Shown piece after piece: positions 1 to 64,000 of a stretch of DNA of 64,000 nucleotides. This stretch comes from Escherichia phage 235Ecol030PP. Both the position numbers and the translations under genes were made by a program. Under the pieces are notes generated by a model. That model did not search any database. It was not told the DNA's origin and saw only the letters and a program-made list of their open reading frames with translations. The stretch is from sequence record PP355091.1; one strand, given 5' to 3'. Positions within the stretch are counted from its first letter, which is position 1, and each line of letters opens with the position of its first letter.

Positions 1-626
1 AAGCAGAAGAAGAAGTAGAAAAAAATAAAGAAGAAGCCGAAGAAAAAGCTGAGAAGAAAATCGCTGAGCAAGCTTCTAAATTCCTTGACCATCTTGCAAA
101 AGAATGGCTCACTGAAAATAAATTAGCAGTAGATAAAGGCATCAAAGCCGAACTGTTTGAATCCATGCTTGGTGGATTGAAAGAGCTCTTCGTTGAACAC
201 AACGTTGTTGTTCCAGAAGAATCAGTTGATGTTGTAGCTGAAATGGAAGAAGAACTGCAAGAACACAAAGAAGAATCAGCTCGTCTGTTCGAAGAACTCA
301 ATAAGCGTGACGCATATATCAATTATGTGCAGCGTGAAGTGGCATTGAGCGAAAGTACTAAAGATCTGACTGAGTCTCAAAAAGAAAAAGTCTCTGCTCT
401 GGTCGAAGGTATGGATTATTCAGATGCATTCTCAAGTAAATTGAGTGCAATCGTAGAAATGGTGAAGAAATCTAATAAAGATGAAAGCACTATTACTGAG
501 AGTATAAATACTCCTGATACTGAAGCAGCCGGACTGAATTTCGTCACTGAAGCTGTAGAAGATAAATCTGCACAAGGTGCAGAAGATATTGTAAGTGTAT
601 ATGCGAAAGTCGCATCTCGTTTCTAA
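1..626 (+). CDS. 22: Prohead core scaffold protein gp22, 5' truncated by window edge (open frame from position 3)
   Basis: Open frame with no stops from window start; acidic, Lys/Glu-rich; sits immediately upstream of gp23 as in T4. Confidence 0.7.
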   Translation, partial: AEEEVEKNKEEAEEKAEKKIAEQASKFLDHLAKEWLTENKLAVDKGIKAELFESMLGGLKELFVEHNVVVPEESVDVVAEMEEELQEHKEESARLFEELNKRDAYINYVQREVALSESTKDLTESQKEKVSALVEGMDYSDAFSSKLSAIVEMVKKSNKDESTITESINTPDTEAAGLNFVTEAVEDKSAQGAEDIVSVYAKVASRF

Positions 627-644
627 TTTTAAAGGTTAACACAA

Positions 645-2210
645 ATGACTATCAAAACTAAAGCTGAACTTTTGAACAAATGGAAGCCATTACTGGAAGG
701 TGAAGGCCTGCCGGAAATCGCTAATAGCAAGCAGGCTATTATCGCTAAAATCTTCGAAAACCAGGAAAAAGATTTCGAAGTATCCCCTGAATATAAAGAC
801 GAGAAAATCGCTCAGGCATTTGGTTCTTTCTTGACCGAAGCTGAAATTGGTGGTGACCACGGTTATAATGCTACCAACATCGCTGCAGGTCAGACTTCTG
901 GCGCAGTAACTCAGATTGGCCCAGCTGTTATGGGTATGGTACGTCGTGCTATTCCTAACCTGATTGCTTTCGATATTTGTGGTGTTCAGCCGATGAACAG
1001 CCCGACTGGCCAGGTATTCGCGCTGCGCGCAGTATATGGTAAAGATCCAATCGCTTCCGGTGCTAAAGAAGCATTCCACCCAATGTATGGTCCAGATGCA
1101 ATGTTCTCTGGTCAGGGTGCTGCTAAGAAATTCGCTGCTTTGAAAGCAAGTGATACTCTTGAAGTCGGAACTATTTACACTCACTTCTTCCAAGAAACTG
1201 GTACAGTATATCTGCAAGCTACAGCAGCTAAACAAATTGATTCAGGCGCATCTGACGCAGACAAATTAGATGCTGAAATTAAGAAACAAATGGAAGCTGG
1301 TGTACTGGTAGAAATCGCTGAAGGCATGGCTACTTCTATCGCTGAACTTCAGGAAGGTTTCAATGGTTCTACCGATAACCCATGGAATGAAATGGGCTTC
1401 CGTATCGATAAACAAGTTATCGAAGCTAAATCTCGCCAGCTGAAAGCTGCTTACTCTATCGAATTAGCACAAGACCTCCGCGCTGTTCACGGTATGGATG
1501 CTGATGCTGAACTGTCTGGTATTCTGGCTACCGAAATCATGCTGGAAATCAACCGCGAAGTTGTTGATTGGATTAACTACTCCGCACAGGTTGGTAAATC
1601 TGGTATGACCCTGACTCCGGGTTCTAAAGCTGGTGTATTCGACTTCCAGGATCCAATTGATATTCGTGGTGCTCGCTGGGCGGGTGAATCCTTTAAAGCT
1701 CTGTTGTTCCAGATTGACAAAGAAGCAGTTGAAATTGCTCGTCAGACCGGTCGTGGTGAAGGTAACTTCATTATCGCTTCCCGTAACGTAGTTAACGTTC
1801 TGGCTTCAGTTGATACAGGCATTTCTTATGCTGCACAGGGTCTGGCTACCGGCTTCAACACTGATACTACCAAGTCAGTATTTGCTGGTGTTCTGGGTGG
1901 TAAATACCGTGTATATATCGACCAGTATGCTAAACAGGATTATTTCACTGTAGGTTATAAAGGTCCGAACGAAATGGATGCTGGTATTTACTATGCTCCA
2001 TATGTAGCTCTGACTCCGCTGCGTGGTTCCGATCCGAAGAACTTCCAACCGGTAATGGGATTCAAAACTCGTTACGGTATCGGTATCAACCCATTTGCAG
2101 AATCCGCTGCTCAGGCTCCGGCTTCTCGCATCCAAAGCGGTATGCCTTCTATTCTGAATAGCCTTGGTAAAAACGCTTACTTCCGCCGTGTATATGTTAA
2201 AGGTATCTAA
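645..2210 (+). CDS. 23: Major capsid protein gp23
   Basis: 521 aa, N-terminus MTIKTKAELLNKW; length and sequence match T4 gp23 from memory. Confidence 0.95.
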   Translation: MTIKTKAELLNKWKPLLEGEGLPEIANSKQAIIAKIFENQEKDFEVSPEYKDEKIAQAFGSFLTEAEIGGDHGYNATNIAAGQTSGAVTQIGPAVMGMVRRAIPNLIAFDICGVQPMNSPTGQVFALRAVYGKDPIASGAKEAFHPMYGPDAMFSGQGAAKKFAALKASDTLEVGTIYTHFFQETGTVYLQATAAKQIDSGASDADKLDAEIKKQMEAGVLVEIAEGMATSIAELQEGFNGSTDNPWNEMGFRIDKQVIEAKSRQLKAAYSIELAQDLRAVHGMDADAELSGILATEIMLEINREVVDWINYSAQVGKSGMTLTPGSKAGVFDFQDPIDIRGARWAGESFKALLFQIDKEAVEIARQTGRGEGNFIIASRNVVNVLASVDTGISYAAQGLATGFNTDTTKSVFAGVLGGKYRVYIDQYAKQDYFTVGYKGPNEMDAGIYYAPYVALTPLRGSDPKNFQPVMGFKTRYGIGINPFAESAAQAPASRIQSGMPSILNSLGKNAYFRRVYVKGI

Positions 2211-2225
2211 TCTTTGACGATTTAA

Positions 2226-2253
2226 GGGACCTTCGGGTCCCTTTAGTTGTTTT
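2226..2253 (+). terminator. Intrinsic terminator after gene 23 (GGGACC-UUCG-GGUCCC hairpin plus T-run)
   Basis: GC stem with UUCG tetraloop followed by tttagttgttttt. Confidence 0.7.
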
Positions 2254-2258
2254 TATGG

Positions 2259-2266
2259 TATAAATA
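2259..2266 (+). promoter_or_regulatory. T4-type late promoter TATAAATA upstream of gene 24
   Basis: Exact TATAAATA about 28 nt upstream of the gp24 ATG. Confidence 0.6.
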
Positions 2267-2293
2267 AATCATATAAACCAAAAGGAAAGCGCA

Positions 2294-3577
2294 ATGGCTA
2301 AAATCAACGAACTTCTGCGCGAATCAACCACAACGAATAGCAACTCAATCGGTCGCCCAAATCTCGTTGCTTTGACTCGCGCTACCACTAAATTAATATA
2401 TTCTGACATTGTAGCAACGCAAAGAACTAATCAACCTGTTGCTGCTTTTTATGGTATCAAATACCTTAACCCAGACAATGAATTTACATTTAAAACTGGT
2501 GCTACTTATGCTGGCGAAGCTGGATATGTAGACCGAGAACAAATCACAGAATTAACAGAAGAGTCTAAATTAACTCTCAATAAAGGCGATTTATTCAAAT
2601 ATAATAATATCGTTTATAAAGTATTAGAAGATACACCATTTACTGATATTGAAGAAAGCGATTTAGAATTAGCTCTTCAGATTGCAATTGTTCTTTTAAA
2701 GGTTCGTCTATTTTCTGACGCAGCGTCAACAAGCAAATTTGAAAGCTCTGATAGCGAAATTGCGGATGCTAGATTCCAGATTAATAAATGGCAAACCGCA
2801 GTTAAATCTCGTAAACTTAAAACTGGCATCACAGTTGAATTAGCGCAAGATTTAGAAGCAAATGGATTCGATGCTCCTAATTTCTTGGAAGATTTGCTTG
2901 CAACTGAAATGGCAGATGAAATCAATAAAGATATTCTGCAGTCTTTGATTACAGTATCAAAACGTTATAAAGTTACAGGAATTACTGATACTGGATTCAT
3001 TGATTTGAGTTATGCATCTGCACCTGAAGCTGGTCGTTCATTATATCGAATGGTATGTGAAATGGTTTCGCATATCCAAAAAGAATCAACTTATACAGCA
3101 ACGTTCTGTGTTGCTTCAGCTCGTGCTGCTGCGATTCTTGCTGCATCAGGTTGGTTAAAACATAAACCAGAAGATGATAAATATCTTTCACAAAATGCCT
3201 ACGGGTTCTTAGCTAATGGTTTACCTCTTTATTGCGATACTAACAGCCCATTAGATTATGTAATCGTCGGTGTGGTAGAAAATATTGGCGAAAAAGAAAT
3301 TGTTGGATCAATTTTCTATGCTCCGTATACAGAAGGTCTTGACTTAGATGACCCTGAACATGTAGGCGCATTTAAAGTTGTTGTTGATCCAGAAAGCTTA
3401 CAACCGTCTATCAGTTTATTAGTTAGATATGCTTTATCAGCAAATCCTTATACCGTAGCAAAAGATGAAAAAGAAGCAAGAGTAATTGATGGTGGAGACA
3501 TGGATAAAATGGCGGGTCGTTCAGATTTGTCTGTTTTATTAGGTGTTAAGCTACCAAAAATTATTGTTGATGAATAA
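2294..3577 (+). CDS. 24: Capsid vertex protein gp24
   Basis: 427 aa, same length as T4 gp24; gp23 paralog located after gene 23. Confidence 0.9.
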   Translation: MAKINELLRESTTTNSNSIGRPNLVALTRATTKLIYSDIVATQRTNQPVAAFYGIKYLNPDNEFTFKTGATYAGEAGYVDREQITELTEESKLTLNKGDLFKYNNIVYKVLEDTPFTDIEESDLELALQIAIVLLKVRLFSDAASTSKFESSDSEIADARFQINKWQTAVKSRKLKTGITVELAQDLEANGFDAPNFLEDLLATEMADEINKDILQSLITVSKRYKVTGITDTGFIDLSYASAPEAGRSLYRMVCEMVSHIQKESTYTATFCVASARAAAILAASGWLKHKPEDDKYLSQNAYGFLANGLPLYCDTNSPLDYVIVGVVENIGEKEIVGSIFYAPYTEGLDLDDPEHVGAFKVVVDPESLQPSISLLVRYALSANPYTVAKDEKEARVIDGGDMDKMAGRSDLSVLLGVKLPKIIVDE

Positions 3578-3583
3578 AACAAA

Positions 3584-3607
3584 GGGACCTTTCGGTCCCT
3601 TTTTATT
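3584..3607. terminator. Bidirectional hairpin terminator between gene 24 (+) and rnlB (-)
   Basis: gggacc-tttc-ggtccc stem flanked by A-run upstream and T-run downstream. Confidence 0.6.
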
Positions 3608-4611
3608 TAACTTACCAATTCAATCCAAGCTGGACGAAGTACATCTTGCACCATTTTAACTAATTCCTTTTTAATCAAAGAAGGATTATCCGCTTGAGTT
3701 AGAGTAATACCTTCACGAGAAGTTTCTTCCAAAATATCTTGAACAGTTAGTCCCATCACCTTTCCAAAATCTTTTGGACCAATTTCGCCAATTTTAGAAA
3801 TAACGTTATTTACCCGGTTCAGTGTAACGTAACAAGCTAAAATTCCTACCAATTTGTTATCAGCTTCTGATAGCTCAACTTTAGCTTTAATAGGCTTATC
3901 AGACTTTTTCTTTTCACTAAATTTAGAATTCTTGCATTTGATGGCTACACGATTGCGATTAGGCAGCCAAGAAGGATAACAAGGTTTCAATACATATCCT
4001 TCAGCGGTAAATACTTCGCCTTTGGCTTCAGCTTTCCAAACACATTTGTTAGCGTCAATTAAACCTGCATTATCTACGGTAAAATTATAAGACGGAACAA
4101 CAGAATCCAAATCATTTGGAAGTTTAATAAGATCTTCAAATTTACCGCGACCTAAAAGTGGAGCCATTTTAAATTTAAATGTATTACAAAACGATTCCAT
4201 CATGTAATCATCAACATAAGTTACATCACCACTTTCGGTAGTGACAATAATGTCAAATACATAAAAATCTTTATCGCCATAATCAACATTCTTCTGAATG
4301 CCAGGTCCAGCGAATTCGCCAAAGACTTGATAAGACACAATCGCTGAGGTTTCCATAATATCTTGTACTGCTTCGATAGAATCAGCGTAATTCTTTAGAA
4401 TAATTTCATACCCAAAGAAATCTTCAGCAGGAAGAATAGGACCAGTACGTTTAGCGCAAGTTACTTTATCGCGCTCAATAATCAATGAGAAATTTGTGCC
4501 GTGAATCTTTTCACGAGCTACCCACTCCCCACCAGTCAATCCCAAGCTATAAAGTTTTTCAATAAATTTAGAGTTGTAATGATTTTCAAGACTGCTATAC
4601 TTTTTAAACAT
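3607..4611 (-). CDS. rnlB: RNA ligase 2 (Rnl2)
   Basis: 334 aa, begins [13 protein letters not shown] with lysine nucleotidyltransferase motif EKIHGTN; T4 map position. Confidence 0.85.
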
Positions 4612-4620
4612 AATTAATCC

Positions 4621-4899
4621 TCAAAATGTAATTTCTAACCAATCACCATCACGCTGATCACTATTGACTTTAAAGCTGAATCCTTCTTTTCTCAGCCAAT
4701 CACCAATTTCTTCAGTAATCAATTTATCACGAGCAATACAATAATAATTAAAATGTGTTTTACCTTGTTCAGCTGCTTTATTAGCAAGTTCCGAAAAATC
4801 TTTAATAAAACACTCTAGCTTAAACTGTTTACTTTTGAATGCTTTTTCGCGTAATTGATTAGCAAAAGATTCATTTTCATAAAGATCATACTGTTCCAT
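4621..4899 (-). CDS. Hypothetical protein (position of T4 24.2)
   Basis: 92 aa ORF, tight spacing to neighbours. Confidence 0.5.
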   Translation of the reverse strand: MEQYDLYENESFANQLREKAFKSKQFKLECFIKDFSELANKAAEQGKTHFNYYCIARDKLITEEIGDWLRKEGFSFKVNSDQRDGDWLEITF

Positions 4900-5101
4900 T
4901 TTTCACCTTTTTATTGATATGTCTTTTTCTATAGACAACTTTTTCTCGAGTTTCAAATTTATTTTTAGCAGTCATAGCTCGAGCCCATAATACAGCCACT
5001 TCTTTTGCCTGTAAGTTTAATTCACGAGCAATTTCAATGAATGACTTTCCAGACTCATGAAGAGTAAACACCACAACCTCAGTTCTCATAATCAATCTCA
5101 T
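4886..5101 (-). CDS. Hypothetical small basic protein (position of T4 24.3), possible HTH
   Basis: 71 aa ORF; overlaps downstream ORF by 14 nt. Confidence 0.45.
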   Translation of the reverse strand: MRLIMRTEVVVFTLHESGKSFIEIARELNLQAKEVAVLWARAMTAKNKFETREKVVYRKRHINKKVKNGTV

Positions 5102-5149
5102 GTTATCGAGTTGGTGCCATTATATACATCATTTTCTGATTGTGTTTTG

Positions 5150-5184
5150 TGTGCTTTCAAAATGAAGAAAGGGGCCGAAGCCCC
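5150..5184 (-). terminator. Intrinsic terminator downstream of hoc (UUCG hairpin on - strand)
   Basis: - strand reads ggggc-ttcg-gcccc followed by tttcttcatttt. Confidence 0.6.
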
Positions 5185-5190
5185 TTATGA

Positions 5191-6609
5191 TTATGGATAG
5201 GTATAGATGATACCAGTTTCTAAAGCAGTTTTATGAATGATGTATCCATTACGCGATTCTTGAACATCAACTTCTGGATAGTCTTTCATCATCTTCTGAA
5301 GAGTGTAACGATGCAGGTAGTATTTACTATCTGGATCTTCAGTTTTCCAATCTTTACCTTCTTCGGTCATTTTTTGGATTTCATCCATAACCCACCAACC
5401 GCACCAGATATAAGCTGAAGTACGGTGTGGAAGAGGATGAACATAAGGCAATTCACCTTTTGGTTCCGGAGCAACTTTATCAGTTACCTGAACTTGACCT
5501 GTTGTTTTAACTGTTTTGCTATCATAGTCAGTTGCTGTAACGACAGCAGTAACTTCAATAGTTTGACTTCCAACAGATGAGGTATCGACAGTATATACGT
5601 TAGTTGACCCTTCTACAGGAGAAGAATCTTTCTTCCATGAGTAAGTAATTTGTGCTGCTTCAGGTGCGCCAGTAACATTAGCAGTAAATGTAGCCGAAGC
5701 ATCTTTCTGAACGTTAATAGAAGGAGGAGTCAATGTAACCTGTGGATTCATTGTCTTCTTATTAACCGTTAATGATACTTCATTCGAAGTAACTTCCTTT
5801 TCATTGTAATTTTCTGCAGTTACTTGGGCTACGCATTTAATTCTTTTTACTCCACTTGTAGTTGGAGTATAGCTAAATGTAGAGTTAGTTTCTCCACTAA
5901 TTTGAGAATCATCTACATACCATTTATATGTAGCAGACGCTCCATCAGGTTGAGAAACTAAAGCAGCAGTAAATTGAACCGGGGTTCCAATTACTCCTGC
6001 TGGAGGACTATCAGGAGTTACTGCCAAAGTAGTTGTCTGCTCCTTTTTATTAACAGTCAGTGATACTTCATTAGAAGTAACGCTTAGTGCATCATAATCT
6101 GTCGCGGTTACTTGAGCTACACACTTAATTTTTTTAACTCCGCTTGTGGCAGGAGTGTAATTGAATGTAGCGCTAGTTGCTTCGTCCACAGGAGAACCGT
6201 CAACGTACCATTGATACGTAGCAGATGCACCTGATGGCTGTGAAGCTAAAGCAGCAGTAAATTCAATAGCTGTTCCGATTACTCCAGCGTCAGGGCTATT
6301 AGGAGTTACAGCTAAGGTAGTCGTTTGTGTCTTATTTTGAACTGTGATAGTTGTACTAATTTCAGCTGTTTCGGGACTACTATCGGCAACTTGATTTGTT
6401 GCAACTACTTTAATAGTCTTTTGACCGGCAGGTCCTTTTAATACATAATTAAAAGTTGCTGACGTTTCTTCCTGTTGAGCACCGTCTACAGTCCAAACAT
6501 ATGTAATAGGTCCATCTCCAGTTTGACCACTGGGTGTAGCAGTAAACTGCTGAGTCTGATCTATAACTCCAGTAGGTGTTTTAGGAGTTATATCAACTGT
6601 AAAAGCCAT
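5191..6609 (-). CDS. hoc: Head outer capsid protein Hoc, 4 Ig-like domains plus C-terminal capsid-binding domain
   Basis: 472 aa; four ~95 aa Ig-like repeats then a Trp-rich C-terminal domain; T4 Hoc is 376 aa with three Ig domains. Confidence 0.85.
   Translation of the reverse strand: MAFTVDITPKTPTGVIDQTQQFTATPSGQTGDGPITYVWTVDGAQQEETSATFNYVLKGPAGQKTIKVVATNQVADSSPETAEISTTITVQNKTQTTTLAVTPNSPDAGVIGTAIEFTAALASQPSGASATYQWYVDGSPVDEATSATFNYTPATSGVKKIKCVAQVTATDYDALSVTSNEVSLTVNKKEQTTTLAVTPDSPPAGVIGTPVQFTAALVSQPDGASATYKWYVDDSQISGETNSTFSYTPTTSGVKRIKCVAQVTAENYNEKEVTSNEVSLTVNKKTMNPQVTLTPPSINVQKDASATFTANVTGAPEAAQITYSWKKDSSPVEGSTNVYTVDTSSVGSQTIEVTAVVTATDYDSKTVKTTGQVQVTDKVAPEPKGELPYVHPLPHRTSAYIWCGWWVMDEIQKMTEEGKDWKTEDPDSKYYLHRYTLQKMMKDYPEVDVQESRNGYIIHKTALETGIIYTYP
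5755..6324 (-). repeat. Tandem ~285 bp coding duplication inside hoc (Ig domains 2 and 3)
   Basis: Protein segments TTTLAVTPNSPDAGVIGTAIEFTAAL... and TTTLAVTPDSPPAGVIGTPVQFTAAL... are ~75 percent identical and adjacent. Confidence 0.8.
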
Positions 6610-6618
6610 AAGTTATCC

Positions 6619-7299
6619 TTATTTTAATGTTACGAAAGAAGAATTGCGTGTTTCACGAATTAGAACTGATCCGTCACGATTAATGTAGTAAATTAAGCTA
6701 AATAAAGTTTGGTGTGCTGACGCGTGTTCAAAACTAGTTGGATGAGATTTCCAATCAGGAGTTTCAGCGATCCATTGATAAATCCACCAAGGAACCGTAC
6801 AGAATCCTGGATTTTTCCCCAATAATTGAAGATTCGGACTAAAGTTTTCCGGAAGAGTAAATACAGACGGCTTTTCAGATTCAATAATCTCAGCTACAGC
6901 CTGTTCGAATTTTTCTTCAACAAAAGGAGTATCTTCAATCAAAACATCGGTATTTTCAGGAATTTTATCCGTTTCTACTACTTCAATTTTAATGTCAGAT
7001 TTAACAGGAGAATCAATCAGAAGTGCTGCTTCTGGATTGACTTCTTCATCGTCATATTTTAACCCCTCTGCAGCATCAGCAGCATCAATTAAGTCTTTAA
7101 TAGATAACCCATCAGTCTCTGGCATAGGTTCACTAGCGAGCTTCTGGAGGGCTTCTTCAATATCAGCAACGATATTATCAAAAGATTTATTCTTTTTGAC
7201 CTTTATACCAAACTGTTCAGCGTATTCAGCTAATTTAGCTTTAGCTTCTTTGTTATCATCAAGAGCCTTCAGCTCTGCAATATAATCTTTATCTATCAT
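6619..7299 (-). CDS. inh: Inhibitor of prohead protease Inh
   Basis: 226 aa, same length and position as T4 inh. Confidence 0.7.
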   Translation of the reverse strand: MIDKDYIAELKALDDNKEAKAKLAEYAEQFGIKVKKNKSFDNIVADIEEALQKLASEPMPETDGLSIKDLIDAADAAEGLKYDDEEVNPEAALLIDSPVKSDIKIEVVETDKIPENTDVLIEDTPFVEEKFEQAVAEIIESEKPSVFTLPENFSPNLQLLGKNPGFCTVPWWIYQWIAETPDWKSHPTSFEHASAHQTLFSLIYYINRDGSVLIRETRNSSFVTLK

Positions 7300-7312
7300 A
7301 ATATTTCCTCAG

Positions 7313-7320
7313 TATAAATA
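7313..7320 (+). promoter_or_regulatory. Late promoter TATAAATA upstream of uvsW
   Basis: Exact TATAAATA 30 nt upstream of the uvsW ATG. Confidence 0.6.
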
Positions 7321-7349
7321 TAGATATATTTATTACATGGTATTTAGAC

Positions 7350-8861
7350 ATGACTGACATTAAAGTACATTTTTATGATTTTAGTCACGTGAGAATTGAT
7401 TGTGAAGAAAGTACATTTCATGAACTCCGTGATTTCTTTAGCTTTGAAGCTGATGGGTATCGTTTTAATCCGAAGTACAGATATGGCCACTGGGATGGAC
7501 GAATCCGTCTTTTAGATTATAATCGTCTTCTTCCATTCGGCTTAGTCGGGCAAATTAAAAAGTTCTGTGATAACTTTGGCTATAAAGCCTGGATTGACCC
7601 ACAAATTAATGAAAAAGAAGAATTATCAAGAAAAGATTTTGATGAATGGCTTTCTAAATTAGAAATCTATTCAGGAAATAAAAGAATTGAACCACACTGG
7701 TATCAAAAAGATGCAGTGTTCGAAGGATTAGTTAATCGTCGTAGAATTCTTAATCTTCCAACATCTGCAGGTAAATCTTTAATTCAAGCTTTGCTTGCGC
7801 GATATTATTTGGAAAATTATGAAGGTAAAATTCTTATCATTGTTCCAACAACTGCTCTGACAACTCAGATGGCTGATGACTTCGTCGACTATCGTCTATT
7901 CAGTCATGCAATGATAAAGAAAATTGGTGGCGGAGCATCAAAAGATGATAAATATAAAAATGATGCACCAGTCGTTGTTGGTACATGGCAAACTGTAGTT
8001 AAACAACCGAAAGAATGGTTCTCACAGTTTGGAATGATGATGAATGATGAATGCCATCTTGCTACAGGAAAAAGTATTTCATCCATCATATCAGGATTAA
8101 ATAACTGCATGTTTAAATTTGGTCTATCAGGTTCATTACGTGATGGCAAAGCCAATATCATGCAGTACGTTGGAATGTTTGGTGAAATATTTAAGCCAGT
8201 AACGACTTCTAAATTAATGGAAGATGGACAAGTAACTGAGTTAAAAATTAATAGTATTTTTCTTCGCTATCCCGATGAGTTCACTACTAAATTAAAGGGA
8301 AAAACTTATCAAGAAGAAATAAAAATTATTACTGGGCTCAGTAAAAGAAATAAATGGATCGCTAAATTAGCTATTAAGCTTGCACAAAAAGATGAAAACG
8401 CTTTTGTCATGTTTAAACATGTATCGCATGGTAAAGCTATTTTCGATTTAATTAAAAATGAATACGATAAAGTTTATTACGTATCAGGGGAAGTTGATAC
8501 CGAAACCCGCAACGTAATGAAAACCTTAGCTGAAAATGGTAAAGGAATAATTATAGTAGCTAGTTATGGTGTATTTTCTACTGGTATTTCAGTTAAAAAT
8601 CTGCATCATGTTGTTTTAGCGCACGGCGTTAAATCAAAAATCATTGTATTACAAACAATCGGTCGTGTATTACGTAAGCATGGTTCTAAAACAGTCGCAA
8701 CAGTCTGGGACCTCATAGATGACGCGGGCGTCAAGCCAAAATCTGCTAATACGAAAAAGAAATATGTTCATTTGAACTATCTTTTAAAACACGGCATTGA
8801 TCGTATTCAGCGTTACGCAGATGAAAAATTTAATTACGTAATGAAAACAGTCAATTTATAA
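7350..8861 (+). CDS. uvsW: UvsW SF2 DNA/RNA helicase
   Basis: 503 aa; Walker A TSAGKS, DECH box. Confidence 0.9.
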   Translation: MTDIKVHFYDFSHVRIDCEESTFHELRDFFSFEADGYRFNPKYRYGHWDGRIRLLDYNRLLPFGLVGQIKKFCDNFGYKAWIDPQINEKEELSRKDFDEWLSKLEIYSGNKRIEPHWYQKDAVFEGLVNRRRILNLPTSAGKSLIQALLARYYLENYEGKILIIVPTTALTTQMADDFVDYRLFSHAMIKKIGGGASKDDKYKNDAPVVVGTWQTVVKQPKEWFSQFGMMMNDECHLATGKSISSIISGLNNCMFKFGLSGSLRDGKANIMQYVGMFGEIFKPVTTSKLMEDGQVTELKINSIFLRYPDEFTTKLKGKTYQEEIKIITGLSKRNKWIAKLAIKLAQKDENAFVMFKHVSHGKAIFDLIKNEYDKVYYVSGEVDTETRNVMKTLAENGKGIIIVASYGVFSTGISVKNLHHVVLAHGVKSKIIVLQTIGRVLRKHGSKTVATVWDLIDDAGVKPKSANTKKKYVHLNYLLKHGIDRIQRYADEKFNYVMKTVNL

Positions 8862-8876
8862 GGGCTTCGGCCCTTT
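8862..8876 (+). terminator. UUCG hairpin after uvsW (weak T-run)
   Basis: gggc-ttcg-gccc followed by ttt. Confidence 0.4.
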
Positions 8877-8886
8877 GGAGAAAAAG

Positions 8887-9117
8887 ATGTTACTAGGATT
8901 TAAACAATTTCTTTATGAAGCTTCTATTGATGAATTTATGGGTAAAATTGCCTCTTGTCAAACATTAGAAGGTTTAGAAGAACTTGAAGCTTATTACAAG
9001 AAAAGAGTCAAAGAAACTGAATTAAAAGATACTGATGACATCTCAGTCAGAGATGCTTTGGCAGGAAAAAGAGCTGAATTAGAAGATTCAGACGATGAAG
9101 TAGAAGAAAGCTTTTAA
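8887..9117 (+). CDS. uvsW.1: UvsW.1 small acidic protein
   Basis: 76 aa from ATG 8887 with GGAG Shine-Dalgarno; the ORF-track start at 8875 is TTG. Confidence 0.6.
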   Translation: MLLGFKQFLYEASIDEFMGKIASCQTLEGLEELEAYYKKRVKETELKDTDDISVRDALAGKRAELEDSDDEVEESF

Positions 9118-9172
9118 ATTAAAAAAGGCCCAACCAAAAAGGAAGGGCCAAAACTATAGACTAAAGGTCACA

Positions 9173-9339
9173 CTATAGCAAAAGTTGTGTTTCATTTAAT
9201 TGTTCTTCAGAACTTTCTGAAACTGGTAGTTCTTTAATGTAATTATAGCAAGGCCCAGGATGTACAGGACCTTTGTCTGTTTCAACAACCAATGCAGAAT
9301 CGATTGGAGTTTTACAGACAACACAAATCTTATCTGACA
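9173..9339 (-). CDS. Hypothetical CxxC-containing small protein (position of T4 uvsY.-2)
   Basis: 55 aa from ATG 9339 with AAGGAGA Shine-Dalgarno; ORF-track start at 9403 is GTG. Confidence 0.5.
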
Positions 9340-9365
9340 TGATTGTCTCCTTTTGAATATAGTAA

Positions 9366-9373
9366 TATTTATA
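9366..9373 (-). promoter_or_regulatory. Late promoter TATAAATA (- strand) upstream of the 9173..9339 ORF
   Basis: + strand tatttata; 27 nt upstream of the ATG. Confidence 0.45.
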
Positions 9374-9463
9374 AACCCATTTTAATCCGCATTTCTTGTA
9401 CACGGATTAAGCAAGCTTCCATCTCTGCTAATAGTCGAAATACTTCTTTACAATCTGTCATAT

Positions 9464-9691
9464 TTACCCCATATCTCTCATATGCATATCAATGCCCATA
9501 TCTTTAGAATAAAAATATTCATCAAGATATCCGGCAAATTTTCCTTTAATATAAAGTACATCTTCACCGCACGGGTGGTCGGCCAGGATACGAATATCCT
9601 GACGCTTAAGATTATGCTTTTTCATCAAGAATTGAATCTCAGTTTCAAATTCTTCTTCATAATTAAAAGCATCATCAATGCTATATCTCAT
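9464..9691 (-). CDS. Hypothetical protein (position of T4 uvsY.-1)
   Basis: 75 aa; ATG overlaps the uvsY stop (TAATG). Confidence 0.5.
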   Translation of the reverse strand: MRYSIDDAFNYEEEFETEIQFLMKKHNLKRQDIRILADHPCGEDVLYIKGKFAGYLDEYFYSKDMGIDMHMRDMG

Positions 9692-10104
9692 TATTTTCCA
9701 GCCTCAAATGCTCGCATGTCTTGAATGTGCTTAATAGCAAATCCACGTGATTTAATAGCATCAAGAGCTCCGCTACAGAAATCTAATAAAATCCCCCAAT
9801 ATTGTAATGAAGTATCAACCTTTAAAACATCCTTATCGGCTGATAGAACTGTCTTCATTTCTGATTTCTCATAACGATCCATACTAAATTCATCACCATC
9901 TCCTCGTCCCGAGTAGTAGTCTAATTTAGCTTTAAGAGCAACTTTTTTCTGCGCGTCAATTCTAAGCATTTCCTTTTTAATACTTGAATGCTTATTGAGC
10001 CATTTACTATATAACATCACATTATTAGCTGCTTCATACTGTAATTTAGTCGAATCTATAAACACATCTTTCTTCAATTCTTCTTGAAGATCTTCTAATC
10101 TCAT
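9691..10104 (-). CDS. uvsY: UvsY recombination mediator
   Basis: 137 aa, T4 length and position. Confidence 0.85.
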   Translation of the reverse strand: MRLEDLQEELKKDVFIDSTKLQYEAANNVMLYSKWLNKHSSIKKEMLRIDAQKKVALKAKLDYYSGRGDGDEFSMDRYEKSEMKTVLSADKDVLKVDTSLQYWGILLDFCSGALDAIKSRGFAIKHIQDMRAFEAGK

Positions 10105-10144
10105 ATTGTTCTCTATTCAATTGTTATTGGATGGACTTAGATTC

Positions 10145-10171
10145 ATTATACCACGTTTATACGTGAAGCAT
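10145..10171 (-). promoter_or_regulatory. MotA-dependent middle promoter for uvsY
   Basis: - strand reads aaTGCTTca (MotA box) then 13 nt then TATAAT; about 35 nt upstream of the uvsY ATG. Confidence 0.55.
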
Positions 10172-10569
10172 TATACTCTATTACTGGAAGCCAGTTGCAG
10201 TTTTATCTGCTCAATATCATCAGGGTTATCGATGACCGAAAAGCGTATTTCTACTATCAGAGTATAATCATCATAAACTGGTATCACATTAACTGATAAT
10301 TTATCAATACGTGGCTCATAGTTTCTTACTGCGCTTTCAATATTGCGCTCAACTGTGTCAGCAGTAAGAGGAGTCATATTTTCAAAAAGCTGGTCTGATA
10401 AATCACATCCAAATTCAGGGTCAAACGGTCTTGAACCTTTTCTTGTTGTAATAATTCCCAAAAGACTGTTTTTAATTGACCTTAATCCAAGTGATCTTGA
10501 AACGTCTTTGTTCCAATCCATTTTCATTTCCGGGTCAATATCAGAATAAAGCTTATTAATATTTGCCAT
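10171..10569 (-). CDS. 25: Baseplate wedge protein gp25
   Basis: 132 aa, T4 length; ATG overlaps the gp26 stop. Confidence 0.85.
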   Translation of the reverse strand: MANINKLYSDIDPEMKMDWNKDVSRSLGLRSIKNSLLGIITTRKGSRPFDPEFGCDLSDQLFENMTPLTADTVERNIESAVRNYEPRIDKLSVNVIPVYDDYTLIVEIRFSVIDNPDDIEQIKLQLASSNRV

Positions 10570-11195
10570 TATAGTAACTCAAAGAACTCTTTGAGACCTC
10601 TTATTACGTGAGCATGGGTTTTTCCACACTCTGGACATTTAATTGGAACAGCCAAATAAACGGTAGGCTTTAAAAGCATATCTTTTATAGCTACAATATC
10701 TGACTCTGTGATGATAGAATATAAATCTTCTAGTTCCTTTTCATTTAAGTCTTCAACTGGAATGCTTTCCCCGTTAGCATGAATCGTTTCTATGCATGAT
10801 ACTATCATGTGGGCTATATTTTTATCATCAAAAATTTTAGGGTATCGGAATTTAATTTTAATGTCACCCAGTGTATACCAGAGGTCTTCTGGTGCATCTA
10901 TTTGTGTATGTAATAGATTTATATGGGTTGGTATTTCAGTTCCACAGGTGCACTTCCAGGAGTTTTCGTGATTAACTTCGCCGAGAGAATGTGCCCATAA
11001 ATGAATCAGCAGTAGTTCTGATTCTTGGCGGTTTAAATCTTTTGCATTTGTGCAGTCTTTGATTAGCTTTTTAACAATTACTTCTACAGAACCATTATTT
11101 TTGGCAGTAATAAGTTCTAGATATTCTTTAAGCGTGAATGCGCGACAATTGATTATTTTAGAACCAACTCTCACATCAAATTTGTATTCATACAT
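10569..11195 (-). CDS. 26: Baseplate hub protein gp26
   Basis: 208 aa, T4 length and position. Confidence 0.8.
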
Positions 11196-11216
11196 ATTTA
11201 GCTCCTTTATTTATCA

Positions 11217-11224
11217 TATTTATA
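11217..11224 (-). promoter_or_regulatory. Late promoter TATAAATA (- strand) for gene 26
   Basis: + strand tatttata; 22 nt upstream of the gp26 ATG, AGGAG Shine-Dalgarno between. Confidence 0.55.
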
Positions 11225-11228
11225 AATA
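11221..11228 (+). promoter_or_regulatory. Late promoter TATAAATA (+ strand) for gene 51
   Basis: Exact TATAAATA 18 nt upstream of the gp51 ATG; overlaps the divergent gene 26 promoter by 4 bp. Confidence 0.55.
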
Positions 11229-11245
11229 GAATAAAAGGAGCATCT

Positions 11246-11995
11246 ATGGCAAACATTATTCGTTGTAAATTACCAGATGGTGTTCATCGTTTTAAACCAT
11301 TTACGGTAGAAGATTATCGAGATTTTTTGTTAGTTCGAAACGATATAGAACATCGGTCACCACAAGAACAAAAAGAAATAATTACTGATTTAATTGATGA
11401 TTATTTTGGAGACTATCCGAAGACTTGGCAACCATTTATATTTTTGCAGGTATTTGTAGGGTCAATAGGTAAAACTAAAGTACCGGTCACATTTATATGT
11501 CCAAAATGTAAAAAAGAAAAGACAGTTCCATTTGAAATATATCAAAAAGAATTAAAGGAACCTGTTTTTGATGTAGCTAATGTTAAAATTAAATTAAAGT
11601 TTCCTTCTGAGTTTTATGAAAATAAAGCAAAGATGATTACTGAAAATATTCATTCTGTTCAAGTAGATGAAATTTGGTATGATTGGAAGGAAATTAGCGA
11701 ATCAAGTCAAATAGAACTTGTTGATGCCATCGAGATAGAAACATTAGAAAAAATTCTCGATGCAATGAATCCTATTAATTTAACTCTACATATGTCATGC
11801 TGTAATAAGTATGTAAAAAAATACACTGATATAGTAGATGTGTTTAAGCTATTAGTTAACCCAGATGAGATATTTACTTTTTATCAAATTAATCACACAC
11901 TCGTAAAAAGTAATTATAGCTTAAATTCAATAATGAAAATGATTCCTGCTGAGCGCGGATTCGTATTAAAACTGATTGAGAAGGATAAACAATAA
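11246..11995 (+). CDS. 51: Baseplate hub assembly protein gp51
   Basis: 249 aa, T4 length and position. Confidence 0.8.
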
Positions 11996-13170
11996 TGAGT
12001 ATGTTGCAACGCCCCGGATATCCAAATCTCAGCGTTAAATTATTTGATAGCTACGACGCTTGGAGTAATAATAGATTTGTTGAATTAGCTGCTACTATTA
12101 CCACATTAACTATGCGGGATTCTCTTTATGGCCGAAATGAAGGAATGCTGCAGTTTTATGATTCTAAAAACATCCATACAAAAATGGATGGAAATGAAAT
12201 AATTCAGATTTCTGTAGCTAATGCAAATGATATTAATAATGTTAAAACACGAATTTATGGATGTAAGCATTTTTCCGTGTCAGTAGATTCAAAAGGTGAT
12301 AACATCATTGCTATTGAATTGGGAACTATTCATTCTATAGAAAATCTTAAATTTGGTAGACCATTTTTCCCTGATGCAGGTGAATCTATAAAAGAAATGC
12401 TTGGCGTCATTTATCAAGACCGCACATTATTAACTCCAGCAATAAATGCTATAAATGCTTATGTTCCTGATATTCCATGGACTAGTACATTTGAAAATTA
12501 TTTGTCCTATGTAAGAGAAGTTGCTCTAGCTGTAGGAAGTGACAAATTTGTATTTGTATGGCAAGACATCATGGGAGTTAACATGATGGACTATGATATG
12601 ATGATAAATCAAGAACCATATCCAATGATTGTCGGTGAGCCATCTTTAATAGGTCAATTTGTCCAAGAATTAAAATACCCATTAGCATATGATTTCGTTT
12701 GGTTGACTAAATCGAATCCTCACAAACGTGACCCAATGAAAAATGCTACTATCTATGCTCATTCATTTTTAGATTCTTCATTGCCAATGATTACTACGGG
12801 AAAGGGCGAAAACTCTATTGTAGTGTCAAGGTCAGGTGCTTATTCTGAAATGACTTATAGGAATGGATATGAAGAAGCTATTCGTCTTCAAACTATGGCA
12901 CAATATGACGGTTATGCTAAATGTTCTACTGTCGGTAATTTTAACTTGACTCCTGGTGTTAAAATTATTTTTAATGATAGTAAAAACCAATTTAAAACAG
13001 AATTTTACGTTGATGAAGTTATCCATGAATTATCCAATAATAATTCAGTAACTCATCTATATATGTTCACTAATGCAACGAAACTGGAAACAATAGACCC
13101 AGTTAAGGTTAAAAATGAATTTAAATCTGATACTACCACTGAAGAAAGTAGTTCTTCCAATAAGCAATAA
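11995..13170 (+). CDS. 27: Baseplate hub protein gp27
   Basis: 391 aa, T4 length. Confidence 0.85.
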
Positions 13171-13648
13171 AGAAGTTTCTATTCCTAAAATGGGTCTTAA
13201 ACATTATAACATTTTAAAGGATGTTAAAGGTCCTGATGAAAATTTAAAACTTCTTATTGATTCTATATGTCCGAATTTGTCACCAGCAGAAGTTGATTTC
13301 GTTTCTATTCATTTATTGGAATTTAATGGAAAGATTAAATCTCGTAAAGAAATAGATGGCTATACTTATGACATTAATGATGTTTATGTATGCCAAAGAT
13401 TGGAATTTCAATACCAAGGAAATACATTTTATTTTAGACCTCCTGGAAAATTTGAACAATTTTTAACGGTGAGCGATATGTTATCTAAATGCTTGCTTAA
13501 GGTCAACGATGAAGTTAAAGAAATTAATTTTCTTGAGATGCCAGCATTCGTTTTAAAATGGGCAAATGATATTTTTACAACTTTAGCAATTCCTGGCCCT
13601 AATGGTCCAATAACTGGAATTGGCAATATTATTGGATTATTTGAATGA
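13115..13648 (+). CDS. 28: Baseplate hub distal subunit gp28
   Basis: 177 aa, T4 length; overlaps the gp27 3' end. Confidence 0.75.
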
Positions 13649-15417
13649 AAAAGCCACAAGAAATGCAAACGATGCGTAGAAAAGTTATTTCAGATAATAA
13701 ACCAACACAGGAAGCGGCTAAATCCGCTTCCAATACTTTATCTGGACTTAATGATATATCTACGAAATTGGATGATGCTCAAGCTGCTTCTGAATTAATA
13801 GCTCAAACTGTCGAAGAAAAATCGAATGAAATAGTTGGAGCAATTGGTAACGTAGAAAGCGCAGTGAGTGATACTACTGCCGGTTCTGAGTTAATTGCTG
13901 AAACTGTCGAAATTGGCAATAATATTAATAAAGAAATCGGTGAATCACTCGGAAGCAAATTAGATAAATTAACGAGTTTATTAGAACAAAAAATTCAGAC
14001 AGCTGGAATTCAACAAACAGGAACCAGTTTAGCCACAGTTGAAAGCGCTATTCCTGTTAAAGTCGTTGAGGATGATACTGCTGAATCTGTGGGTCCTTTA
14101 TTACCGGCTCCCGAAGCAGTTAATAATGATCCTGACGCTGATTTTTTCCCTACCCCTCAACCAGTTGAACCCAAACAAGAATCGCCAGAAGAAAAACAGA
14201 AAAAAGAAGCATTTAACTTAAAATTATCTCAAGCTTTAGATAAATTAACAAAGACTGTTGATTTTGGATTTAAGAAATCCATTTCAATTAGTGATAAAAT
14301 ATCAAGCATGTTATTTAAGTACACCATAAGTGCTGCTATTGAAGCTGCTAAAATGACTGCAATGATATTGGCTGTTGTTGTTGGAATAGACCTTTTGATG
14401 GTTCATTTTAAATACTGGTCAGATAAATTTTCAAAAGCCTGGGATTTATTTAATACTGACTTTACTAAATTCTCTAGCGAAACCGGAACATGGGGTCCTT
14501 TATTACAGAGCATCTTTAGTTCTATTGATGAAATTAAAAAATTCTGGGAAGCGGGAGATTGGGGTGGATTGACAGTAGCTATTGTTGAAGGGCTTGGAAA
14601 GGTTCTTTATAATTTAGGAGAACTTATTCAATTAGGTATGGCTAAATTATCTGCTGCAATTCTTCGAGTCATTCCTGGCATGAAGGATACTGCTGATGAA
14701 GTAGAAGGAAGAGCACTAGAAAATTTCCAAAATTCTACTGGAGCATCTCTCAATAAAGAAGACCAGGAAAAAGTTGCAAATTATCAAGATAAACGAATGA
14801 ACGGAGACCTTGGTCCGATAGCAAAAGGATTAGATAAAATTGCTAATTGGAAAACTCGTGCATCTAATTGGATTCGTGGTGTAGATAATAAAGAAGCACT
14901 AACTACCGACGAAGAGCGTGCAGCAGAAGAAGAAAAATTAAAGCAGCTTTCACCGGAAGAAAGAAAAAATGCTTTAATGAAGGCTAATGAAGCCCGTGCC
15001 GCAATGATTCGCTTTGAAAAATATGCTGATTCAGCTGATATGAGTAAAGACTCAACGGTTAAATCAGTTGAAACTGCCTATGAAGACCTTAAAAAACGGA
15101 TGGATGACCCGGATTTAAACAATTCACCGGCAGTTAAAAAAGAACTTGCTGCTAGATTTTCTAAAATTGATGCTACTTATCAAGAGCTCAAGAAAAATCA
15201 GCCTAATGCCAAACCTGAAACTTCTGCTAAATCGCCAGAAGCGAAACAGGTCCAGGTTATTGAAAAGAACAAAGCACAGCAAGCTCCTGTTCAGCAAGCA
15301 TCTCCTTCAATCAATAATACTAATAATGTTATTAAGAAAAATACTGTCGTTCATAATATGACACCCGTAACGAGCACAACTGCTCCTGGTGTATTTGGCG
15401 CGACTGGAGTTAATTAA
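13645..15417 (+). CDS. 29: Tail tape-measure / baseplate hub protein gp29
   Basis: 590 aa, T4 length; coiled-coil rich. Confidence 0.85.
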   Translation: MKKPQEMQTMRRKVISDNKPTQEAAKSASNTLSGLNDISTKLDDAQAASELIAQTVEEKSNEIVGAIGNVESAVSDTTAGSELIAETVEIGNNINKEIGESLGSKLDKLTSLLEQKIQTAGIQQTGTSLATVESAIPVKVVEDDTAESVGPLLPAPEAVNNDPDADFFPTPQPVEPKQESPEEKQKKEAFNLKLSQALDKLTKTVDFGFKKSISISDKISSMLFKYTISAAIEAAKMTAMILAVVVGIDLLMVHFKYWSDKFSKAWDLFNTDFTKFSSETGTWGPLLQSIFSSIDEIKKFWEAGDWGGLTVAIVEGLGKVLYNLGELIQLGMAKLSAAILRVIPGMKDTADEVEGRALENFQNSTGASLNKEDQEKVANYQDKRMNGDLGPIAKGLDKIANWKTRASNWIRGVDNKEALTTDEERAAEEEKLKQLSPEERKNALMKANEARAAMIRFEKYADSADMSKDSTVKSVETAYEDLKKRMDDPDLNNSPAVKKELAARFSKIDATYQELKKNQPNAKPETSAKSPEAKQVQVIEKNKAQQAPVQQASPSINNTNNVIKKNTVVHNMTPVTSTTAPGVFGATGVN

Positions 15418-15425
15418 GGAATAAT

Positions 15426-16520
15426 ATGGCAATTGTTAAAGAAATAACTGCTGATTTAATTAAAAAGTCCGGTGAGAAAATTTCAGCTGGACAGAGTACT
15501 AAATCAGAAGTAGGAACTAAAACATACACAGCCCAGTTTCCAACTGGGCGTGCTAGTGGTAATGACACTACAGGGGACTTCCAGGTAACAGATCTATATA
15601 AGAATGGATTATTATTTACTGCATACAATATGTCATCTAGGGATTCTGGAAGTCTTAGATCGATGAGATCTAACTACTCTTCTTCATCTTCGAGTATTTT
15701 ACGTACAGCCAAAAACACTATTAGTAGTACAGTATCAAAACTATCAAATGGATTAATATCAAATAATAATTCAGGAACAATAAGTAAAGCTCCTATCGCA
15801 AACATTCTTTTACCGAGATCTAAATCTGATGTTGATACATCAACACATAGATTTAATGATGTTCAAGAAAGCCTTATCAGTAGAGGCGGAGGTACTGCTA
15901 CTGGTGTGCTAAGTAATATTGCTTCAACCGCAGTATTTGGGGCACTGGAAAGTATAACACAAGGTATAATGGCTGATAATAATGAACAGATTTATACGAC
16001 AGCCAGAAGTATGTATGGTGGTGCTGAAAATAGAACTAAAGTGTTTACATGGGATTTAACTCCACGTTCAACAGAAGATTTAATGGCTATTATTAATATC
16101 TATCAATATTTTAACTATTTTTCTTACGGTGAAACGGGTAAATCTCAATATGCTGCTGAAATAAAGGGGTATTTAGATGATTGGTATCGTTCTACGTTAA
16201 TTGAACCTTTATCTCCGGAAGACGCAGCTAAAAATAAAACACTATTTGAGAAAATGACATCGAGTTTAACTAACGTTCTAGTAGTTTCAAACCCGACAGT
16301 TTGGATGGTGAAAAACTTTGGCGCAACATCTAAGTTTGATGGAAAAACGGAAATATTTGGTCCATGCCAAATACAGAGCATCAGATTTGATAAAACACCT
16401 AATGGTAACTTTAACGGATTAGCTATTGCTCCAAACCTCCCTAGTACATTTACTCTCGAGATTACTATGAGAGAAATTATCACGTTAAACCGTGCTTCTT
16501 TATATGCGGGGACTTTTTAA
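15426..16520 (+). CDS. 48: Baseplate-tail tube junction protein gp48
   Basis: 364 aa, T4 length. Confidence 0.85.
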   Translation: MAIVKEITADLIKKSGEKISAGQSTKSEVGTKTYTAQFPTGRASGNDTTGDFQVTDLYKNGLLFTAYNMSSRDSGSLRSMRSNYSSSSSSILRTAKNTISSTVSKLSNGLISNNNSGTISKAPIANILLPRSKSDVDTSTHRFNDVQESLISRGGGTATGVLSNIASTAVFGALESITQGIMADNNEQIYTTARSMYGGAENRTKVFTWDLTPRSTEDLMAIINIYQYFNYFSYGETGKSQYAAEIKGYLDDWYRSTLIEPLSPEDAAKNKTLFEKMTSSLTNVLVVSNPTVWMVKNFGATSKFDGKTEIFGPCQIQSIRFDKTPNGNFNGLAIAPNLPSTFTLEITMREIITLNRASLYAGTF

Positions 16521-17485
16521 TGTATTCTTTAGAGGAATTTAATAATCAAGCAATAAACGCAGATTTCCAACGTAATAATATGTTTAGCTGCGTTTTTGCA
16601 ACAACTCCATCAACTAAAAGCTCTTCGTTGATAAGTTCAATTAGCAACTTTTCTTATAATAACTTGGGCCTAAATTCAAATTGGTTAGGATTAACTCAAG
16701 GTGATATTAATCAGGGAATTACCACGCTAATTACAGCTGGCACACAAAAACTGATAAGAAAATCAAGGGTTAGTAAATATCTTATTGGTGCCATGAGTCA
16801 ACGCACAGTTCAAAGTTTATTAGGCTCATTTACAGTTGGTACATATTTAATTGACTTCTTTAACATGGCATATAACTCATCTGGATTGATGATATACTCT
16901 GTAAAAATGCCAGAGAATAGATTATCCTATGAAACTGACTGGAACTATAATTCTCCTAATATTCGTATAACTGGGAGAGAATTAGACCCTTTGGTTATTT
17001 CATTTAGAATGGATTCAGAAGCTTGTAACTATCGTGCAATGCAAGACTGGGTTAACGCTGTTCAAGACCCAGTAACTGGACTGCGTGCTTTGCCACAAGA
17101 TGTCGAGGCAGATATTCAGGTTAATCTTCATTCTCGTAATGGATTGCCTCATACTGCGGTGATGTTCACCGGATGCATTCCAATATCAGTGAGCGCTCCT
17201 GAGCTATCATATGATGGAGATAACCAAATAACTACATTTGATGTTACTTTTGCGTACAGAGTGATGCAGGCTGGAGCAGTTGATAGGCAAGCTGCGCTTG
17301 AATGGCTTGAATCTGCTGCTATAAATGGTATTCAAAGCGTTCTCGGAAATAGTGGAGGTGTTACTGGACTATCTAATTCGCTTTCACGACTCAGTAGATT
17401 AGGTGGAACTGCAGGAAGCATTTCAAACATTAATACTATGACAGGAATTGTCAATTCGCAAAGTAAAATATTAGGAGCAATATAA
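16520..17485 (+). CDS. 54: Baseplate-tail tube initiator gp54
   Basis: 321 aa, T4 position. Confidence 0.85.
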   Translation: MYSLEEFNNQAINADFQRNNMFSCVFATTPSTKSSSLISSISNFSYNNLGLNSNWLGLTQGDINQGITTLITAGTQKLIRKSRVSKYLIGAMSQRTVQSLLGSFTVGTYLIDFFNMAYNSSGLMIYSVKMPENRLSYETDWNYNSPNIRITGRELDPLVISFRMDSEACNYRAMQDWVNAVQDPVTGLRALPQDVEADIQVNLHSRNGLPHTAVMFTGCIPISVSAPELSYDGDNQITTFDVTFAYRVMQAGAVDRQAALEWLESAAINGIQSVLGNSGGVTGLSNSLSRLSRLGGTAGSISNINTMTGIVNSQSKILGAI

Positions 17486-17489
17486 CAAT

Positions 17490-17520
17490 GGGGACCTTTC
17501 GGTCCCCATATTTTTATTTA
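17490..17520 (+). terminator. Intrinsic terminator after gene 54
   Basis: ggggacc-tttc-ggtcccc then atatttttattta. Confidence 0.7.
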
Positions 17521-17804
17521 CGGAATGAAATGAAAGCAGCAACTGAAGCAACTAAACTGTCTTCAATATAAACTTCAATTTTTACCGGAGCTTCTGACTC
17601 AAATTTACCTGTTACTACACCCTGAAAAATACTTTCAGTCTGTTCTGGCTTTGAAAAATTTTCAGAAGGAAAAATTCCAAACTTTTTATCTGTTCCGAAA
17701 ATTTTGATAAATTCATCATAAACCGCTTCGTTAAAAGCATTATCAGCAGGAATAACGCCTTCAACTACAAGTTCTTGACCTAAAAAGCGTAAAGAAGATT
17801 TCAT
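17514..17804 (-). CDS. Hypothetical protein (position of a T4 alt-upstream ORF)
   Basis: 96 aa ORF preceded by early promoter cassette and GAGGA Shine-Dalgarno. Confidence 0.5.
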   Translation of the reverse strand: MKSSLRFLGQELVVEGVIPADNAFNEAVYDEFIKIFGTDKKFGIFPSENFSKPEQTESIFQGVVTGKFESEAPVKIEVYIEDSLVASVAAFISFRK

Positions 17805-17835
17805 TTTGTGTTCCTCATGTTATGTCAGTAAGACT

Positions 17836-17865
17836 ACTATAACACAACACGAGGGACTTGTAAAC
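17836..17865 (-). promoter_or_regulatory. Early (sigma70-type) promoter for the 17514..17804 ORF
   Basis: - strand GTTTACA, 17-18 nt spacer, TATAGT; promoter plus leader nearly identical to the alc upstream region. Confidence 0.5.
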
Positions 17866-17879
17866 TACATTTTGAACTT

Positions 17880-18222
17880 TTTAGTACGCGTAATAGGCAT
17901 GCGTCGATTTTATACTGTTTCATTGTTTGAAGAGCAGTATCAAAACAGCATTAATGACACCAATTGGATTTCCACCCAAGTTTTTAAGCTTAACTAATGA
18001 TAGTTTCTCATTAACACCTATCATTACGATATGCATCATTTTGTCGCCTGGTTTAACGTTTTATCTGTATCACCGCCAGAGGTGTATGTACAAAATCTAA
18101 ATCCAGGAAGCACGCTTTCTTCGCCGGCTTGAATAGCAAAAATTTGAGGTATTTTATGCTTAGGATTTAAGTTAACAACCGGCGCCGAAGCGCCGTCAAA
18201 TAATTATGTAATAAGTTCCATG
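17880..18222 (-). pseudogene. Decayed duplicate of the alt 5' end (about first 100 codons)
   Basis: - strand translates MELIT*LFDGASAPVVNLNPKHKIPQIFAIQAGEESVLPGFRFCTYTSGGDTDK..., homologous to the Alt N-terminus but with stop at codon 6 and a later frameshift. Confidence 0.55.
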
Positions 18223-18224
18223 AT

Positions 18225-20276
18225 TTATCCTTGAACGAACTTGTAAGGCATGTTTGCAATATCTATGCAAGACGCAATAATTCCAAGAGATGATTCTACT
18301 TTCTGTTTAACATTTGATGAAACAAATGATGCAAAGTCAACTCTATCTTCTATATCACCTGTCATTGTAACCAATTCACCAGTTTCCATTAAATGGTCTC
18401 CGTCATAGATTACCGATTCGGTGAGTTCTTCTGTGGTCATAACTTCAGCTTGAATAAGCTTGTTGTTAGTTCTAACTGTTCCATCGTTGTAAGATGCATC
18501 GGTTATTTTATTAACTTTGACCATTAATCCACGTGGCAAAATGACTTCCATTTCATTTGAAGGCGCTAAACTTCCACCGGGTAAAACAACATTGACCTTA
18601 TCAGCCCCAGTAATAACCCATCCAATTCCAACTAAATTATCGCTAGAATTTACTAGTCCTTCATCAGTTTTATCAATAGAAACACTTAGACGCTTTTCGT
18701 CTGGTAAAACACCTATAGATGAATCAGTCATCCAAGTACCAAAAATATTTGGATATAATGATGTTGACACAAAGTTTCTAAAATAAAAAACTCGATTTTT
18801 TACCATTGCTTCATATATTGAAGGTAACATTCGTTGTGAACGATACAAAGTAATACCTTTTGGTAATCGTTCACCATTTTTAAAGGCTGAATCTAAATTA
18901 TCAATGGCTTGTTCTATTTCAGGTGCTGTTAAAATACTTGTACGCTCATCTGGATTATATAATCCCAAAAGAGCATTATTTATGTCTACATATCCTGAAC
19001 CTACATATTCACGAATTCCGCGTTTTTGCGCTGGCGTGTATTTAGATGAATCTTTATTTTCGACTATAGGATGTAATGACCATCCAGCGGTAAGAGCATA
19101 TCCACGTAATTCTCTTCGAATAATCTTTGTTTTTATTGCATTCCAAGAATTTTGTACTAACTCATTTGCAGCATCTTGGTTTAAATGCGAATGTCTGTTA
19201 ATATTTCTTTCAAACCAGGCACCTTTATATTTTTCTAAAGTATCATCGACGATAGAAGCAATAGTTTCTAAAGTTTTTATTGAAGTAATAGATTCTTTTC
19301 GTAATTTTTCTAAAGCTTTATTTTTTATTTCTGCATTAATAATGGATTCTTTATCTTCAGGAATTATAGAAGCTTCTCTGAATGCCATCCCAGCTGTAAC
19401 ACTGCTAAGAGCATTCTCTAGTGCAAATCCTGAAGTAGAAATTACCGTTAATTCATTAGAATCAGAAATTAAAGGCGCGTCCGCTGGTTTATTTAATTCT
19501 GCCGCTGAAGCCTCAAATTTTTGAAACATCGGTGTTTCAAATCTAGAAGATTCCAATGACTGACTTTGTGCAATTGCTCTACGGGAAATTTTAACTTTAA
19601 CGATTACAGCTTGGTCAGAACGTTTATCATTTTCTTGCGCAATAGATGCTGCAATTGCCTCATTTTTAGTTACTTGGGCTCCAGTATCTTTATTGATATA
19701 AACATCACCGACCTTCGATTCAACTTTAGTAAAGAGCTCGGTACTAATTTCCGGAACTCCTGGAATGTCTTCTAGTGATACATTTTTGCGATGTATAAGA
19801 ATATATGCATACTTTTTATCATAATCCCAGAGTTCCTTAAGAAGGACGTATCTGCCACCTGAACGACTACGGATAAGTCTATCAGCAATAACTTGAATTT
19901 GTCGAGCTTGACCAGCGGTTTTAGACTTAAGAATACGAAGCATACAGGCATCAATTTTATACTGACGCATCGTTTGCATTGCAACAGTAAAAACTGAATT
20001 GATATAATTAATTGGGCTTGGACCAAGACCTTTCAATTTAGCAATTGAACCTTTAGCGGTTAATGTAAAAGGAACAATATGCATCATTTTATCGCCCATC
20101 TTTAAATCACGATTAGTATCACCTCCAGATGTATAGGTACATAAACGAAAGCCTGGTTGTTCAATTGCGTCATCAACATGAACTGAAAAAATTTGCGGTA
20201 TTTTCTTCTTTGGATTTAAGTTTGTAATCGGAAGAGTAGTATCTTCGTCAAATAATTCTGTAATTAGTTCCATCAT
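18225..20276 (-). CDS. alt: Alt ADP-ribosyltransferase (packaged internal head protein)
   Basis: 683 aa (T4 Alt 682 aa); position after gene 54. Confidence 0.9.
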   Translation of the reverse strand: MMELITELFDEDTTLPITNLNPKKKIPQIFSVHVDDAIEQPGFRLCTYTSGGDTNRDLKMGDKMMHIVPFTLTAKGSIAKLKGLGPSPINYINSVFTVAMQTMRQYKIDACMLRILKSKTAGQARQIQVIADRLIRSRSGGRYVLLKELWDYDKKYAYILIHRKNVSLEDIPGVPEISTELFTKVESKVGDVYINKDTGAQVTKNEAIAASIAQENDKRSDQAVIVKVKISRRAIAQSQSLESSRFETPMFQKFEASAAELNKPADAPLISDSNELTVISTSGFALENALSSVTAGMAFREASIIPEDKESIINAEIKNKALEKLRKESITSIKTLETIASIVDDTLEKYKGAWFERNINRHSHLNQDAANELVQNSWNAIKTKIIRRELRGYALTAGWSLHPIVENKDSSKYTPAQKRGIREYVGSGYVDINNALLGLYNPDERTSILTAPEIEQAIDNLDSAFKNGERLPKGITLYRSQRMLPSIYEAMVKNRVFYFRNFVSTSLYPNIFGTWMTDSSIGVLPDEKRLSVSIDKTDEGLVNSSDNLVGIGWVITGADKVNVVLPGGSLAPSNEMEVILPRGLMVKVNKITDASYNDGTVRTNNKLIQAEVMTTEELTESVIYDGDHLMETGELVTMTGDIEDRVDFASFVSSNVKQKVESSLGIIASCIDIANMPYKFVQG

Positions 20277-20298
20277 ATCCTCTCTAGTGTGTTTATTC

Positions 20299-20306
20299 TA
20301 TTTATA
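20299..20306 (-). promoter_or_regulatory. Late promoter TATAAATA (- strand) for alt
   Basis: + strand tatttata 23 nt upstream of the alt ATG, just downstream of a hairpin. Confidence 0.5.
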
Positions 20307-20313
20307 AAATTAA

Positions 20314-20327
20314 AGGCCCGAAGGCCT
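20314..20327 (-). terminator. UUCG hairpin between the upstream ORF and alt
   Basis: - strand aggcc-ttcg-ggcct followed by AT-rich tract. Confidence 0.45.
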
Positions 20328-20516
20328 TTAGTAATCTAGCGGTAAGAGAGTACGATATATTTCAAACTTTGGTCCTTTTTCATAGGCATCAAATGTTTCT
20401 GTGAATTTATTATAAGCGTATGCATCTACAAATTCGAGAATGACTTGTGATACAGAAGTAGAAACATCTCCACCTTCTTTTTGAGCAATGACAATTGTTT
20501 CTAAGTAAGCTTTCAT
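20328..20516 (-). CDS. Hypothetical protein (position of T4 alt.-1)
   Basis: 62 aa; start overlaps gene 30 stop. Confidence 0.5.
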   Translation of the reverse strand: MKAYLETIVIAQKEGGDVSTSVSQVILEFVDAYAYNKFTETFDAYEKGPKFEIYRTLLPLDY

Positions 20517-21976
20517 AGACCAGTTACCTCATGAAAATCACCAAATACATCTTCGAATGTATTAGCTTTAGTTTTATCTTCGCGTAAACGAATCGCAATC
20601 GGAAGAAATAATTTAACGTAATCAGTGCGGCCATCAGATTTTAACCAACCGTTGCATTCGCACTCTAGAATTTTTCCAATATAATAATTTTGGTTTTCCA
20701 TAATGCGAGTACGGTCAAGTTCATGCGATTTTACACCGGCTTTATCTTTTAAGCCTGAACCAGCATTTACCTTAATTTTTCCACACTCTGACTCAAGAAT
20801 AAATCCACCTGCTTTAGTAGGGTCTTTACGGTGAGGATAAATTCCTACAATTTTTAAATCAACATCAATTACTTCTTTAAATTTATAGAGATTTTTTGAA
20901 CGAGCATTTTCCCATAATCCATCGATATTTTTGAGAATAATACCTTCAAGACCTTGGTCAATATACTTTTTATAAATTACCTTAGCTTCATCTAGGTTAT
21001 TTACTACCTGGTTTTCAATTAAAATTACTTTATCATAGCCTGATGTCATTTGTTCTAGTTTAGAAAAACGTACATCATACTTTAAACGAAATGCAGGAAG
21101 ACCATATATTTCTACTAATGGAACATAATCCCAGACCTGAAACTTCATGCATTGTGCTTCTTTTTCAGAAATGGTTCCCTTTAAAGATTTATTAGCGATT
21201 CCATTAGAAGTAGTACGTGATTCAGCTACTTCGGCGAATTCTTTGGCTTTACTAATTTCAGGATAAGCATCAAAAAGAAAATCTAGGCCTTCTGGCTCCT
21301 TTTTAACTTGCTCATGGTATACCAATTCGCCATCAATTAACACGCCTTCTGGATGAATCTGGCGGGCTTCAGTGGTCATTTTGATTAATTCTTCCTTAAG
21401 AAGATCTAATCCTAGATATTCATTACCGGCTCGTGATAAAAGACGAACATCATCTAATTCATCACCTCTGACTTCGGCAAAGCACCGAGCCCCATCAGCT
21501 TTTAACTGAGCAAAGGCTGGAAATTTGATATTCTTATTAATGCCTTTTTCATCATAAGAACTTGCAAGCATTTGAGGTTGTTCAGGAATTAAACCTGGCC
21601 AAACTTTGTTTGCAATAGATACTGAAGCACCACATTCAAGGTCTCGCATCATCACTCGACGCAAAACTTCAACATCATCTTTTTTACCGTCAGTAATATA
21701 TCCAGTTAATTCCTCAATTGCCACATTTCCAGTCAATTTCCGAGTAGCTAATGTGAATTCAATGAAGTCAAGCATATCGGTAAGAGTCAACATTCCAAAA
21801 CTCTGGGTAGCAATACCAGGTTTAGGCCATTTCTTGATATAATACTGCAACCCACGAGAATAAGTCAGACGATATACTCGTTTAAGCAATTCATTATCTT
21901 TATTCTTTTCAAGAATTGCTTGCTTCTGCTTAGTTGAACCAATAGATGCTATTTCGTTCAGAATTTTAAGAATCAT
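20513..21976 (-). CDS. 30: ATP-dependent DNA ligase gp30
   Basis: 487 aa equals T4 DNA ligase; adenylation motif KADGAR. Confidence 0.92.
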   Translation of the reverse strand: MILKILNEIASIGSTKQKQAILEKNKDNELLKRVYRLTYSRGLQYYIKKWPKPGIATQSFGMLTLTDMLDFIEFTLATRKLTGNVAIEELTGYITDGKKDDVEVLRRVMMRDLECGASVSIANKVWPGLIPEQPQMLASSYDEKGINKNIKFPAFAQLKADGARCFAEVRGDELDDVRLLSRAGNEYLGLDLLKEELIKMTTEARQIHPEGVLIDGELVYHEQVKKEPEGLDFLFDAYPEISKAKEFAEVAESRTTSNGIANKSLKGTISEKEAQCMKFQVWDYVPLVEIYGLPAFRLKYDVRFSKLEQMTSGYDKVILIENQVVNNLDEAKVIYKKYIDQGLEGIILKNIDGLWENARSKNLYKFKEVIDVDLKIVGIYPHRKDPTKAGGFILESECGKIKVNAGSGLKDKAGVKSHELDRTRIMENQNYYIGKILECECNGWLKSDGRTDYVKLFLPIAIRLREDKTKANTFEDVFGDFHEVTGL

Positions 21977-22242
21977 TATTCATCCTTCAGAGTTTGGTTT
22001 ACAGCTCTATTATAAATCAATTCATCATTAAGCTCAGTCAAAGACTTATGATATGTGGTTCTAACTTTATTTCCTTGCATCCAGTGCTTGATATAAATGA
22101 AACCTTGCTCTACGCATTTTTTAAAAATTCGTTCGTCTTTTTGAGATCGGAATTCTGGATTGCATCTAAAAAATTGATTTACGTGACCGTAATCACGTGT
22201 AGTATTACCTTCATTTTCATAAATAGTGTGAACAACAAACAT
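21976..22242 (-). CDS. Hypothetical protein (position of T4 30.1)
   Basis: 88 aa. Confidence 0.5.
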   Translation of the reverse strand: MFVVHTIYENEGNTTRDYGHVNQFFRCNPEFRSQKDERIFKKCVEQGFIYIKHWMQGNKVRTTYHKSLTELNDELIYNRAVNQTLKDE

Positions 22243-23081
22243 TAGAATGCTCCTTGGAAAATATTATCACCACAAGTAGGTCTATTATACAAATACTCTA
22301 TACCGCCGGGTTTAATATAGTTCCATGTCTGAAACGGATGTGTCTGATATGGATGATATAGATGATTATAAGGATTAAATCCAGGAGTTCTCCAGGTAGT
22401 GTTCCAAGGAAAAGAATCGTTTTTAATCATCTTTTCAATTACATCTTTTATAGCTTTTTCACTATCAAAACTTTCTTTATTTTCCTTTGGTGAAAAAAGC
22501 TTATTCTCTACATCGTTCCATGTATAAACTCGCTGAGCAGTTTTTGGAATACTGTCACGTTCCCCTCGAGCCATCCAATAAACAGGAACACTTAATATTT
22601 CACTCGCGTGATCGCAGTGGTGAGCGAGATCGTCAATATAACAAATTACGTTATATTTCTCTTTTGCCTTTTTGAACAACTCTTCTTTTGAAGAATCATG
22701 ACCACACATCAGTACTTCTGAGAAGGCACCAGGAAAAAGAGCATTCAAATTAAATTGACGATTCAGCAGAGCGTCAATAGAATCACCCAATGCTGTAACA
22801 GCTACAAAATTATAATCTTCTTTTAATTTGTTAATTACACACAGGGCATCTTTATATGGCGACAAGTAACGAATAAAATCTGAACGATTGTATTTTTCAA
22901 TTAACTTGACGCCAAGTTCTTCATCACAATTAAAAAGTTTACCAGGAGAAATAAATTTTTCATCTTGGATCATTTTTAAAATATGTTCCAACGGAAGATT
23001 ATATTTCTGAGCAAAATAAGGAAGGCCTGATTGCCAGCTTAAACATACTCCATCAATATCAGTTAAAATAGTAGGCTTCAT
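22242..23081 (-). CDS. HAD-like phosphatase/nucleotidase candidate (position of T4 30.2)
   Basis: 279 aa; N-terminal DIDGV motif typical of HAD motif I. Confidence 0.5.
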   Translation of the reverse strand: MKPTILTDIDGVCLSWQSGLPYFAQKYNLPLEHILKMIQDEKFISPGKLFNCDEELGVKLIEKYNRSDFIRYLSPYKDALCVINKLKEDYNFVAVTALGDSIDALLNRQFNLNALFPGAFSEVLMCGHDSSKEELFKKAKEKYNVICYIDDLAHHCDHASEILSVPVYWMARGERDSIPKTAQRVYTWNDVENKLFSPKENKESFDSEKAIKDVIEKMIKNDSFPWNTTWRTPGFNPYNHLYHPYQTHPFQTWNYIKPGGIEYLYNRPTCGDNIFQGAF

Positions 23082-23542
23082 AGAGAGTCTCTTAATAGGT
23101 TTAACACATCAATAAATTCAGCTTCGGTTAGTATTGTATCATCTTTTGTTAGACCACTAGCCATGCTGTGCTTCAAAACTTTTCCTTTCGAGGCTTGTAA
23201 TGCATCACGAAAGCCCTTGTTTTGGATCGCTGCTTCAAAATATGCATTTGTGTATAATTCTTTCCACGCCGGGGAGTATCTTGAAAACGGAACTCCAAGC
23301 CAGAAGAGGGTCCCACGGTCCTGAGCTCTAGCATAAGACCTTCCAGCTTGTTGGGCGGCAAGCCCGGATAACCCAAATATACGACGTTGTTGTTCAACAT
23401 TTTTCACCTTGCACCCTTGGAGGAATCCTTCAAGACCTCCAAATTGAATACCATCCATAACGAAAGGCCATTGGGCGAAATTACTTAATGCACATGATGG
23501 CCACCTAAAATTGCTTCTAATCTCTAACTCAGACATTTTCAA
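23078..23542 (-). CDS. NADAR/YbiA-like domain protein (position of T4 30.3)
   Basis: 154 aa; LSNFAQWPFVMDGIQFGGLEGFLQGCK resembles the YbiA motif FSNFAAWP...DG...SEHYFQAQK. Confidence 0.5.
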   Translation of the reverse strand: MKMSELEIRSNFRWPSCALSNFAQWPFVMDGIQFGGLEGFLQGCKVKNVEQQRRIFGLSGLAAQQAGRSYARAQDRGTLFWLGVPFSRYSPAWKELYTNAYFEAAIQNKGFRDALQASKGKVLKHSMASGLTKDDTILTEAEFIDVLNLLRDSL

Positions 23543-23735
23543 TGCTTATAATTTCAACATCAGCCCAATGACCATAGCAAGGAAGACAAAATTCAACTGG
23601 CCAGTTAGGGTCCTTTTCTAATATAATAGACTCAACTCGTGGTTCTTCATGTTCATCAGTATATGGATTTTTATCTGTTACTTTATATGTGACCTTAATG
23701 TACTGAATTCCAAAAATCTTATTAATTATATTCAT
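23529..23735 (-). CDS. Hypothetical protein
   Basis: 68 aa ORF. Confidence 0.4.
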   Translation of the reverse strand: MNIINKIFGIQYIKVTYKVTDKNPYTDEHEEPRVESIILEKDPNWPVEFCLPCYGHWADVEIISIENV

Positions 23736-23929
23736 ACTAATTCCTTTAATCCGTAAATAGGAGATAATTCATCACCCATACGAAGGTCTTCATTTCCATC
23801 TACCCAGGAAACAATATAAGCCTCTTTTATTTGAATACCACTCCATTTAAATGGAGGTAGAACCTTAGAAATTAATCCAGGTATACCAACTCCCTTTAAT
23901 TCAACAGTTTGACCTAAAAAGAATTTCAT
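23732..23929 (-). CDS. Hypothetical protein
   Basis: 65 aa ORF. Confidence 0.4.
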   Translation of the reverse strand: MKFFLGQTVELKGVGIPGLISKVLPPFKWSGIQIKEAYIVSWVDGNEDLRMGDELSPIYGLKELV

Positions 23930-24216
23930 TAGAACCTCATCTGAAAACCGTGCGATTTAACATTACCGCCATTAATATCAGAACTATTAATTTCACGTGC
24001 AATTGAAGGGTCAATGTCAATTTCACGATTGAGTTTAGTGATAGCTAAAGTATCGCGCCCATTTACAGTACGAAACTCTAAAGGACAAACCACATCAACG
24101 TAGTTTTTAATCGATTCGCTAGTAGGTTGCAAATGTGCAGGAAGGTCTTTAGGTGCCTTTGAGAAAACAACTTCACAGAAATTTTTGCGGGTATCAAAAT
24201 AAGTAGTCATAAACAT
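23929..24216 (-). CDS. Hypothetical protein
   Basis: 95 aa ORF. Confidence 0.45.
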   Translation of the reverse strand: MFMTTYFDTRKNFCEVVFSKAPKDLPAHLQPTSESIKNYVDVVCPLEFRTVNGRDTLAITKLNREIDIDPSIAREINSSDINGGNVKSHGFQMRF

Positions 24217-24233
24217 AATATTTTCCTCAATAG

Positions 24234-24248
24234 GGGGCCGAAGCCCCT
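24234..24248 (-). other. Intercistronic UUCG stem-loop (no U-run; likely RNA stability or processing element)
   Basis: - strand gaggggc-ttcg-gccccc between two ORFs. Confidence 0.4.
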
Positions 24249-24257
24249 CATTTTATT

Positions 24258-24635
24258 TTAAATATCAAATTCGTTAAGAACTACATCAAAGATTGCTTCA
24301 AGATGCTCAGGTTTAGCTCTGTTACTCAGAATATGACGAATCCAAGTTTTAACCAAAAGCTTGCGATTAACGCCATTCCAGCAAGGATGAGTCCCTAAAT
24401 CGCGTTGACGAAAATCATCATCCAGAGCGATTTTGAAGTTTGAACCTTCCATTGTGATTGAAACCGTGATTCCATTTTCAAATCGCATATAAACGTAATT
24501 AGGAGTCATATACTGCTCAATTTCGCATACTGATCCATTTTGATGTTTCCAAAGGCAAATAGTATCAATAGAACCTGCAATACCATTAGAAACATATTTA
24601 CGTTCAAAGTTGATGTAGTTCATTTTATTCTCCAA
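24258..24635 (-). CDS. Hypothetical protein
   Basis: 125 aa; GGAG Shine-Dalgarno and early promoter upstream. Confidence 0.5.
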   Translation of the reverse strand: MENKMNYINFERKYVSNGIAGSIDTICLWKHQNGSVCEIEQYMTPNYVYMRFENGITVSITMEGSNFKIALDDDFRQRDLGTHPCWNGVNRKLLVKTWIRHILSNRAKPEHLEAIFDVVLNEFDI

Positions 24636-24659
24636 GATGTTTAATTGCGGTACAGGTAT

Positions 24660-24688
24660 ATAATATCATATCCTGTACCAAAGTAAAC
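24660..24688 (-). promoter_or_regulatory. Early promoter candidate
   Basis: - strand TTTACT, spacer, TATTAT; upstream TTGCATAAA. Confidence 0.4.
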
Positions 24689-24692
24689 TATT

Positions 24693-25061
24693 TTATGCAA
24701 CTTTAATCCAATTATCTAAATTTAATTCACCTTTGGCTTTCATTTTTTCAATCAAGAGGTCAGCGGTAATACGACCATTTTGATACCACGTAACATCTTC
24801 AGAGTAACCAGTTTCTTTATCTTCATAAGTCTCGCAGCGAATTTTACCAAGAATCAAAGTTTTTAATTCGTATGTATCTCCAGTAAAAAAGTTAGTTAAC
24901 ATTATTTTCCAAGAGAAATCATCAGAAGGACCTTCAGGAGTCATACAATCTACGAATTCAAATTGTTCTTTGTATAAGTGCCACTGAAGTTCTTTAGTTT
25001 CGATAGCTTTATAGCCGTCGTGATCTTTACCTTTGATGTATGAGTTAAGATTGATTTTCAT
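24693..25061 (-). CDS. Hypothetical protein
   Basis: 122 aa. Confidence 0.5.
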   Translation of the reverse strand: MKINLNSYIKGKDHDGYKAIETKELQWHLYKEQFEFVDCMTPEGPSDDFSWKIMLTNFFTGDTYELKTLILGKIRCETYEDKETGYSEDVTWYQNGRITADLLIEKMKAKGELNLDNWIKVA

Positions 25062-25088
25062 TTTATTCTCCTTTGTTTGTGTAAGATA

Positions 25089-25118
25089 ATACTATCACAA
25101 AGGAACCATACTGTAAAC
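25089..25118 (-). promoter_or_regulatory. Early promoter candidate
   Basis: - strand GTTTACA, 17 nt, TAGTAT; upstream TTGCATAAA. Confidence 0.45.
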
Positions 25119-25139
25119 AACTTTATGCAATCTTTGGAA

Positions 25140-25166
25140 AATAAAAAAGGACTCCCGAAGGAGTCC
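25140..25166 (-). terminator. Intrinsic terminator (UUCG hairpin plus U-run)
   Basis: - strand ggactcc-ttcg-ggagtcc then ttttttat. Confidence 0.65.
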
Positions 25167-25171
25167 TTAAC

Positions 25172-25348
25172 TTATGCTTTCTGCTTACCAAAACGAGAAG
25201 CATCATCTCGAAGAACCGCACGTGCTCGGCGCATGATCTTCTCAACAGTTTGATTGATACGAGAGTTCGACCCACGCTTGTAGCCAGCGCGTTTAGAATC
25301 ACCAACTTTCTTTTCAACTGCTTTCTTTGCTTTAGCTTGTTTTGCCAT
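25172..25348 (-). CDS. Small highly basic protein (position of T4 30.9)
   Basis: 58 aa from ATG 25348 (MAKQAKAKKAVEKK...); ORF-track start lies further upstream. Confidence 0.45.
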   Translation of the reverse strand: MAKQAKAKKAVEKKVGDSKRAGYKRGSNSRINQTVEKIMRRARAVLRDDASRFGKQKA

Positions 25349-25635
25349 TATAAATTCTCTTTTAAATGAAAATGCAGGACTTATTGGCATTGCCTGCGCA
25401 AGCCCTCAAGGGGAACATAGGTTTTGAATATTTACCGACAGGATAACCATAAACCTCGTCATCATACCACCAAGACTTACACAGATAACACTTTTCTGAC
25501 GCATGATAGTAACATTCAAGAGGTACACCGTAAAACTGCCGGGGTCTTAAAACTATAATGATTCGCAAATCATTAATCAGACAGTTCGACGGCTCCTCGA
25601 TTTAGCTCACACTAAGGCAGTGAATCTCCAATAAA

Positions 25636-25884
25636 TTACTTCAGTGTTACCACAAAGTGACGAACTGCTTTTCGTGCAGCAGAAGCCAAAGGCTTAGCAT
25701 ATTTAAGTTCATCTTTTTCCTGAAGCTCAGCAGCTAATGCAGTTTGAGCAGGATTCAGATGTTTGAAATAACGCAGGATTTCAAGAGCTTCGGCTTCAAC
25801 ATCAATAGATGCGCCATAGTTTTCGTGACCATTATTCCATGCGTTTCGTTGCAGTTCAAGAGCGTGTTGTAATTGTTTAATCAT
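25636..25884 (-). CDS. rIII: RIII lysis inhibition accessory protein (antiholin co-factor)
   Basis: 82 aa, MIKQLQHALELQRNAWNN...; T4 length and position. Confidence 0.8.
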   Translation of the reverse strand: MIKQLQHALELQRNAWNNGHENYGASIDVEAEALEILRYFKHLNPAQTALAAELQEKDELKYAKPLASAARKAVRHFVVTLK

Positions 25885-26023
25885 TTAAAAATTCTCGTTA
25901 GAGATTAAAACTCGGTAGTCACGTTCTTCTGAATTTCATCTTCTTTCGACAGATCTCTCAGTTGTAGACTACCACATAGAATTGTTCGGTTAACTTATTA
26001 TTCCGACACCCAATTCATATTAT

Positions 26024-26031
26024 TATTTATA
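26024..26031 (-). promoter_or_regulatory. Late promoter TATAAATA (- strand) upstream of rIII
   Basis: + strand tatttata at the gene 31 stop. Confidence 0.35.
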
Positions 26032-26367
26032 TCACTTATAAAGACACGGAATAGCTTTATAGTGACAAGTAACGAATTTTTGTTTAATTTCTTTTGGCTG
26101 CTTAAGACCCAGAGCTACAAAAGGATGCGGAACGTTTCGAATTTGACCAACTGGAAGAGAAGTCAAATCACCAACTTCACAAAAACCTTCAGGAACATCA
26201 GGACCGACAGAGTGAATTACACACAGTTCAGGAACTTCACCTTGAACACGTTTACCGATAATAAGTCCTGATTCTGTAACTTCTTCATCACCGGCTTGTG
26301 CAGGTTCAGAAACTAAAATAACATATTCACCGACAGCACGAATTGGTAGCTGTTGTACTTCAGACAT
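26032..26367 (-). CDS. 31: Co-chaperonin gp31 (GroES analogue needed for gp23 folding)
   Basis: 111 aa, [19 protein letters not shown]...; T4 length. Confidence 0.88.
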
Positions 26368-26423
26368 CGTTTTTCCTTTTTGTTAACAGATGAATTAATA
26401 ATAACAAATAATTCTTAAAGCAT

Positions 26424-26732
26424 TTATTTACCAATAAATTGGAGCAAATGCTCAACTTTCATACCATTAACGGAAATCAATTTGTCAATAGAAAAACCTC
26501 GCCACGCACCAAGTTCAACATCAAATACTGGAACCATATCAGTAGATTCTTTCCTAGTAGATTCCGTCAATTTACCAGTTTGCATGGTTGGCATAAAGTC
26601 TGCATCACGAGTACCTTTCATAACACGAATAGTACCATCAGACTTTTCAAAAACTACGCTTGAAACACCCATGGACAATTTAGTTTTCAAAATTTCACGA
26701 ATTGCTACTTTTTGTTCAGTCGTCAGTTTCAT
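26424..26732 (-). CDS. Hypothetical protein (position of T4 31.1)
   Basis: 102 aa. Confidence 0.5.
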   Translation of the reverse strand: MKLTTEQKVAIREILKTKLSMGVSSVVFEKSDGTIRVMKGTRDADFMPTMQTGKLTESTRKESTDMVPVFDVELGAWRGFSIDKLISVNGMKVEHLLQFIGK

Positions 26733-26969
26733 TTATTTACCTATTACAGTTTTAATATGAGTTGTTCCACGTTCTTTAAGAGTGGAAAGTAATTTTTGGC
26801 ATTTTTCTAAATCAGATTTCCAACTATATGGTCTATCAATACTAGTCCAATCAGTTTTATAATACTGTTTCCATTTAGAGAAAAAATATTTCTTATACTC
26901 TACAGCAAACGAGATGTTCTCATTAGAATAAGAACTAATTGCTGTGAGCTTTACCAAACGAAATTTCAT
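26733..26969 (-). CDS. Hypothetical protein (position of T4 31.2)
   Basis: 78 aa. Confidence 0.45.
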   Translation of the reverse strand: MKFRLVKLTAISSYSNENISFAVEYKKYFFSKWKQYYKTDWTSIDRPYSWKSDLEKCQKLLSTLKERGTTHIKTVIGK

Positions 26970-27550
26970 TATTCACCACAGAATTCGTTGATATTTTCCC
27001 AGTTTAACTTATTCAAGTTTTTCTTAGGAACATTAAACACTTCAATACCTGCATTTCGCAGAATATCATCCCAGCCAGGTTTATTTTTATCGTATGTTTC
27101 GCAATAAACCAGTTTTTTAATTCCAGACTGAGCTATCGCTTTTGCGCAATCCGGACAAGGAGAAAGTGTTACATACATAGTAGCACCTTCAATAGAAGAA
27201 CCATTTCGTGCAGCAAACAAAATTGCATTTAGTTCAGCATGAATTTCATTTTTAGATGACCATTCCGAGTGAGCACTACGGTGTTCTTTCGCCAAGACAA
27301 AACGATCAGTTGAACCAAATGATACGCATTCAGGCTTATGACCTTGAATGATAGTATGTTTAGGCTTATTCAACAACCAACCTTGCTCAGCAGCATAATC
27401 ACAACAGTTCACACCCCCTGCGGGTGAACCATTATACCCAGTAGAAATAATACGTCCATTCTTTTCAATTACTGCTCCTACCTTCCAGGAGCAACATTTT
27501 GATTCCTGCGATACTAAATATGCAATTTGAAGTACTGTACTCGCTTTCAT
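26969..27550 (-). CDS. cd: dCMP deaminase
   Basis: 193 aa; zinc motifs HAELNA and PCPDCA. Confidence 0.9.
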   Translation of the reverse strand: MKASTVLQIAYLVSQESKCCSWKVGAVIEKNGRIISTGYNGSPAGGVNCCDYAAEQGWLLNKPKHTIIQGHKPECVSFGSTDRFVLAKEHRSAHSEWSSKNEIHAELNAILFAARNGSSIEGATMYVTLSPCPDCAKAIAQSGIKKLVYCETYDKNKPGWDDILRNAGIEVFNVPKKNLNKLNWENINEFCGE

Positions 27551-27885
27551 TTCATAATCACCAGATAAGCAGATTTAGCAGTTTCAACACGATAAATTTC
27601 GTGACGAAGTTTAGTTATACTTTTAATAACAGAACTAATTATATTCTGCCCATCTTTAAAGCGGTTTTTCTTATCAATAAAAACTGCGCCAGTCATCTTT
27701 TTGTGAAGCTCAACTGGATACTTCGTCACAATAATAGCATCATACGCAGAAGGATGAATACTATTCACTAGAGTATCATTCATTAAAGTTATTCTAATGA
27801 ACTTTGCTGTTTCAGAGTCAAGCGCTCTATGATCACCAGTATCGTTTTCAAGACAATTATCAATTATATCAGTTAAATTCATCAT
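27547..27885 (-). CDS. Hypothetical protein
   Basis: 112 aa. Confidence 0.5.
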   Translation of the reverse strand: MMNLTDIIDNCLENDTGDHRALDSETAKFIRITLMNDTLVNSIHPSAYDAIIVTKYPVELHKKMTGAVFIDKKNRFKDGQNIISSVIKSITKLRHEIYRVETAKSAYLVIMK

Positions 27886-28118
27886 AGTACGCCATACACC
27901 CTTTGTGCTTCAACTAATCCATCAAAATCCAATTTGAGATGTGTTATTTGATCGCCATCGCCTGGATTCACAATTACTAATACTGAGCGAGGAGTTTCGG
28001 TAATAACACGAACCGATGTTTCAGGAAATCGTTCAGAAACCTTATTTACTAATTCCTGTGCAAATAGTTTAACTTTTTCTTGGAATTCTTTAACAGTAAT
28101 TGGTTTTTCGCTTAGCAT
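27882..28118 (-). CDS. Hypothetical protein
   Basis: 78 aa. Confidence 0.45.
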   Translation of the reverse strand: MLSEKPITVKEFQEKVKLFAQELVNKVSERFPETSVRVITETPRSVLVIVNPGDGDQITHLKLDFDGLVEAQRVYGVL

Positions 28119-28639
28119 GTTGATCCTAGCTCCTTACTTTCAACATTTTTAACTAATTTGACAGAAACTAATTCAGCATCTTGAGTAATCATTACCGGAC
28201 CTTCTTCATACTCTTCAAGATATTCTAGAGCTTTCTTTTTAGCTTCTTCCTTCGTATCAGTTTGAGCATAGATATAAAACATACAACCAGTAATACCTAC
28301 TACTTTCCACTTAATTTCTTTATCAGCTTTAATTTCAAATTTACTGACAGAATCATCTTTTTGAACTTCTTCGAAAAAAGAATATTCTAACATATAAGCA
28401 ATTGAAAATAACGGGCTATCTTTATAGGATTCGCCCATTACATCAATAGCTTTATACCAGCAGTCATCAATTTCGCGTTTAATGCTAATAACATTTTTCG
28501 CAGGATCTATTTTTACTTTAAATGAATTTTCCCCAATAAACTGGGCAATTCGTTTATTAGCCCCGCAAGTTTCATTAAAAATATCTTTATACCCAGTTTT
28601 AAAGCGATAAACCTTATCTTCTTCAAACCATTCGCTCAT
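28112..28639 (-). CDS. Hypothetical protein
   Basis: 175 aa. Confidence 0.5.
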   Translation of the reverse strand: MSEWFEEDKVYRFKTGYKDIFNETCGANKRIAQFIGENSFKVKIDPAKNVISIKREIDDCWYKAIDVMGESYKDSPLFSIAYMLEYSFFEEVQKDDSVSKFEIKADKEIKWKVVGITGCMFYIYAQTDTKEEAKKKALEYLEEYEEGPVMITQDAELVSVKLVKNVESKELGSTC

Positions 28640-28701
28640 TTCAATTTCCTCATTTGTTTTGGTAGAGCCATAATATCACAACTCTACCGTAAAGTAAACC
28701 A

Positions 28702-28977
28702 TTAAATCGCTTTAAATTCTGCAGTTTGAGATTCAAAACGAATGTCGCCTTTGATAACTAGCTCAGCATCAAGACCGAATACGACAATGATATGCGCTGA
28801 CCCAGGATACAGTTGAATAACAACAGAATCCACCTGGTCTGGAAGCAAAGTATTCAATACATGAGTCACTTGAGCGTGGATTCGAAGCTCAGCTGCGTTA
28901 TCAAGTTTTTCAAACATATTATTAGCGATAATTTGGCTAAACACTACTTCTACGATTTTAGAGTAAGTCGGAAACAT
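28702..28977 (-). CDS. Hypothetical protein
   Basis: 91 aa. Confidence 0.45.
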   Translation of the reverse strand: MFPTYSKIVEVVFSQIIANNMFEKLDNAAELRIHAQVTHVLNTLLPDQVDSVVIQLYPGSAHIIVVFGLDAELVIKGDIRFESQTAEFKAI

Positions 28978-28979
28978 AT

Positions 28980-29180
28980 TTACCTCACATAATTTTCTTC
29001 AAGCCAATTAATAACATCCAACGCATTATCAAAAGTTGAACCATCTACTTTATCTTCTGTTTCATAATCAAGAACATCTAAGCCTACTCTTCCATCAACA
29101 ATAGGCCATAAACAAAATAGATATTTCTTTTCTTTTTCAATTTTATCACAAAGACGATAAATCTTTTCTATATTATTCAT
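28980..29180 (-). CDS. Hypothetical protein
   Basis: 66 aa. Confidence 0.45.
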   Translation of the reverse strand: MNNIEKIYRLCDKIEKEKKYLFCLWPIVDGRVGLDVLDYETEDKVDGSTFDNALDVINWLEENYVR

Positions 29181-29369
29181 AAGTTTTCCATGGTAAAGGC
29201 AGTTTAGTTTTCTTTACTGTTAGTTCAATATCAGGATTCTTTTCTCTTAATTTAAGACATTCCTCCCAAGCTCTGATTTCACTAGTGAATACACAAAATT
29301 GCCCATTACTAGTACCAACTAAACCACTATTTACAATAATAATAGCCCAAGTTTCATGGTGCCAAGCCA

Positions 29370-29370
<1 letters not shown>
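29173..29370 (-). CDS. Hypothetical protein, translationally coupled to pseT
   Basis: 65 aa from ATG 29370, which overlaps the pseT stop as TAATG. Confidence 0.4.
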
Positions 29371-30275
<905 letters not shown>

Positions 30276-30503
30276 CTATTTTTTCTCAACCAGTGATTGA
30301 ATATAATTATGCAAGTCTTTAGATGCTTTACCCCACTTATTTTGGTATTCATTTTTAAGATTAGCACGTGATTGAGCTAATAAAACATCATTAGTTGGAG
30401 GTAAAGATTCTAACCGCTGAATCTGGCGTCCATAAATCATTGCAGCCATCTCGGATTCATAAATCAATCCTTTGAGATGTTCAAATTGATGCCATGAAAT
30501 CAT
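30276..30503 (-). CDS. Hypothetical protein (position of T4 pseT.1)
   Basis: 75 aa. Confidence 0.45.
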   Translation of the reverse strand: MISWHQFEHLKGLIYESEMAAMIYGRQIQRLESLPPTNDVLLAQSRANLKNEYQNKWGKASKDLHNYIQSLVEKK

Positions 30504-30799
30504 TTACATTTATCCTCTTTTAACTCTTGACGATAATAACATATCATAGTTTTCTGGTCATGTACATATCGTTTTACATCATTAAGCCAAATACGAAATT
30601 CCTGGGAATCTTCAAATGGCATACCGACCCAAGCTTTACCATCGATAACTTTAACTTGCCAAGATAGTTTAGCTTCATCATATGACTTTATTTGCACAGG
30701 CCAATTAGGATGAACTGTTTCTTTCTTTACTTCTAGAGGCTTTGTCGAACAACCAACTAGAAGACCAATAGATAATATTACTGCTGATAGTTTAATCAT
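30500..30799 (-). CDS. Outer-membrane spanin candidate (lipoprotein)
   Basis: 99 aa; lipobox LLVGC after signal peptide; adjacent to membrane-anchored partner. Confidence 0.6.
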   Translation of the reverse strand: MIKLSAVILSIGLLVGCSTKPLEVKKETVHPNWPVQIKSYDEAKLSWQVKVIDGKAWVGMPFEDSQEFRIWLNDVKRYVHDQKTMICYYRQELKEDKCK

Positions 30800-31149
30800 T
30801 TAGAAAGGTCCTGGATGTCTTCTGCGAACTTGTTGAAGGAGTTGTTGATTTGTTTTTCAACCAATCCTGGCTTATGAGCCACCACATCCGCCTTCTTTGC
30901 GTCTTTGCGCAGTTTTTCATTTTCACGCTCAATAGCAGCAATTGCCTCACGATTTTTATTATTCATCGCATCAATATAATTATACTGAATTCGCAAATTA
31001 TTTAATGCTAAGGCGTTTTCATTGGCCGTTTTTGTAATTTCAGTAACTGATGTTTCTAATCTTTCTACCTTATTTTTTAAAATAATAGATGTTCCGCCAA
31101 ATGCTATTACAAGTAATAGCAATCCAGCTGTAAAATTACTTACATGCAT
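30796..31149 (-). CDS. Inner-membrane spanin candidate
   Basis: 117 aa; N-terminal TM helix then coiled-coil. Confidence 0.55.
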   Translation of the reverse strand: MHVSNFTAGLLLLVIAFGGTSIILKNKVERLETSVTEITKTANENALALNNLRIQYNYIDAMNNKNREAIAAIERENEKLRKDAKKADVVAHKPGLVEKQINNSFNKFAEDIQDLSK

Positions 31150-31646
31150 AAAGTTTTAATAACCTCTACAATATCGTCTTGAGAAAGACCGTTAATTAAA
31201 ATATGATGTTCAGCTGGAGATTTAGAAATTTTAAAGCATGCCTCAACATCTTCTGCCATATCCGATGCGCTACGATTTGGATTACTAATTCCAAGACGAT
31301 GTTTTCCCGTCAAAGGATTAACGATGATATAGCATTTACAATTATTGATATGAACATTAGGTTGAGTCTGATTAATGAACACATCACAATCATATTTCGC
31401 AAGCTGATTTTCTAAAAAGACTTTCATCTCCTCAACTGCATCAGGAAGCATATCACGGGCTTGCTCAAGACGACGATTTCGATATTCTTTAATGGTCGTT
31501 TTCCGCTTGACTTGCTTAGCTAAATCTTTCTTAAGATCGGTGATATATCCAACTCGACGATTTCCTTTAAATACAGAAATCCCATCTGTAGTATCACCGT
31601 ATGCTTCAACGACCATTTCAGTAGTAATAAGCTGTAAATCCATCAT
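31140..31646 (-). CDS. alc: Alc, inhibitor of host transcription on cytosine DNA
   Basis: 168 aa (T4 Alc about 167 aa); position between pseT cluster and rnlA. Confidence 0.7.
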   Translation of the reverse strand: MMDLQLITTEMVVEAYGDTTDGISVFKGNRRVGYITDLKKDLAKQVKRKTTIKEYRNRRLEQARDMLPDAVEEMKVFLENQLAKYDCDVFINQTQPNVHINNCKCYIIVNPLTGKHRLGISNPNRSASDMAEDVEACFKISKSPAEHHILINGLSQDDIVEVIKTLCM

Positions 31647-31674
31647 AAAGTCCTCATGTTATGTCAGTAAGTCT

Positions 31675-31704
31675 ACTGTAACACAACACGAGGGACTTGT
31701 AAAC
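31675..31704 (-). promoter_or_regulatory. Early promoter for alc
   Basis: - strand GTTTACA, spacer, TACAGT; promoter plus leader about 95 percent identical to 17806..17865. Confidence 0.5.
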
Positions 31705-31707
31705 AGC

Positions 31708-33295
<1,588 letters not shown>

Positions 33296-33303
33296 AATAA
33301 AAT

Positions 33304-33317
33304 GGGCCTTGCGGCCC
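33304..33317 (-). terminator. Hairpin after nrdB
   Basis: - strand gggcc-gcaa-ggccc then attttattat. Confidence 0.45.
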
Positions 33318-33322
33318 ACTCC

Positions 33323-33825
33323 TTAAAAGTATTTTTTAAAACTCATCATAACTTTATCATCAACATCATTATCAATCTGTGCAACAAGATAAGATGACAG
33401 TTCTACTTCTTGCGGCGCGGATTGAACATTATCAGAATTAAGATATTCACGAATCCAAGGATATGGATGTTTAACCGGAGCATCAGTAATTGGGCATGGA
33501 AGACCGCACTGTTTCATACGAGATACAGTTAAGTAATCAATAAAGCTCCACATGCTATTTGTATTTAATCCAGGAACATCGCCATCTTTAAATAAATGAA
33601 CTGCCCAATCTTTTTCTTGGCGGTTAACTTCCATGAAAATATCAACTGCTTCTTGTTCACACTCTTGAGCAATTTTAACCCATTCATCGCCATCAGTGCC
33701 AAGTTGAAGTTGACGAATAATATATTGAGTGCCTTTAAGGTGAAGCTGCTCATCACGTGCAATGAACTTCATAATTTTGGCATTACCTTCCATGATTTCC
33801 ATGTTCTTATGGAAGTTAAAGGTAC
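33323..33825 (-). CDS. nrdB: Ribonucleotide reductase small subunit NrdB, exon 2
   Basis: Continues the exon 1 frame: ...SFA-C-TFNFHKNMEIMEGNAK...; Cys codon split t|gt across the intron. Confidence 0.85.
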
Positions 33826-34914
33826 CGTATGTTCGATTGAGCTCGCTAATTCTCAACCCGTTCTCTTATGAACTGCTACATATTACTATGCAGACCAGAC
33901 TATATCACAATCCCAGAGGGATTCTCCCCATTTCGAGTCGCTTGACCCTACGTCCGAAGACTAGTCGTTGAACCTTGCTTTGCAATTGTCGCCGTGCCAT
34001 CGTTTATATGTTGATGGTGATAAATCTTTCTTATCACAATATGGACAATTCAATTGAATTCTATTTGGATTTAATTTACATCTGTCATTATGTTTTAGAT
34101 AAAATCCAGGACCTTTACCAATGTGACCGCAGAAATCACATGTGATTTCTTTTTGTGCAGGATGGGTCCCGTTCTTAACCATTTCTAATGTTTTTGCTGA
34201 TGTTCTTTTCTTATGGTCTTCTGACAAGAAATGATGCGAACCGTCATTTACCCGTTTTGATTGAGTTTCTGACTGCATTTTACCACCGCAAAATACATGA
34301 GTACCTTCTTTTATAGCTGCAATATTGCGTTCTTTAACTTTTGCAATATGCTCAGCTTGTTGAAAATTATGTATACCTAATGCAACTCTATTTAAATTAG
34401 ATTTACGCTGTATTTCACCGTCTAAAAGATGAAATGTACCATTTTCTATCTTAGATTTAATAGAGGCAATATTTTTAGCTCGTACTTCAGGAATATTAAA
34501 AATCTGGATTTCTCTAGATTTTGCGGCTTTAGAAGCTAATTCAGAAATTTCTTCAGGAGAATATTTCATTCTAAGCTTTATAGCATGACAAGCCTGGTAA
34601 TCTTTTTGAGCTAAATGTATATCATAATGTTCCTGTATAGAAAGGCACATCAAATTATCTAAATCATTATTTTCACGGTTACCGTCTTTATGATGGATTT
34701 CGTATGTTCTTCCATCAGAATCTTTAGGTATAGGTCCGTTAGCATCTATCCAAATTTTTCTATAGTTCAATTGTGCATCCTCTTAAAAGTATAATCATAT
34801 TCATATTATACTAATTAAAGGTGCAAGCAAAACCTTGGCTGCTAGTTTTCCATAAAGGACTTTCCAGCAATTAAAGGAGTTTTCGATAAACGTTACCGTT
34901 TAAAGGCGCATTTT
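33826..34914 (-). mobile_element. Group I intron in nrdB (1089 nt) with homing endonuclease ORF
   Basis: Interrupts conserved NrdB frame; 5' exon ends in U, intron ends in G; size fits a full-length version of the T4 nrdB intron. Confidence 0.8.
33961..34770 (-). CDS. Intron-encoded HNH homing endonuclease (I-TevIII-like), TTG start
   Basis: 269 aa; HNH motif EIHHKDGNRENNDLDNLMCLSIQEH; C-terminal Cys-rich zinc finger; AAGAGGA Shine-Dalgarno 8 nt before TTG. Confidence 0.85.
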   Translation of the reverse strand: MNYRKIWIDANGPIPKDSDGRTYEIHHKDGNRENNDLDNLMCLSIQEHYDIHLAQKDYQACHAIKLRMKYSPEEISELASKAAKSREIQIFNIPEVRAKNIASIKSKIENGTFHLLDGEIQRKSNLNRVALGIHNFQQAEHIAKVKERNIAAIKEGTHVFCGGKMQSETQSKRVNDGSHHFLSEDHKKRTSAKTLEMVKNGTHPAQKEITCDFCGHIGKGPGFYLKHNDRCKLNPNRIQLNCPYCDKKDLSPSTYKRWHGDNCKARFND

Positions 34915-35590
34915 ACGCAAAAGATACATAAAAACGAATAGCTTCCAATGCGTTGATTACATGAAGGCAAAGATAAAGAGATTTCATTAGTGCTCGTTTA
35001 GCTTCGGCTTCTTGTTTAATAGCTCGGTTTAAACGAAAGACGGCATCAGGAGATTCTTTAGCTAATTCTACAAATTCTTTAGCATTTTCCCATTCACGGG
35101 TCTTCTTAAGAACATCATCATAATAGCGACCGATAGATTCAGCACGTTTCATGATAGCTTCATCTAATACAATCTCATCAAATACCTTAGCAGGGTCATT
35201 GAACAAGTTACGCATGATATGGGTATATGAACGACTGTGAATAGTTTCGCTAAAAGTCCATGTTGCTACCCATGTATCAAGGCTTGGATCTGAAATCAAT
35301 GGCATAAGCACAGCAGACGGTGCACGCCCCTGGATGGAGTCTAACAATGACTGGTATTTTAAGTTATTGATAAATATAGATTTTTGATGTTCTGGGAGCT
35401 TATTAAACTGTGCAGCATCCATCATCAAGTTTACTTCTTCCGGACGCCAGAAAAATGAGAGCGAACGTTCAATAAGTTCTTCAAATACCTTATGTCGTTG
35501 AATATCATAACGTGCAATTCCAAGACCTGAACCGAAGAACATAGGTTCTGTTAAAACATCAACTGGATTTGTATTAAAAACTGTGCTCAT
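34915..35590 (-). CDS. nrdB: Ribonucleotide reductase small subunit NrdB, exon 1
   Basis: MSTVFNTNPVDVL...LEAIRFYVSFA; ferritin-like diiron motifs. Confidence 0.85.
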
Positions 35591-35641
35591 AATTTTTCCT
35601 CTTAGTTAATAGATAGTGACTCGTCCATGAGTCAAATTATA

Positions 35642-37906
35642 TCATAATTTACAGGATGAACAATCTTCAGCTTTTGGAGTTTCTATTTCATAATCATCAG
35701 TACCAGAACCATCACGGGTATTATGATAATAGAAATTTTTAATGCCATAATACCATCCGTATAGCATGTCATCAATCATTATTGACATTGGAACCTTGCC
35801 TTTAGGGAAGATTTGGGGGTCATAGTATGTATTCGCTGAAGCTGATTGACATACCCATTTCAGCATAATAGCTACCTGCGTAAGATAAGGTTTATTACCT
35901 TTCTTAGCTAATTTCCACGTATAATCATATAGGTCTATGTTATGCTCAATATTGGGCACGACTTGATTAAAGGAGCCCTCTTTTGATTCTTTAACAGAGA
36001 CTGGTCCACGTGGAGGCTCGATACCGTTTGTACTGTTAGAAACTTGGGAAGATGACTCACATGGCATAAGTGCTGATAATGTGCTATTACGGATGCCAAA
36101 GAGCTTAAGGTCTTCCCGCAGCGCCGACCAGTCACAAACGTATTTTGGAGCTGCGATTTGGTCAATCTTTTTATTGTACCAGTCGATAGGTAATTCGCCT
36201 CGAGACCAACGAGTGTCTGAATAATATTCGCAAGGTCCTTTTTCTTTGGCGAGCTTAATGGATGCTTTAATGAGTCCATACTGTAATCTCTCAAATAGTT
36301 CATGTGTTAAATCGTTAGCATCTTCATAAGAAGCAAAGTTACTTGCCAGCCAAGCCGCATAGTTGGTAACACCTACACCGAGGTTACGACGCTTTTTAGC
36401 TTTTTCTGCTTCAGGAACTGGATATCCTTGGTAATCCAAAAGATTATCAAGAGCACGAACTTGAACTTCTGCCAATTCATTAATTTTATCTTGGTCTTGC
36501 CAGTCAAAATTGTCTAATACGAAGGCAGAGAGAGTACAGAGCCCAATTTCAGCATCAGGGCTATTCACATCATTTGTTGGAATAGCAATTTCACAACACA
36601 AGTTACTCTGGCGAATAGGCGCCTTTTCACGAATAAACGGAGTATAGTTATTCGTATTATCAATGAACTGCACATAAATCCTTGCTGTTCCTGAGCGTTC
36701 AGTCATGAGCAATTCAAATAGTTCACGGGCTTTAATACGCTTTTTACGAATATTAGGGTCTTTTTCTGCTGCTTCGTATAATTCACGGAAACGGTCTTGG
36801 TCTTTAAAATAAGAATAATAAAGCTCGCCACTCATTTCATGCGGACTGAACAAAGTAATGTAATCGTTCTTTCCGAATCGTTCCATCATCAAATCATTCA
36901 GCTGAACACCATAATCCATATGACGAATGCGGTTTTCTTCTACGCCTTTGTTATTTTTCAAAACGAGAAGATTTTCAACTTCCAAATGCCAAATAGGATA
37001 ATAAGCAGTAGCAGCGCCGCCACGAATTCCACCCTGTGAGCATGATTTAACTGCAGTCTGAAAATGTTTCCAAAAAGGAATAACACCGGTATGACGCACT
37101 TCACCCATGCCAATCTTAGAACCTTCGGCACGAATCATACCTACGTTAATTCCAATTCCAGCGCGTTTAGAGATATATTCAACAATTGAAGCGGAAGCCT
37201 TATTGATAGACTTCAATGAATCTCCTGCCTCAATAACAACACATGAACTAAACTGTCGAGTCGGAGTACGGCAACCAGCCATAATAGGAGTTGGCAATGA
37301 AATCTGTCGAGTAGATACTGCTTCATAAAAACGAATAACATGTTTTAATCTATCAACAGGTTCATCTTGATGCAATGCCATTCCAATAGTCATAAATGCA
37401 AACTGTGGAGTTTCATAAATTTGACCAGTGGTTTTATCTTTAACTAAATATTTTTCTTTTAATTGCATCGCCCCGGAATAAGTAAATTCCATATCCCGTT
37501 CGTGCTTAATTTTTGATTCTAAAAATGTAATTTCTTCTGCTGAATATTTTGACAATAATTCAGGGTCATATTTACCTTCATTTACACAGTAAGAAATATG
37601 GTCAATAAATGAACGTGGTTCATACTGCCCATAAACATGCTTACGAAGAGCGAACATTAAACAGCGTGCAGCTACATATTGATAATCAGGCTCTTCAACC
37701 GAAATAGAATTCGCAGCGGCCTTAATGACAATAGTCTGAATATCATCAGTTGTCATTCCATCACGGAGATAAGATTTAATATTTTCATATAATTCATAAG
37801 GATCTACTGATGTTCCTTCAGCTGCCCAAGATAAAACTTTAATAATTTTTTGTGGGTCAAAGCTCTGAGAAACACCACTACTTTTGATAACATTAATTAA
37901 TTGCAT
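35642..37906 (-). CDS. nrdA: Ribonucleotide reductase large subunit NrdA
   Basis: 754 aa, T4 length. Confidence 0.92.
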   Translation of the reverse strand: MQLINVIKSSGVSQSFDPQKIIKVLSWAAEGTSVDPYELYENIKSYLRDGMTTDDIQTIVIKAAANSISVEEPDYQYVAARCLMFALRKHVYGQYEPRSFIDHISYCVNEGKYDPELLSKYSAEEITFLESKIKHERDMEFTYSGAMQLKEKYLVKDKTTGQIYETPQFAFMTIGMALHQDEPVDRLKHVIRFYEAVSTRQISLPTPIMAGCRTPTRQFSSCVVIEAGDSLKSINKASASIVEYISKRAGIGINVGMIRAEGSKIGMGEVRHTGVIPFWKHFQTAVKSCSQGGIRGGAATAYYPIWHLEVENLLVLKNNKGVEENRIRHMDYGVQLNDLMMERFGKNDYITLFSPHEMSGELYYSYFKDQDRFRELYEAAEKDPNIRKKRIKARELFELLMTERSGTARIYVQFIDNTNNYTPFIREKAPIRQSNLCCEIAIPTNDVNSPDAEIGLCTLSAFVLDNFDWQDQDKINELAEVQVRALDNLLDYQGYPVPEAEKAKKRRNLGVGVTNYAAWLASNFASYEDANDLTHELFERLQYGLIKASIKLAKEKGPCEYYSDTRWSRGELPIDWYNKKIDQIAAPKYVCDWSALREDLKLFGIRNSTLSALMPCESSSQVSNSTNGIEPPRGPVSVKESKEGSFNQVVPNIEHNIDLYDYTWKLAKKGNKPYLTQVAIMLKWVCQSASANTYYDPQIFPKGKVPMSIMIDDMLYGWYYGIKNFYYHNTRDGSGTDDYEIETPKAEDCSSCKL

Positions 37907-38223
37907 AAGTCCTCAACTTGAAAATCGTCTTTAAACAATCGGTTAACTATATGAGCTATTATATCACCATGACACGGCTTTGGTTTACATGTGCATCCTA
38001 GCCTCATTCCACGTAAAGGCTCTAAATGTGCTTTAGTTATTTCTCCGGATTTAATTCGACGTATAAAATCTTTTTTGAATAATTCAATGGCAGCCTCCCG
38101 GCTGCCAGCATCTTTACCGACGTAATTCCCCCAAAATGTACCACGGTGAATATTAACATCAAAGTCGGATTTGTATTTATTCACTACCCGGCATAGACGG
38201 CCCGCGCGGTGATAATTCGGCAT
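37897..38223 (-). CDS. Hypothetical protein (position of T4 nrdA.1)
   Basis: 108 aa. Confidence 0.5.
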
Positions 38224-38440
38224 ATTGTTTTTCCGTTAAAACAGTAATATCGTAGTAACAGTCAGAAGAAGTTTTAACTGTGGAAATTTTATTATCAAAA
38301 TACTCACGAGTCATTTTATGAGTATAATATTTTTTGCCATAAATGATAATAGGCTGATTTGGTCCTGGAACTTCTAACTCGCTTGGGTTAGGAAGTGTAA
38401 AAAGAACGGCACCAGAAGTATCTTTAAATCGTAAAATCAT
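38177..38440 (-). CDS. Hypothetical protein (position of T4 nrdA.2)
   Basis: 87 aa. Confidence 0.45.
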
Positions 38441-38748
38441 ATTGCCATTTTCCCTTTAATTGCTGGATGCGATTCATAATTTTCAAGGATAAAATCTTTC
38501 GGTTTCATGTATTCAGTTAACCAGTAAAGCTGTGTTTCGGTGTCACAATTTCCAAACTCTATAGGCCAATCAATTTTAAGTTCACACAGTTCTTTAGGCT
38601 CACGACGTAAAATTTCTTTACATTGTTCTACGTGATTCATATAGATATGAGTATTACCACCGGAAAATATCAAATCTCCCGGAATAAGATTACACATCTT
38701 AGCTACAATATGAACTAACGTAGCATATGATGCAATATTAAATGGAAG
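38437..38748 (-). CDS. td: Thymidylate synthase, exon 2
   Basis: Begins [19 protein letters not shown]..., continuing the exon 1 frame after ...DVFLG. Confidence 0.88.
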
Positions 38749-39067
38749 CATTATGTTCAGATAAGGTCGTTAATCTTACCCCGGAATTATATCCAGCTGC
38801 ATGTCACCATGCAGATCAGACTATATCTTCAACTTGTTAAAGCAAGTTGTCTATCGTTTCGAGTCACTTGACCCTACTCCCCAAAGGGATAGTCGTTAGG
38901 CATTTATGTAGAACCAATTCCATTATCAGATTTTACACGGTAAGTAACTAATCCTGATGAAATTATTAAAGGGTAGTCCTACAATTTAGCACGGGATTGT
39001 CTACTAGAGAGGTTCCCCGTTTAGATAGATTACAAGTATAAGTCACCTTATACTCAGGCCTCAATTA
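38749..39067 (-). ncRNA. Group I self-splicing intron in td, ORF-less (319 nt)
   Basis: - strand begins UAAUUGAGGCCUGAGUAUAAGGUGACUUAUACUUGUAAUCUAUCUAAACGGGGAACC, matching the T4 td intron 5' end from memory; ends AUAAUG; no ORF. Confidence 0.85.
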
Positions 39068-39615
39068 ACCCAAGAAAACATCTACTGATCGTTGATACCA
39101 CTGCAAATCCAAATAACCATTACGCACATTAAACTGATAGAACATATGACAAGGTGGTAATGCCATATATTTAAGTTCAGCTGGATTCCACGCAGAAACA
39201 ATTTGACGCCTATCATTTGGCAGTTTTTTAATACGATCAATAACTTCTATAATTTGATCTACACCACCAAAATCACGCCACTGTTTTCCATAAATTGGAC
39301 CAAGTTCACCGCTATGGTATCCTAAATCTTTTGCTTGATTTTCGTAATTTTCATCCCAAACTGTTTTGCCTTGGATTAACGAATCATGTTGAATTAATCG
39401 CAAATCATTGACATTTGTGCTTCCCGATAAAAACCAAAGCAGCTCAGCAATGCAAGCTTTCCAGGCGAGCTTCTTAGTTGTTACTGCAGGAAAACCTTTA
39501 GTTAAATCCCAGCGTAATTTAGTACCGAACAAAGCAATTGTTCCTGTGCCTGTTCGGTCATCGGTTTCGTAGCCATTTTCCAGGATATCTTTAATTAAAA
39601 ATTGGTATTGTTTCA

Positions 39616-39616
<1 letters not shown>
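39068..39616 (-). CDS. td: Thymidylate synthase, exon 1
   Basis: From ATG 39616 (MKQYQ...); exons total 286 aa as in T4 TS. Confidence 0.88.
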
Positions 39617-40645
<1,029 letters not shown>

Positions 40646-40655
40646 ATTATTTTCC

Positions 40656-40898
40656 TTAAACAGACTTTTTCACAATTTTCCAATCAGCTTTAAACTGTTC
40701 AACGTCAGAATGGTAAATCCAAAATCCTGCGCTTTCTCCGTCTTCATAAAGAGGACATCCATCGCATTCATCTTCCCATCCCATATCACGTAAAAGATGT
40801 TCAGCTTTTTCAACAAGTTCAGAATCTTTACCGATGATATTAAAATACCATTTACCTCTAACTTCTGAATCTTTGATGCTCTGGCGTTGTAATCTCAT
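40656..40898 (-). CDS. Hypothetical protein (position of T4 frd.2)
   Basis: 80 aa; GAGGAG Shine-Dalgarno; early promoter upstream. Confidence 0.5.
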   Translation of the reverse strand: MRLQRQSIKDSEVRGKWYFNIIGKDSELVEKAEHLLRDMGWEDECDGCPLYEDGESAGFWIYHSDVEQFKADWKIVKKSV

Positions 40899-40926
40899 TT
40901 TATTCTCCTCAGTAGTTGATAGGGTA

Positions 40927-40956
40927 ATAGTATCACACTACTACCCTGTTGTAAAC
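40927..40956 (-). promoter_or_regulatory. Early promoter candidate
   Basis: - strand GTTTACA, 17 nt, TACTAT, then leader TACCCTATCAACTAC. Confidence 0.5.
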
Positions 40957-40958
40957 AA

Positions 40959-41219
40959 TTATTTTTGAATTTTATCGAGCCACTTACCAAGCTTAATCAT
41001 TTCTTTAGTAGCCTTTTCCATACTTCTGAACTTAACCAATAGAGGATAGGTATCGACACCCATAACTAAACTGGTTACAAGACTGTGTTCACCCACAAGC
41101 CATAACGAATACGTTTGAATATCGAGTCCGTAATTTCTGTCTTTATGGACCCGTACACCCATCACTTCAAATTTCTCACTAGCTTTTTCTACCGCATCCA
41201 GGAAATCATCTTTAGTCAT
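40959..41219 (-). CDS. Hypothetical protein
   Basis: 86 aa from ATG 41219 (TAAtATG coupling to upstream ORF); ORF-track start at 41261 gives 100 aa. Confidence 0.4.
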   Translation of the reverse strand: MTKDDFLDAVEKASEKFEVMGVRVHKDRNYGLDIQTYSLWLVGEHSLVTSLVMGVDTYPLLVKFRSMEKATKEMIKLGKWLDKIQK

Positions 41220-41220
41220 A

Positions 41221-41607
41221 TTAGGCCTTAAAAGTTTTTCGCAAAAGTTCAATGATTTCATCTACATTGTTTTCGTCAACAATGCAGTGAATTTTTGTTA
41301 CGCCAGAAACCTTGTCTTTGACTTCATCCTCTTCAGAAGTTGGTTCTTTATATTCGCGGAAACAATAAAACTCTTCTTCACTAAGTTCAAAATAATCATC
41401 ACCCATACCATCATCATTATAGATTTCACCGTTAGCACAAATGATTTCGGTTACATAATCAAAGCCATCTAAACTTGATATTGATTTAACTTCAAACCAA
41501 CCACCATTTTCTTGAATGATGCCGACCATATTAGCATTTGATGAACTAATATCAATGAAAGATTTAATACGGTGTGGATTTAACTCGTATTTTTTGCCGA
41601 TTTCCAT
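41221..41607 (-). CDS. Hypothetical protein
   Basis: 128 aa from ATG 41607 with GAGGA Shine-Dalgarno. Confidence 0.45.
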   Translation of the reverse strand: MEIGKKYELNPHRIKSFIDISSSNANMVGIIQENGGWFEVKSISSLDGFDYVTEIICANGEIYNDDGMGDDYFELSEEEFYCFREYKEPTSEEDEVKDKVSGVTKIHCIVDENNVDEIIELLRKTFKA

Positions 41608-41652
41608 TTTGATTTTCCTCATTTTAATAGGGGCTTAATAGCCCCTTGATAA

Positions 41653-41880
41653 TTATTGTTCAATCAATCCCATGTAAAATTCTGCGTCTTCAGAATCCAT
41701 ACCATCACAATATTCATTAGCCATAAAGCGGGTGAGGTCTTCAAGAGGACCTTCAATAACGATTTGAATACTCCAAAACTTAGAATCTTGTACACTTGTG
41801 ATACTAAGTTCAGGATAACGATTACGAATAATTTCTTCAATATATTCAAAATCAACGATGTCAATATCAACTTTAGCCAT
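41653..41880 (-). CDS. Hypothetical acidic protein
   Basis: 75 aa; AAGAGGA Shine-Dalgarno; early promoter upstream. Confidence 0.5.
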
Positions 41881-41923
41881 ATTGTTTTCCTCTTTAATCG
41901 TCAGCAGTATTGCCGATAGTTGT

Positions 41924-41953
41924 ATAGTACCATAGAAGAACAGGGATGTAAAC
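41924..41953 (-). promoter_or_regulatory. Early promoter candidate
   Basis: - strand TTCACAAAACGGTTTACA, 17 nt, TACTAT, ACAACTATC. Confidence 0.5.
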
Positions 41954-41978
41954 CGTTTTGTGAAAAAAATTTTGAAAT

Positions 41979-42002
41979 AAAAAAAGGGACCTCTAGGGTC
42001 CC
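41979..42002 (-). terminator. Intrinsic terminator after gene 32
   Basis: - strand ggggaccc-taga-ggtccc then ttttttt. Confidence 0.7.
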
Positions 42003-42025
42003 CAATTAATTAGTAATATAATCTA

Positions 42026-42931
42026 TTAAAGGTCATTCAAAAGGTCATCCAGGTCCGTGTCATCAGCACTAGATGAACTGCCAGAGCTTGAGCTCATAAA
42101 ATCATCTTCAGTTTTTGTATTGAAGTCATCAACATTGAATGCATCCAAATCATCAGCAACTTTATCAGCTTTCTTAGCAGCAGTTGCAGCGGCACCGCCC
42201 ATCACAGCAGTTCCCATAACTTGACCGAATTTAGTGCTCAGTTCTTCAAATGATTTGAATTTATCTTTAGAAGTCATTTCAGAAAGGTCAACCATTTGTT
42301 CGAACAGTTCTTTCTGGAAAGATTCATCATCAATGTTTGGAATCGCAGATTGATTCAGGAATTTAGATTCATCGTAGTTACTAAATCCAGAAACTTGTTT
42401 AACTTTCAGTACAAAGTTAGCACCTTCCCACGGACAAGTTACATCAACTGGAGTTTCACCCATTTCAACATCAACCGCAATCATCGCGTTGATTTTATCC
42501 CAGATTTTCTTACCGAAACGATATTTAAATACTTTACCTTCATTTTCTGGAGCAGCTGGGTCTTTTACTACAAGAATGTTAGCCCAGTAAGAAGTTTTAC
42601 GTTTAACAAGACTGTACTCTTTATTGTCAGTGTTGTACAGATCATTTTTACTGATGTATTGACATACTGGACAAGAATCGTAATCACCGTGGGTAGATGA
42701 ACACGTTTCAATATACCATTTGCCATTTTTCTTGAAACCATGATTTACAAGAATTGCAAATGGTGCTTGTTCATCATTTTTAGACGGAAGAAAACGAATT
42801 ACTGCTTGACCGTTACCCGCATTATCGAGTTTCAGTTTCCACTCGCCTTTATCTTCAGAAGAAAAACCTTTATTGCCATTCAGTTTAGCCATTTGTGCAG
42901 CGAGTTCAGCAGTAGATTTACGTTTAAACAT
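42026..42931 (-). CDS. 32: Single-stranded DNA-binding protein gp32
   Basis: 301 aa, T4 length; acidic Ser/Asp-rich C-terminus. Confidence 0.92.
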
Positions 42932-42998
42932 TTTTATTTCCTTTTTAATTTAATTAACAGTTGGTGCTATGACGATGTATGACCTCATAGCTGGTCAG
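42932..42998 (-). promoter_or_regulatory. Gene 32 autoregulatory translational operator (5' pseudoknot plus AU-rich tract)
   Basis: - strand UGACCAGCUAUGAGGUCAUACAUCGUCAUAGCACC then AAUUAAAUUAAAAAGGAAAUAAAAAUG, matching the T4 gene 32 leader as I remember it. Confidence 0.7.
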
Positions 42999-43013
42999 TG
43001 AGATAATTATAAT

Positions 43014-43021
43014 CTATTTAT
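43014..43021 (-). promoter_or_regulatory. Late promoter TATAAATA (- strand) upstream of gene 32
   Basis: + strand tatttata just upstream of the operator. Confidence 0.45.
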
Positions 43022-43030
43022 AATAAGCAA

Positions 43031-43684
43031 TTAATACTTGCAAGATTTCACAGTTTCAATGAAAACATTTTTAGCTTTCTGTGAATCAATATTTAAAATT
43101 TTTCTATAAGCCTTTAACTTTATAGAATAATTATTCCAGACTAAATTATCAGTCTGTTCATCATGTTTATCAATTATATTTAAAAACGAATCAAGCAAGA
43201 TAAACGTCTCAAACGAAATTATATTCGATTGTAGAAGTTTAAAAATATAACTTGACTGAACTTTTGGATTATATTCAAAAATTTCTTTAAAAGCAGAAAC
43301 TTCAACTTTTTTACTAAAATAGTAAATATTGCGAATATCTTCTTCAAACTTAAATTTAATTTGCTTTAAGCGTCCGATATATTCACGATAAAACACAAGT
43401 GCATCAGCGTCAGAGATGTCACCAATCCAAGCATCTTGGTTAGCAACAAGATTGCTTATAAAGATTAAAGCAAGTTCCTTTAATTTATATTTTTCTGATA
43501 ACTTCTGGAAAAAATACTTATCCCTTCGCTTTTGATAAGCGGCATCAGACACCCGCATGCACCAATTATACTTAATAACATCATACTTTCCATTCATATG
43601 CTGTTTTATCATTAAGTATAATTTATAAACTGATTTACCATCAATGTATCTTTCACCACCAGCAGGCATGCGGAGTTTAATCAT
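43031..43684 (-). CDS. 59: Helicase loader gp59
   Basis: 217 aa, T4 length; directly follows gene 33. Confidence 0.85.
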   Translation of the reverse strand: MIKLRMPAGGERYIDGKSVYKLYLMIKQHMNGKYDVIKYNWCMRVSDAAYQKRRDKYFFQKLSEKYKLKELALIFISNLVANQDAWIGDISDADALVFYREYIGRLKQIKFKFEEDIRNIYYFSKKVEVSAFKEIFEYNPKVQSSYIFKLLQSNIISFETFILLDSFLNIIDKHDEQTDNLVWNNYSIKLKAYRKILNIDSQKAKNVFIETVKSCKY

Positions 43685-44019
43685 AGTAGAAAATCTAATG
43701 TATTAGTTTTTTCACAACGAACAACAGAAGGACGTAAAAGATTTTCGTCAATAGCTTCTGACTGAATTTTTTCAATTATACCCGAAGGAATAAATTTAGC
43801 AAATTGAGTTTCAGGAATAGAGTTTTCTTCCAAGAATGCTGTCGTAGCTTCAAGATAACTCATTCCAAACTCTTCTACCATTTTTTCAATAATAAATCCG
43901 TTTTCTTGACGGTCAAGAAGCTTTGCTATTTCATCCTTTTCTTTCTTGATTGAAAGTTCTTTTTCTGAAAGACCGGTCTCATCGACCGGACGAATATCAT
44001 TTAGAGAAAACTGTGTCAT
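43681..44019 (-). CDS. 33: Late transcription co-activator gp33
   Basis: 112 aa from ATG 44019; ORF-track start is TTG. Confidence 0.8.
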   Translation of the reverse strand: MTQFSLNDIRPVDETGLSEKELSIKKEKDEIAKLLDRQENGFIIEKMVEEFGMSYLEATTAFLEENSIPETQFAKFIPSGIIEKIQSEAIDENLLRPSVVRCEKTNTLDFLL

Positions 44020-44266
44020 AAAGTTCAACTACCTCTTCAGTTTCAGCTTCAAACACATCACGGTTATCTTTATGATACAAAGCTAATAGACGATTAAACA
44101 TCTTACCATCAACGCCAAGTTCATCTTTGGCACGAATTCGAATATCTTTAATCAGTTCATTATAACCGGAAATTTTCAGTTTATGATCAGATGCTTCTTT
44201 AATAAATTTAGCCAAGTCTTCGCCATGGATAGCTTCATCAAATTCAACCATTTCTTTTTTAGCCAT
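43997..44266 (-). CDS. dsbA: dsDNA-binding protein DsbA (late transcription enhancer)
   Basis: 89 aa, T4 length and position. Confidence 0.7.
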   Translation of the reverse strand: MAKKEMVEFDEAIHGEDLAKFIKEASDHKLKISGYNELIKDIRIRAKDELGVDGKMFNRLLALYHKDNRDVFEAETEEVVELYDTVFSK

Positions 44267-44274
44267 TATTCACC

Positions 44275-45192
44275 TCAAAATTCATTAATGCTATTAGTTA
44301 ATTTAGAAAGACCCGCTTTTACAAAATATGAATAAATTTTGCCACGCGGTGGTAATTTATATGAATTATAGTAATTCACAATGTTTGAAGCAATATTATC
44401 AGGAATATAATCAAAATCAATTAGAACTAAATTTTCTTTATAACGATTATATTCAGATTCAGTGAGAAGCACCTTAGCTTGCTCACGATCATTAGCAATA
44501 GCTTCAACGATTGAAGTTTTCATTGAAGGAGTTCGTTCACCTTCAACTCTGGTAAACCAAAAGTCAGATCGTACTTTAACTGAAGCAACGTTATCCTTTT
44601 TGTCGCCTTTAAGGATTTTAGTCATACAGTCAATTTCAGCAGAACCGCTTTTAATTTTAACCCATTTCTTATGCATCGGTGACCATTGCTTAACATTTGG
44701 ATATTTGTGAAGCTGTGTAAAGTCACCATCCGATGAAATGATTAAAATCTTGTGTCCTTCTAAAGAGAACTTTTTAACAAGAACAGCAATGTGGTCATCT
44801 GCTTCATACTTATCAATATCCATAACAATGTATGGCATATAAGCTTTCAATTCATCTATAACTTTATGGCTGGATTCAAAATAACCTTCCCAGTCCCAAG
44901 TAGATTCTTCTCGTGCTTTTCCACGGTTTTTCTTGTAATAGTAAGCAAAATCACGACGCCAATATCCAGATTTCGCGTTATCAATACACAGCACAATTTT
45001 AGTGTATCCAAGCGTTTTTGCTTTTTTGACATTAAACTTAATTGAGTTCAATATCAAATGACGAACCATTGATAAATTAATTTTTTCTTTATCCGGGAAG
45101 TTTACTAGAGCAGTTGAAAGCGCAATTTGACTAAAGTCAATTAAGCAGATTCCTTCTTTGTAATCTTCATCCAACATCATTTCTAAATCCAT
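44275..45192 (-). CDS. rnh: RNase H (5'-3' exonuclease / flap endonuclease)
   Basis: 305 aa from ATG 45192 with GAGG Shine-Dalgarno. Confidence 0.85.
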   Translation of the reverse strand: MDLEMMLDEDYKEGICLIDFSQIALSTALVNFPDKEKINLSMVRHLILNSIKFNVKKAKTLGYTKIVLCIDNAKSGYWRRDFAYYYKKNRGKAREESTWDWEGYFESSHKVIDELKAYMPYIVMDIDKYEADDHIAVLVKKFSLEGHKILIISSDGDFTQLHKYPNVKQWSPMHKKWVKIKSGSAEIDCMTKILKGDKKDNVASVKVRSDFWFTRVEGERTPSMKTSIVEAIANDREQAKVLLTESEYNRYKENLVLIDFDYIPDNIASNIVNYYNSYKLPPRGKIYSYFVKAGLSKLTNSINEF

Positions 45193-45254
45193 ATGAACCT
45201 CGTTCAATTAGTGAGATTTCTATTATATACTATCTAAATCTTAAAGTAAACAGG

Positions 45255-45262
45255 TATAAATA
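45255..45262 (+). promoter_or_regulatory. Late promoter TATAAATA for gene 34
   Basis: Exact TATAAATA 35 nt upstream of the gp34 ATG. Confidence 0.6.
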
Positions 45263-45296
45263 CTTATTATTGAAAACACAATAGGAGCCCGGGAGA

Positions 45297-48200
45297 ATGG
45301 CCGAGATTAAAAGAAAGTTCAGAGCAGAAGATGGTCTGGACGCAGGTGGCGATAAAATAATCAACGTAGCTTTAGCTGATCGTACCGTAGGAACTGACGG
45401 TGTTAACGTTGATTACTTAATTCAAGAAAACACAGTTCAACAATATGATCCAACTCGTGGATATTTAAAAGATTTTGTAATCATTTATAATAATCGTTTT
45501 TGGGCAGCAACGGATGATATTCCAAAACCTGCTGGAAATTTTAATAGAATTCGTTGGAAAGCATTACGTACTGATGCTGTATATACAACCGTATCATCTG
45601 GACCATATCAATTAAAATCCGGAGAAGCAATTTCAGTAGATACATCAGTTGGCAATGACATTGAGTTTACTTTACCACCTTCTCCGCTTGATGGAGAAAC
45701 CGTAATAATTCAAGATATCGGTGGAAAACCTGGCATAAATCAGGTTAAAATAAATTCTTCAAATCAGAGTATTGTCAATTTTAGAGGTGAACAGGTACGT
45801 TCAGTTTTAATGACTCATCCAAAGTCACAGATGGTATTCATTTTTAATAATCGTTTGTGGCAAATGTATGTTGCTGATTATAGCAGAGAAGCTGCGATTG
45901 TTACTCCATCGACTGCATATCAAGCACAATCTAATGATTTTATCGTGCGTAGATTTACTTCCGCTGCGCCGATTAATGTTAAGCTTCCAAGATTTGCTAA
46001 TCATGGCGATATTATTAATTTCGTCGATTTAGATAAATTAAATCCACTTTATCATACAATTGTCACGACATATGATGAAACGACGTCAGTGCAAGAAGTT
46101 GGAACTCATTCCATTGAAGGCCGTACAACGATTGACGGTTTCTTGATGTTTGATGATAATGAGAAATTGTGGAGATTGTTTGACGGGGATAGTAAAGCAC
46201 GTTTACGTATTATAACAACTAATTCTAATATTCGTCCAAATGAAGAAGTCATGGTGTTTGGTGCGAATAATGGAACACCCCAAACAATTGAACTTCAGCT
46301 TCCGACTGATATTTCTGTTGGTGATACTGTCAAAATTTCCATGAATTACATGAGAAAAGGACAAACAGTTAAAATCAAAGCTGCAGGTGAAGATAAAATT
46401 GCTTCTTCAGTTCAATTGCTGCAATTCCCAAAACGTTCAGAATATCCGCCTGAAGCTGAATGGGTAAAAGTTCAAGAATTAGTTTTTAATGGTGAAACTA
46501 ATTATGTTCCAGTTTTGGAGCTTGCTTATATTGAAGATTCTGATGGAAAATATTGGGTTGTACAGCAAAACGTTCCAACTGTAGAAAGAGTAGATTCTTT
46601 AAATGATTCTACTAGAGCAAGATTAGGCGTAATTGCTTTAGCTACACAAGCTCAAGCTAATGTCGATTTAGAAAATTCTCCACAAAAAGAATTAGCAATT
46701 ACTCCAGAAACGTTAGCTAATCGTACTGCTACTGAAACTCGTAGAGGTATTGCAAGAATAGCAACTACTGCTCAAGTGAATCAGAACACCACATTCTCTT
46801 TTGCTGATGATATTATCATTACTCCTAAAAAGCTGAATGAAAGAACTGCTACAGAAACTCGTAGAGGTGTTGCTGAAATTGCTACGCAGCAAGAAACTAA
46901 TGCAGGTACTGATGATACTACAATCATTACTCCTAAAAAGCTTCAAGCTCGTCAAGGTTCTGAATCATTATCTGGTATTGTAACTTTTGTATCTACTGCA
47001 GGTGCTACTCCAGCTTCTAGTCGTGAATTAAATGGTACAAATGTTTATAATAAAAACACTAATAATTTAGTTGTTTCGCCTAAAGCTTTGGATCAGTATA
47101 AAGCTACGCCTACTCAACAGGGTGCAGTAATTTTAGCAGTTGAAAGTGAAGTAATTGCTGGACAAAGTCAGCAAGGATGGGCAAATGCTGTTGTAACGCC
47201 AGAAACGTTACATAAAAAGACATCAACTGATGCAAGAATTGGTTTAATTGAAATTGCTACACAAAGTGAAGTTAATACAGGAACTGACTATACTCGTGCA
47301 GTCACTCCTAAAACTTTAAATGACCGTAGAGCAACTGAAAGTTTAAGTGGTATAGCTGAAATTGCTACACAAGTTGAATTCGACGCAGGCGTCGACGATA
47401 CTCGTATCTCTACACCATTAAAAATTAAAACTAGATTTAATAGTACTGATCGTACTTCTGTTGTTGCTCTATCTGGATTAGTTGAATCAGGAACTCTCTG
47501 GGACCATTATACCCTTAATATTCTTGAAGCAAATGAGACACAGCGTGGTACACTTCGTGTAGCTACACAAGTTGAAGCTGCTGCAGGAAAATTAGATAAT
47601 GTTTTAATAACTCCTAAAAAGCTTTTAGGTACTAAATCTACTGAAGCACAAGAAGGTGTTATTAAAGTTGCAACTCGGTCTGAAACTGTAACTGGAACGT
47701 CAGCAAATACTGCTGTATCTCCAAAAAATTTAAAATGGATTGTGCAGAGTGAACCTACTTGGGCAGCTACTACTGCGATAAGAGGTTTTGTTAAAACCTC
47801 ATCTGGTTCAATTACGTTCGTTGGTAATGATACGGTAGGTTCAACACAGCCATTAGAATCATATGAGAAAAATGGTTATGCAGTATCACCATATGAATTA
47901 AATCGCGTATTAGCAAATTATTTGCCATTAAAAGCAAAAGCTGTAGATAGTAATTTATTAGATGGTCTAGATTCGCTCCAGTTCATTCGTAGGGACATTG
48001 CACAAACAGTTAATGGTTCACTAACCTTAACCCAACAAACGAATCTGAGTGCCCCTCTTGTATCATCTAGTACTGCTGCATTCGGTGGATCAGTTTCAGC
48101 AAATAGTACATTAACTATTTCTAATACTGGAACGGCAACTCGTCTGATTTTTGAGAAAGGACCTCAAACTGGAACAAACCCAGCTCAAACGATGACAGTC

Positions 48201-49166
48201 AGAGTGTGGGGAAATCAATTTAGTGGGGAATCAGACACAACACGTTCTACCGTATTTGAAGTTAGTGATGAAACGTCTAGTCATTTTTATTCTCAGCGTA
48301 ATAAAGCTGGAAATATAACATTTAATATTAACGGTACAGTAACACCGATAAATGTTAATGCTTCAGGAACATTGAATGCAAATGGTGTAGCAACATTTGG
48401 TAATTCAGTCACTGCAACTGGTGAAATTATTTCTCGAAGCGCAAATGCTTTCCGTGCTATTAACGGAAATTATGGATTCTTTATTCGTAACGCTGGTAAT
48501 GACACCTATTTTATGCTCACTGCAGCCGGTGATCAGAGCGGTGGATTTAATGGATTACGCCCTTTAGCTATTAATAATCAGTCCGGTCAAGTAACGATTG
48601 GTGAAAGCTTAATCATTGCAAAAGGTGCTACTATAAGTTCGGGTGGTTTGACTGTTAACTCGAGAATTCGTTCTCAGGGTACTAAAACCTCTGATTTATA
48701 TACCCGTGCGCCAACATCTGATACTGTAGGATTCTGGTCAATTGATATTAACGATTCAGCCACTTATAATCAATTCCCTGGTTATTTTAAAATGGTTGAA
48801 AAAACTAATGAAGTGACTGGACTTCCATATTTAGAACGTGGTGAAGAAGTTAAATCTCCTGGTACATTGACTCAGTTTGGTAACACACTTGATTCTCTTT
48901 ACCAAGATTGGATTACTTATCCAACAACTCCAGAAGCGCGTACAACTCGTTGGACGCGTACATGGCAGAAAACTAAAAATTCTTGGTCAAGTTTTGTTCA
49001 GGTATTTGATGGAGGTAACCCTCCTCAACCTTCGGATATAGGAGCAATCCCATCTGATAATGGAATAATAGGTAATCTTACTATTCGTGATTTCTTACGA
49101 ATTGGTAATGTTCGCATTATTCCTGACCCAGTGAATAAAACTGTTAAATTTGAATGGGTTGAATAA
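45297..49166 (+). CDS. 34: Long tail fibre proximal subunit gp34
   Basis: 1289 aa, T4 length. Confidence 0.9.
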   Translation: MAEIKRKFRAEDGLDAGGDKIINVALADRTVGTDGVNVDYLIQENTVQQYDPTRGYLKDFVIIYNNRFWAATDDIPKPAGNFNRIRWKALRTDAVYTTVSSGPYQLKSGEAISVDTSVGNDIEFTLPPSPLDGETVIIQDIGGKPGINQVKINSSNQSIVNFRGEQVRSVLMTHPKSQMVFIFNNRLWQMYVADYSREAAIVTPSTAYQAQSNDFIVRRFTSAAPINVKLPRFANHGDIINFVDLDKLNPLYHTIVTTYDETTSVQEVGTHSIEGRTTIDGFLMFDDNEKLWRLFDGDSKARLRIITTNSNIRPNEEVMVFGANNGTPQTIELQLPTDISVGDTVKISMNYMRKGQTVKIKAAGEDKIASSVQLLQFPKRSEYPPEAEWVKVQELVFNGETNYVPVLELAYIEDSDGKYWVVQQNVPTVERVDSLNDSTRARLGVIALATQAQANVDLENSPQKELAITPETLANRTATETRRGIARIATTAQVNQNTTFSFADDIIITPKKLNERTATETRRGVAEIATQQETNAGTDDTTIITPKKLQARQGSESLSGIVTFVSTAGATPASSRELNGTNVYNKNTNNLVVSPKALDQYKATPTQQGAVILAVESEVIAGQSQQGWANAVVTPETLHKKTSTDARIGLIEIATQSEVNTGTDYTRAVTPKTLNDRRATESLSGIAEIATQVEFDAGVDDTRISTPLKIKTRFNSTDRTSVVALSGLVESGTLWDHYTLNILEANETQRGTLRVATQVEAAAGKLDNVLITPKKLLGTKSTEAQEGVIKVATRSETVTGTSANTAVSPKNLKWIVQSEPTWAATTAIRGFVKTSSGSITFVGNDTVGSTQPLESYEKNGYAVSPYELNRVLANYLPLKAKAVDSNLLDGLDSLQFIRRDIAQTVNGSLTLTQQTNLSAPLVSSSTAAFGGSVSANSTLTISNTGTATRLIFEKGPQTGTNPAQTMTVRVWGNQFSGESDTTRSTVFEVSDETSSHFYSQRNKAGNITFNINGTVTPINVNASGTLNANGVATFGNSVTATGEIISRSANAFRAINGNYGFFIRNAGNDTYFMLTAAGDQSGGFNGLRPLAINNQSGQVTIGESLIIAKGATISSGGLTVNSRIRSQGTKTSDLYTRAPTSDTVGFWSIDINDSATYNQFPGYFKMVEKTNEVTGLPYLERGEEVKSPGTLTQFGNTLDSLYQDWITYPTTPEARTTRWTRTWQKTKNSWSSFVQVFDGGNPPQPSDIGAIPSDNGIIGNLTIRDFLRIGNVRIIPDPVNKTVKFEWVE
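46690..47750 (+). repeat. Internal ~40 aa coding repeats in gp34
   Basis: Recurring ITPKKL...ATE(T/S)..G..(E)IAT(Q)...G units, about 8 copies. Confidence 0.7.
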
Positions 49167-49174
49167 GAGGTATT

Positions 49175-50290
49175 ATGGAAAAATTTATGGCAGAGTTTGG
49201 ACAAGGATATGTCCAAACGCCATTTTTATCGGAAAGCAATTCAGTAAGATATAAAATAAGCATAGCGGGTTCTTGCCCGCTTTCTACAGCAGGTCCATAT
49301 GTTAAATTTCAGGATAATCCTGTCGGAAGTCAAACATTTAGTGCAGGTCTTCATTTAAGAGTTTTTGATCCTTCTACGGGAGCATTAGTTGATAGTAAGT
49401 CATATGCTTTTTCTACTTCAAACAATACAACATCTGCCGCTTTTGTCAGTTTCATGAATTCTTTGTCAAACAATAGACTTGTTGCTATATTAACTAGCGG
49501 AAAGGTTAATTTTCCTCCTGAAGTGGTATCTTGGTTAAGGGGAGCAGGAACTTCAGTTTTTCCATCAGATTCAGTATTGTCAAGATTTGACGTGTCATAT
49601 GCTGCTTTTTATACTTCTTCTAAAAGAGCTATTGCATTAGAGCATGTTAAACTAAGTAATAGAAAAAGCACAGATGATTATCAAACTATTTTAGATGTTG
49701 TATTTGATAGTTTAGAAGACGTCGGAGCTACGGGATTTCCTAAAAGAACATATGAAAGTGTCGAGCAATTTATGTCTGCGGTTGGAGGAACTAATAATGA
49801 AATTGCGCGATTGCCAACTTCAGCTGCGATAAGTAAATTATCTGATTATAATTTAATTCCTGGAGATGTTCTTTATCTTAAAACACAGCTATACGCCGAT
49901 GCCGATTTACTTGCTCTTGGAACTACAAATATATCTATCCGTTTTTATAATGAATCGAATGGATATATTTCCTCGACACAAGCTGAATTTACCGGGCAAG
50001 CTGGGTCATGGGAATTAAAGGAAGATTATGTAGTTGTTCCTGAAAATGCAGTAGGATTTACGATATATGCACAAAGAACTGTCCAAGCAGGTCAAGGCGG
50101 CATGAGAAATTTAAGCTTTTCTGAAGTATCAAGAAATGGCGGCATTTCAAAACCTGCAGAATTTGGCGTCAACGGTATTCGCGTTAATTATGTCTGCGAA
50201 TCGGCTTCACCTCCAGATATAATGGTACTTCCTACACAAGCCTCTTCTAAAACTGGCAAAGTGTTTGGGCAAGAATTTAGAGAAGTTTAA
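49175..50290 (+). CDS. 35: Long tail fibre hinge protein gp35
   Basis: 371 aa (T4 372 aa). Confidence 0.85.
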   Translation: MEKFMAEFGQGYVQTPFLSESNSVRYKISIAGSCPLSTAGPYVKFQDNPVGSQTFSAGLHLRVFDPSTGALVDSKSYAFSTSNNTTSAAFVSFMNSLSNNRLVAILTSGKVNFPPEVVSWLRGAGTSVFPSDSVLSRFDVSYAAFYTSSKRAIALEHVKLSNRKSTDDYQTILDVVFDSLEDVGATGFPKRTYESVEQFMSAVGGTNNEIARLPTSAAISKLSDYNLIPGDVLYLKTQLYADADLLALGTTNISIRFYNESNGYISSTQAEFTGQAGSWELKEDYVVVPENAVGFTIYAQRTVQAGQGGMRNLSFSEVSRNGGISKPAEFGVNGIRVNYVCESASPPDIMVLPTQASSKTGKVFGQEFREV

Positions 50291-50295
50291 ACTGA

Positions 50296-50321
50296 GGGAG
50301 CCTTCGGGTTCCCTTTTTCTT
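50296..50321 (+). terminator. Intrinsic terminator after gene 35
   Basis: gggagcc-ttcg-ggttccc then tttttcttt. Confidence 0.65.
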
Positions 50322-50322
50322 T

Positions 50323-50330
50323 ATAAATAA
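50323..50330 (+). promoter_or_regulatory. Late promoter TATAAATA for gene 36
   Basis: Exact TATAAATA 23 nt upstream of the gp36 ATG. Confidence 0.6.
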
Positions 50331-50352
50331 TATTAAAATAAAGGGGCATACA

Positions 50353-51003
50353 ATGGCTGATTTAAAAGTAGGTTCAACTGTAGGTGGATCTGTCATTTGG
50401 CATCAAGGAAATTTTCCATTGAATTCAGCCGGTGACGATGTACTCTACAAATCATTTAAAATATATTCAGAATATAATAAACCACAGGCAGCTGATAACG
50501 ATTTCGTTTCTAAAGCTAATGGTGGTACTTACGCCGGTCCAATTACTATTAATTACGGGGTAAATAGTTATCTTCAATTAAGTAATAATGAAACCCCTAT
50601 TCGAATTCGTTCTGGTGGCGGTACCGGTAATACTCTTGTAGTTGGCGGCTCTTCCGGCGGTATTAGTTTTAGACCTGCAGGTAGTGAAATCACTACTGGA
50701 CAAATTACGATTACGCCAGAAGGTTTGACAACATTTACCAAAGCTGTAACGGCTCCATCTGTAACTGTTACATCTACTCCTTCCGCAGCATCTGATGTTA
50801 CTCGTAAAGATTATGTTGATGGAGCAATAAATACTGTTACGGCAAATGCGAATTCTAGAGTTTTGCGTAAAGGTGACACCATGACAGGTAATTTAACAGC
50901 GCCAAACTTTTTCTCGCAGAATCCTGCATCTCAACCTTCACACGTTCCACGATTTGACCAAATCGTAATTAAGGATTCTGTTCAAGATTTCGGCTATTAT
51001 TAA
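50353..51003 (+). CDS. 36: Long tail fibre distal connector gp36
   Basis: 216 aa; position. Confidence 0.85.
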
Positions 51004-51011
51004 GAGGACTT

Positions 51012-53981
51012 ATGGCTACTTTAAAACAAATACAATTTAAAAGAAGCAAAACTGCAGGTCAACGTCCTGCTGCTTCAGTATTAGCCGAAGGTGAATTGGC
51101 TATAAACTTAAAAGATAAAACAATTTTCACAAAAGATGACTCAGGTAGTGTTATAGAATTAGGTTTAAAATATGGAGGAACAATTGATGGTTCTTTAACT
51201 GTTAATGGAAACATAATTGGAAATTTAACAGGTAACGCTGCAACCGCAACGAAATTAAAAACAGCACGAAAGATTAATGGTATATCTTTTGATGGGTCAA
51301 AGGACATTACCCTAACTCCATCTGACATAAATGTCAATAGCACAACATTTATAAAAAATAATGGCGAATTACCTACTGATGCTAATTTAGATACGTATGG
51401 GCCCATTGAAGAATATCTTGGTGTTTGGTCGAAATCTACTTCAACAAATGCGCAACCAGCAAATAAATTCCCAGAAGAAAATGCCGTAGGTGTACTAGAA
51501 GTATTTGTGGCCGGCCAATTTGCTGGCACTCAGCGTTATACTGTTCGGTCTGGTAACGTTTATATCCGTTCTTTATCTGCGAAATGGAATGGCGTAGATG
51601 GTCCATGGGGTCCGTGGCGCAATATTCAAACTGGCACACGTCCACTATCAACTACACTAGACTTGAATACTTTAGGTGATGCTTCTCATTTTGGGTTATG
51701 GCGAAATAGTTCAAGTTCCATTGCATCATTTTCTCGAAATTACCCAGAAGAAGGTGGTCTCGCGCAAGGTCTTTTAGAAGTTTATGAAGGTGGTAACTAT
51801 TCTCGCACGCAACGTTATACTACCCGAATGGGTGTTGTATATGTTCGTTGTCTTGCTAGTGCATGGGATCCAGAAGCTCCGAATTGGGGACCGTGGCAAC
51901 AAGTAGGTATGGTTACTCCAAACACATTCTATGACGGGGATCTTAATAATTTTCGTTCTCCTGGCTTGTATAACATTTTAGGGACTGATGCCGTTATTAA
52001 CCGTCCAGTTGCAGAAGGTGTTCCGGTTGAGATGACCGGATTGCTTGAGGTTAAACAGCGTGCTTCCGGTGGCGCTATTTTCCAACGTTTCACTACCGCA
52101 GGAACGGGTGCAACTACGCGATCTCGCGTGTTTGAACGTGCAATGACAAATAATATCTGGGGAAATTGGTACGAAGTATATACGTCCTATTCTATGCCAA
52201 TTACTTTGGGTATGGGTGGTATTAAAACTCAATTAGCGGAGCTAGATTGGCAAACATTTGATTTTGTTCCTGGTAGTATGTTTAGCGTTCCTTTGAACAA
52301 AATAAAGAACATGCCAGCAAATATGAATTGGGGCACGATTGACGGAAACTTGATTATGTTTTCTGTCGGTCCTAGCGAACACACCAGCACAGGACGTACT
52401 GTTCAGGTTTGGCGTGGTACTGTATCCCAGACAAACTACCGTTATTTTGTCGTTCGTGTGTTCGGTAATTCTGGAAATAGAACTTGCACAGTTCGTCGTG
52501 TTGTTCTTGAAGATGGTCGCCACACATGGACAGCTCAACAAGATTTTAATGGTGCTGTTAACTTTGGTAGTTCAACAACGTTTAAATCAACTACAACATT
52601 TAATACAGAAGTTAAATTCCGCTCATCTAATGCTTTCCGTATGACCGCTGGTAATTATGATGTTATTTGGCGTAATGATGGTGGCAGTTTTTATCTACTT
52701 TCTACTGACGAGAATGATAAAGATGGGCAGTGGAACACCAATCGACCTATCACTTATGGATTGAGTTCTGGTACTCTTAACTTAGGTGGTAAAAGTAGCG
52801 GAAATGCTCTTGCATTAGAACGAGATTCGCTTGCCGCGCATTTTAGTGGTGATGTTAATATTAAAGTTGGTTATTTAACCTTTAATTCTGGGCGATTAAA
52901 TTCTCGCGATTACTTCCGGTTTAACCATTGGGGTGATAGCAATAACGCTCGTGATAACATTATTCAGTTAGAAGATAGCAAAGGCGCTCATTTTTCCACT
53001 GAACGTACTTTAGCGACTGGTGCAATTAAAACTAAATTCTTTGGTGAAGTTGAATCAACTGGTCGATTGACTATTAAACGTCCGGGTGATGCTATTGTAT
53101 TATCGACTACAGCCAGCAACGCTTTGCATATTCGTGGTGACGTAGACGGGACTGGTAACTGGTATATTGGCAAGGGTGGTGCTGATAATGGATTAGCGTT
53201 CTATAGTTATGCTACTAATGCTGGTGTATACATTACAAACGGAGGGGATATCGCGCTAAGTCCAAAAGGCGTCGAAATGGCTCATGTCAATAACGTTCGA
53301 TTCTATGTTCATGGTGAACGTTGGACCGCTAGTCAGCCAGGTGATTGGGGTAGTCAGTGGCAAGTGGAAGCGCCAATATTCGTCGATCATGGTTATGTTT
53401 CACCTGATTGTTATTATCCAATTATTAAAGGAAGAAGTTTAATCACCAATCAAGGGTATAGCACCGCTGTTGACTTTGGTCTTCGTCGTGTCCCTAACAA
53501 TTGGGGACAAGCAATCATTCGCGTTGGATCTGCGGAGAACTCGCCAGCGGCTGGTCATCCTCAAGCTGTATTCGAGTTCCATCATGATGGTACTTTCTAT
53601 TCTCCTGGTAATGGTAACTTTAACGATGTGTATATTCGTTCCGATGGTCGTCTTAAGATTAATAAAAAAGAGCTAGAAAACGGAGCACTTGAAAAAGTAT
53701 GCCGACTGAAAGTTTATACATACGATAAGGTTAAGTCTATTAAAGACCGTAGTGTTATTAAACGTGAAGCTGGTATTATTGCTCAGGATCTTGAAAAAGA
53801 GCTACCAGAAGCTGTATCTAAAGTTGAAGTTGATGGATCTGATGTTCTGACAATTTCTAACTCGGCAGTGAATGCTCTTTTAATTAAGGCTATTCAGGAA
53901 ATGAGTGAAGAAATTAAAGAATTGAAAACTCCTTTCTTTACTAAAATTGCTCGCAAAATTAGTAAATATTTTAAATTCTAA
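51012..53981 (+). CDS. 37: Long tail fibre distal subunit gp37 with C-terminal intramolecular-chaperone (S74-like) domain
   Basis: 989 aa; C-terminal about 112 aa begin at ...[21 protein letters not shown]..., an SD.RLK-type autoproteolytic motif. Confidence 0.85.
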
Positions 53982-53987
53982 CAACAA

Positions 53988-54005
53988 GGGGGAAATGCCC
54001 CCTTT
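53988..54005 (+). other. Stem-loop between genes 37 and 38
   Basis: ggggg-aaat-gccccc then ttt. Confidence 0.4.
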
Positions 54006-54017
54006 GGAGTATAAATT

Positions 54018-54815
54018 ATGGCAGTAGTTGGAGTTCCTGGCTGGATTGGAAGTTCAGCCGTAAATGAAACAGGACAGCGCTGGATGAGTCAAGCGGCTGG
54101 TCAATTAAGATTGGGTGTTCCTTGCTGGATGAGTCAATTTGCAGGTCGTTCACGAGAAATTATTCATACTGTAGGAGCAAACCACAATTTTAATGGTCAG
54201 TGGTTCCGAGATAGATGTTTTGAGGCAGGTAGTACACCTATTGTATTCAATATTGTTGGTGATATTGTTTCTTATTCTAAAGATGTTCCTTTATTCTTCA
54301 TGTACGGGGATACACCAAATGAATATGTTCAGTTAAATATTATTGGCGCTCATATGTGGGGTAGAGGTGGACAAGGTGGATGGACTCATTCCGGTGGAGA
54401 TGGTAATGGACAACAAGGCGGGCATTGTATTCAAAACGACATTGGTGGACGATTAAGAATTAACAATGGTGGAGTAATCTGTGGTGGCGGAGGCGGTGGT
54501 GGCGGCATTGCTTACCGTGTTCACTCAGGGGCAAACTGGCAAGATATTGGTGGTGGCGGCGGAAGACCATTTGGCCCAGGTGGTGGCGGTGGTTACTCAG
54601 GTGGCGCAGCTTCATACGTCGCCCCAGGAGGTGGTTACCAATACGGAAATGCTCACTCTGGCCAGGGCGGCGATGCCGGAGGAAATGGACAAAATGCCTG
54701 GTCTGATGGTGGTAAAGTTCTAAAGGTTGGTGCAGGAGGAGCAGCAGGTTATGCTGTCATAGGATCTGCTCCAACTTGGCAAAATGTTGGAGTAATATAT
54801 GGTCCAAGAGTATAA
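54018..54815 (+). CDS. 38: Receptor-recognising adhesin gp38 (T2 type, glycine-rich)
   Basis: 265 aa; conserved N-terminus, then poly-Gly tracts (GGGGGGGG, GGGGG, GGGGG) separated by variable segments. Confidence 0.8.
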
Positions 54816-54846
54816 TTTTGAATAAATACCCCTAAAAGGAGGGTCT

Positions 54847-55503
54847 ATGGCAGCACCTAGAATATCATTTTCGCCCTCTGATATTCTATTTGGTGTTCTA
54901 GATCGCTTGTTCAAAGATAACGCTACCGGGAAAGTTCTTGCTTCCCGGGTAGCTGTCGTAATTCTTTTGTTTATGATGGCGATTGTTTGGTATAGGGGAG
55001 ATAGTTTCTTTGAGTACTATAAGCAATCAAAGTATGAAACATACAGTGAAATTATTGAAAAGGAAAGAAATGCACGCTTTGAATCTGTCGCCCTGGAACA
55101 ACTCCAGATAGTTCACATATCATCTGAGGCAGACTTTAGTGCGGTGTATTCTTTCCGCCCTAAAAACTTAAACTATTTTGTTGATATTATAGCATATGAA
55201 GGAAAATTACCTTCAACAATAAGTGAAAAATCACTTGGAGGATATCCTGTTGATAAAACTATGGATGAATATACAGTTCATTTAAATGGACGTCATTATT
55301 ATTCCGACTCAAAATTTGCTTTTTTACCAACTAAAAAGCCTACTCCCGAAATAAACTACATGTACAGTTGTCCATATTTTAATTTGGATAATATCTATGC
55401 TGGAACGATAACCATGTACTGGTATAGAAATGATCATATAAGTAATGACCGCCTTGAATCAATATGTGCTCAGGCGGCCAGAATATTAGGAAGGGCTAAA
55501 TAA
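54847..55503 (+). CDS. t: Holin T
   Basis: 218 aa; single N-terminal TM (VAVVILLFMMAIVWY) and large periplasmic domain. Confidence 0.85.
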   Translation: MAAPRISFSPSDILFGVLDRLFKDNATGKVLASRVAVVILLFMMAIVWYRGDSFFEYYKQSKYETYSEIIEKERNARFESVALEQLQIVHISSEADFSAVYSFRPKNLNYFVDIIAYEGKLPSTISEKSLGGYPVDKTMDEYTVHLNGRHYYSDSKFAFLPTKKPTPEINYMYSCPYFNLDNIYAGTITMYWYRNDHISNDRLESICAQAARILGRAK

Positions 55504-55776
55504 TTATTTGTTCGTATACATCTCTAGATATCGATATACACCCTCAAAACCCTCGTTGAATTCGTCGATGAGGGTTTTCTTATCTTCTTGAGTTAATTCA
55601 GAAACAATTTTACGGAATGAATTCTGATTTAATTTTCTACCTTCATGCGTTACTCCAATCTCATTCAGAAATGCAATAAAATTAGAACGATTTTCAACAA
55701 TATCTTCTCTGGAAAATTTAATCAAAATAGACGCAACAGTAATAATTTCACGAACTGTATCAATGTTTTTATTCAT
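55504..55776 (-). CDS. asiA: Anti-sigma70 factor AsiA
   Basis: 90 aa, MNKNIDTVREIITVASILIKF... Confidence 0.85.
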   Translation of the reverse strand: MNKNIDTVREIITVASILIKFSREDIVENRSNFIAFLNEIGVTHEGRKLNQNSFRKIVSELTQEDKKTLIDEFNEGFEGVYRYLEMYTNK

Positions 55777-55788
55777 TAACTATACCAC

Positions 55789-55941
55789 TCAATTAGTTGA
55801 CTTTGTTATAATATCATCAGACGCTTGATTTGTAAACTGGTCTGTGTTATTTTCTTCAAAAATTTTTTCTACGAATTCCTTGAACGACTTACGTTCCTGA
55901 GCTACATTATGCTCGATTACCTTTTCAAGATTATGACTCAT
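55789..55941 (-). CDS. Hypothetical 50 aa protein coupled to arn
   Basis: ATG overlaps the arn stop (ATGA); not in ORF track (under 60 aa). Confidence 0.35.
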   Translation of the reverse strand: MSHNLEKVIEHNVAQERKSFKEFVEKIFEENNTDQFTNQASDDIITKSTN

Positions 55942-56216
55942 TCGAAATAATCTTCAATTTCATAATCATGGACATAAATCATTATAGTTTTTAATACATC
56001 ATCAATACTTTTTCCTGGAGCTGGAATTACGTAAAAATACCCTGCTTTTGAGAGGTCTTTATAAGTTCCAATCAAGAAATCATTATTCTCAAGATGTAGT
56101 TCTTCAACTAATTCATTAACAATTGAGTGGTATAAATTTGGTAGAAACTTATATAGCTTTTCTAGAATATCAATTTTGATTGTGTATTGAACCACAGACT
56201 GAGAATCAATAATCAT
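55938..56216 (-). CDS. arn: Arn, anti-restriction (McrBC inhibitor) protein
   Basis: 92 aa, acidic; MIIDSQSVVQYTIKIDILEKLYKF... Confidence 0.75.
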   Translation of the reverse strand: MIIDSQSVVQYTIKIDILEKLYKFLPNLYHSIVNELVEELHLENNDFLIGTYKDLSKAGYFYVIPAPGKSIDDVLKTIMIYVHDYEIEDYFE

Positions 56217-56299
56217 AGACCTTCCCCTTATGTTTCTGTTTGCGATTAGATTCTTTAAACGCTTTCTTCTTATCCTTATGAACAGAAGCTTTATTGAAA

Positions 56300-56518
56300 T
56301 TATGTTTTGCGACTAAATTGTTCATAGTGCTGAATTACCTCTCTCAAACATTTGCATGTGAATGAAAACTTTTTAGCTACACCACACTCAAATATATGTT
56401 CTCTTAAATCACGTGTGTCAGTATATCCCATCTCAACGATAAAGTGCCGTATTAGATTTTTATCTTTATCGTTGAGAGAATTAAAATAATCTGATTTTGA
56501 ATTAATTTCCCTGGCCAA
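56300..56518 (-). CDS. Hypothetical protein
   Basis: 72 aa. Confidence 0.4.
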   Translation of the reverse strand: MAREINSKSDYFNSLNDKDKNLIRHFIVEMGYTDTRDLREHIFECGVAKKFSFTCKCLREVIQHYEQFSRKT

Positions 56519-56798
56519 ATTGAATCACCTTCAGTTGACGTTTTAATTCTTTTATCATTTCTTCGTTCATCGCAATATAAAGATCGCGTAAAGCAGGTTT
56601 TAGCATTCCATTTACTGGAGAACTAAATGGGCATACATAATCTTTTCCTACAAGCTTTTTGGTAAATTCCATATCACAAAATTTAAATGCCGGCTCATTC
56701 GCATAAATTCCCCAATTAGTTGACATCATTTTATTGGCATATTCCAGTGCCTGAATTTGATTCATAATTCCATCAATTTGAAACTTTTTAATATTCAT
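56502..56798 (-). CDS. Hypothetical protein
   Basis: 98 aa. Confidence 0.45.
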   Translation of the reverse strand: MNIKKFQIDGIMNQIQALEYANKMMSTNWGIYANEPAFKFCDMEFTKKLVGKDYVCPFSSPVNGMLKPALRDLYIAMNEEMIKELKRQLKVIQFGQGN

Positions 56799-57259
56799 TA
56801 GTAAAGGTCCTCAGAGTAAAGTTCTTTTTCACTACCACCACGTTCAATACGTACTTGTCCAGCGTAAGTTGCAATAATCATTGCTTCTTCACGTGTCCAA
56901 TAATTACTGTATTGGTCAATAAACCCTTGGTCATCATCACAAACTTGTTGAGTAACTAATTGAGGTTTAACTACATCTAAAACTTCTGCCATATCTTTAG
57001 AATAATGACGAGCACCTGGAATAACGAGAGTTCGTCCATCTTTTAATTTAAAACGGTTGGCTGCACAGACAATTCGTCGTTGATACTTTTGGTTTTCATC
57101 CCAATACGCAGTCTGCCAACATATTTCAGGAACTTCATCTAAAACATTTTGTTCTGTATATTCACCACTGTAAGAAGCTAATTTAGCAGCCAGACTTTCC
57201 GGAGTCTCACGTAACAAAGCTTTATCTAACAGAGCTAAACGTTCTTTAAAAGTTTTCAT
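56798..57259 (-). CDS. Hypothetical protein
   Basis: 153 aa. Confidence 0.45.
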
Positions 57260-57585
57260 TTAAACCATCCTTTAATACGTTGCCACAAAGTTTTCTGTTG
57301 AGCTTTGTTAACACCAATTGAGCGAATAACCGGTTGAGATTCCTGGAATTCTTTATAATCAGCAAGATAAATTTCGTAAGCTGCATCTGTAAAGGAACTT
57401 ATCGCTGCCATAAAATTATTACGAATACCTACTGGAGCATCTTTACTTTCACGAATAATCATGTATTTACCAGTCTTAATCTTTACGATAGTTCCAAGAT
57501 AAGCTCCATGATACCAGATGTCCCAACCCTCTTGAGTAGGTTCTGCACAACGACGAAGTTCATTGACAATTTCTAACTTGTTCAT
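57256..57585 (-). CDS. Hypothetical protein (position of T4 motA.1)
   Basis: 109 aa. Confidence 0.45.
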
Positions 57586-57595
57586 TATTTATTCC

Positions 57596-58231
57596 TCACA
57601 GTTCAGATGCTACAGTGATTACAGCTTCAATGTTTTCTACCGAGCGTTTAATGTCAAGATACACATTACCGTTTTTAGCGATTTTACATGACATTCCGAT
57701 GTCAGTAAATTTCTGAATATGATGTTCCATCATTTTGTATCCAAAAATTCGCATGTTTCCATTATTGTTAATTTCAAAATTGCGAATTCCGTGAGTGCGT
57801 TTTTCTAAAATAGCAAGATAGTTACTGCGGTAAGTTTCAACCTTTTTAAGAACAAATCCATTTTCATCTAGCAGTTTTAACATGAGGTCTTTATCTTCTT
57901 CCATATCAGAAGTAATCTCACGAGCTTTACGAGTTGCTCGTTTTTTCAGAAGTTCTGGAGCATTTTCCTGTGCATATAAAGTTGCTGCGTTTGAAATAAT
58001 ATCTTGCGCTTCGCCTGTGATGATTAATCCATCACCTGATTTCTCTACCAGGCCTTTTTTAATCAATACCCCAATATTACTATTAACTACTGCGTTACCT
58101 AAATCTGGATGCACCTCACGAACTTCTGCAGCTGTAATGAAATCTTTCTTAGCAATAGTAATTAAAATCGCAGCAGTTTTTTCATTCAAAACATCGTTAG
58201 AAGCTTTGATGATGTAAGTTACTTTAGACAT
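57596..58231 (-). CDS. motA: Middle transcription activator MotA
   Basis: 211 aa, T4 length; MSKVTYIIKASNDVLNEKTAAIL... Confidence 0.85.
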   Translation of the reverse strand: MSKVTYIIKASNDVLNEKTAAILITIAKKDFITAAEVREVHPDLGNAVVNSNIGVLIKKGLVEKSGDGLIITGEAQDIISNAATLYAQENAPELLKKRATRKAREITSDMEEDKDLMLKLLDENGFVLKKVETYRSNYLAILEKRTHGIRNFEINNNGNMRIFGYKMMEHHIQKFTDIGMSCKIAKNGNVYLDIKRSVENIEAVITVASEL

Positions 58232-58274
58232 TTTCTCTAATCTCCGTAATTCTGTATCAGTAGTTGATAGTTGT

Positions 58275-58304
58275 ATAGTACCACAGTATGCTTTGGTTGT
58301 AAAC
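58275..58304 (-). promoter_or_regulatory. Early promoter for motA
   Basis: - strand TTCACAAAACGGTTTACA, 17 nt, TACTAT, ACAACTATCAACTAC, then GGAG and ATG. Confidence 0.55.
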
Positions 58305-58329
58305 CGTTTTGTGAAAAAATTTTTGAAAT

Positions 58330-58357
58330 AAAAAAGGGGAGAGCCTCGGCTCTCCCC
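58330..58357 (-). terminator. Intrinsic terminator upstream of the motA promoter
   Basis: - strand ggggagagcc-ga-ggctctcccc then tttttt. Confidence 0.7.
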
Positions 58358-58362
58358 AAAAA

Positions 58363-58512
58363 TTACTGCATGACTGTGATAACTGTCATGATAACACGTT
58401 GAATGCCGAACGCAAGAAGACCTCCTGCTACGGCTGGAACAACACCTACCCCCGCTAGTAAAATGCCGCCAGATACTAATGCTGCGCTTGTAATACCTAT
58501 AAATGGACTCAT
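58363..58512 (-). CDS. Hypothetical 49 aa hydrophobic membrane peptide
   Basis: MSPFIGITSAALVSGGILLAGVGVVPAVAGG...; ATG overlaps gp52 stop (ATGA). Confidence 0.35.
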   Translation of the reverse strand: MSPFIGITSAALVSGGILLAGVGVVPAVAGGLLAFGIQRVIMTVITVMQ

Positions 58513-59837
58513 TTGATTTCCTCTAAATCTTTGGTGTATTCTGTAACTACATCAGTAGTTTTCCAGTATTCGTTTTCTTCTTTTTTAGCTTTAGCTTCTT
58601 CAGCAAGTTTCTTTGCTTCATCAGAAGTCATATGAAAAATATTCATTCCAACCAGTTTATCAACATAAGAAGAATACATATCAATTTTAGAAAGTTCTTC
58701 AGTCAGTTCTTTACGAGTTTTACCCTGTACAACAATTTCACCTGAAATTACTTTCTTAATGAAATGTGCCTTGGCAAAGGCTAAACGAAATGCTGATTCA
58801 GTTTCTTTAATTTTGTTATCAATTCGTTTTTGGACATAAGTTTTACGAACTTCAACGAAGTCTTTGATTAAATCAACTACGTTATCGTAAACTTGCAGCT
58901 TTCCTTTCTCATTAATGACTGTAATATTCTGAGAACGACGCTCAATCAGTCCGAAGTCTTTCATAATTTTTGCATGGCGTTCTTCTTCATTATCGCTCAA
59001 AGAGTATTCTTTTCGGAATTTAACTTTGAATCCAAAACCATGCTCACCACAAGCATCATCCCATGTAATGAAGCCTTTATCTTCAAGTGGGTCTAAGATT
59101 TTACTCACATAAGTTTCACGGTCATACTTATACGGAATCTCAGTGATATGCATTTGAGTTCGTGAAGTAAACTTATATGTTCCACGAATTTCATACTGCC
59201 CATCAATTTCAACGACTTCACCACGAAATTCTGGGAATTCTACCTTCGGTTTAGTTACTTTCTTTCCTTGAAGAGCTTGCAGTACAGCTTTCTTAACAGA
59301 AGAAACACTATGAGGAAGAATGTAAGTTGCATAACCAGTTGCAATACCGGAAACGCCATTAAGAAGAACAGTAGGAATAATAGGCAAATAGAAAGCAGGC
59401 GGAATGTGTTCTTTATCTTGATGTACTGGAGCATATTCAGTATCTTTATATACGTTATAGAAATTTTTACTTACACGAGCAAAAATATAACGACTTGCTG
59501 CTGCTTTTTGAACGGTACGAGAACCAAAGTTTCCTTGACCATCTAACAGAGGAAAGTTATTATTCCAAGTGTTAGCCATCAAAGCACCTGCGTCTTGCGC
59601 AGAGTTTTCACCATGATGATATCCAAGGTCCGCTACACCGCCTGCGATAGAAGCGAGTTTGTGAAACTTATCTTTATTTCCTCGTGCCAAATCAAGAGCT
59701 CGAGCAATAACAAATCGTTGAACTGGCTTAAATCCATCAATCATATTTGGAATGGCACGATTTTCAACCGTGTACATAGCATAAGCCAATGCTTCATTAT
59801 CAATGATACTTTTTAAATCACGATTATTCAGTTGCAT
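58509..59837 (-). CDS. 52: DNA topoisomerase II medium subunit gp52
   Basis: 442 aa, T4 length. Confidence 0.9.
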   Translation of the reverse strand: MQLNNRDLKSIIDNEALAYAMYTVENRAIPNMIDGFKPVQRFVIARALDLARGNKDKFHKLASIAGGVADLGYHHGENSAQDAGALMANTWNNNFPLLDGQGNFGSRTVQKAAASRYIFARVSKNFYNVYKDTEYAPVHQDKEHIPPAFYLPIIPTVLLNGVSGIATGYATYILPHSVSSVKKAVLQALQGKKVTKPKVEFPEFRGEVVEIDGQYEIRGTYKFTSRTQMHITEIPYKYDRETYVSKILDPLEDKGFITWDDACGEHGFGFKVKFRKEYSLSDNEEERHAKIMKDFGLIERRSQNITVINEKGKLQVYDNVVDLIKDFVEVRKTYVQKRIDNKIKETESAFRLAFAKAHFIKKVISGEIVVQGKTRKELTEELSKIDMYSSYVDKLVGMNIFHMTSDEAKKLAEEAKAKKEENEYWKTTDVVTEYTKDLEEIK

Positions 59838-59841
59838 AAAT

Positions 59842-59982
59842 TTACCATACTAGTGAATGTAGTGCCATAATAACATCAGAAATGAAAAGCACGACTTGAA
59901 TTAATCCGAACATTATTCCGTAATATAATGCTATCAATAAAATAGCAAGGGCTAATGAATAGCCCAAGATTTTCTTAATCAT
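59842..59982 (-). CDS. Hypothetical 46 aa membrane peptide
   Basis: MIKKILGYSLALAILLIALYYG...; hand-translated. Confidence 0.3.
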   Translation of the reverse strand: MIKKILGYSLALAILLIALYYGIMFGLIQVVLFISDVIMALHSLVW

Positions 59983-60133
59983 TAGTAGATAACAACACAA
60001 ATGTTAAATATGCACACATACCCTGAGCTAAAGCTTGCGAAAACACACTGCTGGCATCAATACAGATAGTTAAAACACATGCTACTATCCAACAAATAAA
60101 TGAAATAACTCCTAATAATTTTGCGATATTCAT
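59975..60133 (-). CDS. ac: Small membrane protein, possible ac (acridine sensitivity) homologue
   Basis: 52 aa, MNIAKLLGVISFICWIVACVL...; GAGG Shine-Dalgarno; position between 52 and stp. Confidence 0.4.
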   Translation of the reverse strand: MNIAKLLGVISFICWIVACVLTICIDASSVFSQALAQGMCAYLTFVLLSTND

Positions 60134-60140
60134 ATTTTCC

Positions 60141-60221
60141 TCACTGGCGTCCGAAGACGCCTTTAGTTTTAAGATTATTACGATAGAACTGCATCACGTG
60201 TTCGTTGTGGAAATTACTCAT
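60141..60221 (-). CDS. stp: Stp peptide (activator of host PrrC anticodon nuclease)
   Basis: 26 aa, [26 protein letters not shown]; hand-translated, matches T4 Stp as I remember it. Confidence 0.7.
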
Positions 60222-60679
60222 TAATATGCCTGCAAAACGAATTTAAAATTATCAGCCAACATACGGTTCATTTCTTCAAGCGTTTGATACTCAGAATGAT
60301 GGTTACGAGTAAACGCCAAAGCTAACTGACCTTTTCCAAATCCTGTCGTCAGAGGTTTCATCTTAGAAGCAGGAAGATAAAATACTGCGTATGGAACATT
60401 GTTATTTGCAATAGTACGTGCAAGCTGAGACCGACGTTGACGAATATGACTTAAAACCGCACTGAATCCTTGCTTAGAACGCTGATTACCTACATAAAAT
60501 CGTGCAGACACACATGGATTACTAAATGGACGACCATCTAATTTACTCACTAAAAAGTAAAATCCAGGTTTAGATAAAATATCTTTATGCGGAGTTCCTA
60601 AAAACCATTCACCACCCTTGATTGTACCAATAACAGTTGCGCCTGCATTGTTCAGATCAGTAACAGTCATATATTTCAT
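60221..60679 (-). CDS. ndd: Ndd nucleoid disruption protein
   Basis: 152 aa from ATG 60679 with GAGGA Shine-Dalgarno (T4 Ndd about 151 aa). Confidence 0.7.
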
Positions 60680-60739
60680 ATTAATTTCCTCTAAATTATT
60701 TTCTACTCCAAGGCCGCATGAATACACACGGCCATTAAA

Positions 60740-60955
60740 TTAATCGTCGCAGTCGACGCTCAATTCCCAAAACTCTTCTACGGTATAAGTTTCAGTATCA
60801 TTTTCAATACAGAAACGTTCATTACTATTATTTGCTAAAGTAGCGTTAACTGTCGGTTTCTCGCTAGTGCTCTTAAGAGGTGAAATACGAATTAACTGAT
60901 CACCATTATCTAAACAAAAAATTTCACCAACTTTTACATCTTTAAAGATTTTCAT
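60740..60955 (-). CDS. Hypothetical protein
   Basis: 71 aa. Confidence 0.4.
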   Translation of the reverse strand: MKIFKDVKVGEIFCLDNGDQLIRISPLKSTSEKPTVNATLANNSNERFCIENDTETYTVEEFWELSVDCDD

Positions 60956-61070
60956 AATTCACCTCAAGGAGTATAAAATCCAAACGCAGTTGTTGACCAT
61001 CCCATCCAATACGGGAAATTTGCACCGATGTAAAACATAAGAATATAAAACCAACCGCTCAGCAAATTCA

Positions 61071-61289
61071 TCATTTTACACCATTCCAAATTGTTTCAAC
61101 CACGGATTTTAAACCATTTTGATGAATATCCATTCCGACTACTGCCATCAAATAGATTCCAACTACAACTGAACCTAAGGCAAAAATCAACATGAAAATG
61201 AATAAAGCCGGAAAAATATTATCGAAAAACCATTCAATAAATGTAAAAGCACTGCGTTTACGCTTCATATTTTCCTCACATAAATCCAA
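61071..61289 (-). CDS. Hypothetical membrane protein
   Basis: 72 aa, two hydrophobic helices. Confidence 0.4.
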   Translation of the reverse strand: MDLCEENMKRKRSAFTFIEWFFDNIFPALFIFMLIFALGSVVVGIYLMAVVGMDIHQNGLKSVVETIWNGVK

Positions 61290-61389
61290 AGTAAGCGTTT
61301 AATACATCAATCATTAAAACGATTGGGAATATACTCAAAACTATTAGTATTATAACTACATTCCATATAGCTTTAACAATCTTTTTCAT
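61276..61389 (-). CDS. Hypothetical 37 aa membrane peptide
   Basis: MKKIVKAIWNVVIILIVLSIFPIVLMI...; GGAGG Shine-Dalgarno just downstream of a promoter. Confidence 0.35.
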   Translation of the reverse strand: MKKIVKAIWNVVIILIVLSIFPIVLMIDVLNAYFGFM

Positions 61390-61417
61390 TTTCTGTTCCT
61401 CCGTAGTTGATAGGGTA

Positions 61418-61447
61418 ATAGTACCACGGAAGAACAGTCTTGTAAAC
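61418..61447 (-). promoter_or_regulatory. Early promoter candidate
   Basis: - strand GTTTACA, 17 nt, TACTAT, TACCCTATCAACTAC. Confidence 0.5.
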
Positions 61448-61632
61448 AACTTTTTTAAAAATATTCGTAATAAATGTGAATACCAATCACTACTGCCGAA
61501 ACTTGTGCAACCCACCACGCACAAGCAATAAGTACAGAATTAAAAATTTTCATAATAACCTCATCACAAAAGTAAATGTTAAACAAATTACTGGAATACT
61601 AATTAACCAAACAAAACACCACCATAGTGAAC

Positions 61633-61896
61633 TCATAGTTCAATCTCAGCGATTTTCATTTCATTACTATTAATAGCCGCTTTAAGACTATCTGAAAGAA
61701 TTACATTCCAGTGGTCATTCATATGACCATTAACTAAGCGTGTAATTTCTTCAGGAGTTGAAAAATAAGGCTGATCGGACTCCCAATGCGATAATCCTAA
61801 GCGAGTATAAATCATGCCTTCATCATCGCTAGAATATTCAACTGACACAAACTCATCAGTTATTTTATGCTTAGCATAATAAAATTTAAATTTCAT
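61633..61896 (-). CDS. Hypothetical protein
   Basis: About 87 aa from ATG 61896 (MKFKFYY...); the ORF-track start reads through the promoter. Confidence 0.4.
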   Translation of the reverse strand: MKFKFYYAKHKITDEFVSVEYSSDDEGMIYTRLGLSHWESDQPYFSTPEEITRLVNGHMNDHWNVILSDSLKAAINSNEMKIAEIEL

Positions 61897-61930
61897 TTTA
61901 CTCTCCAAATCCGTATTAGTTGATAGTTGT

Positions 61931-61960
61931 ATAGTACCACGGTCCTTGTGGTATGTAAAC
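61931..61960 (-). promoter_or_regulatory. Early promoter candidate
   Basis: - strand TTCACAAAACGGTTTACA, 17 nt, TACTAT, ACAACTATCAACTA. Confidence 0.5.
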
Positions 61961-61976
61961 CGTTTTGTGAAAATTT

Positions 61977-62534
61977 TTAAATGGAAAGATACCATCCGTT
62001 GTAGTTGCTTTTTCTTACAACCTTACGAAGGTCTTCTCTATCACCGATGAACTTCGGAGTGTACTGGATGACACCTGGATGAATTTCTTTAGTGTTGAAT
62101 ATAATTATACAGTCAGCGACCTGATGATTTAGAATGGGCCCTAGATTTATTCCAGAACCATATGGATACTCTCCGCTGCATCCTGTTGTTACAGAAATCC
62201 AACGTGAGCCAGTTTGATGTGTCTTAACTTCTACACGAAGCCCACAGTATTTTGGATGTGCTAAAACATCCCACGCGTATGTATATGGATCATCGACATC
62301 TTCTTGACCTTTATTAACATACCCGCTTAGCCAATCTGCTACAAAAAACTCTGCGTACACAGCGATACGACATCTTTCAATAACTTCTGCTTTATCCTGG
62401 TTCGGGTTTTGTTTTAAAGAGTATCTTGCAGTATCAGCAATTTTGACCTTCATTTCACTAGTCAAGTCACTGTTCGATAGGGTAAATGTCGGAATCTGAA
62501 ATAGTCTCTGTAAACCCGGATTCGTTTTCTGCAT
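61977..62534 (-). CDS. denB: Endonuclease IV (dC-specific ssDNA endonuclease)
   Basis: 185 aa, T4 length; position next to rIIB. Confidence 0.8.
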   Translation of the reverse strand: MQKTNPGLQRLFQIPTFTLSNSDLTSEMKVKIADTARYSLKQNPNQDKAEVIERCRIAVYAEFFVADWLSGYVNKGQEDVDDPYTYAWDVLAHPKYCGLRVEVKTHQTGSRWISVTTGCSGEYPYGSGINLGPILNHQVADCIIIFNTKEIHPGVIQYTPKFIGDREDLRKVVRKSNYNGWYLSI

Positions 62535-62796
62535 TTAGACTTTCCTTTTTACCGCTGAGATAAGCGTTATATACTTTAAGAGTGCCGTAATAAATTCGGT
62601 CATTTTCATCTAAAGACTCACGGTCAAGTTCATCGAGTTCCTTTTTATCCATGACTATAATATCATTGCAGTAAAGAAACCCAAGTTTTTCGTGACCAAA
62701 CTCAAATTTATTGCAGTACACAATATTAGCGTGATGATTTCCGTGCAGTTTAATCTCTTTTATGTCGGAATCACCGATATTCATACAATAAATCAT
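62467..62796 (-). CDS. Hypothetical protein (position of T4 denB.1)
   Basis: 109 aa; overlaps the denB 5' end. Confidence 0.4.
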   Translation of the reverse strand: MIYCMNIGDSDIKEIKLHGNHHANIVYCNKFEFGHEKLGFLYCNDIIVMDKKELDELDRESLDENDRIYYGTLKVYNAYLSGKKESLNAENESGFTETISDSDIYPIEQ

Positions 62797-62807
62797 AATT
62801 TTTCCTT

Positions 62808-62828
62808 AAAACAAAAGGGCCGAAGCCC
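62808..62828 (-). terminator. UUCG hairpin plus U-run
   Basis: - strand gggc-ttcg-gccc then ttttgtttt. Confidence 0.55.
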
Positions 62829-62834
62829 TTTATT

Positions 62835-63029
62835 TTATTTGAATTGCGCAATTCTTTTTTCTAAACAATCTGCATAAGATTTCATTGAGATGAACTGTGA
62901 AAGCAGTAATTCTTGCTCAACTTCATTAATCGTTAGAAACTTTGCGCTTTCTAAAAATTTGCTCAGTGCATTAATTTTGAGCATTAATTGATCGTATTCT
63001 TCTTTTACTCGTGCTTGATAACCTAACAT
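62835..63029 (-). CDS. Hypothetical protein
   Basis: 64 aa. Confidence 0.45.
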   Translation of the reverse strand: MLGYQARVKEEYDQLMLKINALSKFLESAKFLTINEVEQELLLSQFISMKSYADCLEKRIAQFK

Positions 63030-63049
63030 AATTTTCCTTAATGTGATAA

Positions 63050-63061
63050 GGGCCGAAGCCC
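63050..63061 (-). other. Intercistronic UUCG stem-loop after rIIB
   Basis: - strand gggc-ttcg-gccc, no U-run. Confidence 0.4.
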
Positions 63062-64000
63062 TTATTTAAATTGTTCAGTAACGTCTTCAACTACTTCGTA
63101 TTGGCAGGTACGCATTTTAGCATCGTTGTAATCAATCGGAATTGATACTACATCACGCGGATGTACTTTAACTTTTACAACTCGGCTGGTTGAACTGCCA
63201 AAGTGACGAATATAAGATTTAGAACACACATGCAGACCACGAGAACAAGTTTGTGTATCATCGTCATTCACACGAGTACGTGGCATTTTAACTACTTTAC
63301 CAGGACTGTTATCAAAGGTGTTTGAGTGACAGTCAAAGTAGTTGTCACGAACTACTTTCCAAGCATAGAAGTAACCATCTTCTGTAATTTCAATATCGTT
63401 TGCTACCAAGAAATCAAAGAGTCGAGATACCGCTTTTTGGCTTGGGTTTTCCAGCAGATTTTCCAAGAACGGAAAATAAAATTCAAAGTTTTCGCCTTTT
63501 TCCATCGAGTCAAGAATACGATCAACCAAACCAGACCGCAATTCAATATTTTGATAGAACAAGCTTCCACCTTCAATTCGAACATCACCGGAAATATATT
63601 TTTCAACAGCGCGACGAACATTAATTTTTTGTGCAGCTTCTTCCAGCTTATCCTCTACAAGCAGATTAAGAATTTCCTGGAAGTTTGAATGAGTATTAGG
63701 AGTTGCGTTATAAGTTACACCGTCAACAGTAATTGAAATGAATTTTTTAGATGCATTCCAAATAATGTCAGATTTAGCAACTGGAGCAATAACTGCATCG
63801 CTATTAACTTTAACTGTAATATCACCGCTAATAGTAACTTTAGGGCGTTTAGCTTCTTCAGCGTTTTTCAAAACACGACGGATTGTGTCAACCGATACAC
63901 CTTGCCAATCAGCCAATTCCTGTTGGGTGTAATTACCACTTGAATACAGTTTAACAATTTCAGCTTGTTCGTTTTTGGTCAGGCATTTAATATTGTACAT
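63062..64000 (-). CDS. rIIB: RIIB membrane-associated protein
   Basis: 312 aa, T4 length; ATG is the last three bases of the window. Confidence 0.9.
   Translation of the reverse strand: MYNIKCLTKNEQAEIVKLYSSGNYTQQELADWQGVSVDTIRRVLKNAEEAKRPKVTISGDITVKVNSDAVIAPVAKSDIIWNASKKFISITVDGVTYNATPNTHSNFQEILNLLVEDKLEEAAQKINVRRAVEKYISGDVRIEGGSLFYQNIELRSGLVDRILDSMEKGENFEFYFPFLENLLENPSQKAVSRLFDFLVANDIEITEDGYFYAWKVVRDNYFDCHSNTFDNSPGKVVKMPRTRVNDDDTQTCSRGLHVCSKSYIRHFGSSTSRVVKVKVHPRDVVSIPIDYNDAKMRTCQYEVVEDVTEQFK

Follow-up and report, generated by a model that had tools for sequence, protein, structure and literature searches.

The long tail fibre of T2/T6-type phages ends in a gp37 that is cleaved and a gp38 that caps the fibre (PMC3157838). 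This is the predominant configuration in the family and not an unusual hybrid (Trojet 2011, PMC3157838). Proteolytic processing of T2 gp37, with autocatalytic release demonstrated by experiment, is credited to Drexler 1986 (as cited in PMC3157838). For Salmonella phage S16, autocatalytic release of the intramolecular chaperone (IMC) is likewise cited as an experimental result in PMC7917993, where the cleavage site is given as DLNVS^SDRRIKK; the title of a reference listed in that paper names OmpC as the S16 receptor. A further site, DVYIR^SDGRLKI, has been published for the Yersinia phages fPS-2/65/90 (PMC7917993). The phages AV119 and FL08 carry OmpA-dependent ‘type 1’ Gp38 adhesins, and neither of them still plated on a strain in which ompA had been deleted (Lutz et al. 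2025, PMC12032242).

The fibre-tip arrangement is common and already well described. Genetic work on it dates back to the 1980s and structural work to 2018, and publication of the exact cleavage context followed in 2021. The S16 gp37-gp38 complex is reportedly that of Dunne et al. 2018 (PDB 6F45). In T4, gp37 has its own receptor-binding tip with Collar and Phage_fiber Pfam domains. It lacks the S74 domain which Pfam places in the gp37 of both AV119 and T2.

Layout of the locus and its relatives

The window is the whole 64,000-nucleotide stretch of Escherichia phage 235Ecol030PP analysed here (record PP355091.1). Its distal fibre locus is, with high confidence, a standard module of Tequatrovirus carrying a gp38 adhesin of the T2/T6/Ox2 type (Table 1). 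Gene 38 lies directly downstream of the S74-bearing gene 37, separated from its stop by a 36-nt gap, and is followed by t, the product of which has 98.6% amino acid identity with T4 t. The profile phrog_1699, ‘long tail fiber protein distal subunit’, matches gp37 over aa 1-984 (1000-position profile, E 2.5e-221), and phrog_2056 matches gp38 (E 1.4e-110). T4 lengths had been claimed for gp34, gp35 and gp36. Against the T4 reference lengths of 1289, 372 and 221 aa the match is exact for gp34, and it is inexact for gp35 (371 aa) and gp36 (216 aa). Minus-strand ORFs in gene 37 (e.g. 51059-51529 and 52242-52541) are annotated in no relative and were taken as chance.

Table 1. Features of the distal long-tail-fibre locus, in window coordinates
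Feature	Coordinates	Strand	Extent or detail	Basis
g34	45297-49166		1289 aa	
g35	49175-50290		371 aa	
Terminator-like hairpin just 3′ of gene 35	50294..50315	+	9-pair stem, 5 GC pairs, T-rich tail	
T4 late-promoter consensus TATAAATA, upstream of gene 36	50322..50329	+		Exact match
Gene 36, distal hinge connector	50353..51003	+	216 aa	Pfam Phage_T4_gp36
Gene 37, distal long-tail-fibre subunit precursor	51012..53981	+	989 aa	phrog_1699; annotated likewise in relatives
Conserved gp37 N-terminus, gp36 attachment	51012..51166	+	~aa 1-52	Common to T4, T2, S16; blastn, protein alignment
Knob-like repeat R1	51369..51647	+	aa 120-212	Shuffle z-score, hhalign, AF2 model match
Knob-like repeat R2	51648..51911	+	aa 213-300	As for R1
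Possible third degenerate knob R3	51912..52196	+	aa 301-395	Shared motif, marginal scores
Rarest gene 37 patch	52513..52944	+		Best full-length nt match YUEEL01, 81.9% (phage collection)
Gp34_trimer-like shaft domain	52566..52757	+	aa 519-582	PF21446, E 7.5e-16
Predicted autocleavage site	53637..53642	+	Codons R876^S877	Alignment with S16 gp37
IMC (Peptidase_S74)	53640..53978	+	aa 877-989, 113 aa	PF13884; PDB 6f45_A
Gene 38, Gp38 tail-fibre adhesin	54018..54815	+	265 aa	PF21721 + PF05268; PDB; phrog_2056
gp38 N-terminal attachment domain, T2/fPS-type subtype	54018..54143	+	aa 1-42	Pfam, alignments
gp38 glycine-rich receptor-binding region	54345..54812	+	aa 110-265	Glycine-rich motifs alternating with hypervariable segments
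Holin t (context)	54847..55503	+		Pfam Phage_holin_T, E 1.9e-117

The fPS-90 record carries an annotated terminator at the position equivalent to the hairpin and a predicted late promoter that coincides in position with TATAAATA at 50322. By homology, this copy is the probable start of a g36-g37-g38(-t) late transcript. A second exact copy of the consensus is present at 45255, upstream of g34.

The module is widespread. At least 80% of it is covered by 98 phage records, more than 90 sequenced Tequatroviruses carry all of it colinearly, and many of them share about 95% identity with the 24-kb neighbourhood as a whole. The fPS/CHD2BS1/PYPS2T group has the same gene order, a similar gp37 length (988-995 aa), the same gp38 N-terminal subtype, and an IMC and cleavage context DVYIR^SDGRLKI identical to those of 235Ecol030PP. 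Nucleotide identity over the whole module is 87.4% to CHD2BS1 and 86.7% to PYPS2T, and for fPS-90 an 85.7% match begins late in gene 36 and runs as far as the 5′ half of gene 38. CHD2BS1 has a gp38 with 97% amino acid identity and a gene 36 that is 84-99% identical, but is only 62-78% identical at three gene 37 patches derived from other lineages (51523-52152, 52513-52944 and 53215-53500).

The first-pass annotation had described T4-like gp34-36 joined to a T2-type gp37, with a breakpoint in gene 36 or the 5′ end of gene 37. The position of the break was borne out. By blastn, similarity to T4 DNA covers 45000-50534 and 50774-51166, which takes it to roughly codon 52 of gene 37, and is then absent until 54822, 7 nt after the gene 38 stop. 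T2 similarity at the 5′ end of gene 37 stops at 51161, and the additional patch in the middle of gene 36, at about 50534-50774, diverges from T2 as well as from T4. This abrupt loss and return of T4 similarity, together with a gp37/gp38 domain architecture which is that of T2, favours a recent and unusual hybrid in which a T4-like phage (genes 34-36) recombined with T2 (genes 37-38). Such an origin is nevertheless very improbable. T2 has the same backbone and gene layout as this locus, and the upstream proteins are equally similar to T4 and T2 (amino acid identity 92%/91% for gp34, 96%/96% for gp35 and 67%/64% for gp36). Past the first ~150 nt, DNA similarity between this gene 37 and its T2 counterpart is undetectable. 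The T2 gp37 differs in its length of 1341 aa and its unrelated shaft, with 23% global identity, and T2 gp38 is only 48% identical and has other hypervariable segments. The whole locus is colinear in many phages at 86-88% nucleotide identity. Comparison with the nearest relative shows gene 37 to be a patchwork on a fine scale, the patches being nearest to KMB43/RB3 (98%), YUEEL01 (82%) and L14 (92%). A specific T2 donor was ruled out by blastn and global alignments. The phage collection held no pair made up of a T2-lineage phage with near-identical genes 37-38 and a T4-lineage donor of genes 34-36. The T4-to-T2 joint is a framing artefact, as gp34 and gp35 are equally near both phages and the gp37 shaft is unrelated to that of T2.

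The gp37 shaft

Three internal repeats of ~75 aa had been proposed in gp37. The repeats were scored by Smith-Waterman against shuffled sequences and by hhalign, as self-BLASTP returned nothing usable. Two are clear: R1 against R2 gives a z-score of 27.7, with 0 of 500 shuffles reaching the score, and an hhalign E of 2e-26. The third is marginal and not statistically secure (z of 2.4 and 1.7, with hhalign E-values of 9e-4 and 6e-3), and the unit is about 90 aa rather than 75. R3 does have the motif GLLEV..QR[FY]TT..W..W..V in common with R1 and R2, and is beta-rich with lower pLDDT in the AF2 model. A fourth repeat at aa 396-500 was ruled out by a z-score of about 0.

The AF2 model of aa 105-400 (pLDDT 74.9) matches the knobs of the R1/R2 pyocin fibres (6cl5/6cl6) with an E of 2e-5 and a probability of 1.0, with about 200 columns aligned at a TM of only 0.30. 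NCBI gives homologues the name ‘pyocin knob domain-containing protein’, and the region has 49-70% amino acid identity with E. coli prophage tail fibres. The protein search behind these matches returned only prophage fibres at no more than 70% identity, and missed near-identical T-even gp37 proteins which are in the phage DNA collection; its list is no census. No pyocin-knob profile in Pfam or NCBIfam matched gp37. An NCBIfam scan of gp35-gp38 gave nothing at E <= 0.1, with both gp37 and gp38 lacking a matching model. The shaft contains two clear repeats that are putative pyocin-knob-type domains, perhaps a third, and the Gp34_trimer-like domain, which is also matched by T4 gp34 (PDB 4uxe, E 4.8e-6). 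It is decidedly improbable that the shaft, instead of being a passive spacer, is a new combination of the rare patch at 52513-52944 and the tandem knobs, in which the knobs act as secondary carbohydrate- or LPS-binding sites modulating host range independently of gp38.

The gp37 chaperone domain and the gp38 adhesin

The 989-aa gp37 ends, as the first-pass annotation had stated, in an S74/IMC domain. Peptidase_S74 (PF13884) matches aa 877-935 with 44.5 bits against a Pfam cutoff of 22 (E 2e-11, profile positions 1-57 of 58), and the domain occupies the extreme C-terminus of the protein. The solved S16 gp37 fragment 6f45_A matches the IMC by sequence homology over 104 residues (E 6.7e-6). Collar and Phage_fiber were not found in this gp37 by Pfam, and its likeness to T4 is limited to the first ~52 aa and the flanking genes 34, 35 and t.

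The SD.RLK autoproteolysis signature noted earlier is present as IRS877DGRLK882. The motif S877-D-G-R-L-K882 opens the domain with Ser and Lys intact, and these two residues form a putative dyad. The pattern S-D-x-R-x-K is kept in the alignment with T2 (SDIRLK), S16 (SDRRIK), fPS-90 and CHD2BS1. The homologous S16 site (S^SD) puts the predicted cut at R876^S877, and the IMC would therefore be 113 aa long rather than the ~112 aa first estimated for this C-terminal domain. The S16 IMC likewise has 113 residues. S16 belongs to a different genus, Gelderlandvirus, and has a 749-aa gp37 with unrelated shaft and tip sequence.

The reading of gp38 as a T2/Ox2-type adhesin, and not the T4 assembly chaperone, was upheld in full. 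Pfam places Gp38_N (PF21721, 72.4 bits) at aa 1-42 and GP38 (PF05268, 223.5 bits, profile positions 1-218 of 218) at aa 47-265, both, like Peptidase_S74, far above the curated threshold. PDB matches are 9v85 (E 1.5e-70) and S16 gp38 (6f45_D, E 7e-53). Global alignment with the unrelated T4 gp38 (183 aa) gives 12% identity. Glycine makes up 26% of gp38 and 37% of aa 110-265, with runs of G8, G5 and G5. The glycine runs (117-121, 156-163, 178-182, 188-192, 204-206, 217-222 and 240-241) are kept in an alignment of six adhesins, and the segments between them vary. S16 gp38 is built similarly: its N-terminus is an attachment domain, and a polyglycine sandwich bears distal loops. In the N-terminal domain the alignment shows no variation at W9, W22 and W37. 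The role of the N-terminal tryptophans of gp38 in plugging into the gp37 tip has been described (PMC7917993).

The mechanism suggested by these likenesses would begin with late transcription of genes 36, 37, 38 and t, probably from TATAAATA at 50322, and production of gp37 as a 989-aa precursor. The C-terminal S74 chaperone would nucleate trimerisation of the fibre and then remove itself by Ser877/Lys882-dependent autocleavage at R876^S877, as homology predicts. Cleavage would expose a flat trimeric tip ending in ...DVYIR. One gp38 would dock on this tip of the virion fibre through its tryptophan-bearing N-terminal domain, and its hypervariable loops, held by the polyglycine motifs, may then bind the outer-membrane protein OmpA.

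It is hardly conceivable that the S74-like domain is instead a degenerate, non-cleaving remnant and gp38 solely an assembly chaperone, as in T4. The motif retains both its Ser and its Lys, and conservation of the domain among relatives is 96-100%, which implies selection. The architecture of gp38 is that of a complete adhesin and matches adhesins of solved structure.

Predicted receptor

An OmpA receptor, bound by a broad ‘type 1’ adhesin, is predicted for 235Ecol030PP by homology. The receptor-binding region of gp38 (aa 110-265) is 100% identical to that of AV119, 99.4% to FL08 and 81% to Ox2 gp38. AV119 differs in its S16-like gp38 N-terminal attachment domain and in its 1104-aa gp37, the IMC of which has only 38% identity. 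Two different fibres therefore carry the same specificity domain, and the junction falls near gene 38 codon 47. AV119 was rejected as the closest overall relative; its gp37 matches only aa 1-67, aa 671-865 (52%) and the IMC. The gp37 is unlike its AV119 and FL08 counterparts, so the phage could differ from these two in host range or in the use of LPS as co-receptor.

The module may also be as described and still recognise another primary receptor (e.g. Tsx, OmpF or the LPS core), through small changes or the different gp37. The type 1 OmpA adhesins are phylogenetically near Tsx binders (Lutz et al., PMC12032242), OmpF or LPS serves as receptor for the related fPS phages (PMC7917993), and PYPS2T, the recorded host of which is Yersinia pseudotuberculosis, has the same gp38 C-domain (100%). 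This is unlikely, as the near-complete identity is to the binding regions of two phages which both fail to plate on the ompA deletion strain. The fPS-90 gp38, by comparison, reaches only 73% identity, and none of its hypervariable segments is the same. OmpA remains the predicted receptor, and this prediction helps in the choice or engineering of therapy phages.

For annotation, the value lies in describing gene 37 as a precursor with a predicted 113-aa self-cleaving chaperone and gene 38 as an adhesin. In several database records gene 38 is labelled “tail protein and peptidase” or “assembly catalyst”.

Organisation of the long-tail-fibre locus

The first-pass annotation of genes 37 and 38, the distal tip of the long tail fibre, is confirmed as an observation and its functional interpretation is right; the span it assigned, 51012-54815, runs exactly from the start of gene 37 to the stop of gene 38. 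The emphasis on a "mosaic hybrid" is not special, and all features, down to the cleavage context, have already been described in close relatives and are already known. The window derives from the genome of a Tequatrovirus (T4-like), and the 24 kb around the tip are ~95% identical to many sequenced Tequatroviruses of E. coli, Shigella and Yersinia. Genes 36-37-38(-t) probably form one late transcription unit, since a terminator-like hairpin and a late-promoter consensus lie before gene 36 and are annotated likewise in the record of phage fPS-90.

Coordinates of genes, regulatory signals and gene 37 patches in the window
Feature	Position	Description
g34	45297-49166	1289 aa
g35	49175-50290	371 aa
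g36	50353-51003	216 aa
g37	51012-53981	989 aa
g38	54018-54815	265 aa
t (holin)	54847-55503	218 aa
T4 late-promoter consensus TATAAATA	45255	before g34
T4 late-promoter consensus TATAAATA	50322	before g36
Terminator-like hairpin	50294-50315	precedes the consensus at 50322
Gene 37 patch	51523-52152	98% identical to KMB43/RB3
Gene 37 patch	52513-52944	no full-length match above 82% nt in 50,697 phage records
Gene 37 patch	53215-53500	up to 92% (L14)

Upstream, a 301-aa ORF (42026-42931, T4 gp32 length) and a 217-aa ORF (43031-43684, T4 gp59 length), identified solely by length and position, are separated by only ~100 nt (42931-43031). The homing endonuclease segG found between the corresponding T4 genes is absent here, as in T2. 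Pfam reports an ILEI (interleukin-like EMT inducer / FAM3) match at gp35 aa 58-112 (33.7 bits, cutoff 27), shared by T4 gp35; a 2026 T4 preprint mentions gp35 and ILEI together, and the domain has probably been noted already.

The gp37 chaperone domain and the gp38 adhesin

With phrog_1699 ("long tail fiber protein distal subunit"), of which it is a full-length member, gp37 scores E 2.5e-221. Pfam places a Gp34_trimer-like domain at aa 519-582 and Peptidase_S74 at aa 877-935 (44.5 bits, cutoff 22), the latter starting with S877-D-G-R-L-K882. The similarity to S74 domains proposed for the C-terminus is borne out by this match and by alignment to the intramolecular chaperone (IMC) of S16 gp37 in PDB 6F45 (E 6.7e-6); gp37 of T2, fPS-90 and CHD2BS1 can also be aligned. 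As a control, Peptidase_S74 was also found in T2 and AV119 gp37, T4 gp37 carrying Collar and Phage_fiber instead. It has been reported that S16 gp37 is cut at S^SD, aligned to DVYIR^SDGRLKI of Yersinia phages fPS-2/65/90 (PMC7917993), a context which is exactly that of the window gp37. From the S16 cut and the identical fPS context, mature gp37 is predicted to comprise aa 1-876 and the IMC aa 877-989; the claimed domain stands, its length being 113 aa, one more than the ~112 aa given. The same source predicts that the docking surface for gp38 becomes exposed once the IMC is released. That gp37 of the T2/T6 type is processed and that gp38 caps it is textbook knowledge (Drexler 1986, via PMC3157838).

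In gp38, Pfam identifies Gp38_N at aa 1-42 (72 bits) and GP38 at aa 47-265 (223 bits); the protein matches PDB entries 9v85 (E 1.5e-70) and S16 gp38 6F45_D (E 7e-53). W9, W22 and W37 of its attachment domain are invariant in the alignment. As proposed, it is unrelated to the T4 assembly chaperone (12% identity to the 183-aa T4 gp38, global alignment), and the anticipated glycine tracts with intervening variable segments are present: aa 110-265 are 37% glycine, with conserved glycine-rich motifs flanking the variable segments. Many GenBank records (hits H1-H30) label this adhesin 'tail protein and peptidase', 'distal long tail fiber assembly catalyst' or 'hypothetical protein'; the peptidase label fits the gp37 C-terminus, not gp38.

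By tblastn, gp38 aa 110-265 are 100% identical to AV119, 99.4% to FL08 and 81% to Ox2. Deletion of ompA in the host abolishes plating of AV119 and FL08, whose gp38 proteins are classed as "type 1" OmpA adhesins with a broader host range (Lutz et al. 2025, PMC12032242). This identity predicts OmpA as the protein receptor.

Mosaicism of the fibre tip

In blastn, T4 similarity covers 45000-50534 and 50774-51166 and is absent until 54822, 7 nt past the gene 38 stop. The breakpoint, expected in gene 36 or the 5' end of gene 37, was found at ~codon 52 of gene 37, with a further divergent patch in mid gene 36 (50534-50774). T2 gives the same pattern, with similarity ending at 51161 and no DNA similarity to the gene 37 body beyond. 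The claim of a T4-like fibre joined to a T2-type tip holds for breakpoint and domain architecture, not for a special T4-T2 parentage: T2 has the same backbone as the window, and its gp37 and gp38 are only 23% and 48% identical. Because gp34 (92%/91%) and gp35 (96%/96%) resemble T4 and T2 to the same degree, and because the break against T2 is alike, the phrase denotes an architecture class, not parentage. Identities for gp36 are 67%/64%. The gp38-adhesin form is described as predominant in the family (PMC3157838).

The gene 37-gene 38 module is covered to at least 80% by 98 phage records. Gene 37 is a patchwork when set against CHD2BS1, the closest relative over the full length (87% nt); the patch overlapping the Gp34_trimer-like domain reaches at least 99% in short partial matches only. 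AV119 has an identical gp38 specificity domain but a different (S16-like) attachment domain, and its gp37 (1104 aa) and IMC also differ. This identical domain on another N-terminus puts a recombination junction at about codon 47 in gene 38; in the AV119 comparison, the N-terminal stretch (54018-54160) was set against L006 4180-4320. The junction fits the lock-and-key pairing of gp38 N-terminal with gp37 C-terminal subtypes described in PMC3157838.

GC content is 0.43-0.49 across genes 37-38 (51500-55000) versus 0.30-0.38 in the flanks, and gene 38 has a strongly positive GC skew of up to +0.34. Both probably stem from glycine GGN codons and possibly from a foreign origin of the module.

Internal repeats of gp37

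Three repeats of ~75 aa had been proposed. R1 (aa 120-212) and R2 (aa 213-300) are unambiguously a duplication (z 27.7, reached by 0/500 shuffles; hhalign E 2e-26, 41% identity). Only a motif links R3 (aa 301-395) to these two; its membership is marginal (z 2.4/1.7, E 9e-4/6e-3). The unit size is ~90 aa. A fourth unit was rejected by shuffle scoring.

When aa 105-400 were modelled with AF2 (pLDDT 74.9), the model matched the knob region of the R1/R2 pyocin fibres (6cl5/6cl6, E 2e-5, ~200 columns) and also staphylococcal phage receptor-binding proteins. The reading of the repeats as knob-type fibre domains of ~90 aa is supported, though not proven, as the TM is only 0.30. In a large protein database, the homologues of this region (51324-52211) are tail fibres of E. 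coli prophages (49-70% identity), many of them named "pyocin knob domain-containing protein"; the protein search did not return the ~98% nt-identical T-even gp37s of the phage DNA collection. The prophage relatives carry PF12571/PF03406 N-termini, and their similarity to the knob region indicates that fibres of lytic T-even phages and of temperate phages have exchanged domains.
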